Shown here one piece after another: positions 1 through 64,000 of a stretch of 64,000 bases of DNA. The first letter of the stretch is position 1; each line of letters begins with the position of its first letter. Source of the stretch: Ignavibacteriota bacterium (lineage in GTDB: Bacteria > Bacteroidota > Ignavibacteria > Palsa-1295). The notes under the pieces were generated by a model that saw nothing but the letters and a program-made list of their open reading frames with translations, made no database searches and was not told the origin of the DNA. The stretch covers positions 192,001-256,000 of the forward strand of contig CAWBEI010000002.1 in the NCBI GenBank assembly GCA_963787835.1, given 5' to 3'. A program made the translations under genes and the position numbers.

Positions 1-1
1 T

Positions 2-1318
2 TTTACTGAGACCCCACCGGATAGAGAAACAATTTATGAGGCGTATGTAGATAATCTGAGCTCGTATCCCGGACCGCCCTGGTTCAATCCTTTTGACCCT
101 GATTCGGACGTTTGGAGTGATGACTATTCGGCTTACGTGGCTGCTACACTGCAATGGGATAAGGACACTTCGAATTTTTTCGCTGGCCTCGGATGGGAAA
201 TGATTGATACGTCGGGCATGGATAGTAATGCTCAAGGTGCCGTCGTAAATTTTTATATTGGCGACTATAATAACTTGTTCGCAGTATATGATAACGAAGA
301 GACCGCGTATGAAGACAGTTTGAATGCTTACAATAGAGGCACGGATGTTCACTATGTGCAGCCATGGAACGATGTTCAGGCGGACTCAGATGCACAACAT
401 GCTCTTGATAATTGGCTTGGGGTATGTCACCCGGCAATAAGCTCAGATGGGCCAGGATGTTGCATTCACGTCAATCTTGATGCCAATCCTAATGATTTTA
501 ATCCAGCGGCGACAGACTTTGCTGAAACTCGTAGTGATAGCAATCAAGAGGGATTTCCAAATTGTGATGAAGCTTCCTGTCCCGACTTATACAGATTTAT
601 CAACGTCAATGTATCTCCGGCTTTTCTTTATCAATCTAATAATCCGCTAACATGGCATTCCGACCCTGGTTATAAACTTCATTCTTCCCCGAAAAGGATT
701 TGGTACACTGGGACCGGTTTGCCTTTTATGCCTAATATTTATTATTATGGCGGTTACAACGTTCTTAGCTTCTATCAATTGATGGAGCATGAGATAGGGC
801 ATTGGCTTGGGCTTATGCACCCAGAATCCGGCCCCCCCAATGGAAATTCTACTTATGCCTGTCCGAATTGCTATACTAACAATCCTTATGTTACCCCTGC
901 TCAAAAATATAATCCATCGGGTTTCTGGACAGTTATGGCTCAAGGTAACAATATTCAGAATGACACAGCTCTCCTTCTGACCAACGAAGATAGCTGTCAA
1001 TTTAAGAAGCTCTATTGTGAGGAGGATGTATCTGTTAAGCTTGCTCCGCAAAGAGACAACTGGTTCAATCCAGAGGTCTTTCCGAATCCATCCAATGGCG
1101 GGATGACGCTGACCTTCACCAGCATAGCACCAAGCCTCACACAGATAGCGGTCTATGATGTGCTCGGCAATGAGGTGAAGGAAGTATGTAATGGGTATAT
1201 GAATCCTGGGCCTTACTCCATTCCTCTCGGGACTGAATCATTACCATCGGGTAATTACGTGTGTCGTGTTCGTGTAGGCGATATGGTAAGTTATATTAAT
1301 CTGGCAATTACAAAGTAA
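2..1318 (+). CDS. Secreted metzincin-type zinc metalloprotease with T9SS-type C-terminal sorting domain (5'-truncated by window edge)
   Basis: Frame is open from base 2. Zinc motif HEIGHWLGLMH (HExxHxxGxxH), candidate Met-turn TVMA, C-terminal VFPNPS...IAVYDVLGNEV...LPSGNYVCRV tail. Confidence 0.8.
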   Translation, partial: FTETPPDRETIYEAYVDNLSSYPGPPWFNPFDPDSDVWSDDYSAYVAATLQWDKDTSNFFAGLGWEMIDTSGMDSNAQGAVVNFYIGDYNNLFAVYDNEETAYEDSLNAYNRGTDVHYVQPWNDVQADSDAQHALDNWLGVCHPAISSDGPGCCIHVNLDANPNDFNPAATDFAETRSDSNQEGFPNCDEASCPDLYRFINVNVSPAFLYQSNNPLTWHSDPGYKLHSSPKRIWYTGTGLPFMPNIYYYGGYNVLSFYQLMEHEIGHWLGLMHPESGPPNGNSTYACPNCYTNNPYVTPAQKYNPSGFWTVMAQGNNIQNDTALLLTNEDSCQFKKLYCEEDVSVKLAPQRDNWFNPEVFPNPSNGGMTLTFTSIAPSLTQIAVYDVLGNEVKEVCNGYMNPGPYSIPLGTESLPSGNYVCRVRVGDMVSYINLAITK

Positions 1319-1327
1319 TAGCAAAAT

Positions 1328-4300
1328 TTATCTCGCCACACCCCCCTTTCTCGCTGTCTTCTCGCGATCGTTGCCGAGGACGAGGAAGTAATCGCCGCTG
1401 GCATTCGGGATGGGAATGGATGCGTGATGCTCGCCGAGGGAGGTTTCTAGCTCGGTGATGCGGGAAATGCGGGCGCCGGTGGCATCGTACATATCGAGCG
1501 TGAGCGTGGTCACTTCTGCGCGTGTGATGTAATCAATATCCCATACGCCGGAAGAAGCTGGGTTCGGCGCCACGCCAATAAAGGTAAAACTGATCGGCTG
1601 TTCGCGCAGCAGATCGAGCAGATAGGGATCGCCGCATTCCATCGCGATCGTGAACGGCTGCTCCGGAATGCTGCACAGCCCGAGCGTGGGTTCCCGATCG
1701 GTCGAGAACGTGTTTAACTGCACTTCAGTCGTCGTATCGATGGTGAGCGCAACGTTCGTCTTGATATAGACCAGTGGCAACGTGAGAGGACTGTTCTCCG
1801 AAACCGTATCGATCAGATTTACCGTACCAGAACACCCGATGCCGGGTTCCGGCGTGAACGAATAGGTTAGCATACGCGCCGAGCAGGTGTTCGCAAACTC
1901 AAGATCGGATGGCGTCAGCAGATCGGTATTGAACGAAAGATGGAACGTGTAACTATGGATCGAAAACGTATCCGTCGTCGGCGTTAGCATAATGGGAATA
2001 TCGAGGACGTTCCCAGCCGCGAGCGATGGAAGCGCAGGAATGAATGGAGCCGGAGCCGTTAGATTTTTCGCGGCGATCGTGATCAGGGTGTCGATCGCCA
2101 GCCCGTTCTCATGCACATACAGCTTTGCCGTAATCGTACGCGAACCTGTGCTATCCGGCGTGAATGTAACGAACGTGGAATCTATTTCGCCCGGCTGAAG
2201 CGAATCCGGTGGTTTCGGCAGGTAAAATTCGTTCAGAGAATCGCCTGTGACGATGAGGGAATCAATAGTCATCACATTGCACCCCAAATTCCCAATGATG
2301 AATGGCACCCTTACCGTCTGACAATATTTCGTGAACAGCCAAAGCGAATCCGAGGAAAGCGCAAGCGGTTCGGATGCAATAGTGTTCGATACCGTCACCG
2401 AGATCGTCGTATCGATGACGCGCTGAGCGGTGTGCATCGCTAAACGCATGGTGAGTGCCTTCGTTTTTCCATCCAACGGATTATACGCAATGTGGATCGG
2501 CAAAATGTTCCCGCTCTGAATGGGCGACTGCGTGGGATCGTAGCCAACCGTTATTTCACTACCATCCCCGATCGTTACAGAATCCAGGAATAACATTCCG
2601 CATCCCTGATTAGAGACCAACAGCGTATCCGAAAGCGAGAGGCAGCTCCCCGTCGCAAGCGTAATTGCATCCTGCGAAAGCGTCGCCGATTGCGGAAGGG
2701 TAATGTTACTGGCGGAAACAAGGATGGTCGTGTCGCACAAACCCCATTTGCCGTGTGCGAAGATCCGAATGCTGTCATTCGAAGTGCCGGCAGAATCCGG
2801 TGCATACTGGATGCTAAGGCTATCGCCGATCGAAGGCGCAAGTCCGGAGGGTGCGTGCATCAATACAAACGAGCCATTCGCGGAAACGAGGGAATCAAAA
2901 ATGATGCTATCGCATCCGGGCGCGTGAAGACCAATATTCGAAACCACCGGTTGGCAGTACTTCGTCCCAAGCGAAACCGACGTACTATCGAGCACGAAAC
3001 GTTCCGGCTCTGGGGCGGATCGAACAAAGATTGAAATAATAGTATCATACGCACGGCGGCCATCGTGTGCATAGACTATGGCGGTAAGCGTATCCGCGCC
3101 CGCGCTATTCGGCTGAAATAGGAAGTGGAGCGGGTATTGCGTTGTATCCACCAAAAGGGTCGGAAGTATATTCAACAATCTGACACCGCCATTGGTAAAA
3201 GTTACCGAATCGAGCACCATCCCCGGACACGCAAGATTGGCTATCAACACGGTATCATAGGCGGCAGTGCATGCACCGGCGTTCATTCTGCTGGTATCTT
3301 TCGAGAGCGAAAGCGTCGATGGCTCATTATTTTGGGTAATAATGGTTACTGTTTTGGCGACAACGTCTTCCCCGGAATGTGCGAAGATGGTTGCCTTGGT
3401 TACGATCCTGCCACTCTTTGTGGGTGAATAGAGAAGTATAACCCGTGTGGAGTCTCCAGCGCTAAGCGTCTGCGGCAATGTGCCATCGTTCGGAAGCCGT
3501 AGGAACTCCGATCCGCTCGGCAAAACGATGGAGTCTATCGTTACCGGAATACAATTGACACCACTGATGCTAAATGCAAGTGTATCGCCACAGGGATTCG
3601 GCAGCCAGTTAATGGTATCCGAAGCAAGAGCAACTTTCCCGGTAAGGGTTCCATCGCCTCCGTCATCTGTTTTATAGACATCACCGAACGCATCGAAGGC
3701 ATAAACGATCTGGCCCATACAGCCCGCTACCACGAACCGTGTATCCCGACTGGTAGAAGGACCATTCACAAAATGCCAGGTTGCGCCGGTATCATCGGAA
3801 CGATACATGCCATGTTGGTAGGAATCGGCATCTAAGTAGGAGTATAAGGTTCCAGTATCCGTTTGGAAATAGAGCGTTTTCCCCTGCCCTTCGATCGTGC
3901 CGGTAAAGTGCATTGCGGGAAAACTTGCGCGCTGGCTCCAGGTAAATCCGCCATCCGTTGACCAATTGATCGATTGGTGCGGAATGAAATCCTGTGACTC
4001 ATTCGCACAGAGATAGATACGTTGCCCCGGCATCACATACACCGACCACGATTCATATTGATTTGTGAGGCTCGACTGCCACGTTCGGCCCGCATCTAAC
4101 GTAACCCAAAAGTTATTACCGGGCGCATTGGGATTCATTTCCGTTATCACGCCATTGAGGCTATCCGAAAAAGCGATCCCATTGCAGCGGCGAAAATTTG
4201 GGGTCCACGTTACTCCGCCATCATACGAGTAATCCCCGCCGAGTGGGTCAGGCGGAAAATAGTGGCTGGTTTCAGAACCATCCCACTTCGTAATGAGTAT

Positions 4301-4816
4301 CAAACCGTTCTGTACATAAACACTTGTAATAGCATGATCGAGATGGAACGGATCGAACCATGTACTTCCGCCATCAGTCGTCTTCCAGAGCGAGGAACCA
4401 CCGAAGGTAAGTTGAGTGGAATAATCGACCGAAGGCAGAATGGACGCAAAACCTATTAGCGAATCCTGCATCCAGATCGAAGTAACAGCTCCATTGATCT
4501 GTGCCGGCACCGTTGAGATAGTCCAAGTTATTCCTCCGTCAGTCGTTCGATAAATAGCGCATGCGTCATTCGGATACACTTCTGCCCAGCGAATGCCCGA
4601 GCCGATAAGACCATGATCTTCATCGGTGAAAAACCCACAGCCGATCGAAGTTGGAAAGGTTTGGAGAAGCTTCCAGGTATTTCGTTGAGCTTTTAGTGGA
4701 AGAGTCGATGCCGTGATGATGAGCAATAAAAGAATCGGGAACACTCTCACGCGCAAACGCTGTAACGACCGATTCGGCCATCGAGGAACGAGAAAGAAAG
4801 AGACTACTTCGCTCAT
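1328..4816 (-). CDS. Large secreted protein: BNR/YCF48-like beta-propeller, repeated Ig-like (ASH/choice-of-anchor-D-like) domains and T9SS-type CTD
   Basis: Signal peptide ending LKAQ; repeated TxDGGxTW Asp-boxes; ~105-aa Cys-containing repeats (NxGC...IDS...F.P...G); C-terminal VAPNPA...YDATGA...SGDYFL. Confidence 0.75.
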   Translation of the reverse strand: MSEVVSFFLVPRWPNRSLQRLRVRVFPILLLLIITASTLPLKAQRNTWKLLQTFPTSIGCGFFTDEDHGLIGSGIRWAEVYPNDACAIYRTTDGGITWTISTVPAQINGAVTSIWMQDSLIGFASILPSVDYSTQLTFGGSSLWKTTDGGSTWFDPFHLDHAITSVYVQNGLILITKWDGSETSHYFPPDPLGGDYSYDGGVTWTPNFRRCNGIAFSDSLNGVITEMNPNAPGNNFWVTLDAGRTWQSSLTNQYESWSVYVMPGQRIYLCANESQDFIPHQSINWSTDGGFTWSQRASFPAMHFTGTIEGQGKTLYFQTDTGTLYSYLDADSYQHGMYRSDDTGATWHFVNGPSTSRDTRFVVAGCMGQIVYAFDAFGDVYKTDDGGDGTLTGKVALASDTINWLPNPCGDTLAFSISGVNCIPVTIDSIVLPSGSEFLRLPNDGTLPQTLSAGDSTRVILLYSPTKSGRIVTKATIFAHSGEDVVAKTVTIITQNNEPSTLSLSKDTSRMNAGACTAAYDTVLIANLACPGMVLDSVTFTNGGVRLLNILPTLLVDTTQYPLHFLFQPNSAGADTLTAIVYAHDGRRAYDTIISIFVRSAPEPERFVLDSTSVSLGTKYCQPVVSNIGLHAPGCDSIIFDSLVSANGSFVLMHAPSGLAPSIGDSLSIQYAPDSAGTSNDSIRIFAHGKWGLCDTTILVSASNITLPQSATLSQDAITLATGSCLSLSDTLLVSNQGCGMLFLDSVTIGDGSEITVGYDPTQSPIQSGNILPIHIAYNPLDGKTKALTMRLAMHTAQRVIDTTISVTVSNTIASEPLALSSDSLWLFTKYCQTVRVPFIIGNLGCNVMTIDSLIVTGDSLNEFYLPKPPDSLQPGEIDSTFVTFTPDSTGSRTITAKLYVHENGLAIDTLITIAAKNLTAPAPFIPALPSLAAGNVLDIPIMLTPTTDTFSIHSYTFHLSFNTDLLTPSDLEFANTCSARMLTYSFTPEPGIGCSGTVNLIDTVSENSPLTLPLVYIKTNVALTIDTTTEVQLNTFSTDREPTLGLCSIPEQPFTIAMECGDPYLLDLLREQPISFTFIGVAPNPASSGVWDIDYITRAEVTTLTLDMYDATGARISRITELETSLGEHHASIPIPNASGDYFLVLGNDREKTARKGGVAR

Positions 4817-4900
4817 GGAAGCGTTACGATATTAGATCAACGACCGCCCTCAACGATGATTTCATCGGCGAAATCGTCGTTATCAAAGAAACTCCGGAAC

Positions 4901-6175
4901 GTGAAAAAAGTCACTACCATTATCTTCATAGCTTTGGTGCTCGCCTCAATGGCGACGGCGGGCGCTACACGGCGACATCCGCGAAAAAAAAGCGCGGGAC
5001 GAAAACCGGCATCCTCCGCCCTGCAACAGAAGCGCATGACCGATCATGCGAGGGCCTCCACGGAAAAAGCCCTTGCTAAATTGCAACAGGAGATAGCAAA
5101 ATATGAATCCGAGCTAAAGGAGCACGAAAAAAAGGAAAAACACTCGAAAGAAACCATCCACGCGTTCGAGAAACGCGAAGCAAGCCTGAAAGCTGCTATT
5201 GCCCGCCTCGAAAAAGAGGCTTCCGTGCTGGAGGGGCAGAAAACAGAGATCGATGCCTCCATTACGCAAACTACCAATCTGCTGGAGTCACGAAAAGAAG
5301 CCTACGCCAACAGCAGCCGGCAGCTTTATATTCAGGGAGCACTTACTCCCATTGACCCCATCTTTGCATCTGCGTCGGATGCCGACCCGATCCGTATGTC
5401 CTATTATGCTCAAGTAATATCGCAGGCCCATGCGATGGATAAATCCCGGCTGGATTCGCTGAAATTGTCGCTCGGTGCCTCCAGCGAAACCCTTGCCACG
5501 ACCATTGCATCCGAGGAGCAGCAGATCGGAGCACAGCAAACCCAGGCCACCACGCTCGAACAAAAGAAGGCAGCGGAAGCAACAGCCCTCGCTCAAATAC
5601 AGGCGAAAAAAGCGCGGCTCCGAAAACTTTTGGATGAACGCCGCGCCAGCGAAAAACGCCTCGAAAATATTATCGCCGATCTTGTGACCAAAGAAAAAAC
5701 AACGCGCCGGACAGCTAAAGGACGACACCGCTCCACGACCCATGAGGAGGAATCCGAAAGCGATCTGGGGCTTGGGCCGGCGCACGGCCCGCACTCCCTT
5801 GATTGGCCAAGCGCATCGCACCGGATCGCGCAGGGATATGGCGCTCATCGCAATCCCGATCTGGGAACTGTCACGATGAATCTGGGGATCGATATTGCCG
5901 CCCCGGCAGGGTCAAGCGTGAAGGCTGCCGCTGAAGGCGAAGTGGCGCTTGTTTCGTCGCTGCCGAGTTATGGAACGGTGATCGTGATCCGGCATTCCGG
6001 TGGGATACATACGGTCTATGCCGATCTCTCCGGAGCATCCGTACAATCCGGAACACATATTCGCGCCGGGCAAACGATCGGCAAAAGTGGATCGAGCGAA
6101 ATGAGCGGAGCGGTCATTCACTTCGAAGTGTGGAAGGGGAAATCCAAACAAAACCCTCTTGGATGGCTGAAGTAA
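4901..6175 (+). CDS. EnvC-like murein hydrolase activator (coiled coil + degenerate M23/LytM domain)
   Basis: Signal peptide, long coiled coil, C-terminal NLGIDIAA...IHFEV with M23 zinc ligands partly lost. GTG start at 4901 preferred over ATG 4856. Confidence 0.8.
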   Translation: MKKVTTIIFIALVLASMATAGATRRHPRKKSAGRKPASSALQQKRMTDHARASTEKALAKLQQEIAKYESELKEHEKKEKHSKETIHAFEKREASLKAAIARLEKEASVLEGQKTEIDASITQTTNLLESRKEAYANSSRQLYIQGALTPIDPIFASASDADPIRMSYYAQVISQAHAMDKSRLDSLKLSLGASSETLATTIASEEQQIGAQQTQATTLEQKKAAEATALAQIQAKKARLRKLLDERRASEKRLENIIADLVTKEKTTRRTAKGRHRSTTHEEESESDLGLGPAHGPHSLDWPSASHRIAQGYGAHRNPDLGTVTMNLGIDIAAPAGSSVKAAAEGEVALVSSLPSYGTVIVIRHSGGIHTVYADLSGASVQSGTHIRAGQTIGKSGSSEMSGAVIHFEVWKGKSKQNPLGWLK

Positions 6176-6193
6176 TTTTCTGAACCGTGATTT

Positions 6194-7174
6194 ATGGGAT
6201 TTTTGAAATTGTCATTCCCGCGAAAGCGGGAATCCAGTGGTGCAATTAGCACTGACTGGCGGTTTTGCAGACGAGCCTGGATTCCCGCTTTCGCGGGAAT
6301 GACAATAGGATGTTTATACTCATCATTTTCGATCCAATTACAAGCCCAACCTATCGCCATCGAACTGAACAATCCGAAAGCGGCACAACTGCAAACCGAT
6401 AGCGTAAATTGGAATGAAGGATGGATAGAAATTTCGGGTATCTCGCCTGGAGAAAAGCCAGATATAGACGACCTTCACGTTACCAGCGGCAACCGACCCG
6501 CCGATGTGCTAACTATTGACTCGATCGGCTCAAGTTTTCGAAGCCGACTTGCCCTCAGTTTTGTGCTCGATAATTCCGGCTCCATGTTCCATGCCTTCGA
6601 TTCGCTTACCAAAGATTGTGATAGCATCGTGAAACTGCTTCCAACCGGTGCGATAGGGCAAGCTTTAACTTTTGATACACGGTATCGTGATCCGTCGCAT
6701 CGGTACACCAACCGTTCCTCCACGTTTATTGCCGAGAACGATTTTACCGACAGCTTACCAAAGCTTAGCTATTTCTGGCATTTCTTCGATACAATTCGAA
6801 CTCAACACACCCCGCTTTATGATGCGATCGCCGCAGGAGTGACAAATATCACCGAGCGCAGGGAGCGAGGCGACACCGCTCATAACGATGTGCTCATCAT
6901 TGTGACCGACGGCGAAGACAACGCAAGCAGAACTTCCATTGAATCGCTGGAAAAGCTTGTAGCAAGCGCCCATCTTCGGCTGTTTGCAATAAATTTCAGG
7001 ACCGACGAGGATAACCGCCTTGAATGGCTTGCACGCAAAACGGGCGGAGAATTTTTTACTGCCAATAATATTACTGAATTGCGAACATTGCTCCGGTCTA
7101 TCGGACTTTCAATAACGCAGCAATACCACATTCGATACCGATTTCCCACGCTTGGGCCAAGCAGTGGGCATTGA
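6194..7174 (+). CDS. von Willebrand factor A (VWA) domain protein, probably exported
   Basis: MIDAS motif VLDNSGSM, TPLYDAI, IVTDGEDN, LARKTGGEFF. Start uncertain because a palindromic repeat lies in the N-terminus (alternative ATG at 6299). Confidence 0.8.
   Translation: MGFLKLSFPRKRESSGAISTDWRFCRRAWIPAFAGMTIGCLYSSFSIQLQAQPIAIELNNPKAAQLQTDSVNWNEGWIEISGISPGEKPDIDDLHVTSGNRPADVLTIDSIGSSFRSRLALSFVLDNSGSMFHAFDSLTKDCDSIVKLLPTGAIGQALTFDTRYRDPSHRYTNRSSTFIAENDFTDSLPKLSYFWHFFDTIRTQHTPLYDAIAAGVTNITERRERGDTAHNDVLIIVTDGEDNASRTSIESLEKLVASAHLRLFAINFRTDEDNRLEWLARKTGGEFFTANNITELRTLLRSIGLSITQQYHIRYRFPTLGPSSGH
6208..6306. repeat. REP/REPIN-like palindromic element (GTCATTCCCGCGAAAGCGGGAATCCAG family)
   Basis: Perfect 30-bp inverted repeats 6208-6237 and 6277-6306, each arm itself a hairpin, with a 39-bp spacer. 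Confidence 0.9.
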
Positions 7175-7249
7175 TAAGTTACGAATAAATCGAATGAAAT
7201 TCATTCCACGCTGGTTTTCTATTTTCTACTTCAACCAACCAATATTTCA

Positions 7250-8818
7250 TTGACCACCACGCACACACCACCAACGGAGCATCCGAACGAGATCAAGGAA
7301 GCCCTTCATCGCATCGAAGAATCGGAACGCCCGGAAGCACTGACCGACCAGGAGCGCGAGCGACGAAGCTCGCTTACAGCATTGCGCCGGCTTGGCGTCG
7401 AGCCGTATGCCTATGCGTTCGACCGCACGAGATATTCGGATGAAGCAATGTCCCTGTTCGACGAAGCAAATCCGGATGCGCATCCCTCCGCGAGTATCGC
7501 CGGACGTATCATGGGGATTCGGCACATGGGAAAAGCATCGTTTGCACATTTGCAGGATGAAGCAGGAAAAATTCAGATCTATTTCAAATCGAATGAACTA
7601 GCAGAACGGTACGATCTGCTAAAATTGCTCGATATTGGTGACATCATTGGCGCGCATGGATTTATTTTCCGCACTCGAACAGGCGAGGTTACTCTGCACG
7701 TCACATCCTTCGAAGTGCTGGCAAAAGCCATCCGCCCGCTGCCGGTCGTGAAAGAAGAGACCGATCCCGTCACCGGAGAAAAAATAGTTCACGATGCGTT
7801 CTCGGATAAAGAACTGCGCTATAGAAGGCGATATGTCGATCTCACGGTCAATGCAGAAATACGAAAAACATTTCGAACGCGCGCGAAAATAATCACCTCT
7901 ATTCGCAGCTTTTTCGATGAGCGCGGGTATCTCGAAGTTGAGACGCCAGTGTTGCAACCCATTTATGGCGGTGCGTATGCGCGACCATTCGTTACGCATC
8001 ACAACGCACTCGATTTCGATCTTTTCCTCCGCATTGCAGATGAGCTGTATCTGAAACGCCTTATCGTTGGCGGCCTTGCTGAAGGCGTGTACGAGATCGC
8101 AAAAGATTTCCGCAACGAGGGCATGGATAAAAACCACAGCCCGGAATTCACGATGGCGGAAATATACATTGCCTATAGAGACTATGAGTGGATGATGTCG
8201 TTCGTGGAAGAACTATTTGCAGAAGTTGCACGAGCTGTTGGTGATTCTAAAGCTAATTTTACTCCTCCATTTCGTAGGCTCTCGATGTATGATTCCATCA
8301 AGGAATATGCAGGAATTGATGTAAGCGAAATGAATGAAGACGAGCTTCGCATTACTGCAAGCAAATTCGGCGTCGAACTGGAACCTGGTTCCGGCGCAGG
8401 AAAGATCATCGACGAGATCTTTTCCGAAAAGGTGGAGCATCATCTCATTCAGCCGACGTTCATTACGGATTATCCGCTTTCGATGTCGCCATTAGCAAAA
8501 ATGCACAAGACGAAACCGGGACTTGTCGAGCGGTTCGAATTGTATGTGAACGGTCAGGAACTTGCCAATGCGTTCAGCGAGCTAAATGACCCGCTCGATC
8601 AGCGCGCGCGATTCGAAGAGCAAGCGCGACTGCGAACGAAAGGCGATGAGGAAGCGATGGTCCTCGATGAGGATTTCCTCCGCGCAATGGAATACGGAAT
8701 GCCGCCGATGGCCGGCCTCGGCTTCGGCATTGACCGTCTGGTGATGATAATGACGGGCGAGGAATCCATTCGAGATGTCGTGCTATTCCCTGCGATGCGT
8801 CCGGAGCGGATGCGGTAA
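7250..8818 (+). CDS. lysS: Lysine--tRNA ligase (class II)
   Basis: OB-fold [61 protein letters not shown]. Confidence 0.98.
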
Positions 8819-8843
8819 ATTAGAATCTGCAAATCACAGTTAA

Positions 8844-8890
8844 AACGTCACTGCTTCGTCACCCCTCCGGGGTTTCCTCGCAATGACGTT
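8844..8890. repeat. Degenerate CGTC-type REP hairpin (..GCTTCGTC...CTCGCAATGACG) downstream of lysS
   Basis: AACGTCACTGC (8844-8854) pairs with GCAATGACGTT (8880-8890) with one mismatch; inner CCCC/GGGG stem. Confidence 0.55.
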
Positions 8891-8916
8891 ATAGAAATGG
8901 CTCAACTATAGGTTCT

Positions 8917-8948
8917 AAAAATTATCCGATACTTTCTGGATAATTTTT
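8917..8948. promoter_or_regulatory. Perfect 11-bp inverted repeat: operator or bidirectional terminator upstream of the argD-like gene
   Basis: AAAAATTATCC-N10-GGATAATTTTT. Confidence 0.45.
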
Positions 8949-8997
8949 CGTTTACACTCGGGAGTCCATTTTTTACAATCCTTTTTGGTCAACATCC

Positions 8998-10179
8998 ATG
9001 GCAAATCTTAACGAGCGAGAAAAAAACTCTTTCTTTCCAACTTACGAACGGCTCCCGATCGGTGCGGTGACGCACGCGGAGGGAGTGCATATCACGACCG
9101 ATGCTGGTAAAACATACCTCGATGCCATAGCCGGACTTGGCGTGAATGCGCTCGGGCACTCGCATCCAGCGATCGTTGAAGCGATTCGCGAGCAGGCAGG
9201 GAAGTATCTTCATCTCTCAAATTTGTATTTGCAGGAACCGCAGGTTCAGCTTGCTGAGAAGTTGGAGCGTCTCTCTGGAATGGAGCGCACGTTCTTCACG
9301 AATTCCGGCACAGAAGCTGTCGAAGGCGCGATCAAACTTGCTCGAAAAGTCTTTTCCAGTGAATACAAAGCGGAAGTGCTTGGTATTGCTAACGGATTCC
9401 ACGGGCGCACCTACGGTCCGCTTTCCGTGATGGACAAGGCAAAATACCGCGAGAACTTCGGGCCGTTTCTTTCGGATGCTTCCTGCATTCCGAGCTATGA
9501 TGTGGATGCGTTGGAATCGGCAGTTTCCGCTCGGACGGCGGCTGTTATCATCGAGCCGATTCAGGGTGAAGGCGGAATTATTGAAGTTCCGGTGGATTTT
9601 GCTCGAGCGCTTGCCGAGCTTGCCAAGAAGCATAATTTTCTCATTATTGCAGATGAAATTCAATCTGGAATTGGCAGGACTGGAAAATTCTTCGGCTACG
9701 AACATCTCGGAATGAAACCGGATATTGTGGTTTGCGCGAAAGCCATCGGCGGCGGGCTGCCGCTGGGTGCAATCCTCTCCCGAAAAGAAATTGCCGAAGT
9801 CTTCAAAGCAGGAACTCATGGTACGACTTTTGGCGGAAATGTTCTTTCATGCGTAGCAGGAAACGTCGTGCTCGATCTTGTTGAAAAAAGCTACATGAGC
9901 AATGCCGCAACTGAGGGCACCTACATCAAAACGAATTTCGTAGGGTTACAGGAGAAACATCCCAACTCCATCCGAGAAGTGCGTGGGCACGGACTGATGC
10001 TCGGCATCGAATTCACCTCGAATGCCAAGCAAGTGCAGAAGCAGTTATTCGATAATAATATTATCACGAATGTGACCGCCGGTGAAGTCCTGCGCCTGCT
10101 GCCGCCGCTTATTTTCGAGCGGAAGCATTCCGATGAATTGATCGATGGAATAAAAGAGGCGGTCGAGACGATGGATTAA
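8998..10179 (+). CDS. argD: Acetylornithine/succinylornithine aminotransferase (class III PLP enzyme)
   Basis: NSGTEAVEGAIKLAR, FHGRT, EPIQGEGG, DEIQSGIGRTG, AKAIGGGLPLGA, HGTTFGGN. Confidence 0.9.
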   Translation: MANLNEREKNSFFPTYERLPIGAVTHAEGVHITTDAGKTYLDAIAGLGVNALGHSHPAIVEAIREQAGKYLHLSNLYLQEPQVQLAEKLERLSGMERTFFTNSGTEAVEGAIKLARKVFSSEYKAEVLGIANGFHGRTYGPLSVMDKAKYRENFGPFLSDASCIPSYDVDALESAVSARTAAVIIEPIQGEGGIIEVPVDFARALAELAKKHNFLIIADEIQSGIGRTGKFFGYEHLGMKPDIVVCAKAIGGGLPLGAILSRKEIAEVFKAGTHGTTFGGNVLSCVAGNVVLDLVEKSYMSNAATEGTYIKTNFVGLQEKHPNSIREVRGHGLMLGIEFTSNAKQVQKQLFDNNIITNVTAGEVLRLLPPLIFERKHSDELIDGIKEAVETMD

Positions 10180-10233
10180 GGGGACAGAACCGGGATTACG
10201 CGGATTGAAGGGGATTACGCGGACGATTTTAGG
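10179..10233 (+). repeat. Left arm of ~55-bp inverted repeat flanking the GNAT gene
   Basis: AGGGGACAGAACCGGGATTACGCGGATT-GAAGG-GGATTACGCGGACGATTTT-AGG; matches the reverse complement of 10697-10752 (28-bp and 19-bp perfect blocks). Confidence 0.92.
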
Positions 10234-10249
10234 GGATGAGGAATAATTC

Positions 10250-10684
10250 TTATAAGTCTTTTACGAAGCGTTTCGTTTTCTCTTCGTAACCACAGCTCAA
10301 ATAGAATTGGTGCGTTTCGTGGCGTTGTATGCCGCTGGCAACCGCAATTCGCACGCATCCACTTTGTATTGCAAATGCTTCGACATGATCAATAAGTTTG
10401 CTTCCGATCCCTTGAGCACGCATAGTTTCCAGCACGCACATTGCGGTGATCGTTCCTATTCTTCCTTCCAGATGAAATGCTGGTTCCGAATCGAAACTTA
10501 GGAATCCAACAACTGCACCCTCCCGCTCTGCCGCAAAAACTTTCGCGCTCGCTCTCACCGACAATTCCTCCAACTTGCGAACAACGAATGAAGCATCCTG
10601 TGGATAGCCAAGTTGTGAAAGAAGAATAGCTAGCGCGTCGGCATCCTCATTCCCTGCTTCCCGGATTACAATGTCATGTGACAT
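10250..10684 (-). CDS. GNAT family N-acetyltransferase
   Basis: LLSQLGYP, acetyl-CoA motif RAQGIGSKL, HQFYLSCGY. Confidence 0.9.
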   Translation of the reverse strand: MSHDIVIREAGNEDADALAILLSQLGYPQDASFVVRKLEELSVRASAKVFAAEREGAVVGFLSFDSEPAFHLEGRIGTITAMCVLETMRAQGIGSKLIDHVEAFAIQSGCVRIAVASGIQRHETHQFYLSCGYEEKTKRFVKDL

Positions 10685-10696
10685 AAAAAATCAAAT

Positions 10697-10752
10697 CCTA
10701 AAAATCGTCCGCGTAATCCTTCCAAATCCGCGTAATCCCGGTTCTGTCCCCT
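10697..10752 (-). repeat. Right arm of ~55-bp inverted repeat flanking the GNAT gene
   Basis: CCTAAAAATCGTCCGCGTAATCC-TTCCA-AATCCGCGTAATCCCGGTTCTGTCCCCT; abuts and overlaps the yebC stop codon. Confidence 0.92.
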
Positions 10753-11476
10753 ACTTTAGATTATGATACACCGCCTGCACATCATCATCTTCTTCGAGCT
10801 TTTCGATGAGTTCCAGGACGGGTTCTTCGTCGGTTTCGGATAATTCTTTGAAGACGGTGGGCAGGCGTTGGACTTCCGCGCTTGTCACTGCGATCTTCCG
10901 TTCTTCGAGCGCTTTTGACATTCCTACAAAATCCGGGAAGGATGTCAGGATGGTCACTTCGGATGGTCGTTCATCCGTCCCTTCTTCGACTGTGATTTCC
11001 TCCGCGCCGAAATCGATCAGTTCCAATTCTAAATTATCAAGATCGATTCCTTCCGCCGGAAATTTGAACACGCCTTTACGCTCGAAAAGAAAATCAAGCG
11101 AGCCGGTGGTGGCAAGCTGACCGCCCGAGCGAACGAAGGCGCTGCGCACATTCGCGACGGTGCGCGTGGGGTTATCCGTCGCGCATTCCACGACGATCGG
11201 CACGCCCGATGGGCCGTAGCCTTCATACACCACTTCCTGAAATGCTTCCTGATCTTTGGAGGACGCGCGCTTGATCGCACCTTCGACGCGATCTTTGGGC
11301 ATGTTCACGCCTTTGGCGTTGGTGATGGCCATGCGAAGGCGCGAATTGCTATCGGGATCAGGGCCGCCCAATCGGACGGCAATAGCGATCTCTCGGCCAA
11401 TTTTGGTAAACGCTTTGGACATTTTGTCCCAGCGCTTAAATTTACGTGCTTTACGGAATTCGAATGCGCGACCCAT
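10751..11476 (-). CDS. yebC: YebC/PmpR family protein
   Basis: MGRAFEFRKARK, GGPDPDSNSRLR, YEGYGPSGV, TDNPTRT, LEEDDDVQAVYHN. Confidence 0.95.
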   Translation of the reverse strand: MGRAFEFRKARKFKRWDKMSKAFTKIGREIAIAVRLGGPDPDSNSRLRMAITNAKGVNMPKDRVEGAIKRASSKDQEAFQEVVYEGYGPSGVPIVVECATDNPTRTVANVRSAFVRSGGQLATTGSLDFLFERKGVFKFPAEGIDLDNLELELIDFGAEEITVEEGTDERPSEVTILTSFPDFVGMSKALEERKIAVTSAEVQRLPTVFKELSETDEEPVLELIEKLEEDDDVQAVYHNLK

Positions 11477-11481
11477 ATTTT

Positions 11482-11515
11482 AATTAAGAATTAACACTGA
11501 AGAATTGGAATTCAC
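11482..11515. repeat. Degenerate heptamer tandem repeat (AATTAAG-like) immediately upstream of the yebC start
   Basis: AATTAAG AATTAAC ACTGAAG AATTGG AATTCAC; same unit type as 33423-33457. Confidence 0.45.
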
Positions 11516-11521
11516 TTTGCT

Positions 11522-11669
11522 TGTCATCCTGAGCAGAGTTCATCCCTCCAGGCATCGCCCACGATGCCTGGAGGGATGGACGAAGTCGCAGGATCTCATG
11601 CAAAAGCCAAAGATCCTTCGACTACGCAAAACTCCGCTGTCGCTCCGTTTTGCTCCGCTCAGGATGACA
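11522..11669. repeat. REP-like composite palindromic element (TGTCATCCTGAGC...GCTCAGGATGACA family)
   Basis: 13-bp terminal inverted repeats 11522-11534 and 11657-11669; inner AGGATCT/AGATCCT pair; nested perfect 17-bp hairpin 11541-11578 with CCCA loop. Confidence 0.85.
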
Positions 11670-11759
11670 TTAGTTGAAACAGATAGTCGTTAGAAGCCCT
11701 AAACGGTTACGTAACATAATTTCGATTTGCTAATTCCTTGCGCCGCATGGGAAAGTCCG

Positions 11760-11767
11760 TATATTTG
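11760..11767 (+). promoter_or_regulatory. FCB-type -7 promoter box (TAnnTTTG) for the Yip1 gene
   Basis: TATATTTG ends 44 nt upstream of ATG 11812; TTG about 20 nt further upstream; palindrome GTTACGTAAC at 11706-11715. Confidence 0.55.
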
Positions 11768-11811
11768 CATTTGACAATTGTGTTTTTCATCCATTTAATC
11801 AAACAATCACC

Positions 11812-12411
11812 ATGAATTTATCAAATGCGAAGAATGTAGTGCTCAGCCAACAGTCCGAATGGACTCGTGTCATGTCCGACGAGAATGACAAATCCAGCCT
11901 CATGCGCTATGGCATGACACTGATCGTTATCACCTATGCGATCATGTTAGTCCTCTCACTTGTATTCAACAGCGGGATGGGTGTGTTCGTCTCGTTTTCC
12001 ATGACGTATGTCATCACCATGATCGTGATTCAATTCGTACTTGCGATCGCGTCCCTCTATTTTATTCCGATGATCCTTGCGGCCATTGCACCATCGTTTG
12101 GAGGCAAGAACGATGCGCTCAACGCACTCAAGCTCTATGTTTTCGTTGAAACACCCGCGTGGATCGGGATGGCCGTTTCAAGGCTGCCTGTTATCGGCTG
12201 GCTGGTAGCTATTGCTGCCGCTATCTATGCGATCTATCTGTTCTGGCTCCATGTGTCCGAAGCAATGACTGTTCCGGAAGATAAGAAGATCGGTTATGTG
12301 ATCGTCAGCGTGATCGTTCTCGCCGTTATTTATTTCGTGATCGGCGCGATAGGAGCGGGTATCGCAGCCATGGTATCGCCGGTTTCCGTCTTCCACGGGA
12401 TCCACTACTGA
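11812..12411 (+). CDS. Yip1 family membrane protein
   Basis: Five TM segments; EWTRV near the N-terminus; IAPSFGGKND, TPAWI, YAIYL, VPEDKKIGY. Confidence 0.8.
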   Translation: MNLSNAKNVVLSQQSEWTRVMSDENDKSSLMRYGMTLIVITYAIMLVLSLVFNSGMGVFVSFSMTYVITMIVIQFVLAIASLYFIPMILAAIAPSFGGKNDALNALKLYVFVETPAWIGMAVSRLPVIGWLVAIAAAIYAIYLFWLHVSEAMTVPEDKKIGYVIVSVIVLAVIYFVIGAIGAGIAAMVSPVSVFHGIHY

Positions 12412-12429
12412 CAAGAACGAGGGCCAGCG

Positions 12430-13336
12430 TTAGATCACATGCTCCGGGGCAAGCTCACAGCCGGGTGCCCCGCGCTCGACTTGAAGCGTGGTGTGCTCGA
12501 TGCCATAACGGTCATGCAATACGTGTGAGATCTCGAACAGGAGTTGATCATCCACGCTGCTTTCAGGAATAACAAGGTGCGCCGTGAGCACCACATGCGT
12601 GGTGCTCATCGCCCAAATATGCAGATCGTGAACCTCGCACACGCCCGGAACGCTCAGCAAATATTGCTCGATGGCAGCGGGATCGATCTGAGCGGGAACT
12701 GCATCGGCGGCGAGATTGAAGGAATCCCGCAAGACCGACCATGTCCCGAACGCGATCACGATGGAAATGATAATGCTCATCGCCGGATCGACCCATACCG
12801 CACCCGCCGCCATAATAATAATTCCCGCGATCACAACCCCGGCAGAAACAGCGGCATCGCCCGCCATGTGAAGGAACGCGGCCTTTACATTGAGATCGCC
12901 TTTTTCTGCCGCGTGCAAAGAGCCACGCAGACGCTGCATTCAGCACAATGCCAATTCCCGCAACAATAGAAACCACCCCACCCTCCACAGGAACCGGATG
13001 GTTGAGCCGCTCGATCGATGCGAATAAAATGGCGCCGGTGGTAACGAGCAGGATCCCGGCATTCAGCAGTGCAGCAAGGATCGTCGTGCGTCGGTAGCCG
13101 TAGGTGCGTTTCTGCGTCGGTGGACGCGCAGCCAGGATATTAGCGCCAAGCGCAAAAAGCAGGCTTAGAACATCCGTCAGGTTATGCCCCGCATCGGCAA
13201 TAAGCGCGATGGAATGGCTGAGAAATCCATAGATAACCTGAATGACCACGATCACAACATTCAACCCGATCGCGATCTTAAAACTCGCATTCGGGGACTC
13301 GCTGGCGGGTGCGTGATGATGGTGGTCATGCGGCAT
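12430..13336 (-). pseudogene. Cation diffusion facilitator (CzcD/ZitB-like) interrupted by a +1 frameshift, or a sequencing error
   Basis: N-half (HDHHHH, ALIADAGHNLTDV, TYGYRR) and C-half (DLNVKAAFLHMAGDA, VHDLHIWAMST, HTTLQVE) lie in different frames. Deleting one base of the T5 run at 12901-12905 restores GRKGDLNVK. Confidence 0.85.
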
Positions 13337-13408
13337 AGCAATGAAACAGCAAGAAGTGAAGTTTTGTCATTGCAGGCTCCGAGTGCATAATTTGTGTGTT
13401 ACAAAATA

Positions 13409-15043
13409 ATGGTATATCGACGGATATTAGTGACGGCTCTGTTAGCAGTTCTCTGCGGTTGTGCAGCTCCTAAAAAAATTACGACAGAAAAGCCCCCGCC
13501 TCAGCTGGCCGCGCCTACTACTCCAAAACCTGTACCCGCACCAGTTCCGTCACCCGCTCCAGTGCCCGTTCCCATGGGACTTCCGCCGGTTCCCGCATCT
13601 GCACACGATGCCCCATTACATATCAGCGTAGCCTATCCGGTTCCCAACCAATGGCGGCCCAATGTGGATTCTAATTTTATCTTTGGGACGGTTGGTAATG
13701 GCAATGCGTCGTTAAGCATCGATGGGTTCTCTGTGCCCGTGGCAAAGAACGGCGCATTTCTTGCCTTTCTTCCCATGCCCGAAAACGGTACCTATCATTT
13801 AGTGGCCCAGCACGGTATGGATCGAGATTCGATCACCGTTGCCTATAGTGCGAGAACGCTGGAGGAAACCCCGAAAAAGAATAGTCCGGATAAAAATTTC
13901 TCTCCAAAATTTGCCTTTATAACCAAAGGCAGCGATACGCTTCAGAACGGGAATGATGTCGCCTGTGGCGCACTTACGCCCGATGGGAACCGCGAGTGGT
14001 TCTTCCCGCTCGGCACACGGCTGCACCTTGTTGAGCATGAGGGAAAATATTACAAAGCAAAACTCGATAGCACCACCTTCGCATGGATCGCCGATAGCAA
14101 TTTTGACACAAAAAAATCGACGAGTCATATTATTTTATTAAACCGCCCTGTTGCCGGTCGTGCCGATATATTCCCCGCAACAGAATATATTAATCTTCTT
14201 ATTCCCAGCAGTTACAACCCATTTCAGATCAATACGACGGCATTTTCGGTTCGGATCCACGTCTATGGCGGCACATTACCTGGCTCATTCATTTCTTCCG
14301 GCAACGACCCTCTGATGAATGGCTGGAGCTACGATACGGTTCCCGGAGGTATCGAATATACCATCTTACTGACAAAGCCGGTCTGGGGATATAAAGTCTA
14401 TTACTCAGAAGATGGCTCGATCAATATTCGTATTCGGCGACCACCGGTGATCGATTCCAGCAATCCACTTATAGGCATACGTATCATGCTCGATCCGGGA
14501 CATCCGCCCGGCGGCGCGACGGGGCCGACGGGCATGATGGAGCGGGAAGCAAATCTTGCTGAGGCGTTAAAATTGAGAGATCAACTGACCGCAAAAGGCG
14601 CGATCGTGCTTATGACCCACGAAACACTAAGCGGTTTAGTAAGCGATGTGAACCAAACGGAAGAATTAGAAGCACGCTCGTTACTTGGGGTGCAGTCCAA
14701 CGTCGATCTGTATCTAAGCGTCCACAACAATGCGTTCCCAGATGGGACCGATCCGTTCCTGAAATATGGAACCTCGACCTATTATTTCCATCCTTTCTCT
14801 GCTCAGTTTGCAATCGATCTGGATAAAGAGATCGTGGCCGTTACACGCATCCCCGATCTTGGCGCGAAATTCAAAAGCCTGGCCGTCTGCCGCCCAACCT
14901 GGATGCCGTGCGCCCTGACCGAATCGCTGTACATGATGTTCCCCGATCAGGAAGCAGCCTTGCGCAACCCGGATTTCCTCGATAAACTTGCCGCCGCACA
15001 TGTTCGCGGCATCGAGGATTTCTTGCGGGAACGGGCTCAGTAA
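13409..15043 (+). CDS. N-acetylmuramoyl-L-alanine amidase (Amidase_3) lipoprotein with Pro-rich linker
   Basis: Lipobox-like VLCGC; MLDPGHPP, EREANL, LSVHNNA, ALTES. ATG 13409 preferred. Confidence 0.85.
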   Translation: MVYRRILVTALLAVLCGCAAPKKITTEKPPPQLAAPTTPKPVPAPVPSPAPVPVPMGLPPVPASAHDAPLHISVAYPVPNQWRPNVDSNFIFGTVGNGNASLSIDGFSVPVAKNGAFLAFLPMPENGTYHLVAQHGMDRDSITVAYSARTLEETPKKNSPDKNFSPKFAFITKGSDTLQNGNDVACGALTPDGNREWFFPLGTRLHLVEHEGKYYKAKLDSTTFAWIADSNFDTKKSTSHIILLNRPVAGRADIFPATEYINLLIPSSYNPFQINTTAFSVRIHVYGGTLPGSFISSGNDPLMNGWSYDTVPGGIEYTILLTKPVWGYKVYYSEDGSINIRIRRPPVIDSSNPLIGIRIMLDPGHPPGGATGPTGMMEREANLAEALKLRDQLTAKGAIVLMTHETLSGLVSDVNQTEELEARSLLGVQSNVDLYLSVHNNAFPDGTDPFLKYGTSTYYFHPFSAQFAIDLDKEIVAVTRIPDLGAKFKSLAVCRPTWMPCALTESLYMMFPDQEAALRNPDFLDKLAAAHVRGIEDFLRERAQ

Positions 15044-15058
15044 AATAATTAGATAACT

Positions 15059-16636
15059 CTAAATGTATTCGCCGAAGACATGGCGGAGGGCGTCCGAAAT
15101 TTCGCCGAGGGTGGCATAAGCTTCCACGGCGGCAATGAGGCGTGGCATGAGGTTCTCGCCATCCTTGGCTGCGCGCTCCACTTCGGCGAGCGCATCGCTG
15201 GTGATCCTGGCATCGCGGCGAGTGCGAAGGTTTTGCACGGCGGCGATCCGGCGGGCTTCGAGTTCGGGATCGATGCGGAGCGTTTCGGGCGCGACAAGTT
15301 CCTCCGTGACGAACTCGTTCACGCCGACGACGATGGCCTCTTTCGTTTCCACTTTCTTCTGGAACTCGTATGCGCTTTGTGCGATCCGTTCCTGATAAAA
15401 TCCGGCTTCGATGGCGCTGACCGCTCCGCCGATAGCTGCAATTTCGCTCATGAGCATTTCGGCTCTTCGAATAAGTTCCGAGGTGAGATATTCGACGAAA
15501 TAGCTCCCCGCCATCGGATCGACGGTATCGGCAATTCCCGATTCGCACGCAATGATCTGCTGAGTGCGAAGCGCGGTGCGGGCGGCCTCTTCGGTAGGCA
15601 GGGCAAGGGCTTCATCCTTGCCATTGGTATGCAGGGACTGGGTTCCACCGAGCACCGCAGCCATCGCCTCGATAGTGGTGCGAACGATATTGTTCTCGAC
15701 CTGTTGTGCCGTCAGCGTGGAACCGGCGGTCTGCGAATGGAACCGGAGTTTCATCGAGTTGGGATTTTTTGCATGGAACCTGTCGCGTATGATGCCCGCC
15801 CAGAGCGTCCGGGCCGCGCGGAACTTAGCAATTTCCTCGAAGAAATTGGAGTGAGCATTGAAGAAGAAGGAGAGCCGAGGGGCGAAGTCGTCGATGGAGA
15901 GCCCGGCACCGATCGCCGCCTCGACATACGCGATGCCGTTAGCGAGCGTGAAGGCGATTTCCTCAACGGCCGTGGAACCCGCTTCGCGAATGTGATAGCC
16001 GGAAATGGAAATGGTGTTCCACGAAGGAAGTTCCGCAGCGCACCAGCGGAAAATATCCGTCACGATCCGCATGGATTGCAATGGAGGATAGATATAGGTT
16101 CCACGAGCAGCGTATTCCTTCAGGATGTCATTCTGGACCGTTCCGGAAAGTAGTTTCAGATCGGCACCCTGCTTTTTAGCTTTTGCCACGTAAAGCGCCA
16201 GCAGGATCGCAGCCGTGGCATTGATCGTCATCGAAGTGGAAATTTTCGCCATTTCGATGCCATCGAAGAGGATATCGAAATCCTCCAGCGAATCGATGGC
16301 GACGCCGACGCGACCAACTTCGCCGGCGGCCATCGGGTGATCGGAATCGTAGCCGATCTGGGTGGGCAGATCGAAGGCGATGGAAAGTCCGGTTGTACCA
16401 GAGGCCAGCAGGTATTTGTACCGCCGGTTGGATTCCTCGGCGCTGCCGAAACCAGCATACTGACGCATCGTCCAGAGCCGAGAACGGTACATTTCGGGGT
16501 AAATGCCGCGAGTAAAGGGAAATTCGCTGGCATCGAGAGCTGGGGCAACCGCTCTATCCTGCGATGGAAGGGGCTTGTTGATACGCTCGATGGGTATCCC
16601 GGAGCTGGTTTCGAATTTGGCTTTACGCAATGGCAT
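15059..16636 (-). CDS. Methylmalonyl-CoA mutase, substrate-binding (large) subunit without a fused B12-binding domain
   Basis: [17 protein letters not shown] (Tyr specificity residue), [38 protein letters not shown]; no DxHxxG motif. Confidence 0.92.
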
Positions 16637-16640
16637 GGGA

Positions 16641-16648
16641 CAAAAATA
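16641..16648 (-). promoter_or_regulatory. TAnnTTTG promoter box 4 nt upstream of the mutase ATG (candidate leaderless mRNA)
   Basis: Minus strand TATTTTTG-tccc-ATG. Confidence 0.55.
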
Positions 16649-16744
16649 CGGCTAATTTCGGATGGGGGAAGCATTCGGGCATAGGTTGCGTTAGCGAACG
16701 CTCCGAAACAGAACCTATTATAGAGCCGTACTTAGCCCGAACGA

Positions 16745-18163
16745 ATGGAAAAATCCGCTGCAACCACCCCCCGCCCCCGCCTTGAAAAGTCGGTGGAGAA
16801 TGTTCCTCTTACTGGTCATGCCGCCGCATTGGAGGGGAAGCTTAAAAATAAGACGGCGAAGATCGGAGTCGTGGGGCTGGGATATGTCGGGCTACCGCTG
16901 GCGATAGAATTCGCCAAGAAGGGATTCGAAACGGTCGGCATCGATCTCGACAAATCGAAAGTTGAATCGCTGCAAAAAGGGAAAAATTACATTCAGGATA
17001 TTCCGGATGCCGAGGTTAGCGAGGCTGTCAAGAATGGGACGTTTCGAGCACAAGCCAATTATGAAAATTGCGGTAAGCTGGACGTCATCTATATTTGCGT
17101 TCCCACGCCTTTTACCGAGAATAAAGATCCCGACATCAGCTATATCACGAGTTCGGCGGAATCGATCGCAAAGGAGTTACGCGATGGTCAGCTTATCATT
17201 CTGAAATCGACAACTTTTCCCAATACTACGGAAGGCTCGGTTCAGCCCATCTTCGAAAAGAATGGAAAGAAAGTTGGCAAGGATTTTTTCCTCGCGTTCA
17301 GCCCGGAACGAATCGATCCGGGAAATCAGAAATGGACGACAGCGAATACGCCGATCGTTGTTGGCGGTGTAACGCCAAGTTGCACAAGGCTCGCAGTCCT
17401 GACGAATGAACAGATCATTCAGAATGTCATCGCAGTCAGCGGACCAAAAGTCGCTGAAATGGAAAAGCTGCTGGAAAATATTTTCCGGTCGGTGAATATC
17501 GCATTGGTAAATGAACTTGCAAAGCTTTGCGACCGAATGGGTGGAATTAATATGTGGGAAGTCGTCGATGCTGCGGCAACGAAGCCATTCGGATTTATGC
17601 CATTCTATCCAGGGCCGGGAATTGGCGGGCATTGCATTCTGATCGATCCATTTTACTTATCATGGCAAGCGCGAGCTTATGATTTCGAGACGAATTTCAT
17701 CACGCTTGCAGCGGAGACGAACGAGTCCATGCCGTTTTATGTGAAGGACTTGGTTTTCAAAGCTGTCGCAGAACTTCCGATACGCTTGCGAGATGCGAAA
17801 ATTTTAATGATCGGCGTAGCATTCAAGCGCGACGTGGATGACACGCGGCACTCCCCCGCTATCCGTGTCATGGAATTGTTGCTCGATGATGGAGCATCGC
17901 ATATTGATTTTACTGACCCATTCGTAGAAAAGATCAACGTCAAAGGCAGAGATTTTACTGCAAAGCCGTTCGATGCCAAGACGCTGCAATCGGCGGATGT
18001 TGTCATTATCACGACCGATCACTCGCAATACGACTATGAGTTCCTGGTTCGAAACGCATCACATATCATCGATACAAGAAATGCAACCAAACACATTCAC
18101 GAACCGGAGCTTCGTGAAAAGATCGTTCTGCTTGGATCGGGAAATCGCCATACGACCGCGTAA
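16745..18163 (+). CDS. UDP-N-acetylhexosamine 6-dehydrogenase (WbpA/WecC family)
   Basis: GLGYVGLPLA, ICVPTP, FSPERIDPGN, KLLENIFRSVNIALVNEL, GPGIGGHCI, AFKRDVDDTRHSP. Confidence 0.92.
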   Translation: MEKSAATTPRPRLEKSVENVPLTGHAAALEGKLKNKTAKIGVVGLGYVGLPLAIEFAKKGFETVGIDLDKSKVESLQKGKNYIQDIPDAEVSEAVKNGTFRAQANYENCGKLDVIYICVPTPFTENKDPDISYITSSAESIAKELRDGQLIILKSTTFPNTTEGSVQPIFEKNGKKVGKDFFLAFSPERIDPGNQKWTTANTPIVVGGVTPSCTRLAVLTNEQIIQNVIAVSGPKVAEMEKLLENIFRSVNIALVNELAKLCDRMGGINMWEVVDAAATKPFGFMPFYPGPGIGGHCILIDPFYLSWQARAYDFETNFITLAAETNESMPFYVKDLVFKAVAELPIRLRDAKILMIGVAFKRDVDDTRHSPAIRVMELLLDDGASHIDFTDPFVEKINVKGRDFTAKPFDAKTLQSADVVIITTDHSQYDYEFLVRNASHIIDTRNATKHIHEPELREKIVLLGSGNRHTTA

Positions 18164-18166
18164 ATT

Positions 18167-19276
18167 TTGACAAAGAAAAAAATTCTGTTCGTCGTTGGCG
18201 CTCGCCCGAACTTCATGAAGGTCGCGCCGGTGCTGGAGGCCGTTCGCGCAACTGGGAAATTCGATTCTATCCTTGTTCATACCGGCCAACATTACGATGC
18301 TAATATGTCGGATGTGTTCTTCAGCGATCTCGACATGCCCCAGCCAGATCGGTTTCTTGGCATTGGCTCTGGAACTCATGCACAGCAGACGGCGAAAGTA
18401 ATGATCGAGATGGAAAAGCTTCTGGTCGAAGAAAAGCCTGATCTTGTGATGGTTGCTGGCGATGTGAATTCAACACTTGCCACTGCGCTTGTTGCAGCTA
18501 AAGCTGGAATTCCACTTGGACATATCGAATCGGGATTGCGCTCGTTCGATCGCTCCATGCCCGAAGAAATTAACAGAATAGTGGCCGATGAATTCTCCCG
18601 ATTCTGTTTTGTGACCGAGCCGAGTGGGCTTAAAAATCTGGAGTATGAAGGAATATCGAACGATCGGGTGTTTGTTGTAGGCAATACGATGATCGATTCA
18701 GTGCAAAAATATTTACCTAAAGCACGCGAACGATTTCCGGAACTCGCACAGAAATACGGAATTGAGTCGAAAAATTACGCTCTTGTTACCCTGCATCGGC
18801 CAAGCAACGTGGATGAACCGGCTGGACTCACACGCTTTGTGGAGCTTTTTGAGCGCATGTCCTCGTTTGTGTCTCGCATCGTTTTCCCCATTCATCCTCG
18901 CACTCGGAAGCAGCTCGAAGCATTTGGCTTAGATGCTCGCGTTCGAGAAAATCAGCGTTTGTCGCTGATCGCCCCGGCTGGGTATCTTGATTTTTTGGCT
19001 TTGCAGGATTCAGCGGGTGTCGTTCTAACAGATTCCGGAGGTATTCAGGAAGAAACAACCGCACTTGGAATCCCGTGCATCACTTTACGAGAGAACACGG
19101 AACGGCCGATCACAGTCGAAGAAGGAACCAACGAGCTTGTTGGGCTGAACATGGAACTGGCCCTTAAATTTTCGAAGGCCGCATTAGCAGGACATTGGAA
19201 ATCGCATCAAGTTCCCATACTGTGGGATGGACATGCGGCAAATCGTATTGCAGCTATTTTAGAATCATCATTTTGA
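18167..19276 (+). CDS. wecB: UDP-N-acetylglucosamine 2-epimerase (non-hydrolysing)
   Basis: GARPNFMK, HTGQHYD, GDVNST, HIESGLRSFDRSMPEEINR, TDSGGIQEE, RENTERP. Confidence 0.93.
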   Translation: MTKKKILFVVGARPNFMKVAPVLEAVRATGKFDSILVHTGQHYDANMSDVFFSDLDMPQPDRFLGIGSGTHAQQTAKVMIEMEKLLVEEKPDLVMVAGDVNSTLATALVAAKAGIPLGHIESGLRSFDRSMPEEINRIVADEFSRFCFVTEPSGLKNLEYEGISNDRVFVVGNTMIDSVQKYLPKARERFPELAQKYGIESKNYALVTLHRPSNVDEPAGLTRFVELFERMSSFVSRIVFPIHPRTRKQLEAFGLDARVRENQRLSLIAPAGYLDFLALQDSAGVVLTDSGGIQEETTALGIPCITLRENTERPITVEEGTNELVGLNMELALKFSKAALAGHWKSHQVPILWDGHAANRIAAILESSF

Positions 19277-21024
19277 GAAATTTTAGCGCTTCTCTTATCA
19301 TCATCTCTGTGGCAATCGCTTGCTTGGGAGATGGCGCGCGCGCGCAACTTACCTCGCCATTATCTCCACAAAGCTCGATCCCACAACTTAGCTCACAGAA
19401 GGGCTCAACACCTCCAACATCAGCCGAAGGCACGATCTTTGAAAGCAGTATCGATCCCGCCGAATACCATTTAGGTCCCGGCGATGTATTCGAATGTCGT
19501 TTCTGGACAAGTGGCGAGACATTTTATCCATCGGTCTCACTGGATAATTTGCTCTTGATTCCTAATCTTGGCGCGTTCGATATACAGGGAAAAACACTTG
19601 CTCAAGTTAGGGAAGAAGTGTTACAAGAAGCCACAGCATCCTTCGCATCTAAACATCCCGACCCGAACCATCCGCCAATTGCACTTGCTCTTTACCAACC
19701 TCGTAAGATCTACGTGACAGTTCAAGGGGATGTATCAACGCCAGGGGAGTATGCCCTTTCGGCTGCCGATCGTGCCAACGTCGCAGTAGATATTGCCAAC
19801 AAGATAGATCCTGCAATGCAGCCTTCCCATGAGCCGGGAATGCAAAAGCAGATGGATCTCGATCAATTAGGAAAGAAACATCTTCAAGCACTTTTTGGGG
19901 ATCGTGAGGCTGCACCAGCAAGCAAACGCTATCTTACTGTCGCTCATGAGGATGGCACCATGGATCGGATCGATCTTGTACGTTACAACTCGATGCATGA
20001 CCCTAAAGCTTCACCACCATTGCGTCAGGGAGACGTGATCGATGTCCCGTTTCGAGATATGATGCACCCCGCTATCGGAGTCTATGGTGCTGTTCAAGCA
20101 CCAGGAGAATTCGAATTTGTGCAGAGCGATTCCCTCTCATCTGCCATTAAGTACGCTTTTGGGCCGTCTGCGAATGCGGATCTTCATCATGTAGAACTCT
20201 CGCGAATTGGTGCAGGAGATACGACCGGCCATCCGCAGGTTTATGATCTTGCAGCAATCCAAGCCCACACGGCCCCAGATGTCCCCCTCCAGCCCAATGA
20301 TAGAGTGATCCTGCGATCATTACCAGAAGAAAACCGAGCGGCGGTGGTAGAAGTGATCGGAGAGGTTGGCGAACCGGGCCCCTACCCGATTGACGATGGT
20401 CATACTACCCTATCGCAAGTGGTGCAAGAGGCTGGTGGGTTGACAGCAAAAGCTTATCCCGCCGCTGGGGTGATAAAGCGACACAGCCATGATGAGCGGC
20501 TGACGGCTGGTTCGCCGGAAGATGTGGCCCAAATTACACGTCTGCAAAACCTCACCGTTGCTGATACTGCAAATTATGAGAGGCAACTTTCCATGAGACC
20601 CACAACCGCTGTCACCGACATGTACCGTTTGTTTGTGCAAGGCGATCGTTCTGCAGATGTAAGACTTGAGGATGGAGACGAGATCATCATCCCGAAGCGA
20701 CCGACCAGCGTCTATGTCAATGGATTCGTCAATATTGCCGGTTTTGTAAATTATCAGGAAAATGCACCTCTTCGTTATTACATAGCGCAGGTTGGCGGAT
20801 ACGCCGATGGTGCTGAAAAATCAGAAACTGTGGTAATAAAACTCAGTTCGAAAGCTTGGATGGACCCAAGCGATACTAAGATCGAACCCGGCGACGAAAT
20901 CTTCGTTCCAAAAGAGCCCGATTATTCTGAAGATTATAAACTGGCCAGACTCACGACAGCTGTAGCCATCGTTGGAGCGCTTCTCACGGGGCTCTCAATC
21001 TACGTCAACGTTACACACAAATAG
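19273..21024 (+). CDS. Polysaccharide export protein with multiple SLBB domains (Wza/KpsD-like)
   Basis: YHLGPGD poly_export motif, repeated V.GxVxxPG SLBB units, C-terminal hydrophobic helix; TTG start overlaps the wecB stop (TTGA). Confidence 0.85.
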   Translation: MRNFSASLIIISVAIACLGDGARAQLTSPLSPQSSIPQLSSQKGSTPPTSAEGTIFESSIDPAEYHLGPGDVFECRFWTSGETFYPSVSLDNLLLIPNLGAFDIQGKTLAQVREEVLQEATASFASKHPDPNHPPIALALYQPRKIYVTVQGDVSTPGEYALSAADRANVAVDIANKIDPAMQPSHEPGMQKQMDLDQLGKKHLQALFGDREAAPASKRYLTVAHEDGTMDRIDLVRYNSMHDPKASPPLRQGDVIDVPFRDMMHPAIGVYGAVQAPGEFEFVQSDSLSSAIKYAFGPSANADLHHVELSRIGAGDTTGHPQVYDLAAIQAHTAPDVPLQPNDRVILRSLPEENRAAVVEVIGEVGEPGPYPIDDGHTTLSQVVQEAGGLTAKAYPAAGVIKRHSHDERLTAGSPEDVAQITRLQNLTVADTANYERQLSMRPTTAVTDMYRLFVQGDRSADVRLEDGDEIIIPKRPTSVYVNGFVNIAGFVNYQENAPLRYYIAQVGGYADGAEKSETVVIKLSSKAWMDPSDTKIEPGDEIFVPKEPDYSEDYKLARLTTAVAIVGALLTGLSIYVNVTHK

Positions 21025-21030
21025 CTGAGT

Positions 21031-22773
21031 ATGCGATTATTGTGTGCATTGGTATTAGTAGTCTCGATGGTGACATGTACCATTCAATCAGTGTGGGGTC
21101 AGATCCTTACCTCGCAACCGCACATTGGCGTAGAGCAGGTTCCGCTTGACGATAATGAGATCTATGCTTTCCTTCGACATCTTTCTGTTCGGGGTGTAAT
21201 TACGGGGTTTTCGGAAGCCGAGCTTCCACTTTCCCAATTTGAAGTAGCCGGTTTTTTGCGGCAGGCACGATCGGCAAAACTTTCCGGCGCAGAGCAAGCG
21301 CTTCTAAAAAAATATCTTCAAACATATGCCCTCGATCCTCGTGAAGCTGTGACGATGTTTTCTTCGCAGGATGCAATGCCCCTTTTCTTCGATGGAATTT
21401 TTACCCAACAAGATAAATATCTTTACCAATGGTATGATGACTCTACCAAATCTGACCTTTTTGTGCATGGGATAGGTAGTGTGGAGTATCTTCGCGAGAC
21501 AAGTCCTGCTTCCGAATCCGTAAAGCTGCTTAATCTTGGTGGACGTTTCTCCGGAACGTTGAGTGGGCACGTCGGATACTTTATGCAGACCACCAACGGA
21601 GTGGCCATAGGTGATCAGCAGTTGGCGCTCGAAGATCCTGCACTGGGCAAAAATAATAATTTGCGTTATTTCTCTAATTTTTTTGACTTCACCACCGCAG
21701 AGCTATCCTATAATAACGATTGGTTCACCGGCAAAATAGCACGGGAGTCTATTGCTATCGGAGGATCCTATGAAAACGATAATATCCTTCTTTCTGCCGA
21801 CGGGGTACCCACGTTCGATTTCTTCAGCCTCGGTGCTCATGTTGGAGCGGTTCGTTATCAGGCAATCGTTGGATCATTGGTACAGGATACAGTGACATAT
21901 AACGAGCCGCCTTATCCACTAAAATATCTTGCCCTACACGACCTCACATTCGGAATTGGCAAAAATGCGGAACTCGGATTTACTGACATTATGGTATTTA
22001 CTGAGCGCCTCGATCTCGCCTACCTGAATCCGTTTTCCTTCCTCGGAACTGCTAAACATGGACTCGATGATCAGGATCATGATAATGGCTTGCTTGGTAC
22101 ACATGCGCGATGGCAGATAGCGCCGGGTTTTGAGGTTCGAGGTCAGGCTTTACTTGATGATTTCGTGGCAGGCAACATCGGAAAGGGATATTGGTCAAAC
22201 AAGTGGGCGTGGCAGCTCGGAGGAATGTGGGCAGGTGCTTTCGGTTGCTCTGATCTCGATTGGGAAGCGGAATGGATCCGGGTCGAGCCCTATACCTACT
22301 CACATTGGGATACGGTGGGTTCCTACTCCAGCTCACAGACCCTTCTTGGTACACAGATCGGCCCAAATGCCCAAAGCTTTTGGACAACCCTGCGATGGAC
22401 TCCCGATTCCAAATGGACCTTCGTTCTCAATGGCCAGTTCATTGAACGTGGTGAAAATATCTATGACTCGAGCGGTAATCTTTTATACAATGCTGGAGCA
22501 GACTACCGCGTAAGCATGAATGCCGAAGGAGCTCCGTACGATACCCATTTCCTTGAAGGGCGCCGTGTAAATATTTATACGATAACTGCAGAAGTTCAAT
22601 TCGAACCATGGCGAGGGCTTATTCTCTTTGCGAACGGAACAAAGAAGATCGTCGATTACTTAGGAGGATCAACTTCGACGCCAGGATTCGATCTCACAGG
22701 ACTTCCCGTTTCGCAAGCACCGCTGGAATTACCTGAGACCCTTATTGACATTGGCGTAAAAGCACTTTTTTAA
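21031..22773 (+). CDS. Capsule assembly Wzi-like outer-membrane beta-barrel protein
   Basis: Signal peptide ending WGQ; AYLNPF, DNGLLG, LDD, EWIRVEPYTYSH, LGTQIGPNA; C-terminal Phe. Confidence 0.7.
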   Translation: MRLLCALVLVVSMVTCTIQSVWGQILTSQPHIGVEQVPLDDNEIYAFLRHLSVRGVITGFSEAELPLSQFEVAGFLRQARSAKLSGAEQALLKKYLQTYALDPREAVTMFSSQDAMPLFFDGIFTQQDKYLYQWYDDSTKSDLFVHGIGSVEYLRETSPASESVKLLNLGGRFSGTLSGHVGYFMQTTNGVAIGDQQLALEDPALGKNNNLRYFSNFFDFTTAELSYNNDWFTGKIARESIAIGGSYENDNILLSADGVPTFDFFSLGAHVGAVRYQAIVGSLVQDTVTYNEPPYPLKYLALHDLTFGIGKNAELGFTDIMVFTERLDLAYLNPFSFLGTAKHGLDDQDHDNGLLGTHARWQIAPGFEVRGQALLDDFVAGNIGKGYWSNKWAWQLGGMWAGAFGCSDLDWEAEWIRVEPYTYSHWDTVGSYSSSQTLLGTQIGPNAQSFWTTLRWTPDSKWTFVLNGQFIERGENIYDSSGNLLYNAGADYRVSMNAEGAPYDTHFLEGRRVNIYTITAEVQFEPWRGLILFANGTKKIVDYLGGSTSTPGFDLTGLPVSQAPLELPETLIDIGVKALF

Positions 22774-22804
22774 TATTCCAGCGAAGAATCACGGTTTAGA
22801 ACAT

Positions 22805-24037
22805 ATGCAAACTGAGCAACCTATACCATCCTCATCCGAGCCTTCAGGAACTGCCATAAACGGCGAAGGCAAGAGCGCCATGCTACTCACTCCCGCCCGA
22901 AAGGCATGGGTAGAAAGTGTCTCGATCCTGCTTCGCCATAAGTTCCTGATCATAATTGTTGCTGTCGTTGTCACTGGAATCACCGGGTGGTATTCCTTTA
23001 CCAGAATGCCAAATTATTACAAAGCGCGCGCAGTCATCCTCCCGGCACGTCATGCTAATGGATCGTTGGATAATGCCACTTCTGGAATTGCTTCAAGTCT
23101 TAAGGATCTCGGCATTGCAAAGCTCGGCGGCGGCGATGAAAGCTATACTCCCCTGTCGCTACTCCGAAGCAGAGAGTTAATGGAAAAGATGGTACGCCAA
23201 TTTAACTTTGAAGCGATCTATCGTGATACCACGATGGAAGATGCGATTGACGACTTTTCAAAGAATTTGGATGGCGAACTTTCCGAGGAAGGTAACTTTA
23301 TTATTACCTTCGAAGACACCACACCGCGCCGTGCTGCTCAAGTTACCAATGCCGTTATCGATGAGATCAACAATGTGAACAGTCGACTCGCCAAAGACGA
23401 GGCTGACCACAATATCGCGTATGTGCAAGCCCGATATCAACAAAATCTTGCTGATCTCGATACGGCGGAACACGCATTTCTCGCTTTTCAGAAAAAATAT
23501 GGGATTTTTTCTTTAACTGAACAAGCTCGTGCCGAAATGAGTGCGCTTGCAGAAATGGAAGAACAAAAGATGGGGGCCGAAGTACAATTGCACAGCGCAG
23601 AACAGATGTACGGCGCCAATTCCGGACAAGTAAGCGTGTACAAGGGAACCATCGATGAAATAGAATCGAAGCTTGCTCAGATGAAAGTCGGCATGGATGC
23701 ACAGGCAAGCTCCTTTGTGCCAACGAATGTTTTGCCCGATGTGGCCATGCAATATTTGAGCTTAACACGCGAGTTCGAGATACAGAGTAAACTCAAAGCC
23801 TTCCTCCTGCCGGCCTACGAACAAGCTAAACTCGACGAGCAGAAAAATCTCTATGGATTCGTCACCCTTGATTCTGCTTCGGTGCCGGTTCACAAATCCA
23901 AGCCACACCGATCTGTAATATTGCTCGCTGCATTATTAGGAAGCGCAATTATTACATCGCTATTTGTACTGCTTTTGTCTGGAACGCACCGGCTTCGAGT
24001 GAATTTCGCCCACGACCGTAAACAACTTGGCTTATAA
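22805..24037 (+). CDS. Polysaccharide co-polymerase / chain-length determinant (Wzz/GumC-like)
   Basis: Two TM segments flanking a coiled coil; YKARAVILP; LDSASVPVHKSKPHRS; no tyrosine kinase domain. Confidence 0.85.
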   Translation: MQTEQPIPSSSEPSGTAINGEGKSAMLLTPARKAWVESVSILLRHKFLIIIVAVVVTGITGWYSFTRMPNYYKARAVILPARHANGSLDNATSGIASSLKDLGIAKLGGGDESYTPLSLLRSRELMEKMVRQFNFEAIYRDTTMEDAIDDFSKNLDGELSEEGNFIITFEDTTPRRAAQVTNAVIDEINNVNSRLAKDEADHNIAYVQARYQQNLADLDTAEHAFLAFQKKYGIFSLTEQARAEMSALAEMEEQKMGAEVQLHSAEQMYGANSGQVSVYKGTIDEIESKLAQMKVGMDAQASSFVPTNVLPDVAMQYLSLTREFEIQSKLKAFLLPAYEQAKLDEQKNLYGFVTLDSASVPVHKSKPHRSVILLAALLGSAIITSLFVLLLSGTHRLRVNFAHDRKQLGL

Positions 24038-24049
24038 TTCCCGAAAAGC

Positions 24050-25513
24050 GTGCAAGCATTAGCATTAGATAGCGGCAATTCGTTCGGAGAGAACAGAGGT
24101 GCTTTCCAGCTCTCGCTTCGGGCTCAAATTGCTACGGGGATTGCGATAATCGCTGTACTTGTGGGTTCATTCATTCTCACGGAATCCCTGATTCCTATCG
24201 CCGTTATTCTTGGTGGGTTTGTTGTTTTTGCTACAGTTCGAAATCCGGTAGCGTCGCTATTTGCCTTTATTGTGATTAATGTGATCTTAACCCTTCGAGG
24301 CAGAGATAATGGCGAGCCCACCGTTCTGGATCTGGCCCTCGGAATTGTGCTCGCACTGATTATGGCGTATTGGTTATTACGTTTGCGATTCTTCGAACGA
24401 CAATCACTTAGCACCTCGAAAGGTCAACTTGCCTTGGTTCTGTTCGCGGTGTGGTCTCTGATCGTCACTCTTGTTGGTCTTTCGGGTGAGCACACGACGC
24501 TGAATTTCGCTCTTCGGGAATTGCTCAATCTTTCCCCGTTTCTGGCCATTCCGATAATTTATTATAACTTCGTCGAGTTTGAATCCCCGTCAGAGCGATG
24601 GCTGATATTGAGTGTCTTGCTCTCTGGAATCATCATTGTTGTCTGGAATTTTTTTCGACTAAGGAGCAATGTGCTCCGTGCAGTCTATCTGTATCAAACT
24701 GGGCGCGGAAATTCGAATGAGATGATTTCGGGGCTTATTGTTCTCATCGCGACTTCGATTCTAATGGACCAGAAAGGATTTTGGAAGACTTTACTGGCTG
24801 TGCTATTACTATTGCTTGGCATTCTCGGAATCATCATATCCTTTAGACGAAATCTCTATGTGGGAATCATTATTTGCATGATCGGGGTGGTGTTGCTAGG
24901 AGATCTTAAAGAAAGGCGGAGAGGAATAAAGCGCTTGCTGGTTAGCGGGTTGTGTGGAATAATTGGATTGCTGCCTTTCTATTTTCAATCTCGAACCTTT
25001 CGCCTTCTTCTGATGAACTATGGTTTACGTTTTATTAGCTCTCAACATTTAGGAACGGATCTTTCTTTACGCATGAGATTTGTGGAGTGGAAGTATGAAT
25101 GGCAGGATATTCTTCAATCTCCGATCCTTGGACATGGATTCGGAACCAAGTTTCGCATTTTTGACATCGTGAGAGATGTGCATTATTGGATGCCCTTCAG
25201 TCATAGCAGCTATCTTTACATGGTCTTCAAGTCAGGTTTTATAGGCGCAATATTATTTTTGGGGGCATTCTTTTCAATTTTGTTTAAAGGTTTTCGACTT
25301 CTAAAGTCCCACAGCCTCCCGCTGCATGCTCAAATTATCTTACGCGCAAGCTTGGGTTTTCTCTTCGCAATTCTCATAAATGCCTATACCGAACCCTCAC
25401 TGGGTGCAAAAACTGACCTCACATGGGTAGGACTAATATGGGGCTATTTTCTGGTACTTGAAAAGAACATAGAGTCTATTCCGAATCAAGCAATTATTTT
25501 AGGAGTAGCGTGA
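24050..25513 (+). CDS. O-antigen polymerase/ligase family (Wzy/WaaL) membrane protein
   Basis: Many TM segments; SFRR, SLRMRF, SPILGHGFG, HSSYL motifs. Confidence 0.8.
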   Translation: MQALALDSGNSFGENRGAFQLSLRAQIATGIAIIAVLVGSFILTESLIPIAVILGGFVVFATVRNPVASLFAFIVINVILTLRGRDNGEPTVLDLALGIVLALIMAYWLLRLRFFERQSLSTSKGQLALVLFAVWSLIVTLVGLSGEHTTLNFALRELLNLSPFLAIPIIYYNFVEFESPSERWLILSVLLSGIIIVVWNFFRLRSNVLRAVYLYQTGRGNSNEMISGLIVLIATSILMDQKGFWKTLLAVLLLLLGILGIIISFRRNLYVGIIICMIGVVLLGDLKERRRGIKRLLVSGLCGIIGLLPFYFQSRTFRLLLMNYGLRFISSQHLGTDLSLRMRFVEWKYEWQDILQSPILGHGFGTKFRIFDIVRDVHYWMPFSHSSYLYMVFKSGFIGAILFLGAFFSILFKGFRLLKSHSLPLHAQIILRASLGFLFAILINAYTEPSLGAKTDLTWVGLIWGYFLVLEKNIESIPNQAIILGVA

Positions 25514-26985
25514 TACTCACCACTCCATTCGTATGTAAACGAACAATGAAAGAAAATCTCCTTGATAAATCTGAAATTATCAATTGGCGTATGGTTGTCT
25601 GTTTTGGGCTCGCAACATTAGCCACTCGCATGTTTGCCAGCTATATATTCCCGCAATTTGACGATAGCTTCATCACATTGCGTCACGCTCGAAATCTGGC
25701 AACAGGCAACGGTTTTGTTTTCAATCGGGGTGCTGCGATTCTTGGAATTAGCTGCCCACTGTTCGGACTCTTAGAGGCTTTTCTCTTTAAGATTCGTCTT
25801 CCAATGCCGATTACTGTCCTAATTCTGAATATTGGCTTAGATGTTGCGGTACTTGTCTGGGGTTTGAGAATCCTTGCACAAAATGGCGGAAACATTTCTG
25901 CATTTATTTTTGGGATAGTCTTCGCGCTTAGCCCGTCACTTGCCCGCATTACCATCGGAGATATGGAGGTAAATTTATTTCTCACATTTAGTCTGTTTTC
26001 TATTTCGCTTTTTTATGCTGGAAAAACTTTTACAGCCATTGCACTTGCGTCTATTACTTTCTTCATTCGAGAAGAGGCCCTAATTTTAGTTGCTATTCTT
26101 ATAGCATTGGAGTTCTTCCAGAGATCGAAGTTACATGCACTTCGACTTGCTGGAGTAAGCATTCTTGCTGTGATTCCTGGTCTTGCCATCATATATTATT
26201 CCTATGGCAGCATTATTCCACAGTCGGTACTAATAAAACTTGGGTGGAGATCACCCACATTTTTTTACCCTCTCCATGACCTCCTTCTCAATGACCCCGT
26301 CGGAATAGTTTTGATTCCATTCACGATTTTAGGAGGTTGGCTGGTAAAACAAAAAAGAGGCCAAATGCAGACCATTGTAATTTGGATGTTGCTACTTATC
26401 CTGATTTATTGTGCAAATCACTCAAGAATAATGCCTTGGTACGGCGAGGTTAGCCATTTCGGACAATTTATTTTGGGTTCATTGGGTTTGGGGATTATTC
26501 TCCAGAGGTCGACTAAAATTTCTCGATTGTTCTCCCAGAATTGGATGCTCTATTCCAGCACTCTCGCTATACTCGCAATTTGGTCATTCATCGCATGTAA
26601 AGTCGGACCCAGCCGAGTGACAACTAATATTTACACACGATTAGAGCAGTGGGGGAGTAGCCATTCGCTCCAATCAGCGACGATTATGGCATCGGATATC
26701 GGTGCATTGGGGTACTATTCTGATGCCACAATCTTAGATCTCGATGGATTAGTATGGCCGACTGAATTGCGAAAAGACCCGGTGCAGGTCGTACGAGTTT
26801 TCAAACCTACTTTTTTATTTCTCATTCGATCGAGACAAAGCTATAATTTAATGCAAAATTCCGTTATTAGAGACTCGTATCTGCAAACGAGGGAATTTGC
26901 ACAGGATTCAGGTGTGATGCCGCTTCAGAGTGCACCTGATTCTTGGAATCAAAATTATGTTCTTTTCCAAAGGGTTGAAAAATGA
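25510..26985 (+). CDS. GT-C fold membrane glycosyltransferase (polyprenol-P-sugar dependent)
   Basis: DDSFITLRHARNLATGNGFVFN after the first TM; GDME, REE, DIGALGYYS, ILDLDGLV. Confidence 0.7.
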   Translation: MILTTPFVCKRTMKENLLDKSEIINWRMVVCFGLATLATRMFASYIFPQFDDSFITLRHARNLATGNGFVFNRGAAILGISCPLFGLLEAFLFKIRLPMPITVLILNIGLDVAVLVWGLRILAQNGGNISAFIFGIVFALSPSLARITIGDMEVNLFLTFSLFSISLFYAGKTFTAIALASITFFIREEALILVAILIALEFFQRSKLHALRLAGVSILAVIPGLAIIYYSYGSIIPQSVLIKLGWRSPTFFYPLHDLLLNDPVGIVLIPFTILGGWLVKQKRGQMQTIVIWMLLLILIYCANHSRIMPWYGEVSHFGQFILGSLGLGIILQRSTKISRLFSQNWMLYSSTLAILAIWSFIACKVGPSRVTTNIYTRLEQWGSSHSLQSATIMASDIGALGYYSDATILDLDGLVWPTELRKDPVQVVRVFKPTFLFLIRSRQSYNLMQNSVIRDSYLQTREFAQDSGVMPLQSAPDSWNQNYVLFQRVEK

Positions 26986-27019
26986 AGAGGAATTCTGATT
27001 CAACCTTTTTGCAGTTAAA

Positions 27020-28549
27020 ATGAGTGGTGAAGTTCAAAATCAAGCTTATTACTCGGCCGGTTCTCGCTTAGTGCGGGGTGCTGCGAGCGGCCTATTTCTT
27101 AACATCCTTTCGAATGCATTCCTGTTTGTTGGCCAACTTATTATTCCTCGGATGCTTTCGAGGACAGAGTATGCGCAATTTACCGTTTCCATCAGTTTTG
27201 TCGTGATGATGAGCCTTGTGGCCGACTTAGGGATGAATTCCTTGTTCACACGAGTATTCTCAGAAGCAGAAGAGGATGCTTCGGTAGGACATCCCGACCG
27301 TCGGGGGAAACTGATCGGTAGCGCGCTCGCACTTCGTGTGGGTCTCGCGCTTATCGTGGCAGCGTTGGTTCTCCTTATTGCTCCGCAATTATATTCATCC
27401 GGCATGGTCGTGAACATGCAAATTGTATTAATTACAATCTTTATTTCATCCAGACTGCTGATCGTACGAGCGGTTGGAGAATCGATTCTTAAAAGCCGAG
27501 GGAAATTTTATCTTGCAGCTGCGTTTGCTCTTGCCGATGCAGTTGCCTTCGCGATCGCATTATTGATATGCTCGGGTGATCATCTTTCGGTATCACAGGT
27601 TCTTTTCATTTACTCATTTTCCAACCTTCCTGGGTTTGCTCTGCTATGTGTGTCCACAGCCAGATGGTGCCGGACGGAACGCATTTTACTCAGAGTAGAT
27701 TGGCATACGATCTTAGAATTCATAAGAGGCGCCCTGCCCCTCAGTGTGGCTATCGGCTTTCTCACGATACACACAGAAATTGATAAATTATTATTAGATC
27801 GCTTGAGTAGCCCATACGAAGTATCCAGCTATGGTGCAATGGTTAGGCTAATCTCCGCAGTTATTCCAATCCCACTTGTCATTGCTTATGTCGCTGCTCC
27901 GGAACTCACGCGGCTAATGCGGCGGGGGGACCATGTTAAGTCAAAACGATTGACGGGTCTTGTGCTTCGGTTTTTGATGGTGTCTGCGGGTATAATTATC
28001 GTAACGTTACTTCCATCCTCAACCATGGCTGCGACGCTCTTTCTTGGTGCGAAATATTCCGCTTCAGGTTATCTTCTTCAATATATGGGATGGATGCTAT
28101 TACCAATTTTTATTTCGACGTTTCTAACCGAAATGAGCATCGCTGCAGGAAAATCATGGCCATTCACCGTTTACGCCACGATATTGATGGCGGCAGTCAT
28201 TTTGGGAGACTTCATCTTGATACCTTCCTATGGTGCGGCAGGGGCGATGATCTCCAAATTAATAGCTGTCTCACTTGGCTGCGTCGGATTATTAGGACTT
28301 CTCTGGAAGTCCGAATTCTTGACTATGAACCTGTTAACAAAACTTGTGCTCAAGGTTATCGTAGCAATGAGCATGGCATTTATTATCAACATCGCGATAC
28401 CAGTAGGATTTATTTCCCCATGGATTGAATCTGCTTTGCTTTTAGTAGTGTTCCTATGCTTGGTTCATCTACTTAAGATCCTTTCTATTTCAGATGTTCA
28501 TAGCCTATTTAGTAGAATTAAAGTGGAGACCACCGGTGAAACGATCTAA
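27020..28549 (+). CDS. Wzx-type oligosaccharide flippase
   Basis: About 14 TM segments; ADLGMN, IDKLLL, LIPSYGAAGAMIS. Confidence 0.85.
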   Translation: MSGEVQNQAYYSAGSRLVRGAASGLFLNILSNAFLFVGQLIIPRMLSRTEYAQFTVSISFVVMMSLVADLGMNSLFTRVFSEAEEDASVGHPDRRGKLIGSALALRVGLALIVAALVLLIAPQLYSSGMVVNMQIVLITIFISSRLLIVRAVGESILKSRGKFYLAAAFALADAVAFAIALLICSGDHLSVSQVLFIYSFSNLPGFALLCVSTARWCRTERILLRVDWHTILEFIRGALPLSVAIGFLTIHTEIDKLLLDRLSSPYEVSSYGAMVRLISAVIPIPLVIAYVAAPELTRLMRRGDHVKSKRLTGLVLRFLMVSAGIIIVTLLPSSTMAATLFLGAKYSASGYLLQYMGWMLLPIFISTFLTEMSIAAGKSWPFTVYATILMAAVILGDFILIPSYGAAGAMISKLIAVSLGCVGLLGLLWKSEFLTMNLLTKLVLKVIVAMSMAFIINIAIPVGFISPWIESALLLVVFLCLVHLLKILSISDVHSLFSRIKVETTGETI

Positions 28550-29501
28550 TGGATGGGATCTTAAATCATGGAGTGTTGGTGCCGAGGAATCCACTGACCC
28601 GTCACTGCCACTTGTTACCATCGGGATTCTGAATTACAATCGTTGCGAGGATCTTAGACGGACGCTGGATGTGATCTTTCGGGGTGTCATATACCCGAGG
28701 GTGGAAGTCATCGTCGTGGACAACGGATCGTCCGATGGTAGCGTTGAGATGATTCGCGCGGAATTCCCAAAAGCGAAGTTACATGAAGTTGGTTGGAATG
28801 CTGGCACAAGTTCGAGAAACTGGGAAATGCGGTTGGCCACCGGTAAATACATTTTTAGCTTCGATGACGATACTATTCCTGCGACACCTGCCACAATCCT
28901 ACGAATGGTTAAATATATGGAGTCTCATGAGAACATCGATGCTCTTGTAAGCACATATTACCAACCCATCGCAGGATTCGATGAGACGGGAGAAGATCCT
29001 TGGTTCCGATTTGGAGGCAATGGTGTTGAAGGGTTTGAAGGGATATATCTTGCAGAAGGCGGAACGTGCTTCCGTGTTAGTTCTCTTCGTGCTGTCGATG
29101 GATATGATGAACGAATCATTTGTTATCGCGAAGGGTATGATTTGGCACTGCAGCTGTATAAGGCTGGGTATGGCATTCGTTTCTGCCCTTGGTTTGTCAC
29201 CCTGCATTTGAAGTCCCCTTCCATGCGAGTTTCGGGTCGATTTGCTTTTCTGAATGCGCAACACCATATTTGGATTATTGCTAAACATTGGCCCTTGCTT
29301 CTTGTACCTCCGATGTTATCTCTATGGCTATTGCGACGGGTTCTTGGCGCCATTATTCATCCCAGCGTCGCACAGGCAAGCATGAAAGGAGTAATGAGCG
29401 GACTCCGGGGAGTTCGTCCATTTCTAAGATACCGACCAAAGCTCTCGTTGAAGCAGCTGATACTCTTAAAACGATTTTACATCCAGCTCTATCGCTGGTA
29501 A
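28536..29501 (+). CDS. Glycosyltransferase family 2
   Basis: IGILNYNR, VVDNGSSDGS, FDDD, DLALQL; GTG start at 28536 preceded by GGAG. Confidence 0.88.
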   Translation: MKRSNGWDLKSWSVGAEESTDPSLPLVTIGILNYNRCEDLRRTLDVIFRGVIYPRVEVIVVDNGSSDGSVEMIRAEFPKAKLHEVGWNAGTSSRNWEMRLATGKYIFSFDDDTIPATPATILRMVKYMESHENIDALVSTYYQPIAGFDETGEDPWFRFGGNGVEGFEGIYLAEGGTCFRVSSLRAVDGYDERIICYREGYDLALQLYKAGYGIRFCPWFVTLHLKSPSMRVSGRFAFLNAQHHIWIIAKHWPLLLVPPMLSLWLLRRVLGAIIHPSVAQASMKGVMSGLRGVRPFLRYRPKLSLKQLILLKRFYIQLYRW

Positions 29502-29513
29502 CAACTTCCGAGA

Positions 29514-30749
29514 GTGAAAATCCTCCAGCTCACCCCTCGCATGCCCTACCCGCTCACTGATGGTGGCGCGATAGGGATTTTCAATATTACAAAATCGCTT
29601 GCGGAACTTGGGGAAGATATTACGCTTGTAACCTATCCTTTAGATGAAATAACTGCAACTCAGGATGCTGTACATGCGCTTTCGAAATTTTCGAAAGTAG
29701 AAATGGTCTCGAAGCCTTTGCCTCCGCGCTGGAACGTATTGACACGGACGATTTTCCACGGAGCATATCCCATTGAGCGCAGGATGATGCCAGAGATGTT
29801 CGATTTGCTAAGAAAAATAGTAGCGAGAGATAAATTCGATGTTGTGCATGTCGATCATTCCCACATGGGTAAATATGGCTTGTGGCTTAAACGTGAATTC
29901 GGACTCCCCGTCGTTCTTCGGGAACATAATTTTGAAGCCTTGATCTACGAGCGTTTTGCTCGCACAGAGCCAAATCCTTTGAAGCGCTTATTGGCTGGCA
30001 TCCATGGGCGGCGGCTAAAACAGGAAGAAATTCAATTTCTGAAAAATTTCGACGCTGTCGCCGCGATCACAAACGAAGACGCGGTGCTAATGCGCAGGGT
30101 CGCCCCGGAAGCGAAAATTCGCGTTATTCCTGCAGGGGTGGATACATCGTACTTCCAACCTTCGACCCAACCTGAAGACTCTAACCAGATCCTGTGGGTA
30201 GGCAGCCTCGGTTGGGATCCGAATTACGACGCTGTTCGGTATTTTCTTACGTCAATTTTTCCGATCATCCTTGAATCTAGTCCAGATGCAAAATTTGATG
30301 TGGTGGGTAATGAATCAGGTCGTGTCTCGAAATTCTCAGAGCGATTTGGAGCACGAGTACGGTTACTCGGACAAGTCCCAGATGTGCGTGACTATTTAGC
30401 CCGTTCTGCCGTTCTTGTGGTACCCCTGAGGATCGGTGGTGGAATGAGACTAAAATTACTCGATTTCTTTGCTGCCGGAAAAGCAGTGGTGACTACTTCC
30501 ATTGGATCCGAAGGTAATTTGGCTAAGGATTCCGTTGAGGTATTGATCCATGATGAACCTCGAGCCTTTGCAGCGGCAACATCCGAGCTTTTGAGGAATG
30601 CCGACATGCGACACAAGCTGGGAGGATCGGCAAGAAAACTTGTTATGCAAGAATATAGCTGGGAAAAAATAGGAGAAGATTTTATTGCGCTCTATCAATC
30701 AGCCCTCTCCAAGAGCACTGAGAGAATGCAAACTGCTACCTTAGAATAG
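29514..30749 (+). CDS. Glycosyltransferase family 4
   Basis: PYPLTDGG, EHNFE, VPDVRDYL, VVPLRIGGGMRLKLL, YSWE. Confidence 0.9.
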   Translation: MKILQLTPRMPYPLTDGGAIGIFNITKSLAELGEDITLVTYPLDEITATQDAVHALSKFSKVEMVSKPLPPRWNVLTRTIFHGAYPIERRMMPEMFDLLRKIVARDKFDVVHVDHSHMGKYGLWLKREFGLPVVLREHNFEALIYERFARTEPNPLKRLLAGIHGRRLKQEEIQFLKNFDAVAAITNEDAVLMRRVAPEAKIRVIPAGVDTSYFQPSTQPEDSNQILWVGSLGWDPNYDAVRYFLTSIFPIILESSPDAKFDVVGNESGRVSKFSERFGARVRLLGQVPDVRDYLARSAVLVVPLRIGGGMRLKLLDFFAAGKAVVTTSIGSEGNLAKDSVEVLIHDEPRAFAAATSELLRNADMRHKLGGSARKLVMQEYSWEKIGEDFIALYQSALSKSTERMQTATLE

Positions 30750-31946
30750 ATGATTTATCTTGCAGCAGGCTGCTTCCTCCTACTATTTTACTCCTACGTG
30801 GGGTTTCCGCTCCTTGTAGCACTTCTTGCGCGCCTTCGACCAAGCAGGTGGAGCGTGGATGAGACCTACCGTCCGACCGTTTCGATCATTTTGCCGGCTT
30901 TCAATGAAGCATTGGTCCTACGCAGATGTTTAGAATCTCTTCTCAGACAAAATTATCCACAAGAGAAAATTGAGATTCTCTGTGGATCGGACGGATCGAC
31001 CGACCAAACCAACGCTATCCTAAACGATATCGCCGAGCACCACTCAATAATCCGTCCTTTTTTCTTTCAACATCAACGCGGGAAGATGCTCACGTTAAAT
31101 GACTTGGTAGCCAAAGCTCAAAATGAAATTCTCCTTTTTGTGGATGCGGATGTTACTCTGAATCCGAATGCGGTGCTGAGTCATGTCAGGCACTATGTTG
31201 ATTCCACTGTTGGAGGAGTTGCCGGGCGACTTGTGATTGCCAGCGAACGAAAGGACGGGATCTTCCGCTCAGAATCTACCTTTCTTTCATTTGAGAGCAA
31301 TCTTCGGAGAAATGAAGCAGAAATCGGTTCGACGGTCGGCCTATATGGAGGTAACTATTCTATGCGTCATTCGCTTTGGAGGACACTGCCCAATGATCGC
31401 GTCCATGATGATTTCTTCGGGGTTCTTTCCATAATTGAGAAGGGACAGCGCCTACTTTTTGAGGAGGGTGCTGTCTCGACTGAACTCTACGCCAGAAATT
31501 ATCGAGACGAAGCGTCAAGAAAACGACGCAACCCAGCCAGGGGACTCTATACTCTCACGCTTATGCCAGACATGATTTTTCATGGCATCGGAGCTTGGAT
31601 GTTGTGGCCTCACAAGATCTTACGTTGGACCACCGGATTTCTCGGACTCGGAGCGGTCGTTGGAAGCGTTGGAGCCTATTTGAATGGCAATCATTGGCTA
31701 CTTCCGCTAGTACTAATCGAGGGCTTTTGCATCATTTTGGTTCTTTTGGGTGGACTAACGCGGAACCTCAAGCATCCAATACCTATTGCAAGTGGACTCT
31801 ACTGGTTTTTCAGTATGAATGTCGCGTTCACATTGGGAGTAATTGATTTTTTGCTAGCTCGGCAAAACCCGATATGGAATCAGACCACGAGGCTCAGCGA
31901 TATCTCTCACAGTAAGGTCGTCGAGCAGGAGGCGATCCATTCGTGA
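30750..31946 (+). CDS. Glycosyltransferase family 2 (membrane-associated)
   Basis: ILPAFNE, SDGSTDQT, RGKM, FVDAD, HDDF; N- and C-terminal TM segments. Confidence 0.88.
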   Translation: MIYLAAGCFLLLFYSYVGFPLLVALLARLRPSRWSVDETYRPTVSIILPAFNEALVLRRCLESLLRQNYPQEKIEILCGSDGSTDQTNAILNDIAEHHSIIRPFFFQHQRGKMLTLNDLVAKAQNEILLFVDADVTLNPNAVLSHVRHYVDSTVGGVAGRLVIASERKDGIFRSESTFLSFESNLRRNEAEIGSTVGLYGGNYSMRHSLWRTLPNDRVHDDFFGVLSIIEKGQRLLFEEGAVSTELYARNYRDEASRKRRNPARGLYTLTLMPDMIFHGIGAWMLWPHKILRWTTGFLGLGAVVGSVGAYLNGNHWLLPLVLIEGFCIILVLLGGLTRNLKHPIPIASGLYWFFSMNVAFTLGVIDFLLARQNPIWNQTTRLSDISHSKVVEQEAIHS

Positions 31947-33421
31947 CGCAACGCAAGGAATTTGCACTCCTCGTCGTAGGAGATTTTATCGCCTTGAACG
32001 CAGCATGGTTTGCCTTCTACTGGCTGCGCGTTGACTCGGGTTGGTTTATGTTCCGCCGGGGTGCCAGTGACCTTACTCCTGCCCTCTTGCCAGAATCTGC
32101 ACTCTTGCTATATCTTTTTTGGATGATCCTGTTCCTATTCTTCGGGCTGTATCGTCCGTGGTATGTACGAGCGCCGTTTGATGAGATCATCACGATCTTG
32201 AAAACCCTTGGCGTAGGCACCATACTCCTGTCGATCCTTATCTGGTGGGATCCCTGGAATACACTCAGCCCTTCATCCAATGATCCCCGCCTTTTGGGAT
32301 TGACCTATTGGCTCATTACTGCGGTCTTATGTGTCGCTGTTCGTTCACTCATCCGAAGTGGCCAACGGCGACTTCTTGAATCTGGCGTAGGAACCCGACT
32401 ATCTATCGTGGTCGGTGATCCCGAAAAGGCAAGAGATCTTGCCGCGCGAGTAGCGCATTATCCGCGTTTGGGGTATGAAGTCATTGGATTCGTCCATCCC
32501 TATTCCAATGGCAAAAGTGCTAATCCTGCTGGATTTAGCATTGAGCAGCGAAACGGGAAGCGCGGACACAAGCCGAAAATTGTTGAGGTTCCGAACCTCG
32601 GTACAACAGAAGAACTTGAAGCGGTCATAGACAAGCATGGGATTAAAGAAGTACTGATCGCTCTTGGCTCCGATGAACATGAAAAGCTGATCGATGTGAT
32701 CGCTCGAGCATCGAAATCGAATGCCGGCCTCAAAATTGTGCCTGATCTCTACGATATTGTCTCAGGCCAGGCGCGTGCGCGTGAAATATACGGCTTTCCG
32801 CTTATCGATGTGAATCCTGTTCTGCTACGACCCTGGGAAGAAGCTGCAAAACGAACGCTTGACGTAGTAGTGAGTTTAATGCTGCTTCTGCTTGGAAGCC
32901 CGATCATCATCGCTACAGCCATTGCAATAAAAATGACATCGAGCGGGCCACTTATCTACTCGCAGGAGCGCGTAGGCAAAGATGGCAAGCGCTTTCGCAT
33001 CTTTAAATTCAGGTCGATGTATGTCAATGCCGAGCAGGCGGGACCGCAATGGGCATCGAAGAACGATCCTCGCGTGACACCGCTTGGTCGTTTCCTAAGA
33101 AAATCACATCTGGATGAAGTACCACAGCTCTGGAATGTGTTAAAGGGAGATATGTCATTGGTTGGCCCCAGACCCGAACGAGAATTCTTTGTTAAGCAAT
33201 TGATCGAAGAAATTCCGTATTACAATCGCCGGCATCGAGTCCGGCCCGGTGTAACCGGTCTTTATCAGGCGATGGTCGATAAATACGACGAGAATCTCGA
33301 TGATGTTCGCCAGCGGGTCAAGTACGATCTGATGTACATTGAATCCATGTCATTCCGATTGGATGTGAAGATCCTATTCCGCACCGGCTATATGATGTTT
33401 CGAGGTAAAGGACAAGCTTAG
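31943..33421 (+). CDS. Undecaprenyl-phosphate sugar phosphotransferase (WcaJ/WbaP-like initiating PGT)
   Basis: KRTLDV, FKFRSM, DPRVTPLGRFLRKSHLDEVPQLWNVLKGDMSLVGPRPE, RPGVTG. Confidence 0.93.
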   Translation: MTQRKEFALLVVGDFIALNAAWFAFYWLRVDSGWFMFRRGASDLTPALLPESALLLYLFWMILFLFFGLYRPWYVRAPFDEIITILKTLGVGTILLSILIWWDPWNTLSPSSNDPRLLGLTYWLITAVLCVAVRSLIRSGQRRLLESGVGTRLSIVVGDPEKARDLAARVAHYPRLGYEVIGFVHPYSNGKSANPAGFSIEQRNGKRGHKPKIVEVPNLGTTEELEAVIDKHGIKEVLIALGSDEHEKLIDVIARASKSNAGLKIVPDLYDIVSGQARAREIYGFPLIDVNPVLLRPWEEAAKRTLDVVVSLMLLLLGSPIIIATAIAIKMTSSGPLIYSQERVGKDGKRFRIFKFRSMYVNAEQAGPQWASKNDPRVTPLGRFLRKSHLDEVPQLWNVLKGDMSLVGPRPEREFFVKQLIEEIPYYNRRHRVRPGVTGLYQAMVDKYDENLDDVRQRVKYDLMYIESMSFRLDVKILFRTGYMMFRGKGQA

Positions 33422-33422
33422 T

Positions 33423-33457
33423 AATTAAGAAGTAAGAATTAGCAATTAAGAATTAGC
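33423..33457 (+). repeat. Five tandem heptamers filling most of the intergenic gap
   Basis: AATTAAG AAGTAAG AATTAGC AATTAAG AATTAGC. Confidence 0.8.
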
Positions 33458-33462
33458 AACAA

Positions 33463-34599
33463 ATGAGCGTAACAGAAGTAGAAATTCCTACAAAACCGAT
33501 TCAGATGGTCGATGTCATCGGACAATACCGGCGATATCAGGAGGAAATTGATAGCGCCGTATTGGAAGTTGTTCGCAGCGGGAAGTATATCAACGGCCCG
33601 TATGTGCAACGTTTTGAACATGCAATGGAGAATTATCTCGGCGTCAAGCACGCCATCGCGTGTGCATCAGGGACCGATGCATTGCAACTCACGCTCATGG
33701 CTATCGACCTTGAGCCCGGTGATGAGGTGATCACCACTCCTTTTACCTTCGCCGCCACAACGGAAACCATTGCACTTCTGCGTGGTAAGCCCGTGTATGT
33801 GGATATTGATCCCTCAACATTTAATCTTGATGTCGAGCAGATCGAATCGAAAATAACCCCTCGCACACGGGCTATCCTACCTGTTCATCTCTTTGGACAG
33901 GCAGCAAACATGAACCGCATTTCTGAGATCGCGCACAAGCATAATCTTATCGTTATTGAAGATGCTGCTCAGGCAGTGGGGGCGAAATGGGAAGGGAAAA
34001 TGGTCTGCGGGATCGGCGATATGAGTGCAATTTCGTTTTATCCTTCTAAAAATCTTGGGGCTTTCGGTGATGGCGGCATGGTGACAACGAATGATGACAA
34101 ACTTGCTCATGCCATGCGTACTATTGCCAATCATGGCTCAGAGCGTGCATATTACCATGATAGACTTGGTGTAAACTCACGGCTTGATGCGATACAGGCT
34201 GCGATCTTGAATGTAAAACTCCCTCATCTCGATGAATGGAACACCGCCCGGTCAAAAGCAGCGGATACCTATTCCGCGCTTTTTGAAGATTATTCCGAAC
34301 TGGTGCAAACGCCATTTGTTGATAGTCGCGCCACTTCCATCTGGCATCAATATTCCATTATTCTCTCATCCGGACGTGAGCAAGTTGCACAACATCTTCG
34401 AGAAACAGGCATCCCTCACGGCATATACTATCCTGTTCCATTACACCTTCAAAAAGCCTATGCTGAAGGAAAACGAGGCGATTTCCCACACTCCGAGTTC
34501 TCAGCAGATCATATTCTTTCGATTCCGATGCATTCTGAGCTTACGAGTGCGGAAATGGAATATATCGCAAGTCATGTTCTGGAGGGATTAGGAGTTTAA
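33463..34599 (+). CDS. DegT/DnrJ/EryC1/StrS family sugar aminotransferase
   Basis: ASGTDAL, PVHLFGQ, IEDAAQAVG, SFYPSKNLGAFGDGG, NSRLDAIQAA. Confidence 0.93.
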   Translation: MSVTEVEIPTKPIQMVDVIGQYRRYQEEIDSAVLEVVRSGKYINGPYVQRFEHAMENYLGVKHAIACASGTDALQLTLMAIDLEPGDEVITTPFTFAATTETIALLRGKPVYVDIDPSTFNLDVEQIESKITPRTRAILPVHLFGQAANMNRISEIAHKHNLIVIEDAAQAVGAKWEGKMVCGIGDMSAISFYPSKNLGAFGDGGMVTTNDDKLAHAMRTIANHGSERAYYHDRLGVNSRLDAIQAAILNVKLPHLDEWNTARSKAADTYSALFEDYSELVQTPFVDSRATSIWHQYSIILSSGREQVAQHLRETGIPHGIYYPVPLHLQKAYAEGKRGDFPHSEFSADHILSIPMHSELTSAEMEYIASHVLEGLGV

Positions 34600-34614
34600 T
34601 CATTTCCCTTACTC

Positions 34615-35358
34615 ATGGCGCGAGCACTGATCATCATACCGACTTATAACGAGCAGGAGAATATCGTCCGGCTCGTGCATGAGATATTTTCTCAGCAGCC
34701 ACGTTGCCCGGATGTTGCGCTGAGCATCCTCATTGTCGATGACAATTCTCCCGATGGAACCTCGGACATTGTACGTGATCTTCAGGCGCGAGAAGATCCG
34801 GAGTTCAGCCGTATTCATTTACTGACCCGCCCAGCCAAAATGGGATTGGGAACTGCGTATGTGACCGGATTTAAGTATGGGGTCCGCGAAGGATTCGACT
34901 ACGTTTTTGAAATGGATGCGGATTTTTCGCACGATCCGAAAGAGATCCCAAATTTTCTGCATGAGATCGAGAACTATGACCTTGTGATCGGCTCGCGCTA
35001 TATTCCCGGTGCTCATGTAACCAACTGGCCTAAACGCAGGCTCTTGCTTTCCTATAATGCGAACGTGTATGCCCGAATCATCACCGGCATACCGGTGCGC
35101 GATGCGACCGGAGGTTTTAAATGTTTTCGTCGCAACGTGCTTGAAGCGATCGACCTGGATGACATTCGCTCCAATGGCTATGCGTTCCAGATCGAAATGA
35201 ACTTCCGCGCATGGCGCAAAGGGTTTCGTATCAAGGAGATCCCCATCACGTTCGCGGATCGCCTCGCCGGTGCTAGTAAAATGAGCAGATCGATCGTTCG
35301 CGAAGCCGTTGGGATGGTCTGGAAATTGAAGGCACGCGCAATTTCAGGAGAGCTTTAA
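34615..35358 (+). CDS. Polyprenol monophosphomannose synthase (Dpm1-like GT2)
   Basis: IPTYNE, VDDNSPDGT, GLGTAY, EMDADFSHDP, DATGGFKCFRR, SNGYAFQIE. Confidence 0.9.
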   Translation: MARALIIIPTYNEQENIVRLVHEIFSQQPRCPDVALSILIVDDNSPDGTSDIVRDLQAREDPEFSRIHLLTRPAKMGLGTAYVTGFKYGVREGFDYVFEMDADFSHDPKEIPNFLHEIENYDLVIGSRYIPGAHVTNWPKRRLLLSYNANVYARIITGIPVRDATGGFKCFRRNVLEAIDLDDIRSNGYAFQIEMNFRAWRKGFRIKEIPITFADRLAGASKMSRSIVREAVGMVWKLKARAISGEL

Positions 35359-35361
35359 GAC

Positions 35362-37404
35362 ATGGATCTTTCGATCATTATTGTCAGCTACAATGTGAAG
35401 GAATTCCTTCGCGGCGCGATCGCAAGCGCTCAGCGCTCGCTTGCGGCTGGTGAGATCGAGGGTGAAATTATCGTGGTCGATAACAATTCTTCCGACGGCA
35501 GCGTCGCAATGGTGCGCTCTGAGTTTCCAGAAGTCCTGTTGCATGCATTGGACGAGAATATTGGATTTGGGCGCGCAAACAATCTTGCACTAAAAGAAGC
35601 TAAAGGAAATTTCCAACTCCTTTTGAATCCGGACACGATCCTTGGTGAAGAAACGCTTCGAACCATGCTCGATTTTATGCGGTCACATCCTGGTGCCGGG
35701 TTAGCAGGATGTAAATTGCTTAATGGCGATGGCACATTTCAGCTTAGCTGCCGCCGAGGATTTCCCACCCCATGGGCAAGTTTTACAAAGCTCTTTGGCT
35801 TAGCCAGTCTGTTCCCAAATTCTAAGCTGTTTGCCCGATATAATCTTACCTATCTGCCTATCGATGCGACTTATGAAGTCGATGCCCTTGGGGGAGCTTT
35901 TATGATGATTTCCCGTGCAGCGTTAGAGGCAACAAAAGGCTTCGACGAAGATTTTTTCATGTATGGGGAGGACATCGATCTTTGCTTTCGAGCTAAGAAG
36001 GCTGGCTTTAAGATCTTTTACGTAAACACAACTGCAACAATCCATTTTAAAGGTGAATCGACGAGGCGCAGCGCGATTAATGAACTTCAGGTATTTTATG
36101 AAGCGATGCATGTTTTTGTCAAGAAACACTATCATGCCTCGTTTATATTTAATCTGCTCCTTCGGCTTGGAATTTTCCTTAGACGGGCAATCGCACTCGC
36201 CAGACGTCATCGGAGTTCGATCGCTCTTGTCGTATTAGACTATCTTGTGATTGGGCTAAGTGTGCTCATCGGTTCCAAAATCCTTTTGGGAACATGGCTT
36301 GGTTTACCGCAATGGGATTACCCATTTGCATATCTGATCCCACCGATTATCGTAGTTACGCTCCTCGCCGCACTGAAAGCATATCATCCAACACGTTGGG
36401 GTAGCATGAGGCCCGTTGTGATTGCCATCCCCGCAATCCTCATCGGACTCTCTTCACTCACGTATTTCTTTAAGGAATTTCCGGCAAGCCGAAGCTTTGT
36501 GGTCATGGTTACGCTCGTGACTGGTGCAATGTTGCTGCTCGATCGAGGCTTACTCAGAGCAACCCGGTGGTTTATTCGGGGAACTGGAACCTCAGCAACA
36601 CCACAATTAAGGAGAACCTTGATCGTGGGAGCAAACGAAGAGGGTTTGCGCATTGCTTCGCTACTGACACGCTTGGAATTTCTCCGCCGATTTGAGGTGG
36701 TCGGACTTATCAACAGCACCCTTGAGCGGCTGAATACCGAAGTACAACCGGGCTTGCGAATCCTTGGCGATACCAACATGATCGCAAAGGTCGTTCGTGA
36801 TAAGAAGGTTATAGAAGTTATTTTCGCAAGTGGTGCGGTGCCTTATACGGAAGTATTAGCGATAATGCAAAGGACCTCTTCCGAAAACCCCTCCTTGCGA
36901 GTTAATTTTTCCATGGTTCCCGCCGCAAGCGATGTCCTACTCGGTAAACAGAATATCGAGTTGTTGTCAGAAGTAGCGAGAGAGCCGCTTGCATTGCTGC
37001 CAGTTGCATATAATCTCGATCGCCTTTCGCATCGTCTTGCAAAACGCACGCTCGATATATTTGTAAGTGGCATAGCACTACCGGGTCTTGCTCTTGCTTC
37101 TTTTTTGCATCCAACCGAAATTCTGCGCAAACGTACAAATGTATGGGTCGATATTTTTCGAGGGAGACGAACGCTGGTCGGTGTTGAGGGATATTTCGAT
37201 CGAGAGGCCTACTACCCCAAACCCGGTCTAACCAGTTTAGCAGCAGTTGCTGCAAAAAGCACCCCACGTGAGGAGGATATTCAGCAGTTCGACCAGTACT
37301 ATGCGCGAAACCATACTATCGCCATGGACTGTGAGATTTTATTCAAAGCGATCTTCACAAGGCCCACGACTTTATTGACCAGCACATCACGAAGGAGAGC
37401 ATAA
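35362..37404 (+). CDS. GT2 glycosyltransferase fused to TM, CoA-binding-like and degenerate sugar-transferase domains
   Basis: N-terminal [36 protein letters not shown]; C-terminal AKRTLDI...LVG...KPGLT. Confidence 0.85.
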
Positions 37405-38438
37405 TGGCAAAAACAATTCTTGATTTCGAAAAACCGCTTGAAGATCTTGAGAACAAATATGAAGAGATGCGCAAGCTTTCCGAAACCGTTGAACTAACTT
37501 CAGAGATGGCGGCAATGCGATCAAAGATCGAGGACCTGACTCGTGAAATATATCAACACCTAACACGATGGCAACGTGTGCAGGTAGCGCGCCATCCGGA
37601 TCGACCCTATACCCTTGATTATATTCATGGACTTACATCCGATTTTACCGAACTTCACGGAGACCGCGGCGTACGTGACGACCCCGCCATTGTTGGTGGA
37701 TTTGGAACGCTCGATGAAATAGGAAGTGTCATGTGGATCGGTCATCAAAAGGGGCGCGACACGAAGCAAAACGTCTATCGGAATTTTGGCATGCCAAACC
37801 CAGAAGGGTACCGCAAGGCGTTGCGGCTGATGAAACTTGCCGAAAAATTTGGCAAACCGATTGTTACGTTACTCGATACCCCCGGAGCGTATCCCGGTAT
37901 CGAAGCCGAAGAACGTGGACAGGCTGAAGCTATTGCTCGGAATTTATTTGAAATGGCCCAACTTAAAGTACCGATTGTTGTTGTAATCATCGGTGAAGGG
38001 GCGTCCGGCGGAGCGTTAGGCATTGGTTTGGGTGACAGGGTTTTGATGCTTGAAAATTCATGGTATAGTGTTATTTCTCCAGAAAGCTGCTCCTCCATTC
38101 TTTGGAGAAGCTGGAATTTCAAAGAGCAGGCCGCAGAAGCATTAAAACTTACCGCGACGGACCTGCTGGCTTATGGTATCATCGACCGCATTATACCAGA
38201 GCCGCTTGGTGGTGCGCACCGCTCACCGGAAACGATGTTCGAAACCCTCAAAGAGATTTTGCTCGAAGAACTTCGTGGGCTCACCGATCTATTTGAGATA
38301 GAATCTACTTCCGCTCTGGACCGAAGAACGGAAAAATTTTCCAGAATGGGAATATGGACTGAAGACCCTTTCGCATCGGTTGACCCAACTGCGATGGAAA
38401 TTATCGCAGTTGAGGCTATCGCCAATGAAGAACCATAA
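37404..38438 (+). CDS. accA: Acetyl-CoA carboxylase carboxyltransferase subunit alpha
   Basis: [49 protein letters not shown]. Confidence 0.97.
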
Positions 38439-38453
38439 GGATATTCTGAAAGA

Positions 38454-38990
38454 TTGCGCTCCACTTCTCGTATGCCGCTCTTTACAGGCCTTCTTTTAAT
38501 CTTTATTATTTTGGCAATAGTGCCTTTAGCATTCCGCAATAACGGCGCGAGGGAATCACGATGGCAAAAGGAATGGAACGAAAGAAAAATGATAATTGGC
38601 GCTCAAATTTGCGAAGCAGCGGGAATGGATACCTTCGGTATCAAACTCGATCATTCAATTGAAAGCATTGCTCAGCTTGACTTGCTGATCACAAAAGGCT
38701 GGGGTAACAAATCAATTTCCGTGACCTCTCCAATGAAGGATTCAAACAATCTGATTTTTGTTTTTGCCGCTTATCTCGGAGATGTTTTTGTCCAGCATAA
38801 AAATGCGTCATGGCAGTTGGAGAGTGAGCACGCTGTACTTTATTTTCGAAATTTGAAACGAATGGCCTATCCATTCGAACTTATCACACAGAAGATGCGT
38901 GAACCCAGCGAAATTGATCTGGTGGAGGAGACATCGAACTGGCTAAAACCACCAATTCAAGAGGACGGCAATGGAACCACATCATCCTGA
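38454..38990 (+). CDS. Membrane-anchored hypothetical protein
   Basis: N-terminal TM; LDHSIESIAQLD...AAYLGDVF...W pattern; operonic position between accA and the thioesterase. Confidence 0.65.
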   Translation: MRSTSRMPLFTGLLLIFIILAIVPLAFRNNGARESRWQKEWNERKMIIGAQICEAAGMDTFGIKLDHSIESIAQLDLLITKGWGNKSISVTSPMKDSNNLIFVFAAYLGDVFVQHKNASWQLESEHAVLYFRNLKRMAYPFELITQKMREPSEIDLVEETSNWLKPPIQEDGNGTTSS

Positions 38991-39411
38991 TTCCCACCTC
39001 ATCGAACATACCACAATGATCCGAGTTCGATATGCGGACACAGATCAAATGGGGATGGTCTATTACGGGAAATATTTCGAGTATTTCGAAGTAGCGCGCA
39101 CCGAAATGCTGAGAGCATGCGGACTTCCCTACGCAGAGATCGAAGCTGCCGGTTATTGGCTCCCAGTTTCCGACGCAAGCATAAGATACCTTCGATCCGC
39201 GAAATACGATGACCTGCTTCGTGTCATTGCGCGCATGCCTGCATCTGTTAGCCCACGGTTAGAAATTTCCTACGAAGTTCGCTTAGATTCAACAGGTGAA
39301 TTGATCGCCGAAGGCACAACAACCCTCGTCATGGTATCAAGCGCAACAGGGAAACCTACACGTCCACCACAAATATATCGCGATGCCATCGAACGACATG
39401 CAACCACTTAG
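38971..39411 (+). CDS. Acyl-CoA thioesterase (YbgC/4HBT family)
   Basis: RVRYADTDQMGMVYYGKYFEYFEVAR, YDD. Confidence 0.92.
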   Translation: MEPHHPDSHLIEHTTMIRVRYADTDQMGMVYYGKYFEYFEVARTEMLRACGLPYAEIEAAGYWLPVSDASIRYLRSAKYDDLLRVIARMPASVSPRLEISYEVRLDSTGELIAEGTTTLVMVSSATGKPTRPPQIYRDAIERHATT

Positions 39412-40285
39412 TGACATCGAACGCCAGCGCATACGAATCGCCCTCGTCGAAGATGGAGGCCGCGAGGACGTAACTACGCTCGCGACCATCGATGAAGATG
39501 AGGAAGGTATCGGAACATTTATTGCGAAGGCCCATGGTGTTGTTGCCGGTATTGACATTGCACGCCACAGCTTTTCTTTGTACGAAATAGTCCACGGTAA
39601 ATTCTCGACAGCTTTTGAATTTGAATCGATCTGTGAAGATGGTGATGCTGTCCGAGTTGGGGATGTGCTGGGTACGATTCGCGCCCGGATGCATACACTA
39701 CTTGGAGCAGAACGTGTCGCTCTGAATTTTTTACAGCGCATGTCCGGTATTGCTACGCTGACTCGTTCTTTTGTGGATGCTATCGCAGGAACCGGCGCGA
39801 CCATACTCGATACACGTAAAACTGCCCCACTGCTGCGCCCTTTCGACCGTTACGCTGTTCGAGCAGGTGGTGGCACGAATCACCGATATTCGCTGAGCGA
39901 CATGGTTCTCGTAAAAGATAACCATATCGCTGCGAACGATGGCGATATCGGACTGGTAATTGCGAAACTTATCAAGTTCTTTGCAAATCCAGAACGGGCC
40001 GTCGTTCCCGTGGAGTTCGAGGTAACATCACTCGACCAATTCGAGGAAGTTCTTCGCCTCGGCCCTGGAATTATTGATCGAGTCCTGTTCGATAATTTTG
40101 AACTTGAAAGGCTTCATGAAGCGATCCGAATGAATAATGGAATATTCGAAACAGAAGCATCCGGGGGTGTGAATCTTGAGACTGTCCGTGCTATTGCGGA
40201 AACGGGGGTGAACTTTATTTCGGTTGGAGCGCTCACACATTCGGTTCGCGCTCTCGACATTTCGTTAGAGATCGAACCTTCCTGA
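39398..40285 (+). CDS. nadC: Nicotinate-nucleotide diphosphorylase (carboxylating)
   Basis: ERVALNFLQRMSGIAT, LDTRKT, NHRYSLSDMVLVKDNH, EASGG, ISVGALTHS. Confidence 0.96.
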   Translation: MQPLSDIERQRIRIALVEDGGREDVTTLATIDEDEEGIGTFIAKAHGVVAGIDIARHSFSLYEIVHGKFSTAFEFESICEDGDAVRVGDVLGTIRARMHTLLGAERVALNFLQRMSGIATLTRSFVDAIAGTGATILDTRKTAPLLRPFDRYAVRAGGGTNHRYSLSDMVLVKDNHIAANDGDIGLVIAKLIKFFANPERAVVPVEFEVTSLDQFEEVLRLGPGIIDRVLFDNFELERLHEAIRMNNGIFETEASGGVNLETVRAIAETGVNFISVGALTHSVRALDISLEIEPS

Positions 40286-40291
40286 ACAATA

Positions 40292-40981
40292 ATGTTGCAA
40301 ATACTTGTCATCGAGGATGAGCGTAAAGTCGCTCGCTTCATTCAAAAAGGCCTCTCGGCGGAAGGTATGGAAACGACGATTGCCGAAACTGGCGATGAAG
40401 GACTGCGCCTTGCTTCCGAACGCACCTTCGATATCATTACCGTAGATCTTTCGCTCCCAGGGATCGATGGAATCAGCGTTATTCGAGAACTCCGAGCGCG
40501 ACAAAATTCTGCTGGTATTTTGGTGCTTTCCGCAAAAGGAGCATTAGAAGATAAACTACTGGGCTTTGGAGTGGGTGCTGATGATTACCTTCCCAAACCC
40601 TTTGCGTTCGATGAATTGATCGTTCGCATTCGTGCATTGGCTCGAAGAACGGCGACCTTCGCTCAAGATTCAAAGCTTTCATACTCCGATCTGGAAATGG
40701 ATTTGCGCACCCGACGTGTTGTTCGAAACGGAAAAGAGATCGAATTGACGGCAAGGGAATTTAATCTTCTCGAATTATTCTTGCGCAATCCCGAGCAGGC
40801 GCTTACACGCGCCAAAATTGGCGAATCCGTCTGGCGAGAACAATTTGAGCGAGAGACCAATGTGATCGAGGTCTACATGATGTATCTTCGCAAAAAGCTC
40901 GAGGTTGCAAATTCAAGACCCTTGTTACATACCGTTCGTGGAGTTGGGTACCGGCTCTGCGAACTCCCGGAGCGAGAATGA
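40292..40981 (+). CDS. OmpR/CusR-family response regulator
   Basis: LVIEDE, DLSLPGIDG, GADDYLPKPF, LTAREF, NVIEVY, HTVRGVGY. Confidence 0.95.
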   Translation: MLQILVIEDERKVARFIQKGLSAEGMETTIAETGDEGLRLASERTFDIITVDLSLPGIDGISVIRELRARQNSAGILVLSAKGALEDKLLGFGVGADDYLPKPFAFDELIVRIRALARRTATFAQDSKLSYSDLEMDLRTRRVVRNGKEIELTAREFNLLELFLRNPEQALTRAKIGESVWREQFERETNVIEVYMMYLRKKLEVANSRPLLHTVRGVGYRLCELPERE

Positions 40982-42393
40982 AGATCATTCCACGAAGTCT
41001 TCAGGGACGAACGGCTGTCGTCATCGCATTGGCCTTTTTCTTTTTTCTCACTCTTTTTTTTGTATCTACTTATGGTTCAATTCATAGCTCGCTGCTCGAT
41101 CGAAGCGATGGCGAAGTCCGTGCCGAGTTAGAACGCATAGCATCCGAAACCTTTCCTGGGATTTCTAAAGATGCTCTCACTCATCTTCTTTCAGAGAATC
41201 GATCGATCGGAGAATCACCATTGCATGACGTATTTCTTGAAAGTCAAGCTGGAAGTTTTCTTCTCTCTACGGGCAATGCGATCGACAACATCCCCACCGA
41301 TGTGATGACGGAGCTCAAACAACATCCAGGTCAGCCAATATCCTACTCCTCTTCCGAAGGCGATATGCGGTTAATTAGTATTACGCACGCGGGCACGGTT
41401 CTCGCTGCCTCTTATAACACGATCGTTCTTGAAGAGGCGGAAGATTCCATCGTTCACGTATTCGCCTTCTATTTAGCAGGCGGCTTGATCGTAGGGATTT
41501 TTGGGGGCATATTCCTTTCTAAATATCTGATCGGACCCATTGGTGACCTTGCAACATCTGCGAGAAATATCCTTCATCTTCACGAAGAATCGCCGGATCG
41601 TCTCCCTGTTTCGAAAAACATCGAGGAAGTAGCACATCTCGCCCAATCGATCAACGAACTACTCGATGCTCGTGAGCTCGCCATGGAACGCCAACGGAAT
41701 TTTGCCGCCGATGCTGCACATGAACTGCGAACGCCGCTTACTGTTTTGAAAGGCGAGATCGAGGTTGAGTTAAGGATGATCGACCATGATAGTCCTCAAG
41801 CGGAACTATTGCACAGCAACCTGGAGGAAATCGAGCGACTGATTTCAACAGTTCAGGATCTTTTAGAGTTAGCAGAAATAGAAGCCGATAATACACTCGA
41901 CTCTCCTGATTCTGAGTGTTCCATTCAATCCGCCATTCAGTACGCCGCCGATCGACTTCGTGGCCTTGCTTCGGAAAGAGGAATTTTGTTGATACTCCCG
42001 CAAAACGATGTTATTATTAGAGCTCAAGAAAAGCGGATAACACGGCTGATCTATAATCTTCTGTTGAATGCTGTGGAACATTCCGGATCCACACCACAGG
42101 TAGAGGTAAGGCTTCGTATCACAGACCAAGGCTGCATTCTCGAAATTCAAGATCAGGGGAAAGGAATCCTACCCGAACAACTTGAACATCTGTTCGAACG
42201 CTTCTACCGAAGCGAAAGCGGCGCTGCGGACAAACGAGGCGGCGCAGGGCTTGGCCTTGCCATCGTAAAATCTATTGCTGACCATTATAGTTACCAATTA
42301 GGCGTACACAGTAGCAGAGGCATAGGAACAACGGTCTCCTTGAGTATTCCACACTCTGCTATCTTGGATAAGAATATTCTCATGTTATTCTAA
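40978..42393 (+). CDS. Sensor histidine kinase (2 TM, HAMP, HisKA, HATPase)
   Basis: FAADAAHELRTPL, NLLLNA, DQGKGI, LFERFYR, GAGLGLAI; ATGA overlap with the regulator gene. Confidence 0.95.
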   Translation: MKIIPRSLQGRTAVVIALAFFFFLTLFFVSTYGSIHSSLLDRSDGEVRAELERIASETFPGISKDALTHLLSENRSIGESPLHDVFLESQAGSFLLSTGNAIDNIPTDVMTELKQHPGQPISYSSSEGDMRLISITHAGTVLAASYNTIVLEEAEDSIVHVFAFYLAGGLIVGIFGGIFLSKYLIGPIGDLATSARNILHLHEESPDRLPVSKNIEEVAHLAQSINELLDARELAMERQRNFAADAAHELRTPLTVLKGEIEVELRMIDHDSPQAELLHSNLEEIERLISTVQDLLELAEIEADNTLDSPDSECSIQSAIQYAADRLRGLASERGILLILPQNDVIIRAQEKRITRLIYNLLLNAVEHSGSTPQVEVRLRITDQGCILEIQDQGKGILPEQLEHLFERFYRSESGAADKRGGAGLGLAIVKSIADHYSYQLGVHSSRGIGTTVSLSIPHSAILDKNILMLF

Positions 42394-42405
42394 TTGTATT
42401 CTTAT
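42375..42405 (+). promoter_or_regulatory. Three TATTCTnAT direct repeats at 11-bp period (candidate OmpR-family binding site)
   Basis: TATTCTCAT at 42375, TATTCTAAT at 42386, TATTCTTAT at 42397; just upstream of the TATGTTTG box at 42417-42424. Confidence 0.65.
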
Positions 42406-42416
42406 CTATTGATTTG

Positions 42417-42424
42417 TATGTTTG
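42417..42424 (+). promoter_or_regulatory. TAnnTTTG promoter box 4 nt upstream of the TonB receptor ATG
   Basis: TATGTTTG-taac-ATG (42429). Confidence 0.55.
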
Positions 42425-42428
42425 TAAC

Positions 42429-44732
42429 ATGAAATTTCGGATACTAAATTTTCGCCACACTGGCCTTGTCATTGTTTTTTTTATATTTTTCCCTGGATTG
42501 GCACTGGCGGGCTCGATCCATGGTGTAATTAAGAGCGGGGATGAAACGATCACGGGGGCAAGCGTTCGGCTTCTTGAACTCGACCGCAGCACCATTTCCG
42601 GCGCTCACGGGGAATATACTTTCGAGCGTGTTCCGGCTGGTACCTATCATATTTTTGTACACGCGGTCGGATACGCCTCGAAAACAAGCATGGTCCAGGT
42701 AACAGATGGTTCAGCGGAGCTTTCGTTCTCGCTCACCCCTTCTGCGCTTCCCGGTGAAGAGGTCGTTGTTTCGGCATCTCCTTATGCACGCACCGAAAGC
42801 GAACAGTATCAGCCGGTTGCGACGAAGGATGCCAATGAGTTGCATGAAAGTCCTGGCTCGACTTTTTCGGAGGAGATTGACGATATACCCGGAGTTGCAA
42901 TGCGATATAATGCTGCTGCGCCATCGCGGCCTATTGTACGTGGTCTTGGCGATAACGAAGATCTGATTTTAGAAAACGGGTTGAGAATCGGCGATCTTTC
43001 AACATTCGATCCCGCACATGCCACACCAATAGAGATGGGAGAAGTACAGGAGGTAGATATTGTGCGCGGCCCAGCAAGCATTCTTTATGGTTCCAATTCT
43101 ATTGGCGGCCTTGTAAACGTAATTACCAATACGATCCCAATGGCATCGAGCCAAACGGTCAGCGGAAATGCGACCGTCACAGGAAATTCGGTTAATGATC
43201 TCTATTCCGCACATTTCAATACTGTTTGGAGCGACGGCTCATCAGCGCTCCAAATTTCAGCCGGAGATCTTCATTCCGGTAGTATTGCAATTCCCTCCGG
43301 AACCTATACAGACCCCACCACGAGTCAAACATATAATCTCACTGCGATGCCTCAGTCATTCATGCGAACCAGCGATGAAGGCATTGGCTACTCCTATCAG
43401 GGAGATTTTGGAATGATCGGAGTTGGAGTAAAACATTATTATTCCAATTATGGGATTACCGGTGATCCCTGGGATACAATGTATATGAATCCGACGACAT
43501 CTCGCATTGTGCAGGAAAAATATACCGCAGAGTTGCGTGCGCAGTTCAATGTCGGAGGATCATTTGTCAATCAGATCCGACTCAACTCAAGTGCCAGCGA
43601 TTATGTGCATTCGGAATTCCCAACTATTCCCGATTCCGCCGGCACATCGCCGATCGAATTCGAGCAGAATAACTTTCACCAAAACAATTATAATACAACG
43701 CTCCAATTCCTTCTTCAACCCATGGGAAATTGGCAGGGAACGCTCGGGTTGTGGAGTGACATTGAAAACCTTACTCTGGGCGGCTTGCAGCCTCTTGGTC
43801 CCAATTCGCTTACGACTGGGCTTGCTGGCTATGTATTGGAAGAATATCGAGCTGGGGATAATACCAAAGTTCAAGGAGCCGTCCGATACGATTACAATAA
43901 TATTTCAACATTTGGATCGCCCTATTCTACCGTGCCGGTGTTTGTAAACTTCAATGAAACACGAACCGCCAACGCTGTGACCGGCTCACTCGGAATTATT
44001 CAGAACATAACATCTCAAATTACCGGCTCACTCAACGTCGGTCGTTCATTCCGAGCCCCTACCATGCAGGAATTGTTTTCGCTTGGCCCTGACGATGCGA
44101 GTCAGGCTTCGCTTGTTGGCGATTCGAACCTGGTTCCTGAGACTTCGCTCGGAATTGATATGACGCTAACGGGCAGGTTCTCGGACTTTACGTTTTCGGT
44201 CTCGCCGTTCATAAATTTTATCCATAATTACATTTATAGCTATACAAATGGAGTAACGGACACGATCGACCAGCCGAATTACCTTTACCGATTCTTCGCG
44301 CAGACGGATGCCCGGCTCTATGGTGGAGAAGTGAGTGCAACCGCTCAACTTATGGATCATCTCGCACTTACCGTAAGCGGGGATTATGTAAATGCTGAGG
44401 ATGTAAACAGAGATACTGCACTTCCTTCGACTCCACCACTCCGCGGACTTTTGAGATTAAATTATCTCGATAATATGTATTCCGGTTTGATCGAGTGGCG
44501 TTTGGTTGCTGCTCAAAACCGGCTTGGGGATGGCGATTTTTATACTGCAGGATATGGTATCCTTAATCTGGGCTTTGGGGTTCGTTTCCACTCTGGAGAC
44601 GCCGTACATAATATCAGCGTCCATTGTGACAATCTCTTCAATAAAGTATATTACGATAATCTCTCGGCAATCGGGTTTTTCCTTCCTCAACCTGCTCGCG
44701 GATTCCGGCTTGTGTATGATGTGACGTTCTGA
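42429..44732 (+). CDS. TonB-dependent receptor (ZnuD-like subfamily pattern)
   Basis: Carboxypeptidase-regulatory-like N-domain; RPIVRGL, IVRGPASILYGSNSIGGLVNV, SFRAP, DNLFNKVY; C-terminal Phe. Confidence 0.9.
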   Translation: MKFRILNFRHTGLVIVFFIFFPGLALAGSIHGVIKSGDETITGASVRLLELDRSTISGAHGEYTFERVPAGTYHIFVHAVGYASKTSMVQVTDGSAELSFSLTPSALPGEEVVVSASPYARTESEQYQPVATKDANELHESPGSTFSEEIDDIPGVAMRYNAAAPSRPIVRGLGDNEDLILENGLRIGDLSTFDPAHATPIEMGEVQEVDIVRGPASILYGSNSIGGLVNVITNTIPMASSQTVSGNATVTGNSVNDLYSAHFNTVWSDGSSALQISAGDLHSGSIAIPSGTYTDPTTSQTYNLTAMPQSFMRTSDEGIGYSYQGDFGMIGVGVKHYYSNYGITGDPWDTMYMNPTTSRIVQEKYTAELRAQFNVGGSFVNQIRLNSSASDYVHSEFPTIPDSAGTSPIEFEQNNFHQNNYNTTLQFLLQPMGNWQGTLGLWSDIENLTLGGLQPLGPNSLTTGLAGYVLEEYRAGDNTKVQGAVRYDYNNISTFGSPYSTVPVFVNFNETRTANAVTGSLGIIQNITSQITGSLNVGRSFRAPTMQELFSLGPDDASQASLVGDSNLVPETSLGIDMTLTGRFSDFTFSVSPFINFIHNYIYSYTNGVTDTIDQPNYLYRFFAQTDARLYGGEVSATAQLMDHLALTVSGDYVNAEDVNRDTALPSTPPLRGLLRLNYLDNMYSGLIEWRLVAAQNRLGDGDFYTAGYGILNLGFGVRFHSGDAVHNISVHCDNLFNKVYYDNLSAIGFFLPQPARGFRLVYDVTF

Positions 44733-44779
44733 TCGTCTTAATTCTTGTATCGCAGTTCATTTCCCAATTCAACTTAAAT

Positions 44780-47212
44780 ATGATGAAAACTCTTTTTTTC
44801 TTTTTTCTTTTAATTCCTTCAATAACGGTTGCGCAAGTTCACTATTCCGGTTCGATTGTCGATAAACAATCGCGCGAACCCGTTGGCGGGGCTAATGTAC
44901 TCGTCAGTGGCAAGCGTGTTGCGATAAGCGATAGCACTGGCACGTTCGCATTCACCTCTACCAATGCGGTGCGGTTGATTTCCATCGTGCGTCTCGGATA
45001 TGCAAACGCTTCTATTGAAATTCCAGCCGATGCTAATACCGTGACCGTTGAACTCGAACAGCAATCGCCTTCGAAAGAAGTATTGGTGCAAGGAGCAACC
45101 AATCCAGCGGCACAGGCGCGCCCCGATGCTGCCATTTCGGTTCTCACGCCCCTTGAGCTGACTCGGAGCTCGGGGCTTTCACTACAGGATGCAGTCAATC
45201 TTATTCCGGGAGTCAATTTGGAAGCACGCACACCGTTCGGAGGACAGAAGTTTACCATTCGTGGTATCGGGGGTAACACGGGAACCGGCATTTCCAGCGA
45301 TTTCAGCCCAACAGGCTATAAAGTTTATCTCGATGGTGTGCCGATCACGGACGCGACAGGTCTGACACTCATGGACGACGTCGATAATGCAAATCTGGGC
45401 GGCGTTTCGATCATCAAAGGACCGGCCTCCACACTTTACGGGAACGGAATCGGCGGCGTTGTCCAGCTATACACTCTTCAGCCCACGCCCAGACAAGAGG
45501 ATGTATCGGAAGATTATCTTGCTGGTAGTCATGGCCTCATGCGCTGGGATAATCGGATCGAAGATGGAACCGACAATAACGCGCTCTTGATGAATTATGG
45601 CAAACAGCATGATGATGGCCCGCGTATGCATAGCGCATCGGATAAAAATTATGTCTCATTTACAGACAAATATAGCGCAAACCCGAAGCAGACCATTTCC
45701 GTGTTCGGAAACTATAGCGATTCCTACGAACAATACGGCGGTGAAGAACCGGACTCCATGTTTATAAACCGCCTCAATTGGGACGATCCAAATTACGTTC
45801 AAGCCGACGCGCATGAAAAAATTGAAAGCTTCCGCGGTGGCGCGACCGATAATTACCAGTTTAACAACGATTTTGGCAATACCTCGTCGCTCTTCTTCGA
45901 TGGCTATTCGCTGAACTCCGCCAACGGAGCGCATCGTGGTAATCCCGTCGCAGATTCGCTGAAAACTCCGCCTACACAATCAACCTCGGACAATAACGTG
46001 TTTACATTTGGAGGGCGGTCTGTCTTTAATTATCAATATAGCAATAGTTCTATTACCCTCAACGGCGTGGGCGGCGTCGAATTCGATAAAACCGACGAGT
46101 TCACCAAGAGCTATGCTTATACAGGTGGCATATTGGGCGCAATCTCATCGGACCTGCAGATCGATGCGATCCGAACCTCACCCTTTACACAATGGGTACT
46201 TACACTTCCCAATCAGTGGTTCGTCACGGCCGGAGTGAGTGTCAATTATACTCAGTTCAATGTTCAGGACATGCACAATCCACCAGATACGTCCAAGACA
46301 GTATCTAATAATAAAAATGCATCGGTCTTCAAGGTATTCACACCAGTTCCGATGCCACATTTCGATCTTGCAAAGCAATTGAACGATAATACAACCGTGT
46401 ATGCCGATTTCAGCGAGGGATATACCCCCCCGACTACGTCCACGGTCGTAATTCCGGCACTCAACGAGGTCAATTCGGGACTTCAACCCGAAAAAGGAAC
46501 ACAATATGAACTTGGCATCAAAGGGACAGCGCTCGATAATCGCTTAAGCTACCAGGCGGACATTTTCGATCTTACCCTTACCAATGCGTTCGAAACAGAG
46601 GCGGATTCGGGAACGACCATTACGGTCAATTCCCCGGCTGAACAGGACAATAAAGGCCTGGAAGCTGCTATCGGATATGCGGTCGTTGATGATCCATCTC
46701 AGACAATATCTTTTATTCGCCCGTGGGCCAACATCGCTTATTCCAGTTTTACGTATAAGAATCTAAAGGCAACGAATAATGCTTCCGACACTGCGGCCGC
46801 CGATAATTACAATGGAAATTCGGTCGAAGGTGTTCCACAAAAGGTCATAAATGCGGGGGTCGATCTTAATACGAAATTCGGGCTTTATTTCAATGCAACG
46901 TGGAATTACAATGATAAAATGGCGATGAACTACCAGAACACGGTGTATGCACCGGCCTATTACCTGATCAATATGAAAATCGGTTATAAGACGATCATTG
47001 ACGATGTCATTTCCGTGAATGTTTATGTGGGAGCGAATAATCTCACGAACGAATTGTATTATTCGGAGGCAATTCTGAATCCTATGCCTTATGTGGATCT
47101 GCAAGGCCACGGTGTGCCCGGCGCAACTACACCTCAGACCCAGGACGCGCTCTTCATTCCGGGATATGCGACAACATGGTATGGGGGAGCAACGATAAAA
47201 TGGCTGTTTTAG
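44780..47212 (+). CDS. TonB-dependent receptor
   Basis: Signal peptide ending TVAQ; TIRGIG, YLDGVPITDATG, IIKGPASTLYGNGIGG, LQPEKG, NNLTNELY; C-terminal Phe. Confidence 0.9.
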   Translation: MMKTLFFFFLLIPSITVAQVHYSGSIVDKQSREPVGGANVLVSGKRVAISDSTGTFAFTSTNAVRLISIVRLGYANASIEIPADANTVTVELEQQSPSKEVLVQGATNPAAQARPDAAISVLTPLELTRSSGLSLQDAVNLIPGVNLEARTPFGGQKFTIRGIGGNTGTGISSDFSPTGYKVYLDGVPITDATGLTLMDDVDNANLGGVSIIKGPASTLYGNGIGGVVQLYTLQPTPRQEDVSEDYLAGSHGLMRWDNRIEDGTDNNALLMNYGKQHDDGPRMHSASDKNYVSFTDKYSANPKQTISVFGNYSDSYEQYGGEEPDSMFINRLNWDDPNYVQADAHEKIESFRGGATDNYQFNNDFGNTSSLFFDGYSLNSANGAHRGNPVADSLKTPPTQSTSDNNVFTFGGRSVFNYQYSNSSITLNGVGGVEFDKTDEFTKSYAYTGGILGAISSDLQIDAIRTSPFTQWVLTLPNQWFVTAGVSVNYTQFNVQDMHNPPDTSKTVSNNKNASVFKVFTPVPMPHFDLAKQLNDNTTVYADFSEGYTPPTTSTVVIPALNEVNSGLQPEKGTQYELGIKGTALDNRLSYQADIFDLTLTNAFETEADSGTTITVNSPAEQDNKGLEAAIGYAVVDDPSQTISFIRPWANIAYSSFTYKNLKATNNASDTAAADNYNGNSVEGVPQKVINAGVDLNTKFGLYFNATWNYNDKMAMNYQNTVYAPAYYLINMKIGYKTIIDDVISVNVYVGANNLTNELYYSEAILNPMPYVDLQGHGVPGATTPQTQDALFIPGYATTWYGGATIKWLF

Positions 47213-47220
47213 TAAAGAAA

Positions 47221-48147
47221 ATGAGCGACTCAGGGAGCGGGAAAGCGCGGGCATTGCTCGCGTTTTCCCTTGCTTCTTTACTAAGCGCATTAGTATTATT
47301 AAATTCCTGCGGGAAATCGAATGCTCCGCCCGCAACGCTGGCTGAACAGATGAAGACCGATACGAGCGTGCGTATCGTTTGCGTGTCTAAACAACTCACC
47401 GAAATGATCTTCGCTCTCGGCATGGGCGATAAGGTCGTAGGATGCGATCTCACGAGCAATTATCCACCGGAAGAGACTTCGAAGCTTCCCAAAGTAGGCT
47501 ATCATCGCTTACTTTCGGCGGAGGGAATTATCTCTCTGCACCCGACAATCGTCGTGCATGATAGCAACAACGCCCCCAAAAGCGCGCTCGATCAGGTGAG
47601 GAAGGCTGGAATTCCCGTCGAATATTTCCCTGAAGCGAAGGACCTTGATCAGACCAAACAGGTCTTGCGCGATCTGGGGAAAGCATTTGGAGTCGAGCAC
47701 CGCGCCGATTCGCTCTGCCATTATCTCGATTCGACAATGGCGCTCGCGCTTTCGATCCATCACGAAACGCATCCCAAAGTAGTGGTTATTCATTTTGGTA
47801 TGGTGGGAATGAGCTATCTTGTCATTACCAAAAGAAATCTCGCGAGTAAGATGATCGAGTGGGCAGGGGGACTCAATCCAATCGATCCCGGACGTGGCAT
47901 GGCTCAGTTAAGCCCTGAACTGATCGCGGAAGCACAGCCCGACATTATTTTAGTGACTGATTATGGATTCGATCATGCCGGAGGAATCGAGGGCGTTAAA
48001 AAACTTCCTGGCGTCGCGCTTACTCCGGCTGCGAAAAATAACCGTATTTACCGAATAGCGGAGCACGATATTGTCTATTTCGGCCCGCGTACGGGTGATA
48101 ATGTGATGAAATTTGAGAAGTTGTTGTACCCGGACGTAAACCCTTAG
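47221..48147 (+). CDS. Haem/iron-chelate ABC transporter substrate-binding lipoprotein (HmuT/ShuT-like)
   Basis: Lipobox LLNSC; KVGYHRLLSAEGIISL retains the haem-ligating Tyr; TPAAKNNRI, FGPRTG. Confidence 0.85.
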   Translation: MSDSGSGKARALLAFSLASLLSALVLLNSCGKSNAPPATLAEQMKTDTSVRIVCVSKQLTEMIFALGMGDKVVGCDLTSNYPPEETSKLPKVGYHRLLSAEGIISLHPTIVVHDSNNAPKSALDQVRKAGIPVEYFPEAKDLDQTKQVLRDLGKAFGVEHRADSLCHYLDSTMALALSIHHETHPKVVVIHFGMVGMSYLVITKRNLASKMIEWAGGLNPIDPGRGMAQLSPELIAEAQPDIILVTDYGFDHAGGIEGVKKLPGVALTPAAKNNRIYRIAEHDIVYFGPRTGDNVMKFEKLLYPDVNP

Positions 48148-48171
48148 CCCTAATGTGAGCGTTCTGAGGAA

Positions 48172-49239
48172 GTGCCAATAGTTCGTCAATCCTTCGGTTC
48201 GTTGTATGCAGCGCTTGCCGTACTTCTTGTGGTAGCGATTTTTTTTGCGCTGAGTGTAGGCGCGGTGCCTATTTCAATTTCGCAGATAGGAACCTATTTT
48301 TTCCACGCCATCGGCAGTGCGACCGGGGAGCGTCCCTCACTTGAAGAAGCAGTTTTTTTGCAGATTCGGCTCCCTCGCGTACTGCTTTCGGCGCTGGTTG
48401 GTGCGTCGCTTTCTGTTTCAGGTGCGTTGATGCAGGCGCTCTTTCGTAATCCAATTGTCGAGCCAGGACTGGTTGGAACCTCCGCAGGCGCGGCATTCGG
48501 GGCGGCGATCGTCTTTGTGCTGGGGAAAAACATCACCTTTCTTTCGAATACATTTCTCGAGCCATTTTTGCTTCCCATCTTTGCATTTCTCGGCGGGCTC
48601 CTTGCCACGATCATCGTTTACCGTGTTTCGACTTTTACAGGGAAAGTTACTGTAGCAACGATGCTCCTCGCCGGCATCGCGATCAATGGCATGTTCGGCA
48701 GCAGCACCGGATTCCTTTCTTACATCGCACACGATCCGCAGGCGCGCTCAATCACCTTCTGGATGCTCGGTGGTTTCGGCGGCGTCGATTGGAATGCGGT
48801 GGAACTTGTAGCGGTGACGACTATTCTTGGAACACTCATCGCGATACGAAACAGCAAAGGACTGAACGCGCTGCTGCTCGGCGAAGCCGAGGCAGGACAC
48901 TTGGGAATGAACCCAAAACGCTTACAGCGTAATATTCTTCTCTTGAACACCGTCATGGTCGCCACGGCAACTTCAATGGTAGGCGTCATCGCCTTTGTGG
49001 GACTAATTGTACCGCATATACTGCGTATTGTTCGAGGGTCGGACACACGCTACCTCCTCACTGGCTCAGCGTTGCTGGGTGCCGCGCTATTGGTTATGGC
49101 CGATGCAGTTTCGCGGATAGTCATTGCGCCAGGTGAATTACCAGTAGGAGTAATTACTTCCTTTGTTGGCGCGCCAGTATTCTTATGGATACTCGTTCGC
49201 CATCGAAGCATCGATCCCGTTGGAGGATTTTATGCTTGA
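48172..49239 (+). CDS. Haem/iron-chelate ABC transporter permease (HmuU/FecCD family)
   Basis: IRLPR, QALFRNP, LLGEAEAGHLG, FVGLIVPH, GAPVFL. Confidence 0.92.
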   Translation: MPIVRQSFGSLYAALAVLLVVAIFFALSVGAVPISISQIGTYFFHAIGSATGERPSLEEAVFLQIRLPRVLLSALVGASLSVSGALMQALFRNPIVEPGLVGTSAGAAFGAAIVFVLGKNITFLSNTFLEPFLLPIFAFLGGLLATIIVYRVSTFTGKVTVATMLLAGIAINGMFGSSTGFLSYIAHDPQARSITFWMLGGFGGVDWNAVELVAVTTILGTLIAIRNSKGLNALLLGEAEAGHLGMNPKRLQRNILLLNTVMVATATSMVGVIAFVGLIVPHILRIVRGSDTRYLLTGSALLGAALLVMADAVSRIVIAPGELPVGVITSFVGAPVFLWILVRHRSIDPVGGFYA

Positions 49240-50011
49240 GGTTCGCGATATTTCATATCATATTGGCGAGGCACGAATTCTTCGTGGCATTTCTGCGCGG
49301 TTCGAGCCGGGCACACTTTCGGTTATTGTAGGCCCTAATGGTTCCGGAAAATCGACGTTGCTTCGCGCCATGAGCGGCGAAAACATTCCGAGTTCGGGCG
49401 CAGTGTTCTATGGCACGACATCCCTCCCAACGATTCGGCCTCAGGACCGGGCAAGGATGCGCGCGGTGTTATCGCAACGTACCGAGTTAACATTTCCTCT
49501 CACCGTCACGGAAATTGTGATGATGGGTCGTTATCCTCATTTTCTTGTGAAGCCCTCGAATAAAGATTATGAGATCGTTGAAGCCGCGCTCGAACGAATG
49601 GGCATACTCGAATTTGGTGCTCGAAATTATCTGACACTCTCCGGCGGTGAGCAGCAAATCGTACAGTTCGCTAGAATTCTTGCTCAAATTTGGGACGCTC
49701 GTGATGGTGAAACAAAATATCTTCTGCTCGATGAACCTACCACTTTCCTCGATCTCAAACATCAGCATCAATTCTTGCATATCGCCCAAGAACTGGCATT
49801 TGAGGGTGCCGTGGTCATTGCTGTGATTCATGATATAAATCTTGCGGCGCAATATGCCGGTTTTATTTTGGCGATTGAATCCGGAAAGGTGCTTGCCAGC
49901 GGTACACCCAACAGAGTTATTCAGTCTGAGATCATTGATGCCCTCTATCACATCGAGAGTACGATCCTACATCCGGACGGAATGAACTTCCCCATTGTGT
50001 GCGCCTCATGA
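49232..50011 (+). CDS. hmuV: Haem ABC transporter ATP-binding protein (HmuV-like)
   Basis: GPNGSGKST, LSGGEQQ, ARILAQIW, LLLDEPT, HDINLAAQYA; GGAGG upstream of ATG 49232. Confidence 0.85.
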   Translation: MLEVRDISYHIGEARILRGISARFEPGTLSVIVGPNGSGKSTLLRAMSGENIPSSGAVFYGTTSLPTIRPQDRARMRAVLSQRTELTFPLTVTEIVMMGRYPHFLVKPSNKDYEIVEAALERMGILEFGARNYLTLSGGEQQIVQFARILAQIWDARDGETKYLLLDEPTTFLDLKHQHQFLHIAQELAFEGAVVIAVIHDINLAAQYAGFILAIESGKVLASGTPNRVIQSEIIDALYHIESTILHPDGMNFPIVCAS

Positions 50012-50037
50012 CAGGCCAGACCCTGTAATTTTGAATC

Positions 50038-50097
50038 ATGATTTTTGTTATGTCCCCAACTAAAGTTGGGGACTACACGGTTTGTCATGCGGCATGA
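50038..50097 (+). CDS. Candidate 19-aa leaderless uORF (MIFVMSPTKVGDYTVCHAA) coupled to proline dehydrogenase
   Basis: TAATTTTG (50026-50033) + 4 nt + ATG; its TGA overlaps the downstream ATG (ATGA, 50094-50097). Confidence 0.35.
   Translation: MIFVMSPTKVGDYTVCHAA
50052..50076 (-). repeat. GTAG-tagged REP-like palindrome
   Basis: Minus strand GTAGTCCCCAACTTTAGTTGGGGAC; perfect 10-bp arms. Confidence 0.7.
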
Positions 50098-51014
50098 ATG
50101 TTTTTAACCAAGCCGTTACCTGGCTCCTCCCCGTAATTCCAAAACCGATCGTCCGAAAAGTAAGCGAGCGATATATCGCCGGCTCAACCTTAGACGATGC
50201 CATCCGCACACTTCGCGACTTGAATGCCAGAGGTGCAATGGCAACGGTCGATGTGCTTGGCGAATTCATTAAAAATCTCGAAGAAGCAAAAAGAAATACG
50301 CGCTATTGCTGCGAGGTCATTCGCCGTATTCACCGTGACGGACTTCAGGGAAATCTCTCCATAAAGCTTACTTCCCTCGGTCTCGCGATCGATCCATCTG
50401 CATGTGAAACGAATGTGCGCGAAATTCTCGTGACTGCGCGCGAGAATGGCATTATGTTCGTACGGATGGATATGGAAAATTCCCCCTATACCACGAAGAC
50501 TATTGAACTCTATCGCAAGCTCAGAACAGAGTTTACGAATGTTGGAGTAGTCTTGCAAGCATATCTCCGGCGAACACCAGTCGATGTTGATTCGCTACTT
50601 GCCGAGGGTACGGCTAATGACGTGAAAACAAATGTCCGGCTCTGCAAAGGAATTTATGTTGAATCGGAATCGATCGCGTTTCAGGATAGAAAAGGAATTC
50701 AGGATAATTATCTCACCTGCCTCGAAAAACTGTTTGCTGCTCGTGCGTATGTCGGTATTGCCACGCATGATGATGTCCTGATTAATGGCGCCAAACAGCT
50801 CATTAAGAAATACGGGCTTGGAAAAGAAGAATTCGAATTCCAGATGTTGCTCGGTGTTCGAGAGAATGTGCGTGATGGTCTGATCCGGGAAGGCTTTCGA
50901 CTTCGGGTTTACGTTCCATTTGGCGAAGACTGGTATGGCTATTCTATTCGCCGATTAAAGGAAAATCCGAAAATGGCTGGATATATTGTGAAAGCTGTTC
51001 TGACGGGGAAATAA
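50094..51014 (+). CDS. Monofunctional proline dehydrogenase
   Basis: RYIAG, DVLGE, SIKLTSLG, RMDME, LQAYLRRT, RLCKGIY, IATHD, FQMLLGV, YVPFGEDWYGYSIRRLKENP. Confidence 0.93.
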   Translation: MNVFNQAVTWLLPVIPKPIVRKVSERYIAGSTLDDAIRTLRDLNARGAMATVDVLGEFIKNLEEAKRNTRYCCEVIRRIHRDGLQGNLSIKLTSLGLAIDPSACETNVREILVTARENGIMFVRMDMENSPYTTKTIELYRKLRTEFTNVGVVLQAYLRRTPVDVDSLLAEGTANDVKTNVRLCKGIYVESESIAFQDRKGIQDNYLTCLEKLFAARAYVGIATHDDVLINGAKQLIKKYGLGKEEFEFQMLLGVRENVRDGLIREGFRLRVYVPFGEDWYGYSIRRLKENPKMAGYIVKAVLTGK

Positions 51015-51082
51015 GTTAAAAATCGAGATTCGGCACAATCCCTGACCACAGTCTGTTTAGTAGCTTATAGAATAGCTCTTGA

Positions 51083-52177
51083 ATGATAATTGTCATGCAG
51101 CGCGGCGCAACGGAGCCGCAGATCCAGCAGATCACGAAATACCTCAGCAGCCGCGGCATTCGAGCCGAACGGCTGGATGGACACGAACAGACCTTAATTG
51201 GCATCGTTGGCGGCAGTGGCGGCTACGACATCGCCGCAATGGCTGCGATGTCAGGCGTTCAGGATGTCGTGCGGGTTTCCTCGCCGTATAGGCTTTCGGC
51301 AAGAACAGGCCATCCAGAAGATACCGTCATTACACTTTCCGATGGTACTCGAATTGGCAGTGATGCACCAAGCATTGTTATCGCTGGTCCATGTTCGGTG
51401 GAATCTGAAGATCAGCTTCGCCGAACGGCCGAATGCATTCGAAAAGCCGGAGTCCGCTTCATGCGAGGAGGCGCATTCAAACCACGGACTTCCCCCTACT
51501 CTTTTCAGGGTCTTGGATTCGATGGACTTGAGCTTCTTAAAAAAGTAAGCGAGGAATTCGGTCTCTTTATCGTCTCCGAAGTAATGGAACCAGCGCATGT
51601 GCCGGCGATCGCGGAGTTTACTGATATTGTCCAGGTCGGTTCACGGAACATGCAGAATTATCCTCTACTTCGCCAGATTGGGAACATTCGCAAGCCTGTC
51701 ATGCTCAAACGCGGACCTGCGGCGACCATCGAAGAATGGCTCATGGCGGCGGAATACATTCTTTCTGGCGGGAATGAAAAAGTGATTCTATGCGAGCGCG
51801 GCATTCGCACATTCGAAAGCTCCCTTCGCTTCACTCCGGACATTAGCGCGGTTCCGATCATTAAGAAGCTTTCTCATCTACCGATCATCTTCGATCCATC
51901 TCATGCGACCGGAAAACGGGAATTCGTTGCAAGTATGGCACGAGCCGCTATTGCAGCGGGCGCGGATGGAATTATGGTCGAAGTACATCCCGACCCAGAT
52001 CGCGCGCTCTCCGACGGCGCCCAGAGTCTGACGTTCGAATTATTCGAAGAAATGATGGGAGAATTGGTGCGCGTTGCGGATGCCGTCAACAGGCCTATGC
52101 TTATTGAGCAATATGCAGGCAAAACAAGTGGCACAATTTCCAATCCTGTGAAAAAAGCAGCCGCGCCGAAGGCATAA
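51083..52177 (+). CDS. aroF: DAHP synthase type I-beta with N-terminal regulatory domain
   Basis: IAGPCSVES, RGGAFKPRTSPYSFQGLG, QVGSRNMQN, LCERGIRTFE, DPSHATG, EVHPDP...ALSDG. Confidence 0.93.
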   Translation: MIIVMQRGATEPQIQQITKYLSSRGIRAERLDGHEQTLIGIVGGSGGYDIAAMAAMSGVQDVVRVSSPYRLSARTGHPEDTVITLSDGTRIGSDAPSIVIAGPCSVESEDQLRRTAECIRKAGVRFMRGGAFKPRTSPYSFQGLGFDGLELLKKVSEEFGLFIVSEVMEPAHVPAIAEFTDIVQVGSRNMQNYPLLRQIGNIRKPVMLKRGPAATIEEWLMAAEYILSGGNEKVILCERGIRTFESSLRFTPDISAVPIIKKLSHLPIIFDPSHATGKREFVASMARAAIAAGADGIMVEVHPDPDRALSDGAQSLTFELFEEMMGELVRVADAVNRPMLIEQYAGKTSGTISNPVKKAAAPKA

Positions 52178-52199
52178 AATTTCAGGTTCGTTTTTCATC

Positions 52200-52613
52200 A
52201 TGACGAGTCGCGACATTCTTCGAACATCGAAAACGATCGCTGTCGTCGGTATCAGCGGCCGTCCGAACCGTCCCAGTAACGATGTTGCTCACCAGCTTAT
52301 GCATCGGGGATTTACGATCATTCCTGTCAATCCGAGTTTGCAAACGTGGAACGGCCTTCAGGCGTATCCGAATGTCTCTTCAATTCCAGATGAGATCCAA
52401 ATAGATATTGTCGATATATTTCGCCGAAGTGAAACCACCCCGGATGTTGTCCGCGATGTACTGCTCCGCAATACAAAACCCAGATGCATCTGGCTTCAGC
52501 TTGGAATTGTGAATGAGGAAGCAAAGCTACTCACCGAAGCCGCAGGGATTTTTTACGTCGAAGACCGATGCACTGCTGTCGATGCGGCACTGGCGCAGAT
52601 AAAGATCGGGTGA
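52200..52613 (+). CDS. CoA-binding domain protein (YccU-like)
   Basis: IAVVGIS, IPVNP, VDIFRR, IWLQLGI, DRC. Confidence 0.9.
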   Translation: MTSRDILRTSKTIAVVGISGRPNRPSNDVAHQLMHRGFTIIPVNPSLQTWNGLQAYPNVSSIPDEIQIDIVDIFRRSETTPDVVRDVLLRNTKPRCIWLQLGIVNEEAKLLTEAAGIFYVEDRCTAVDAALAQIKIG

Positions 52614-52614
52614 T

Positions 52615-53328
52615 ATGGAATGCTTCATCGTTCAGAAAGAGAATATCGATCTCAATCGACGCGTGCTAACACTTGTTGACGATGAAGCCCATCATGCAAC
52701 CCGTTCACTTAGAATTAAGACTGGAGAATCGCTTCTTGCAACTGATCTTTCCGGCACTTGCTACCACTGCCGTGTGGAGCGTGCCGACCTCAGCACTCTT
52801 ACATGCTCAATAGAAGAAATTCTCCCGAATTTTGGAGAGCCAAAGCGAGATATTTTACTTATTCAAGGATTGATCGCCCAGCCATCACGTTGGGAGTTCT
52901 TGCTTGAAAAAGCGACGGAATTAGGCATTAGAGCGATTCAACCAGTTACCAGCGAGCGCACCGAACGCGAAAGCTTCAATCAGGATCGTTCTGAGCGGAT
53001 TTTACGGGCTGCGGTCAAGCAGACAAAACGGGCCCGGATGCCAGAATTACGCGAACTCTCTTCATTCAACGCGGCGTTATCCGAAGCGATTAAAGAGGGG
53101 CGGAAGCTGATCTTGCTCCATGAAGCAGCAGATAATGCCTCAACCCTCTCAAGATCACAGACAAGTAAAGATTCGCTTGCAATCTTCGTCGGCCCGGAAG
53201 GCGGCTTTTCGGATTCCGAAGTCGAGAGTGCATCGAAATTCGGGGCCGAAATTACATCCCTCGGTGTACGCCGGCTTCGCGCTGAAACGGCCGCGATCGC
53301 TGCACTGGCAATCCTGATCGACCACTAA
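52615..53328 (+). CDS. rsmE: 16S rRNA (uracil1498-N3)-methyltransferase
   Basis: EAHH...LR, EKATELG, VGPEGGFS, LGVRRLRAETA. Confidence 0.93.
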   Translation: MECFIVQKENIDLNRRVLTLVDDEAHHATRSLRIKTGESLLATDLSGTCYHCRVERADLSTLTCSIEEILPNFGEPKRDILLIQGLIAQPSRWEFLLEKATELGIRAIQPVTSERTERESFNQDRSERILRAAVKQTKRARMPELRELSSFNAALSEAIKEGRKLILLHEAADNASTLSRSQTSKDSLAIFVGPEGGFSDSEVESASKFGAEITSLGVRRLRAETAAIAALAILIDH

Positions 53329-53343
53329 AAAATCCTATTCCCT

Positions 53344-54423
53344 ATGCCTGAGAACCTTTTAGAGGTAACACACTTAAAGAAATACTTCCCGATCAAGCGG
53401 GGTATTTTATCGAAAACGGTCGGTCACGTTAAGGCGGTCGATGATGTATCGTTTACGATCCGCAAGGGCGAAACGCTCGGATTGGTCGGCGAGTCCGGCT
53501 GTGGCAAAACCACGGCAGGCCGCTCAATTCTTCGACTCATCGAGCCGACAGGCGGATCGGTAAAATTCGAAGGCGAGGAAGTAACGACGATGAACGCTCA
53601 CCGTTTGCGTGAAATGCGCCGTCAGATGCAGATCATTTTTCAGGATCCGTATAGCTCGCTCAATCCTCGCATCACGGTTGGTGGAATGCTTACGGAAATT
53701 CTAAAAGTTCACAATCTACGAAAGACCGACGCAGAAAGAAAAGATCGCGTCAACGAATTACTTGAAACGGTAGGTCTCAGTCCCCTTCATGCTCGCCGTT
53801 ATCCTCATGAGTTTTCCGGCGGTCAGCGTCAGCGCATTGGAATTGCGCGTGCGCTTTCCGTCGAGCCAAAATTTATTGTATGCGACGAACCTGTTTCAGC
53901 GCTCGATGTTTCGATCCAATCGCAAGTCCTGAATCTGCTTATGGACTTGCAGCAACGACTGGAGCTAACCTATCTTTTCATCGCTCATGATCTTTCTGTC
54001 GTGAAGCACATTTCCGATCGAGTCGCTGTAATGTATTTGGGCGAGATCGTGGAAATGACGGATTACAAAACCCTTTACGCAGATCCGAAAGCGCCATACA
54101 CCGAAGCATTACTTTCCGCTGTTCCCGTAGCAAATCCGCGCGTGAAACGCTCTCGTATCGTCCTCACAGGCGATGTTCCATCACCTGCAAATGTGCCGAG
54201 TGGTTGTTATTTCCATCCGCGATGTCCCAAGGTGATGCCGGAATGTTCATCCGTGCACCCACTGCTCGCTGAAGAGGAACAGGACCACGCCGTGCGTTGC
54301 ATTATTTATCCAAGCAGCTGGCCGCAAGGAAGCAATATTCCCGAGCGCATCAAAAGCGGAGCACAGCAACAAATCTCTAAGCAAGCATCCGCAAAATCGA
54401 CATCACCGGTCGTGGCGGCATGA
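53344..54423 (+). CDS. Oligopeptide/dipeptide ABC transporter ATP-binding subunit (OppF/AppF-like), orphan
   Basis: [48 protein letters not shown]. Confidence 0.92.
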
Positions 54424-55025
54424 GTGAGATTCCCATCGCAGAAAAAGATCCCATAGCGAAATACCGCGCTAAGGACGACCTCTTCACGCCGTCCAACCTC
54501 ATTAGCCTGATGCGGGTGATGTTCGTGATGCCGGCGATCTTTTGCATCATGGCGCAGCTTTATTTTCTGGTAGCTGCGATCTTCGTCGCTGCGGTGCTTA
54601 CCGATCTGCTCGATGGAATTATAGCTCGCCGCACGGATTCCGTTACGGAACTTGGCAAGATCGTCGATCCGCTCGCAGACAAAATTTTCATTGGGTTGGT
54701 TGTAATCACGATGGCATTCTATGGCCTGATCCCCATCTGGTTTATCCTTATCATTTTAGCGCGCGACGCTGTAATACTTGCTGGTGGCGTGTGGGCAAAG
54801 AAGAAATTAGGAGTTGTGCTACCTTCGAATTATCCGGGAAAGATTGCAGTGATAACGATCGCGCTTACATTGTTTCTCATTATCATTCGAGCTGGAATTT
54901 CAGGAGATACGAGTGTGCTTCTGCAAGTGATCGTCTATCTCGAATGGTTAAGCGTGGCCCTGATGGCGCTTTCGTTGTGGGTGTATGGAAGACGATTAGC
55001 AGTGTTGCTGGCTGTTGCGAAATAA
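54420..55025 (+). CDS. CDP-alcohol phosphatidyltransferase (PgsA-like)
   Basis: [20 protein letters not shown]...[10 protein letters not shown]. Confidence 0.9.
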
Positions 55026-55043
55026 ATTTTCTCGCTCTCTAGC

Positions 55044-55355
55044 TCATAAATATTGGAATGCTACCAACGCAAGTCCTGAGAGAAGAATAGACACCACAAG
55101 ACTCCACAATAGTAGATTCATTAGAGATGAGTTCTGCGCCCGAAGTGCCAAGTTTCCCATCCCGATCATGAATGTCGGCATCATTATTGCGACAGTATGA
55201 TCAATCATCGATGGTTTTGCTGCAGTTCCGTAAATAATTGGTGGTAATAACTTCATGATCAGAATCATCGGAAAATAAAGCATGGCAAAGCATGCCATCA
55301 TTTTCATTACAAGACCACTTGGAAGTGTTTTATCTGTCTTTGGGTAGTTACTCAT
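55044..55355 (-). CDS. Small Met-rich 3-TM hypothetical membrane protein
   Basis: ATG 55355 follows the upstream ORF stop by 2 nt; 103 aa with three hydrophobic segments; AT-rich. Confidence 0.6.
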   Translation of the reverse strand: MSNYPKTDKTLPSGLVMKMMACFAMLYFPMILIMKLLPPIIYGTAAKPSMIDHTVAIMMPTFMIGMGNLALRAQNSSLMNLLLWSLVVSILLSGLALVAFQYL

Positions 55356-55357
55356 AG

Positions 55358-55660
55358 TTATTTGAGTGTCGATTGAAAGTATGAAAACAAAATTATCATA
55401 CCAAGATTGAGGGCAGGAAAAAGCGTTACACTCGATATCATTATTATCTGTTGCCTTTTCTTCGTTAAGGTGGCATATTGGGAAAGTGCTGGGTGAAGCC
55501 ACGCTTGGTTTAGCATGATGACCAGAATAAAAATCATCTTGTCCTTTCCCATAAATTGCGGCCAGAGACCGAGGGATTTTAAAATTAATCCCATGAGTAT
55601 TAAGGTTACAACCGTTGCAGCATTCAAAAGGAGTTCGGTTTTCTCATAGTATTTTAACAT
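55358..55660 (-). CDS. Small 3-TM hypothetical membrane protein
   Basis: 100 aa with three hydrophobic segments; tightly packed with the next ORF; AT-rich. Confidence 0.6.
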   Translation of the reverse strand: MLKYYEKTELLLNAATVVTLILMGLILKSLGLWPQFMGKDKMIFILVIMLNQAWLHPALSQYATLTKKRQQIIMISSVTLFPALNLGMIILFSYFQSTLK

Positions 55661-55768
55661 AGCGAGATAAACAAGACAATGACAAAAAATAGCACATCAA
55701 GCTTAAGTCGCTTAGAAAACAAGCTGGTTTGAAGCTTTAATCCCTCGTCGTTTGTTCTTTTCAAACTA

Positions 55769-56743
55769 ATGGGATTTTTCGATAACTTTAAGCTTTCGAA
55801 GCTCCGCGAGGGGCTGCAAAAATCGCACGACGAGTTCGTGCGAAAGATCAACCGCATCTTCTATCAATCGCGAAAGATCGATGATGAATTGATGGCGGAG
55901 ATCGAGGAAACGCTTCTGCTATCGGATGTTGGCGTTACCACGACCGAGCGCATCATGTCGCATCTTGTCGATGAGATGCAGTTCAAGAAATGGTCGGAAG
56001 CATCACAACTTCGAGATGAACTTCGGAAGCAGCTTTCCGAAGCCATTTATAACCCTCTCTCCGAGAATGGCTCCTCAAATGCCAAACTGGAGTCGGCCAA
56101 ACCTCATGTCATCATGGTGATCGGCGTCAATGGCGTCGGAAAAACAACAACCATCGGTAAACTCGCCTTTAATTATCGCAATGATGGCAAGCGTGTTATC
56201 ATCGGAGCTGCAGATACCTTTCGAGCGGCAGCAAATCAGCAGTTGGAGGTTTGGGCCGAGCGTGCTGGCGTCGATATCGTGCAGCAACATCCTGGCGCAG
56301 ATCCATCCGCAGTAGCATACGACACGCTCCAATCGGCGATCGGTAAAGATGCCGATGTCGTCCTTATCGACACCGCAGGCCGCTTGCATAATAAACAAAA
56401 TCTGATGGCCGAGCTTGAAAAAATGACGCGCGTCATGCGAAAGCTCATGCCAGAAGTTCCCCACGAAATTCTGCTCGTGCTCGATGCAACCACGGGACAG
56501 AACGCGCTTCAGCAAGCACGAGAATTTACAAAAGTCGCTCCGATAACCGGTATCGTGCTTACAAAACTTGATGGCACTGCGAAAGGCGGAATTGTCATCG
56601 CGCTCACGAACGAGCTTCGTGTGCCTGTGCGTTATATCGGAGTCGGTGAAAAGATTGGCGATCTCCAGCCATTCGATTCCGAAGAATTTGCGAAGGCCAT
56701 GTTCGGAGATGCGATGTTTCAAACGGAAGAAGAAGTAGCCTAA
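55769..56743 (+). CDS. ftsY: Signal recognition particle receptor
   Basis: GVNGVGKTTTIGKLA, DTFRAAA, DTAGRLH, DATTGQNA, TKLDGTAKGG. Confidence 0.98.
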   Translation: MGFFDNFKLSKLREGLQKSHDEFVRKINRIFYQSRKIDDELMAEIEETLLLSDVGVTTTERIMSHLVDEMQFKKWSEASQLRDELRKQLSEAIYNPLSENGSSNAKLESAKPHVIMVIGVNGVGKTTTIGKLAFNYRNDGKRVIIGAADTFRAAANQQLEVWAERAGVDIVQQHPGADPSAVAYDTLQSAIGKDADVVLIDTAGRLHNKQNLMAELEKMTRVMRKLMPEVPHEILLVLDATTGQNALQQAREFTKVAPITGIVLTKLDGTAKGGIVIALTNELRVPVRYIGVGEKIGDLQPFDSEEFAKAMFGDAMFQTEEEVA

Positions 56744-56750
56744 CGGCATC

Positions 56751-58655
56751 ATGTCCATCGTTAAACGATTACCCGATTCCATTTCGCAGAAGATCGCGGC
56801 CGGCGAGGTCGTGACAAGGCCGGAGTCTGTCGTAAAAGAGTTGGTGGAGAACTCGCTCGATGCTGGCGCGAAAAATATCACCATCATTCTGAAAGATGCT
56901 GGCAGAACGCTCATTCAAATTGTCGATGATGGTGCAGGAATGTCCCGCGAGGATGCGCGCACATCCATTGAACGTCACGCCACATCCAAACTTACTACAA
57001 TAGACGACCTTGAACATCTCACCACCTATGGTTTTCGTGGCGAGGCGCTAGCTGCGATTGCATCTGTCTCAAAATTTGAGATGCTTACGCGGCCCTCACG
57101 CGAAGAATTAGGCACACTTATCCAAGTAGAAGGAAGTATTCTCCGTTCGTGCGAATCAACAGCATGTGATGAGGGAACTTCCATTTCGGTACGAAATATC
57201 TTTTTCAATATTCCTGCACGCCGTAAGTTTATGAAGACCGAGGCGACAGAATTCAAGCACGTCGTCGATACGGTCACAAAATGTGCTCTTGCACATAGCG
57301 ATGTGCATTTTATTTTCGTCTCCGATGGCGATCTGATCTTCGATCTGCCCGCGCTTGTGCCATTGCCAGAACGCATCGAGCAAATTTTTGGCAACCGCCT
57401 GCGCGGTGCCTTGCTTCCAGTCGAACGTGTCTCACCTCAATTGCATGTTCATGGATTTATCAGTGCGCCAAGCTTTGTAAAGCGTGTTCGGACCGAGCAA
57501 TTTTTCTTTGTCAATAATCGACCAATCTCTTCACGCAGTCTTTCCTATGCCGTCGCAAGCGCGTATGAGCATTTGGTCGAGAAAGGGGCATTCCCATCCA
57601 CGTTCCTTTTCCTTACGATCGATCCATCGCACATCGATGTGAATGTGCATCCCCAAAAACTGGAAGTGAAGTTCGAGGATGAACGCAGCGTTACCGAAGA
57701 AGTCCGTCGTGCCTTGCAGGAAGCGCTGACACGCGCAACGCAAGCCACAGCAAAAGAAGGCGCGCTTGCGCCTGATATGGCCATGCCGGATGCTATTAAC
57801 ACATCTTCCGATCCTGCAAGAATGCGGTTCCCAGATTATGCCACTGCTCCAAATGGAAATGGCCGATCGACGGCGACCGTTGCAAGAAGTGTTCCAGATA
57901 CCGGCGGCTTAGGCACGCTGGAACGTCTCTTTGGTGGGAAACCAGATGATCTATTCCGCGGAAAAGCTATTGATACGCTCCCCGCAACATCACCCGCAAT
58001 ACTTGCACGACCAGCAGTTGAACATACTGGACTTGCTGCCGAGGTATTGAAAGACAAGCCTGTTCTCTGGCAGCTTCACAATAAATATATCTTTTCCCAG
58101 ATTAAGTCGGGATTGATGATCGTCGATCAGCATGTAGCGCATGAGCGTATTCTCTACGAGCGTGCATTGCGGTCAATGGAGGATAACAATCCTGCCTCAC
58201 AGCAATTATTGTTCCCACGCCATTTGGATCTGTTGCCACGCGAGATGGCGCTCGTTCGCGAATTGCTTCCGGAACTCGAAAAGATCGGGTTCCAACTCCG
58301 GTTCTTCGGCGGATCGAGCATTATTATCGATGGCATTCCAGCCGATGTTCGAGCCGGACGCGAAGAAGGAATTTTACGCGAAGTCCTTGAAGGCTATGAT
58401 GAATATGGCGAAAATCGCACGATACCAAGCCGCGATGCCCTTGCCGCTACTTTCTCCTGCAAAGCTGCTATCAAAGCCGGGGATAAACTCGGTCAGGAGG
58501 AAATGCACATCCTGATCGAGCAGCTATTCGAAACGCAAATGCCTTACGTGTGCCCGCACGGACGTCCAATCGTCATCAAGCTTGCCATCGATGAGCTTGA
58601 CCGGCGATTTGGAAGATCGCCGGTCGAAAGTCTTGCAAAAGCTGAAGCTGCATAG
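56751..58655 (+). CDS. mutL: DNA mismatch repair protein MutL (endonuclease-type)
   Basis: IAAGEVV, KELVENSLDAG, GFRGEAL, DVNVHP, DQHVAHERILYE, SCKAAIK, CPHGRP. Confidence 0.98.
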   Translation: MSIVKRLPDSISQKIAAGEVVTRPESVVKELVENSLDAGAKNITIILKDAGRTLIQIVDDGAGMSREDARTSIERHATSKLTTIDDLEHLTTYGFRGEALAAIASVSKFEMLTRPSREELGTLIQVEGSILRSCESTACDEGTSISVRNIFFNIPARRKFMKTEATEFKHVVDTVTKCALAHSDVHFIFVSDGDLIFDLPALVPLPERIEQIFGNRLRGALLPVERVSPQLHVHGFISAPSFVKRVRTEQFFFVNNRPISSRSLSYAVASAYEHLVEKGAFPSTFLFLTIDPSHIDVNVHPQKLEVKFEDERSVTEEVRRALQEALTRATQATAKEGALAPDMAMPDAINTSSDPARMRFPDYATAPNGNGRSTATVARSVPDTGGLGTLERLFGGKPDDLFRGKAIDTLPATSPAILARPAVEHTGLAAEVLKDKPVLWQLHNKYIFSQIKSGLMIVDQHVAHERILYERALRSMEDNNPASQQLLFPRHLDLLPREMALVRELLPELEKIGFQLRFFGGSSIIIDGIPADVRAGREEGILREVLEGYDEYGENRTIPSRDALAATFSCKAAIKAGDKLGQEEMHILIEQLFETQMPYVCPHGRPIVIKLAIDELDRRFGRSPVESLAKAEAA

Positions 58656-58657
58656 AA

Positions 58658-59419
58658 CTACTGCACCTGAATTAGCTGTACGATCTGACCGGGAGCAGCT
58701 TGACCTGCGACGGACGTTGGGTGGAAAATATTAAGTACTTGCCCATATTGCGCCGATACATACGTATCCACAGGGCCACGGGCTTGGATAAGGCCTGCGT
58801 TGAAGTTCACGATATGCACCGAATGCTTCGCTGAGATGGGTGAATTGGTAGCAGTCTGCTCATTAGGTTTCACTAAAGTGTCGAACGTGGTGTCGTTCAA
58901 TTCTGTAACGGAATCCGTAAGCAGAGGCGTTGCGCTGCCTATCGTTATTGTGGTATCGGCGGCGATCCATTTTTCACTGTCAGTCGCAGCGAGCTTTGCC
59001 TGAAGAACCCATCCCCCGATGATCGGCTTTTGGTGATTGTATGCAAGAACCGCTGCATTTTTGTTCAGCGATTCCAGGCCATAATTATAATGCCAGTAAT
59101 TTCCGGAATCCTGCGCGATGTACGTCGTGTCAACGGAGACTGGATTCGTGTGGGTATTCTGGATAACAGTTACATTCGACTTCCCTTGATAAACGGTATC
59201 CGTCGTAAGTACCCTGGAGGTAATAGTATCTCCTGAGCCAGGGATGGGTTCGCCGGTGGTGGCATTCAGGTTTTGTGCATAATACACATAGGCACTTCCG
59301 GCAACATAATTCACCTGCGGAGTTGTGGGTGTGCTCGGAGGAGGGGTTGGGCTGTTGCTGCATCCACCTGCAATTGTTAAAATAAGAGAGCCAAGAATGG
59401 CAAAATACGATCGTTTCAT
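58658..59419 (-). CDS. Hypothetical lipoprotein
   Basis: MKR + hydrophobic stretch + AGGC lipobox, Pro/Thr linker, beta-rich body; ATG 59419 preferred. Confidence 0.75.
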   Translation of the reverse strand: MKRSYFAILGSLILTIAGGCSNSPTPPPSTPTTPQVNYVAGSAYVYYAQNLNATTGEPIPGSGDTITSRVLTTDTVYQGKSNVTVIQNTHTNPVSVDTTYIAQDSGNYWHYNYGLESLNKNAAVLAYNHQKPIIGGWVLQAKLAATDSEKWIAADTTITIGSATPLLTDSVTELNDTTFDTLVKPNEQTATNSPISAKHSVHIVNFNAGLIQARGPVDTYVSAQYGQVLNIFHPTSVAGQAAPGQIVQLIQVQ

Positions 59420-59589
59420 CTGATTTTGATAAATTTTAATAAGGTCTGTTATATTAATAACTCGTTTCGAGGTCAAAAGTTACACCATGAACTACTAATC
59501 AGACTCTGGCGTCCTGAATCGAAACAGTATTCTATTGCCTCCGTAACTTCTGAATCTGCAAAATCAGACTCATTTTCCCCTTTTCCATC

Positions 59590-60318
59590 ATGAAAACGTC
59601 GCGAATTGCCTGCATACTTCTTATGCTTCCGCTTACCAGTTGCATGAAACTCTCTTCGGCACTCTTGCATAGCTATTCCGGCGATGGAAAGATCTCGGTT
59701 GATACTCGCCCCGTCGAATCCTTTAGTGCAGTGGATCTGGAAGGAGCCTACGATGTGATACTCGTTCAGGGACCAATATCCGAGGTCAGTATCGAGACGG
59801 ATAATAACCTGCTTACTCATATTACCAGCACTGTCGAAAAAGGCAAGCTCACCGTCAGTTCTGAGGGAATACTCAGTCCAACGAAAAGCATAAAAGTTAC
59901 CATAACAAGCCCGAATTTTCGAGCGATCGATATTGAAGGTTCCTCCGATATTTCTGCCTCGACGCCAATTACCTCGGACGATCTAACGCTCCAGCTTGAA
60001 GGCTCCGGCGATTACAATCTGGAGGTTCATGCCAAGCACTTGCACTCCCAGATCGAAGGATCGGGCTCCATGATGCTCGTCGGCGATGTGCAGAGTCATT
60101 CTATAGAGATCGATGGCTCCGGCGACCTCTCCTGCAAAAAGCTCCTTGCTGATTCCACGAAGATTGAAGTCGCAGGATCCGGTGATGCCGACGTGAACGT
60201 CGCGAAGCGGCTCGAAGCCTCGATCGCTGGCTCCGGGAGCGTCCGCTACCAGGGCGCGGTGACAGATGTTCACACCAGCATCACCGGCAGCGGATCGATC
60301 GATCGCGAGACGAAATAG
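59590..60318 (+). CDS. Head GIN domain (DUF2807) lipoprotein
   Basis: LTSC lipobox; GDGKI, ETDNNLL, repeated I.GSG. units. Confidence 0.88.
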   Translation: MKTSRIACILLMLPLTSCMKLSSALLHSYSGDGKISVDTRPVESFSAVDLEGAYDVILVQGPISEVSIETDNNLLTHITSTVEKGKLTVSSEGILSPTKSIKVTITSPNFRAIDIEGSSDISASTPITSDDLTLQLEGSGDYNLEVHAKHLHSQIEGSGSMMLVGDVQSHSIEIDGSGDLSCKKLLADSTKIEVAGSGDADVNVAKRLEASIAGSGSVRYQGAVTDVHTSITGSGSIDRETK

Positions 60319-60319
60319 T

Positions 60320-60338
60320 CAGCAATTACCCATTGCTG
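60320..60338. terminator. Short hairpin between convergent genes
   Basis: CAGCAAT-taccc-ATTGCTG; no clear U-tract. Confidence 0.3.
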
Positions 60339-60344
60339 GACGCG

Positions 60345-61277
<933 letters not shown>

Positions 61278-61312
61278 CTAAATTTAAATGGTGAGGACCA
61301 ATTCCTTCACTA

Positions 61313-61320
61313 CAAAAATA
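61313..61320 (-). promoter_or_regulatory. TAnnTTTG promoter box for mdh
   Basis: Minus strand TATTTTTG ends 44 nt upstream of the mdh ATG. Confidence 0.55.
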
Positions 61321-61553
61321 CGAAGAGAAAGTAGCTACCGCCTGCAGACCAAGCTTTAAATTCATGCTCCCATGTTTCCTCCAAGAAATAGGTGCCATTT
61401 CTTTTTCTTGCTGAGTTCCCGATGGTCCCTGTCTCACCCTCGTTCCTGAGCCAATTTCCCGCATTTGTTCCAACGAGTATTCATAATGCCACTTCCTAAA
61501 GAACTTGTTCATAATGAAACCCATCGCCGCTCTCTATTTTCAAAGAACTCCCC

Positions 61554-61617
61554 ATCCTTCCCTAATCCTGAAAATCCTGTAAATCGTGGTCTAATTCTTA
61601 CCTCTTACTTCTTACTT
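61554..61617 (-). repeat. Heptamer array joined to a solitary GGATT-periodic repeat arm
   Basis: Minus strand AAGTAAG AAGTAAG AGGTAAG AATTAG, then ACCACGATTTACAGGATTTTCAGGATTAGGGAAGGAT. Confidence 0.6.
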
Positions 61618-61645
61618 GAAATAGGTGCCCATCAAAACACATACT

Positions 61646-61674
61646 AATATACACACTTGGAATGGCATTGTCAA
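61646..61674 (-). promoter_or_regulatory. Near-consensus sigma70-type promoter
   Basis: TTGACA (61674-61669) - 17 nt - TATATT (61651-61646), with an A-tract upstream. Confidence 0.6.
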
Positions 61675-61739
61675 GCGTTTTTAAAAAGAATCTGGAAAAG
61701 AATCGTTTGGGCAATACACCCGCTCACTCTTCCAAGAGC

Positions 61740-63077
61740 TTACAACTCGTACACCGAAATACTCACATTGGAAATAGTCACCGGACCAGAACCATCGGTA
61801 TTTTGCACGGACATATCGATCCAGATCTTCGCGGTCTGCTTCGTCGTGATAATTCCACTCAGCGAAAAAGGAAATTGGTTGACGTTATTGTGTGATTCCT
61901 GTAATTGTGCCGCCCCCAACGTTGTGCCCGTTGCTGTGACGCCATTGCCAGGTGCAGGAAACGTCGTTCCATACCGAAGCTGTAAGGAGCTTTGGTTTGG
62001 TGACGTACCCGATGTATTCAGCACGCTACCGGAGATGATGATAAAAAATAAACCGCTTCCTCCGGGGGTAATCGTGGCTGTACCACCCAATCCCATCATC
62101 ACGGCAGACGTGCTTGTGGTGGAAGCGGGATTCGATGGTGTGAACTGACCCACATTTACTGTGGCATTAGTAAAACTCGTTCCATTCGACTGCAGCACCT
62201 GACCGGCCGATCCAGACGTAGAAGGAAACGCAGTAGAGGTTGGAACATACGCTGTCCCATTTCCTTCAAGGATGTAGCCTGTCGTCCCTGTGCCGTTGAT
62301 CTTAAACCCCGTGGCAACATTAAGCACCCCAGCACCAGGATCTTTAGGGGTGGTAATGCCGAGCGTTGCGCCGCCGCTTGCATACAGATCAAAATCGGAC
62401 GCATAACCGCCATTATCTTGATTGTCCGAAATATCGAGATAGGAGGAATCGGTACTGGATGACGAAGTAAACGGGATGAGCTGCATGATCCAGTCCACCG
62501 GCTCATTCGTACCGCCCCACCCTTGCCCGTGCATGTGCAAGCGTGGCGACCACTGTTGAAGTGACGATGTCGCGGCGGTGGTATTGCTCAAAACAAGAGC
62601 ATCCACCGGTGCTGCGAGTGTTGAGGTCTCAGAAACATCCTGAGCAACCGTCCAGGTGTTCGCATGAGGAAGATCGATCTCAAGTGGCGTGGGCGAAATA
62701 CCCTTTCCGGTGAGCGTGGTGCCATCCACATTCAACGTGGTCCACGAAGTGGTGGTACCGTTCGAGGTAATGAATTGATTCGGCGAACCGGCACCATAAC
62801 TATAAACGGGATTCGTCACCACCCACGAAAGGTTACCAGAGCCATCGTTGGTGAGAAACCCGTTCGCAACTTCGGTGGCTGGCAAAATGAAAGAATATGG
62901 GGCAGTCAGCGTGGGGGCGGCGAGCGTCACAGTCGCTGTTGTACTCGACCCAGTTCCCGCAAGAACAAGGGATTTAGCATACGTTTTATCATAGACCTGC
63001 GCGGACGCATACGGCATGCCGCACGTCATGAGGATGCAAAAAACCGCCAGTGCAAAAAGAGGGATCGTGTACTTCAT
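61740..63077 (-). CDS. Secreted Thr/Ser/Gly-rich protein with phage-tail-fibre-like modules
   Basis: Signal peptide ending ASAQ; YSFILP...NGFLTNDGSGNLSW and GSAGQVLQSNG spacer motifs; C-terminal beta domain ending SISVYEL; paralogous to 63082-64000. Confidence 0.7.
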   Translation of the reverse strand: MKYTIPLFALAVFCILMTCGMPYASAQVYDKTYAKSLVLAGTGSSTTATVTLAAPTLTAPYSFILPATEVANGFLTNDGSGNLSWVVTNPVYSYGAGSPNQFITSNGTTTSWTTLNVDGTTLTGKGISPTPLEIDLPHANTWTVAQDVSETSTLAAPVDALVLSNTTAATSSLQQWSPRLHMHGQGWGGTNEPVDWIMQLIPFTSSSSTDSSYLDISDNQDNGGYASDFDLYASGGATLGITTPKDPGAGVLNVATGFKINGTGTTGYILEGNGTAYVPTSTAFPSTSGSAGQVLQSNGTSFTNATVNVGQFTPSNPASTTSTSAVMMGLGGTATITPGGSGLFFIIISGSVLNTSGTSPNQSSLQLRYGTTFPAPGNGVTATGTTLGAAQLQESHNNVNQFPFSLSGIITTKQTAKIWIDMSVQNTDGSGPVTISNVSISVYEL

Positions 63078-63081
63078 GTCG

Positions 63082-64000
63082 CTATTCTAATTCTACAATG
63101 GAAATAACGACACCGGTAAGCTGTGCATCGATAGGAGTTCCACCGGTGTAGATGGATGTAAGTGCGGGATCGACCCAATACGTGTTGCCAACGGTTAGTC
63201 CCGTAACAATGGCATTCAAGGTAAAGAACCATACGTTGTCGCCATTTGCCATGGTGGCCGTAATAGTGCTCCCGACGGCCGTACCCGAGTACGTTCCGTT
63301 TGCAGCATAGCCGTTGGCTGGTGGATAGTTGGTCCCCGTTGGGCCATAATGGATCTGGGCGCTCTCCCCAAAACCATCGGCAGTAGGATAGCCTTGTGGG
63401 AGGGTCATATTGCCAGTGATAAGGATCAGTACAACACCGCTGCCAGCAGGAGTGAACTGAGCCGTACTTCCTAAACCCATCATGACCCCGGTCGTATTGT
63501 TCGTTGTTTCCGCTGGATTCGTCGAGATCGTATATTGATGGTTGTATGGGAAGGCCGAGGTAAATCCACCCGTGGTGTTCGAAAAGATCACATTTCCTGC
63601 GCTGCCTGCAGTCGTCGGAAAGGTTGCTGATGAAGCGACGTAATCGGTCCCATTCCCAACGAGTACCTTGCCGGTACCGGCAGCGCCACCGATCTGCAAG
63701 CCCGTTCCAACATTGAGAATCCCCGCTCCCGGATCGGTGGGAGAAGTGATGCCCAACGTTGCGCCTCCACTGGCGAACACATCGAAACCACTCACATACG
63801 CTCCGCCATTCAGAGAATGTTCGAAATCGAGATACGAGGTCGTTGGGCTTGTGGATTCACTGATCGGCACAGCCTGAATGATCCAGTCTGCGGATTGACT
63901 GGCTGCGGCCCACCCCTGGCCGGTAAAATGCACCCGAGGTGCGTATTCCTGCGTGCCGGATGCCGCAGTGGTGGTATTCTCCAACAGGAGTGCATCCACC
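63082..64000 (-). CDS. Paralog of 61740-63077 (5'-truncated by window edge)
   Basis: Colinear motifs DAL.L.NTT, PR.H..GQGW, DWI.Q, ASGGATLGIT.P.DPGAG.LNV, VMMGLG, TP.GSG; ends ISIVELE; 4-nt gap to the next gene. Confidence 0.75.
   Translation of the reverse strand, partial: VDALLLENTTTAASGTQEYAPRVHFTGQGWAAASQSADWIIQAVPISESTSPTTSYLDFEHSLNGGAYVSGFDVFASGGATLGITSPTDPGAGILNVGTGLQIGGAAGTGKVLVGNGTDYVASSATFPTTAGSAGNVIFSNTTGGFTSAFPYNHQYTISTNPAETTNNTTGVMMGLGSTAQFTPAGSGVVLILITGNMTLPQGYPTADGFGESAQIHYGPTGTNYPPANGYAANGTYSGTAVGSTITATMANGDNVWFFTLNAIVTGLTVGNTYWVDPALTSIYTGGTPIDAQLTGVVISIVELE

Follow-up and report, generated by a model that had tools for sequence, protein, structure and literature searches.

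A GNAT acetyltransferase gene bounded by inverted repeat arms of the family that brackets GxxExxY genes in an Ignavibacteriota genome

Genes that move or are exchanged between fixed ends are known from several systems. In an integron gene cassette a promoterless gene carries an attC site behind it and is served by the IntI integrase, and minimal mobile elements are exchanged through their flanking genes and hence stay at one site. The latter elements are named for Neisseria in PMC1538595, and the locus described here resembles them in that conserved flanking genes (argD-yebC, and at a second site ybaB-recR) enclose variable content. Ssn nucleases offer a further likeness: a compact gene for a single-domain nuclease has its own repeat (NTS/SRM) on its flanks, and the genome holds many free copies of this repeat; the published account gives 42% of ssn homologs as flanked by the repeat on both sides (Chenal et al. 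2025, PMC11893778). REPIN/RAYT systems likewise show inverted doublets and singlets of an extragenic repeat that also flanks the gene of its cognate enzyme (Bertels and Rainey 2011, PMC3116915), and mobile insertion cassettes (MIC elements) such as MIC231 are described as one passenger gene between inverted repeats with no transposase inside (PMC3913671). The enzyme gene associated with the repeats studied here is GxxExxY, a widespread family of the PD-(D/E)XK type that is listed as PF13366, function unknown (PMC3424549).

The argD-yebC locus and the arm family

In the window, by which we mean the whole 64,000-nucleotide stretch of DNA analysed, a GNAT gene lies between the convergent genes argD and yebC and is enclosed by two inverted repeat arms (Table 1). 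The first-pass annotation of this DNA had described the arms as perfect blocks of 28 and 19 bp around a 5-nt variable segment, built from GGATT-periodic units of 9–10 nt, anchored on the argD TAA and the yebC TAG and enclosing a single intact GNAT gene. Each of these features was confirmed. The arms are 52 nt each, 90% complementary and separated by 470 nt, with 28 perfect, 5 mismatched and 19 perfect positions and GGATT-like units every 9–10 nt; the left arm shares the final base of the argD stop (10177–10179), the right arm shares two bases of the yebC stop, and GNAT is the sole ORF of at least 80 aa between them. No target duplication is visible at this locus, also as annotated, and there was no excess across 22 arm pairs, where the mean shared flank word was 3.64 compared to 3.57 with shuffled partners. 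The outer 8 nt are identical in both window arms; with these included, the arms rank second and first of 109 as each other's best partners, and with these removed, 12th and 8th.

Table 1. Features of the argD-yebC locus in window coordinates
Feature	Position	Strand	Remarks
argD-like class III aminotransferase	8998..10179	+	PF00202; TAA anchors left arm
Left arm, member of genome-wide GAACC-GGATT repeat family	10179..10230	+	Reads away from argD stop
GNAT acetyltransferase, 144 aa	10250..10684	-	Co-oriented with yebC
Short A/T-rich leader, right arm to GNAT start	10685..10700	-	
Right arm	10701..10752	-	Reads away from yebC stop
yebC/TACO1 gene	10751..11476	-	PF01709, PF20772; TAG anchors right arm

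Contig pieces from four DNA sequencing runs, fragmentary and identical to the window, span both arms (e.g. 9971–10234 and 10590–10792). A single joint that skips 465 nt was considered as an empty site; it has a 30-nt side and most likely stems from another short arm pair, and was therefore not counted. Upstream of yebC, a cation-efflux-like gene that is one ORF in the relative G010 appears split across two overlapping ORFs in the window (12430–13336), a possible frameshift.

The best NCBIfam match of the GNAT protein is aminoalkylphosphonate N-acetyltransferase, at 59 bits under a cut-off of 142, and the best match of a PDB search was weak (E 2.7e-6). No consensus promoter was found on the GNAT strand, and expression of the gene is therefore probably by read-through from yebC.

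Searched genome-wide, as the annotation had proposed, the arms proved not to be unique but to exist in about 110 copies. Allowing for as many as 3 mismatches, a 19-nt anchor gave 86 matches in the 3.57-Mb genome compared to 1 in the reversed genome, so the arm is not a chance sequence; a broader arm pattern gave 95 and 1 matches, respectively, and the union with the anchor matches comprised 110 arms. The start of the arm fell at −6 to +15 nt of a same-strand stop codon in 45 of the 110; 1000 draws of random intergenic positions averaged 4.1 and peaked at 11. Thus, the stop-codon position is a habit of the arm family and not special to argD-yebC. As in REPIN/RAYT systems, the arms occur both as doublets (23 inward pairs of less than 3 kb, with spacers varying widely from 65 to 582 nt) and as singlets (64 of the 110 unpaired under strict adjacency). 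The annotation had also considered that the arms might be independent single copies only, and this turned out to be half true, given the unpaired majority and the general anchoring at stops. The individual arm is a direct-repeat array for which no internal inverted repeat was listed, and arms also adjoin plain host genes, by eye purS, rplO, secY and murB-like and sixA-like ORFs. The only ORFs of at least 120 aa within inward arm pairs of less than 3 kb in the window genome are the GNAT and GxxExxY genes.

Two further arrangements were observed. In some units (G000:C2:1180485, G000 being the window genome, and loci L035 and L131) a third arm of the same orientation lies at the stop of the enclosed gene itself, which could permit excision of an arm-gene circle. 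At L153 (G002:C1:589518-589727) an arm pair, by eye, stands in place of a gene start, for which the arm seems to provide a new in-frame ATG and N-terminus.

GxxExxY genes and GNAT genes in arm-bounded slots

A link of GGATT-periodic arms to GxxExxY genes had been suggested in the annotation, and it was borne out at all three such genes of this genome and at 30 of 32 testable loci overall. Each of the three PF13366 genes lies inside an inward arm pair of 574–582 nt, similar in layout to the 556-nt GNAT unit, and the enzyme genes enclosed by arm pairs match PF13366/TIGR04256. The family is present in 21 of 24 relatives, with 53 matches; inspection covered 30 loci returned from these relatives and 3 from the window genome, and the 32 testable ones gave the count above. 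The same inverted-repeat bracketing was found for none of 23 recR, none of 17 argD and 1 of 24 yebC control loci, and for 6 of 14 GNAT homologs. GxxExxY was co-oriented with its upstream gene in 28 of 31 loci, an uncontrolled count that was left out of the evidence. Screening the species-genome collection for arm pairs ~540–600 nt long gave nine loci, seven with GxxExxY, one with GNAT and one with purS; the GNAT match and one GxxExxY match already belong to the relatives' set, and the purS locus is a composite in which the gene sits between two short arm pairs.

The GNAT gene was located in 11 of 35 family genomes, always as one copy per genome, and at four metagenome loci, one of which duplicates G010, giving 14 distinct loci; 35 further protein homologs that came without genomic context were left out of the analysis. 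Five of these loci, in G000, G002, G010, L131 and L132, lie at the 3′ end of yebC with arms on both sides. Three lie between ybaB and recR, with both arms in G006 and G009 and with the left arm only in G001, where the gene is frameshifted. The remaining six carry no arms: G005, G007, G012, G018 and G042, whose proteins are 45–58% identical, and a frameshifted copy in L134 (73%). At all eight arm-linked loci the GNAT gene is on the same strand as its upstream gene and follows an arm at or just past the stop of that gene. Since only two independent sites are involved, the six bracketed homologs do not represent six events.

The ybaB-recR interval offers a graded series. Both genes are visible in 22 of the 24 relatives, with a short gap of 9–41 nt in 14 and a longer, armless gap in 2. 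G014 holds a 70-nt arm remnant, G005 an arm pair around the remnant of a GxxExxY N-terminus (identity at 11 of 19 aa, E 1.6e-5) and G010 arms around an intact GxxExxY gene, and G001, G006 and G009 hold the GNAT gene. One slot therefore holds the nuclease gene or the passenger gene in the same layout. Convergent stops are no explanation for these arms, as the two genes are co-directional and the right arm runs up to the start of recR. The idea of a cargo swap raised in the annotation thus gains comparative support, for which the series at ybaB-recR is the best evidence, though it is one site. No recR match was found in the window genome assembly, compared to one in each of the 24 relatives, and the gene is probably missing through an assembly gap.

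Descent of the GNAT gene and turnover around it

Divergence between G000 and G002 placed the GNAT gene among its neighbours, with dS of 0.96 for GNAT, 0.82 for yebC and 1.47 for argD; GNAT dN was 0.18 and dN/dS ~0.19. Between G000 and G006, GNAT dS was saturated and yebC dS was 0.69. Since it parted from the copy in the closest relative, the gene has thus descended vertically under purifying selection, and the neighbour-like dS together with the single copy rules out recent transposition. The earlier view of the locus as a non-autonomous unit actively mobilised in trans does not agree with a gene that is single-copy and has diverged like its neighbours.

Older history is less regular. The species tree groups G000, G002, G006 and G014, whereas in the GNAT DNA tree G006 pairs with G009 (support 98/93), and a species-like GNAT clade of G000, G002 and G006 was rejected (p-AU 0.0007), from which it follows that the GNAT likely changed site at least once. 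Monophyly of the GNAT by site was not rejected (p-AU 0.28 and 0.17), nor was it demonstrated. The trees are best read as likely two old site-linked GNAT lineages and one or more moves, followed by vertical descent under selection.

The comparison of argD-yebC junctions that had been suggested showed stop arms kept in some relatives and, in the close ones, an interval of greater length and complexity. By eye, 6 of 14 genus relatives (G002, G006, G009, G010, G013 and G014) carry an arm after the yebC stop, whether or not a GNAT is there, and 5 of 13 (G002, G006, G009, G010 and G012) have a full arm or a remnant behind the argD stop. One or two membrane glycosyltransferase-like genes occupy the interval in G002, G006, G014, G009 and G005, and G013 has such a gene after yebC; no ortholog was found in the window genome, where the best match was 33%. 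Because close relatives carry these genes, the one-gene look of the locus is probably secondary. In G002 an arm precedes the start of the glycosyltransferase-like gene and an arm tip of the same orientation lies at the argD stop, and recombination between the two would leave the layout seen in the window. The tight one-gene layout is also found in the more distant G010 and in L132, whose tree position is unsettled, so a glycosyltransferase loss in the window lineage needs repeated loss or a gain followed by loss. The discrete cassette of the annotation is not upheld, given a yebC-stop arm that persists in relatives without the GNAT and an interval that close relatives share with glycosyltransferase genes.

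Other details of the interval were recorded on the way. The membrane glycosyltransferase-like genes are in tandem in G002 and G006 (L061, L062), with an arm between the copies in G002. At the argD stop of G002 (L044) a 13-nt palindrome of two fused arm tips joins the convergent stops and could be a collapse footprint. In G001 (L012) a small gene pair that by eye resembles a nucleotidyltransferase-HEPN module is flanked by a duplication of the yebC 3′ end.

We compared gene content at 278 junctions syntenic between G000 and 800 kb of G002, with ORFs from a simple script. Content differed at 9 of 29 arm-bearing junctions compared to 45 of 249 others, which is not significant (Fisher p 0.13), and at 10 of 41 junctions with hairpin repeats compared to 35 of 208 (p 0.27); the notion of the arms as a general cargo platform was dropped for lack of a significant excess. 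Each genome has an arm at ~7% of these junctions (19 and 20 of 278), and arm presence differs, by pattern, at 19 of the 29, although in at least two cases the other genome has a degenerate arm there. Turnover between the two genomes is also seen for short arm pairs. The arms are subject to turnover, and the GNAT is not.

A 120-aa gene with its own inverted repeats, presumably similar to four-helix-bundle proteins, stands at G000:C2:1157190-1157658 where G002 has a solo arm (L175:12400-12457). At C2:1240290 and C2:361168 the window genome carries a GTCATT-type hairpin, putatively SRM-like, where G002 has an arm pair or a GxxExxY unit, and one repeat family seems to be substituted for another in a given slot. 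A convergent junction with arms at both stops in G002 (L165, G002:C3:112900-115900) encloses a gene for a 403-aa secreted-type protein; its counterpart G000:C5:239745-242146 keeps the left arm with other content of ~2.4 kb, making it a candidate second cargo slot.

Origin of the GNAT slot and comparison with known systems

Weighing these data, we slightly favor a reading in which both arms are copies of the terminal repeat found around GxxExxY nuclease genes and scattered over gene junctions of the genus, and the GNAT is a passenger in an arm-bounded slot of a selfish element that it entered long ago by arm-to-arm recombination and in which it is now stable; a change of slot at least once is likely. 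GxxExxY units and their empty derivatives would first have seeded arms at stop codons, where the association with arms is observed and a nuclease-driven spread is our inference. Arms shared in this way would then let the interior of one slot replace that of another, which would account for a ybaB-recR slot with GxxExxY in G010 and the GNAT in G001, G006 and G009; recombination is the presumed step here, and the two slots, one of them shared, are what was observed. On parsimony, the glycosyltransferase gene or genes between GNAT and argD would next have been lost in the window lineage, plausibly by recombination between same-orientation arms that left a one-gene unit. Vertical descent under purifying selection since the closest-relative split, as found above, would complete the sequence.

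The first alternative, which we consider unlikely, is that the locus is a composite look-alike in which stops acquire arms one at a time or as short pairs, convergent genes each with an arm mimic an inverted pair, and the GNAT moved by ordinary rearrangement or horizontal transfer. The anchoring of arms at stops, the many unpaired arms, the yebC-stop and argD-stop arms kept in relatives whatever sits between, the purS locus, the lack of significant gene turnover at arm junctions and the six armless GNAT loci all suit this alternative. What argues against it is that arms at so small a share of junctions nevertheless stand upstream of GNAT at all eight loci of both sites, that the co-directional ybaB-recR shows the same arm layout around GxxExxY, and that the outer 8 nt of the window arms are identical. 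If it were true, it would warn that stop-anchored repeats can fake cassettes at convergent junctions.

Quite improbable in our judgement is the model of the first-pass annotation, now with GxxExxY recognising the arms and still mobilising a non-autonomous cassette in trans. The GNAT unit does come close to the GxxExxY units in size and layout, intact GxxExxY genes lie elsewhere in the genome, the arm pairs of the collection scan hold seven GxxExxY, one GNAT and one composite, and the short arm pairs show turnover between G000 and G002; these points are set against one GNAT copy in every family genome that has it, its neighbour-like dS to G002, no target duplication, and the greater length and complexity of the interval in close relatives. 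An RNA role, in which yebC read-through would pair the arms into a long stem that controls GNAT expression as an RNase III site or a stabiliser, is suggested by a fold predicted for the yebC strand with the arms paired around the ORF as a 52-bp stem (z −8, 0 of 100 shuffles as good) and by the absence of an intrinsic terminator match between the convergent argD and yebC, but is highly improbable as the explanation, with an inverted-repeat score of 42 here against 10–19 at the other six two-arm GNAT loci and no account of the second site or of the genome-wide arm family.

Beyond the passenger reading lies a more tentative proposal, possible but doubtful, that GxxExxY itself drives a hitherto undescribed form of cassette exchange. 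It would seed and cut arms at stops, and repair through the shared arms would swap slot interiors, capturing promoterless passengers, this GNAT among them, into host transcripts with neither transposase nor integrase; the outcome would resemble that of integrons but be reached in a new way. The arm, the short pairs and the full units are defined substrates for testing the GxxExxY nuclease, which, if sequence-specific by analogy with Ssn, could serve both as a new tool and as a new means of capturing genes. The ybaB-recR states (empty, remnant, nuclease and passenger) serve as natural alleles, and they show that the repeat-bounded slots of GxxExxY can hold other genes.

The literature covered on REP/RAYT, MITE, MIC and minimal mobile elements, which largely excludes subscription papers, contains no description of this system. 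It differs from Ssn in its PD-(D/E)XK GxxExxY partner in place of a GIY-YIG enzyme, in an arm that is a non-palindromic GGATT array and pairs only with a second arm, and in a non-nuclease passenger found in the slot of the nuclease. Unlike REPIN/RAYT, it lacks a palindromic REP unit, its arms are not associated with an HUH/Y1 enzyme, and its spacers range over 65–582 nt. Unlike MIC elements, it shows no target duplication, though old insertions could have lost theirs, and no sign of recent transposition, and its partner is a GxxExxY gene in place of a DDE transposase with matching ends. In contrast to minimal mobile elements, the same gene is found at two sites, each bounded by repeats, and we take the two inverted arms of the window to differ from the attC layout of integron cassettes. 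With the repeat-armed GxxExxY units the locus shares the arm family, with GNAT and not GxxExxY as the content. Compared to all of these, what is new is a non-nuclease passenger gene, probably old and stationary, in the slot of a repeat-plus-nuclease element.
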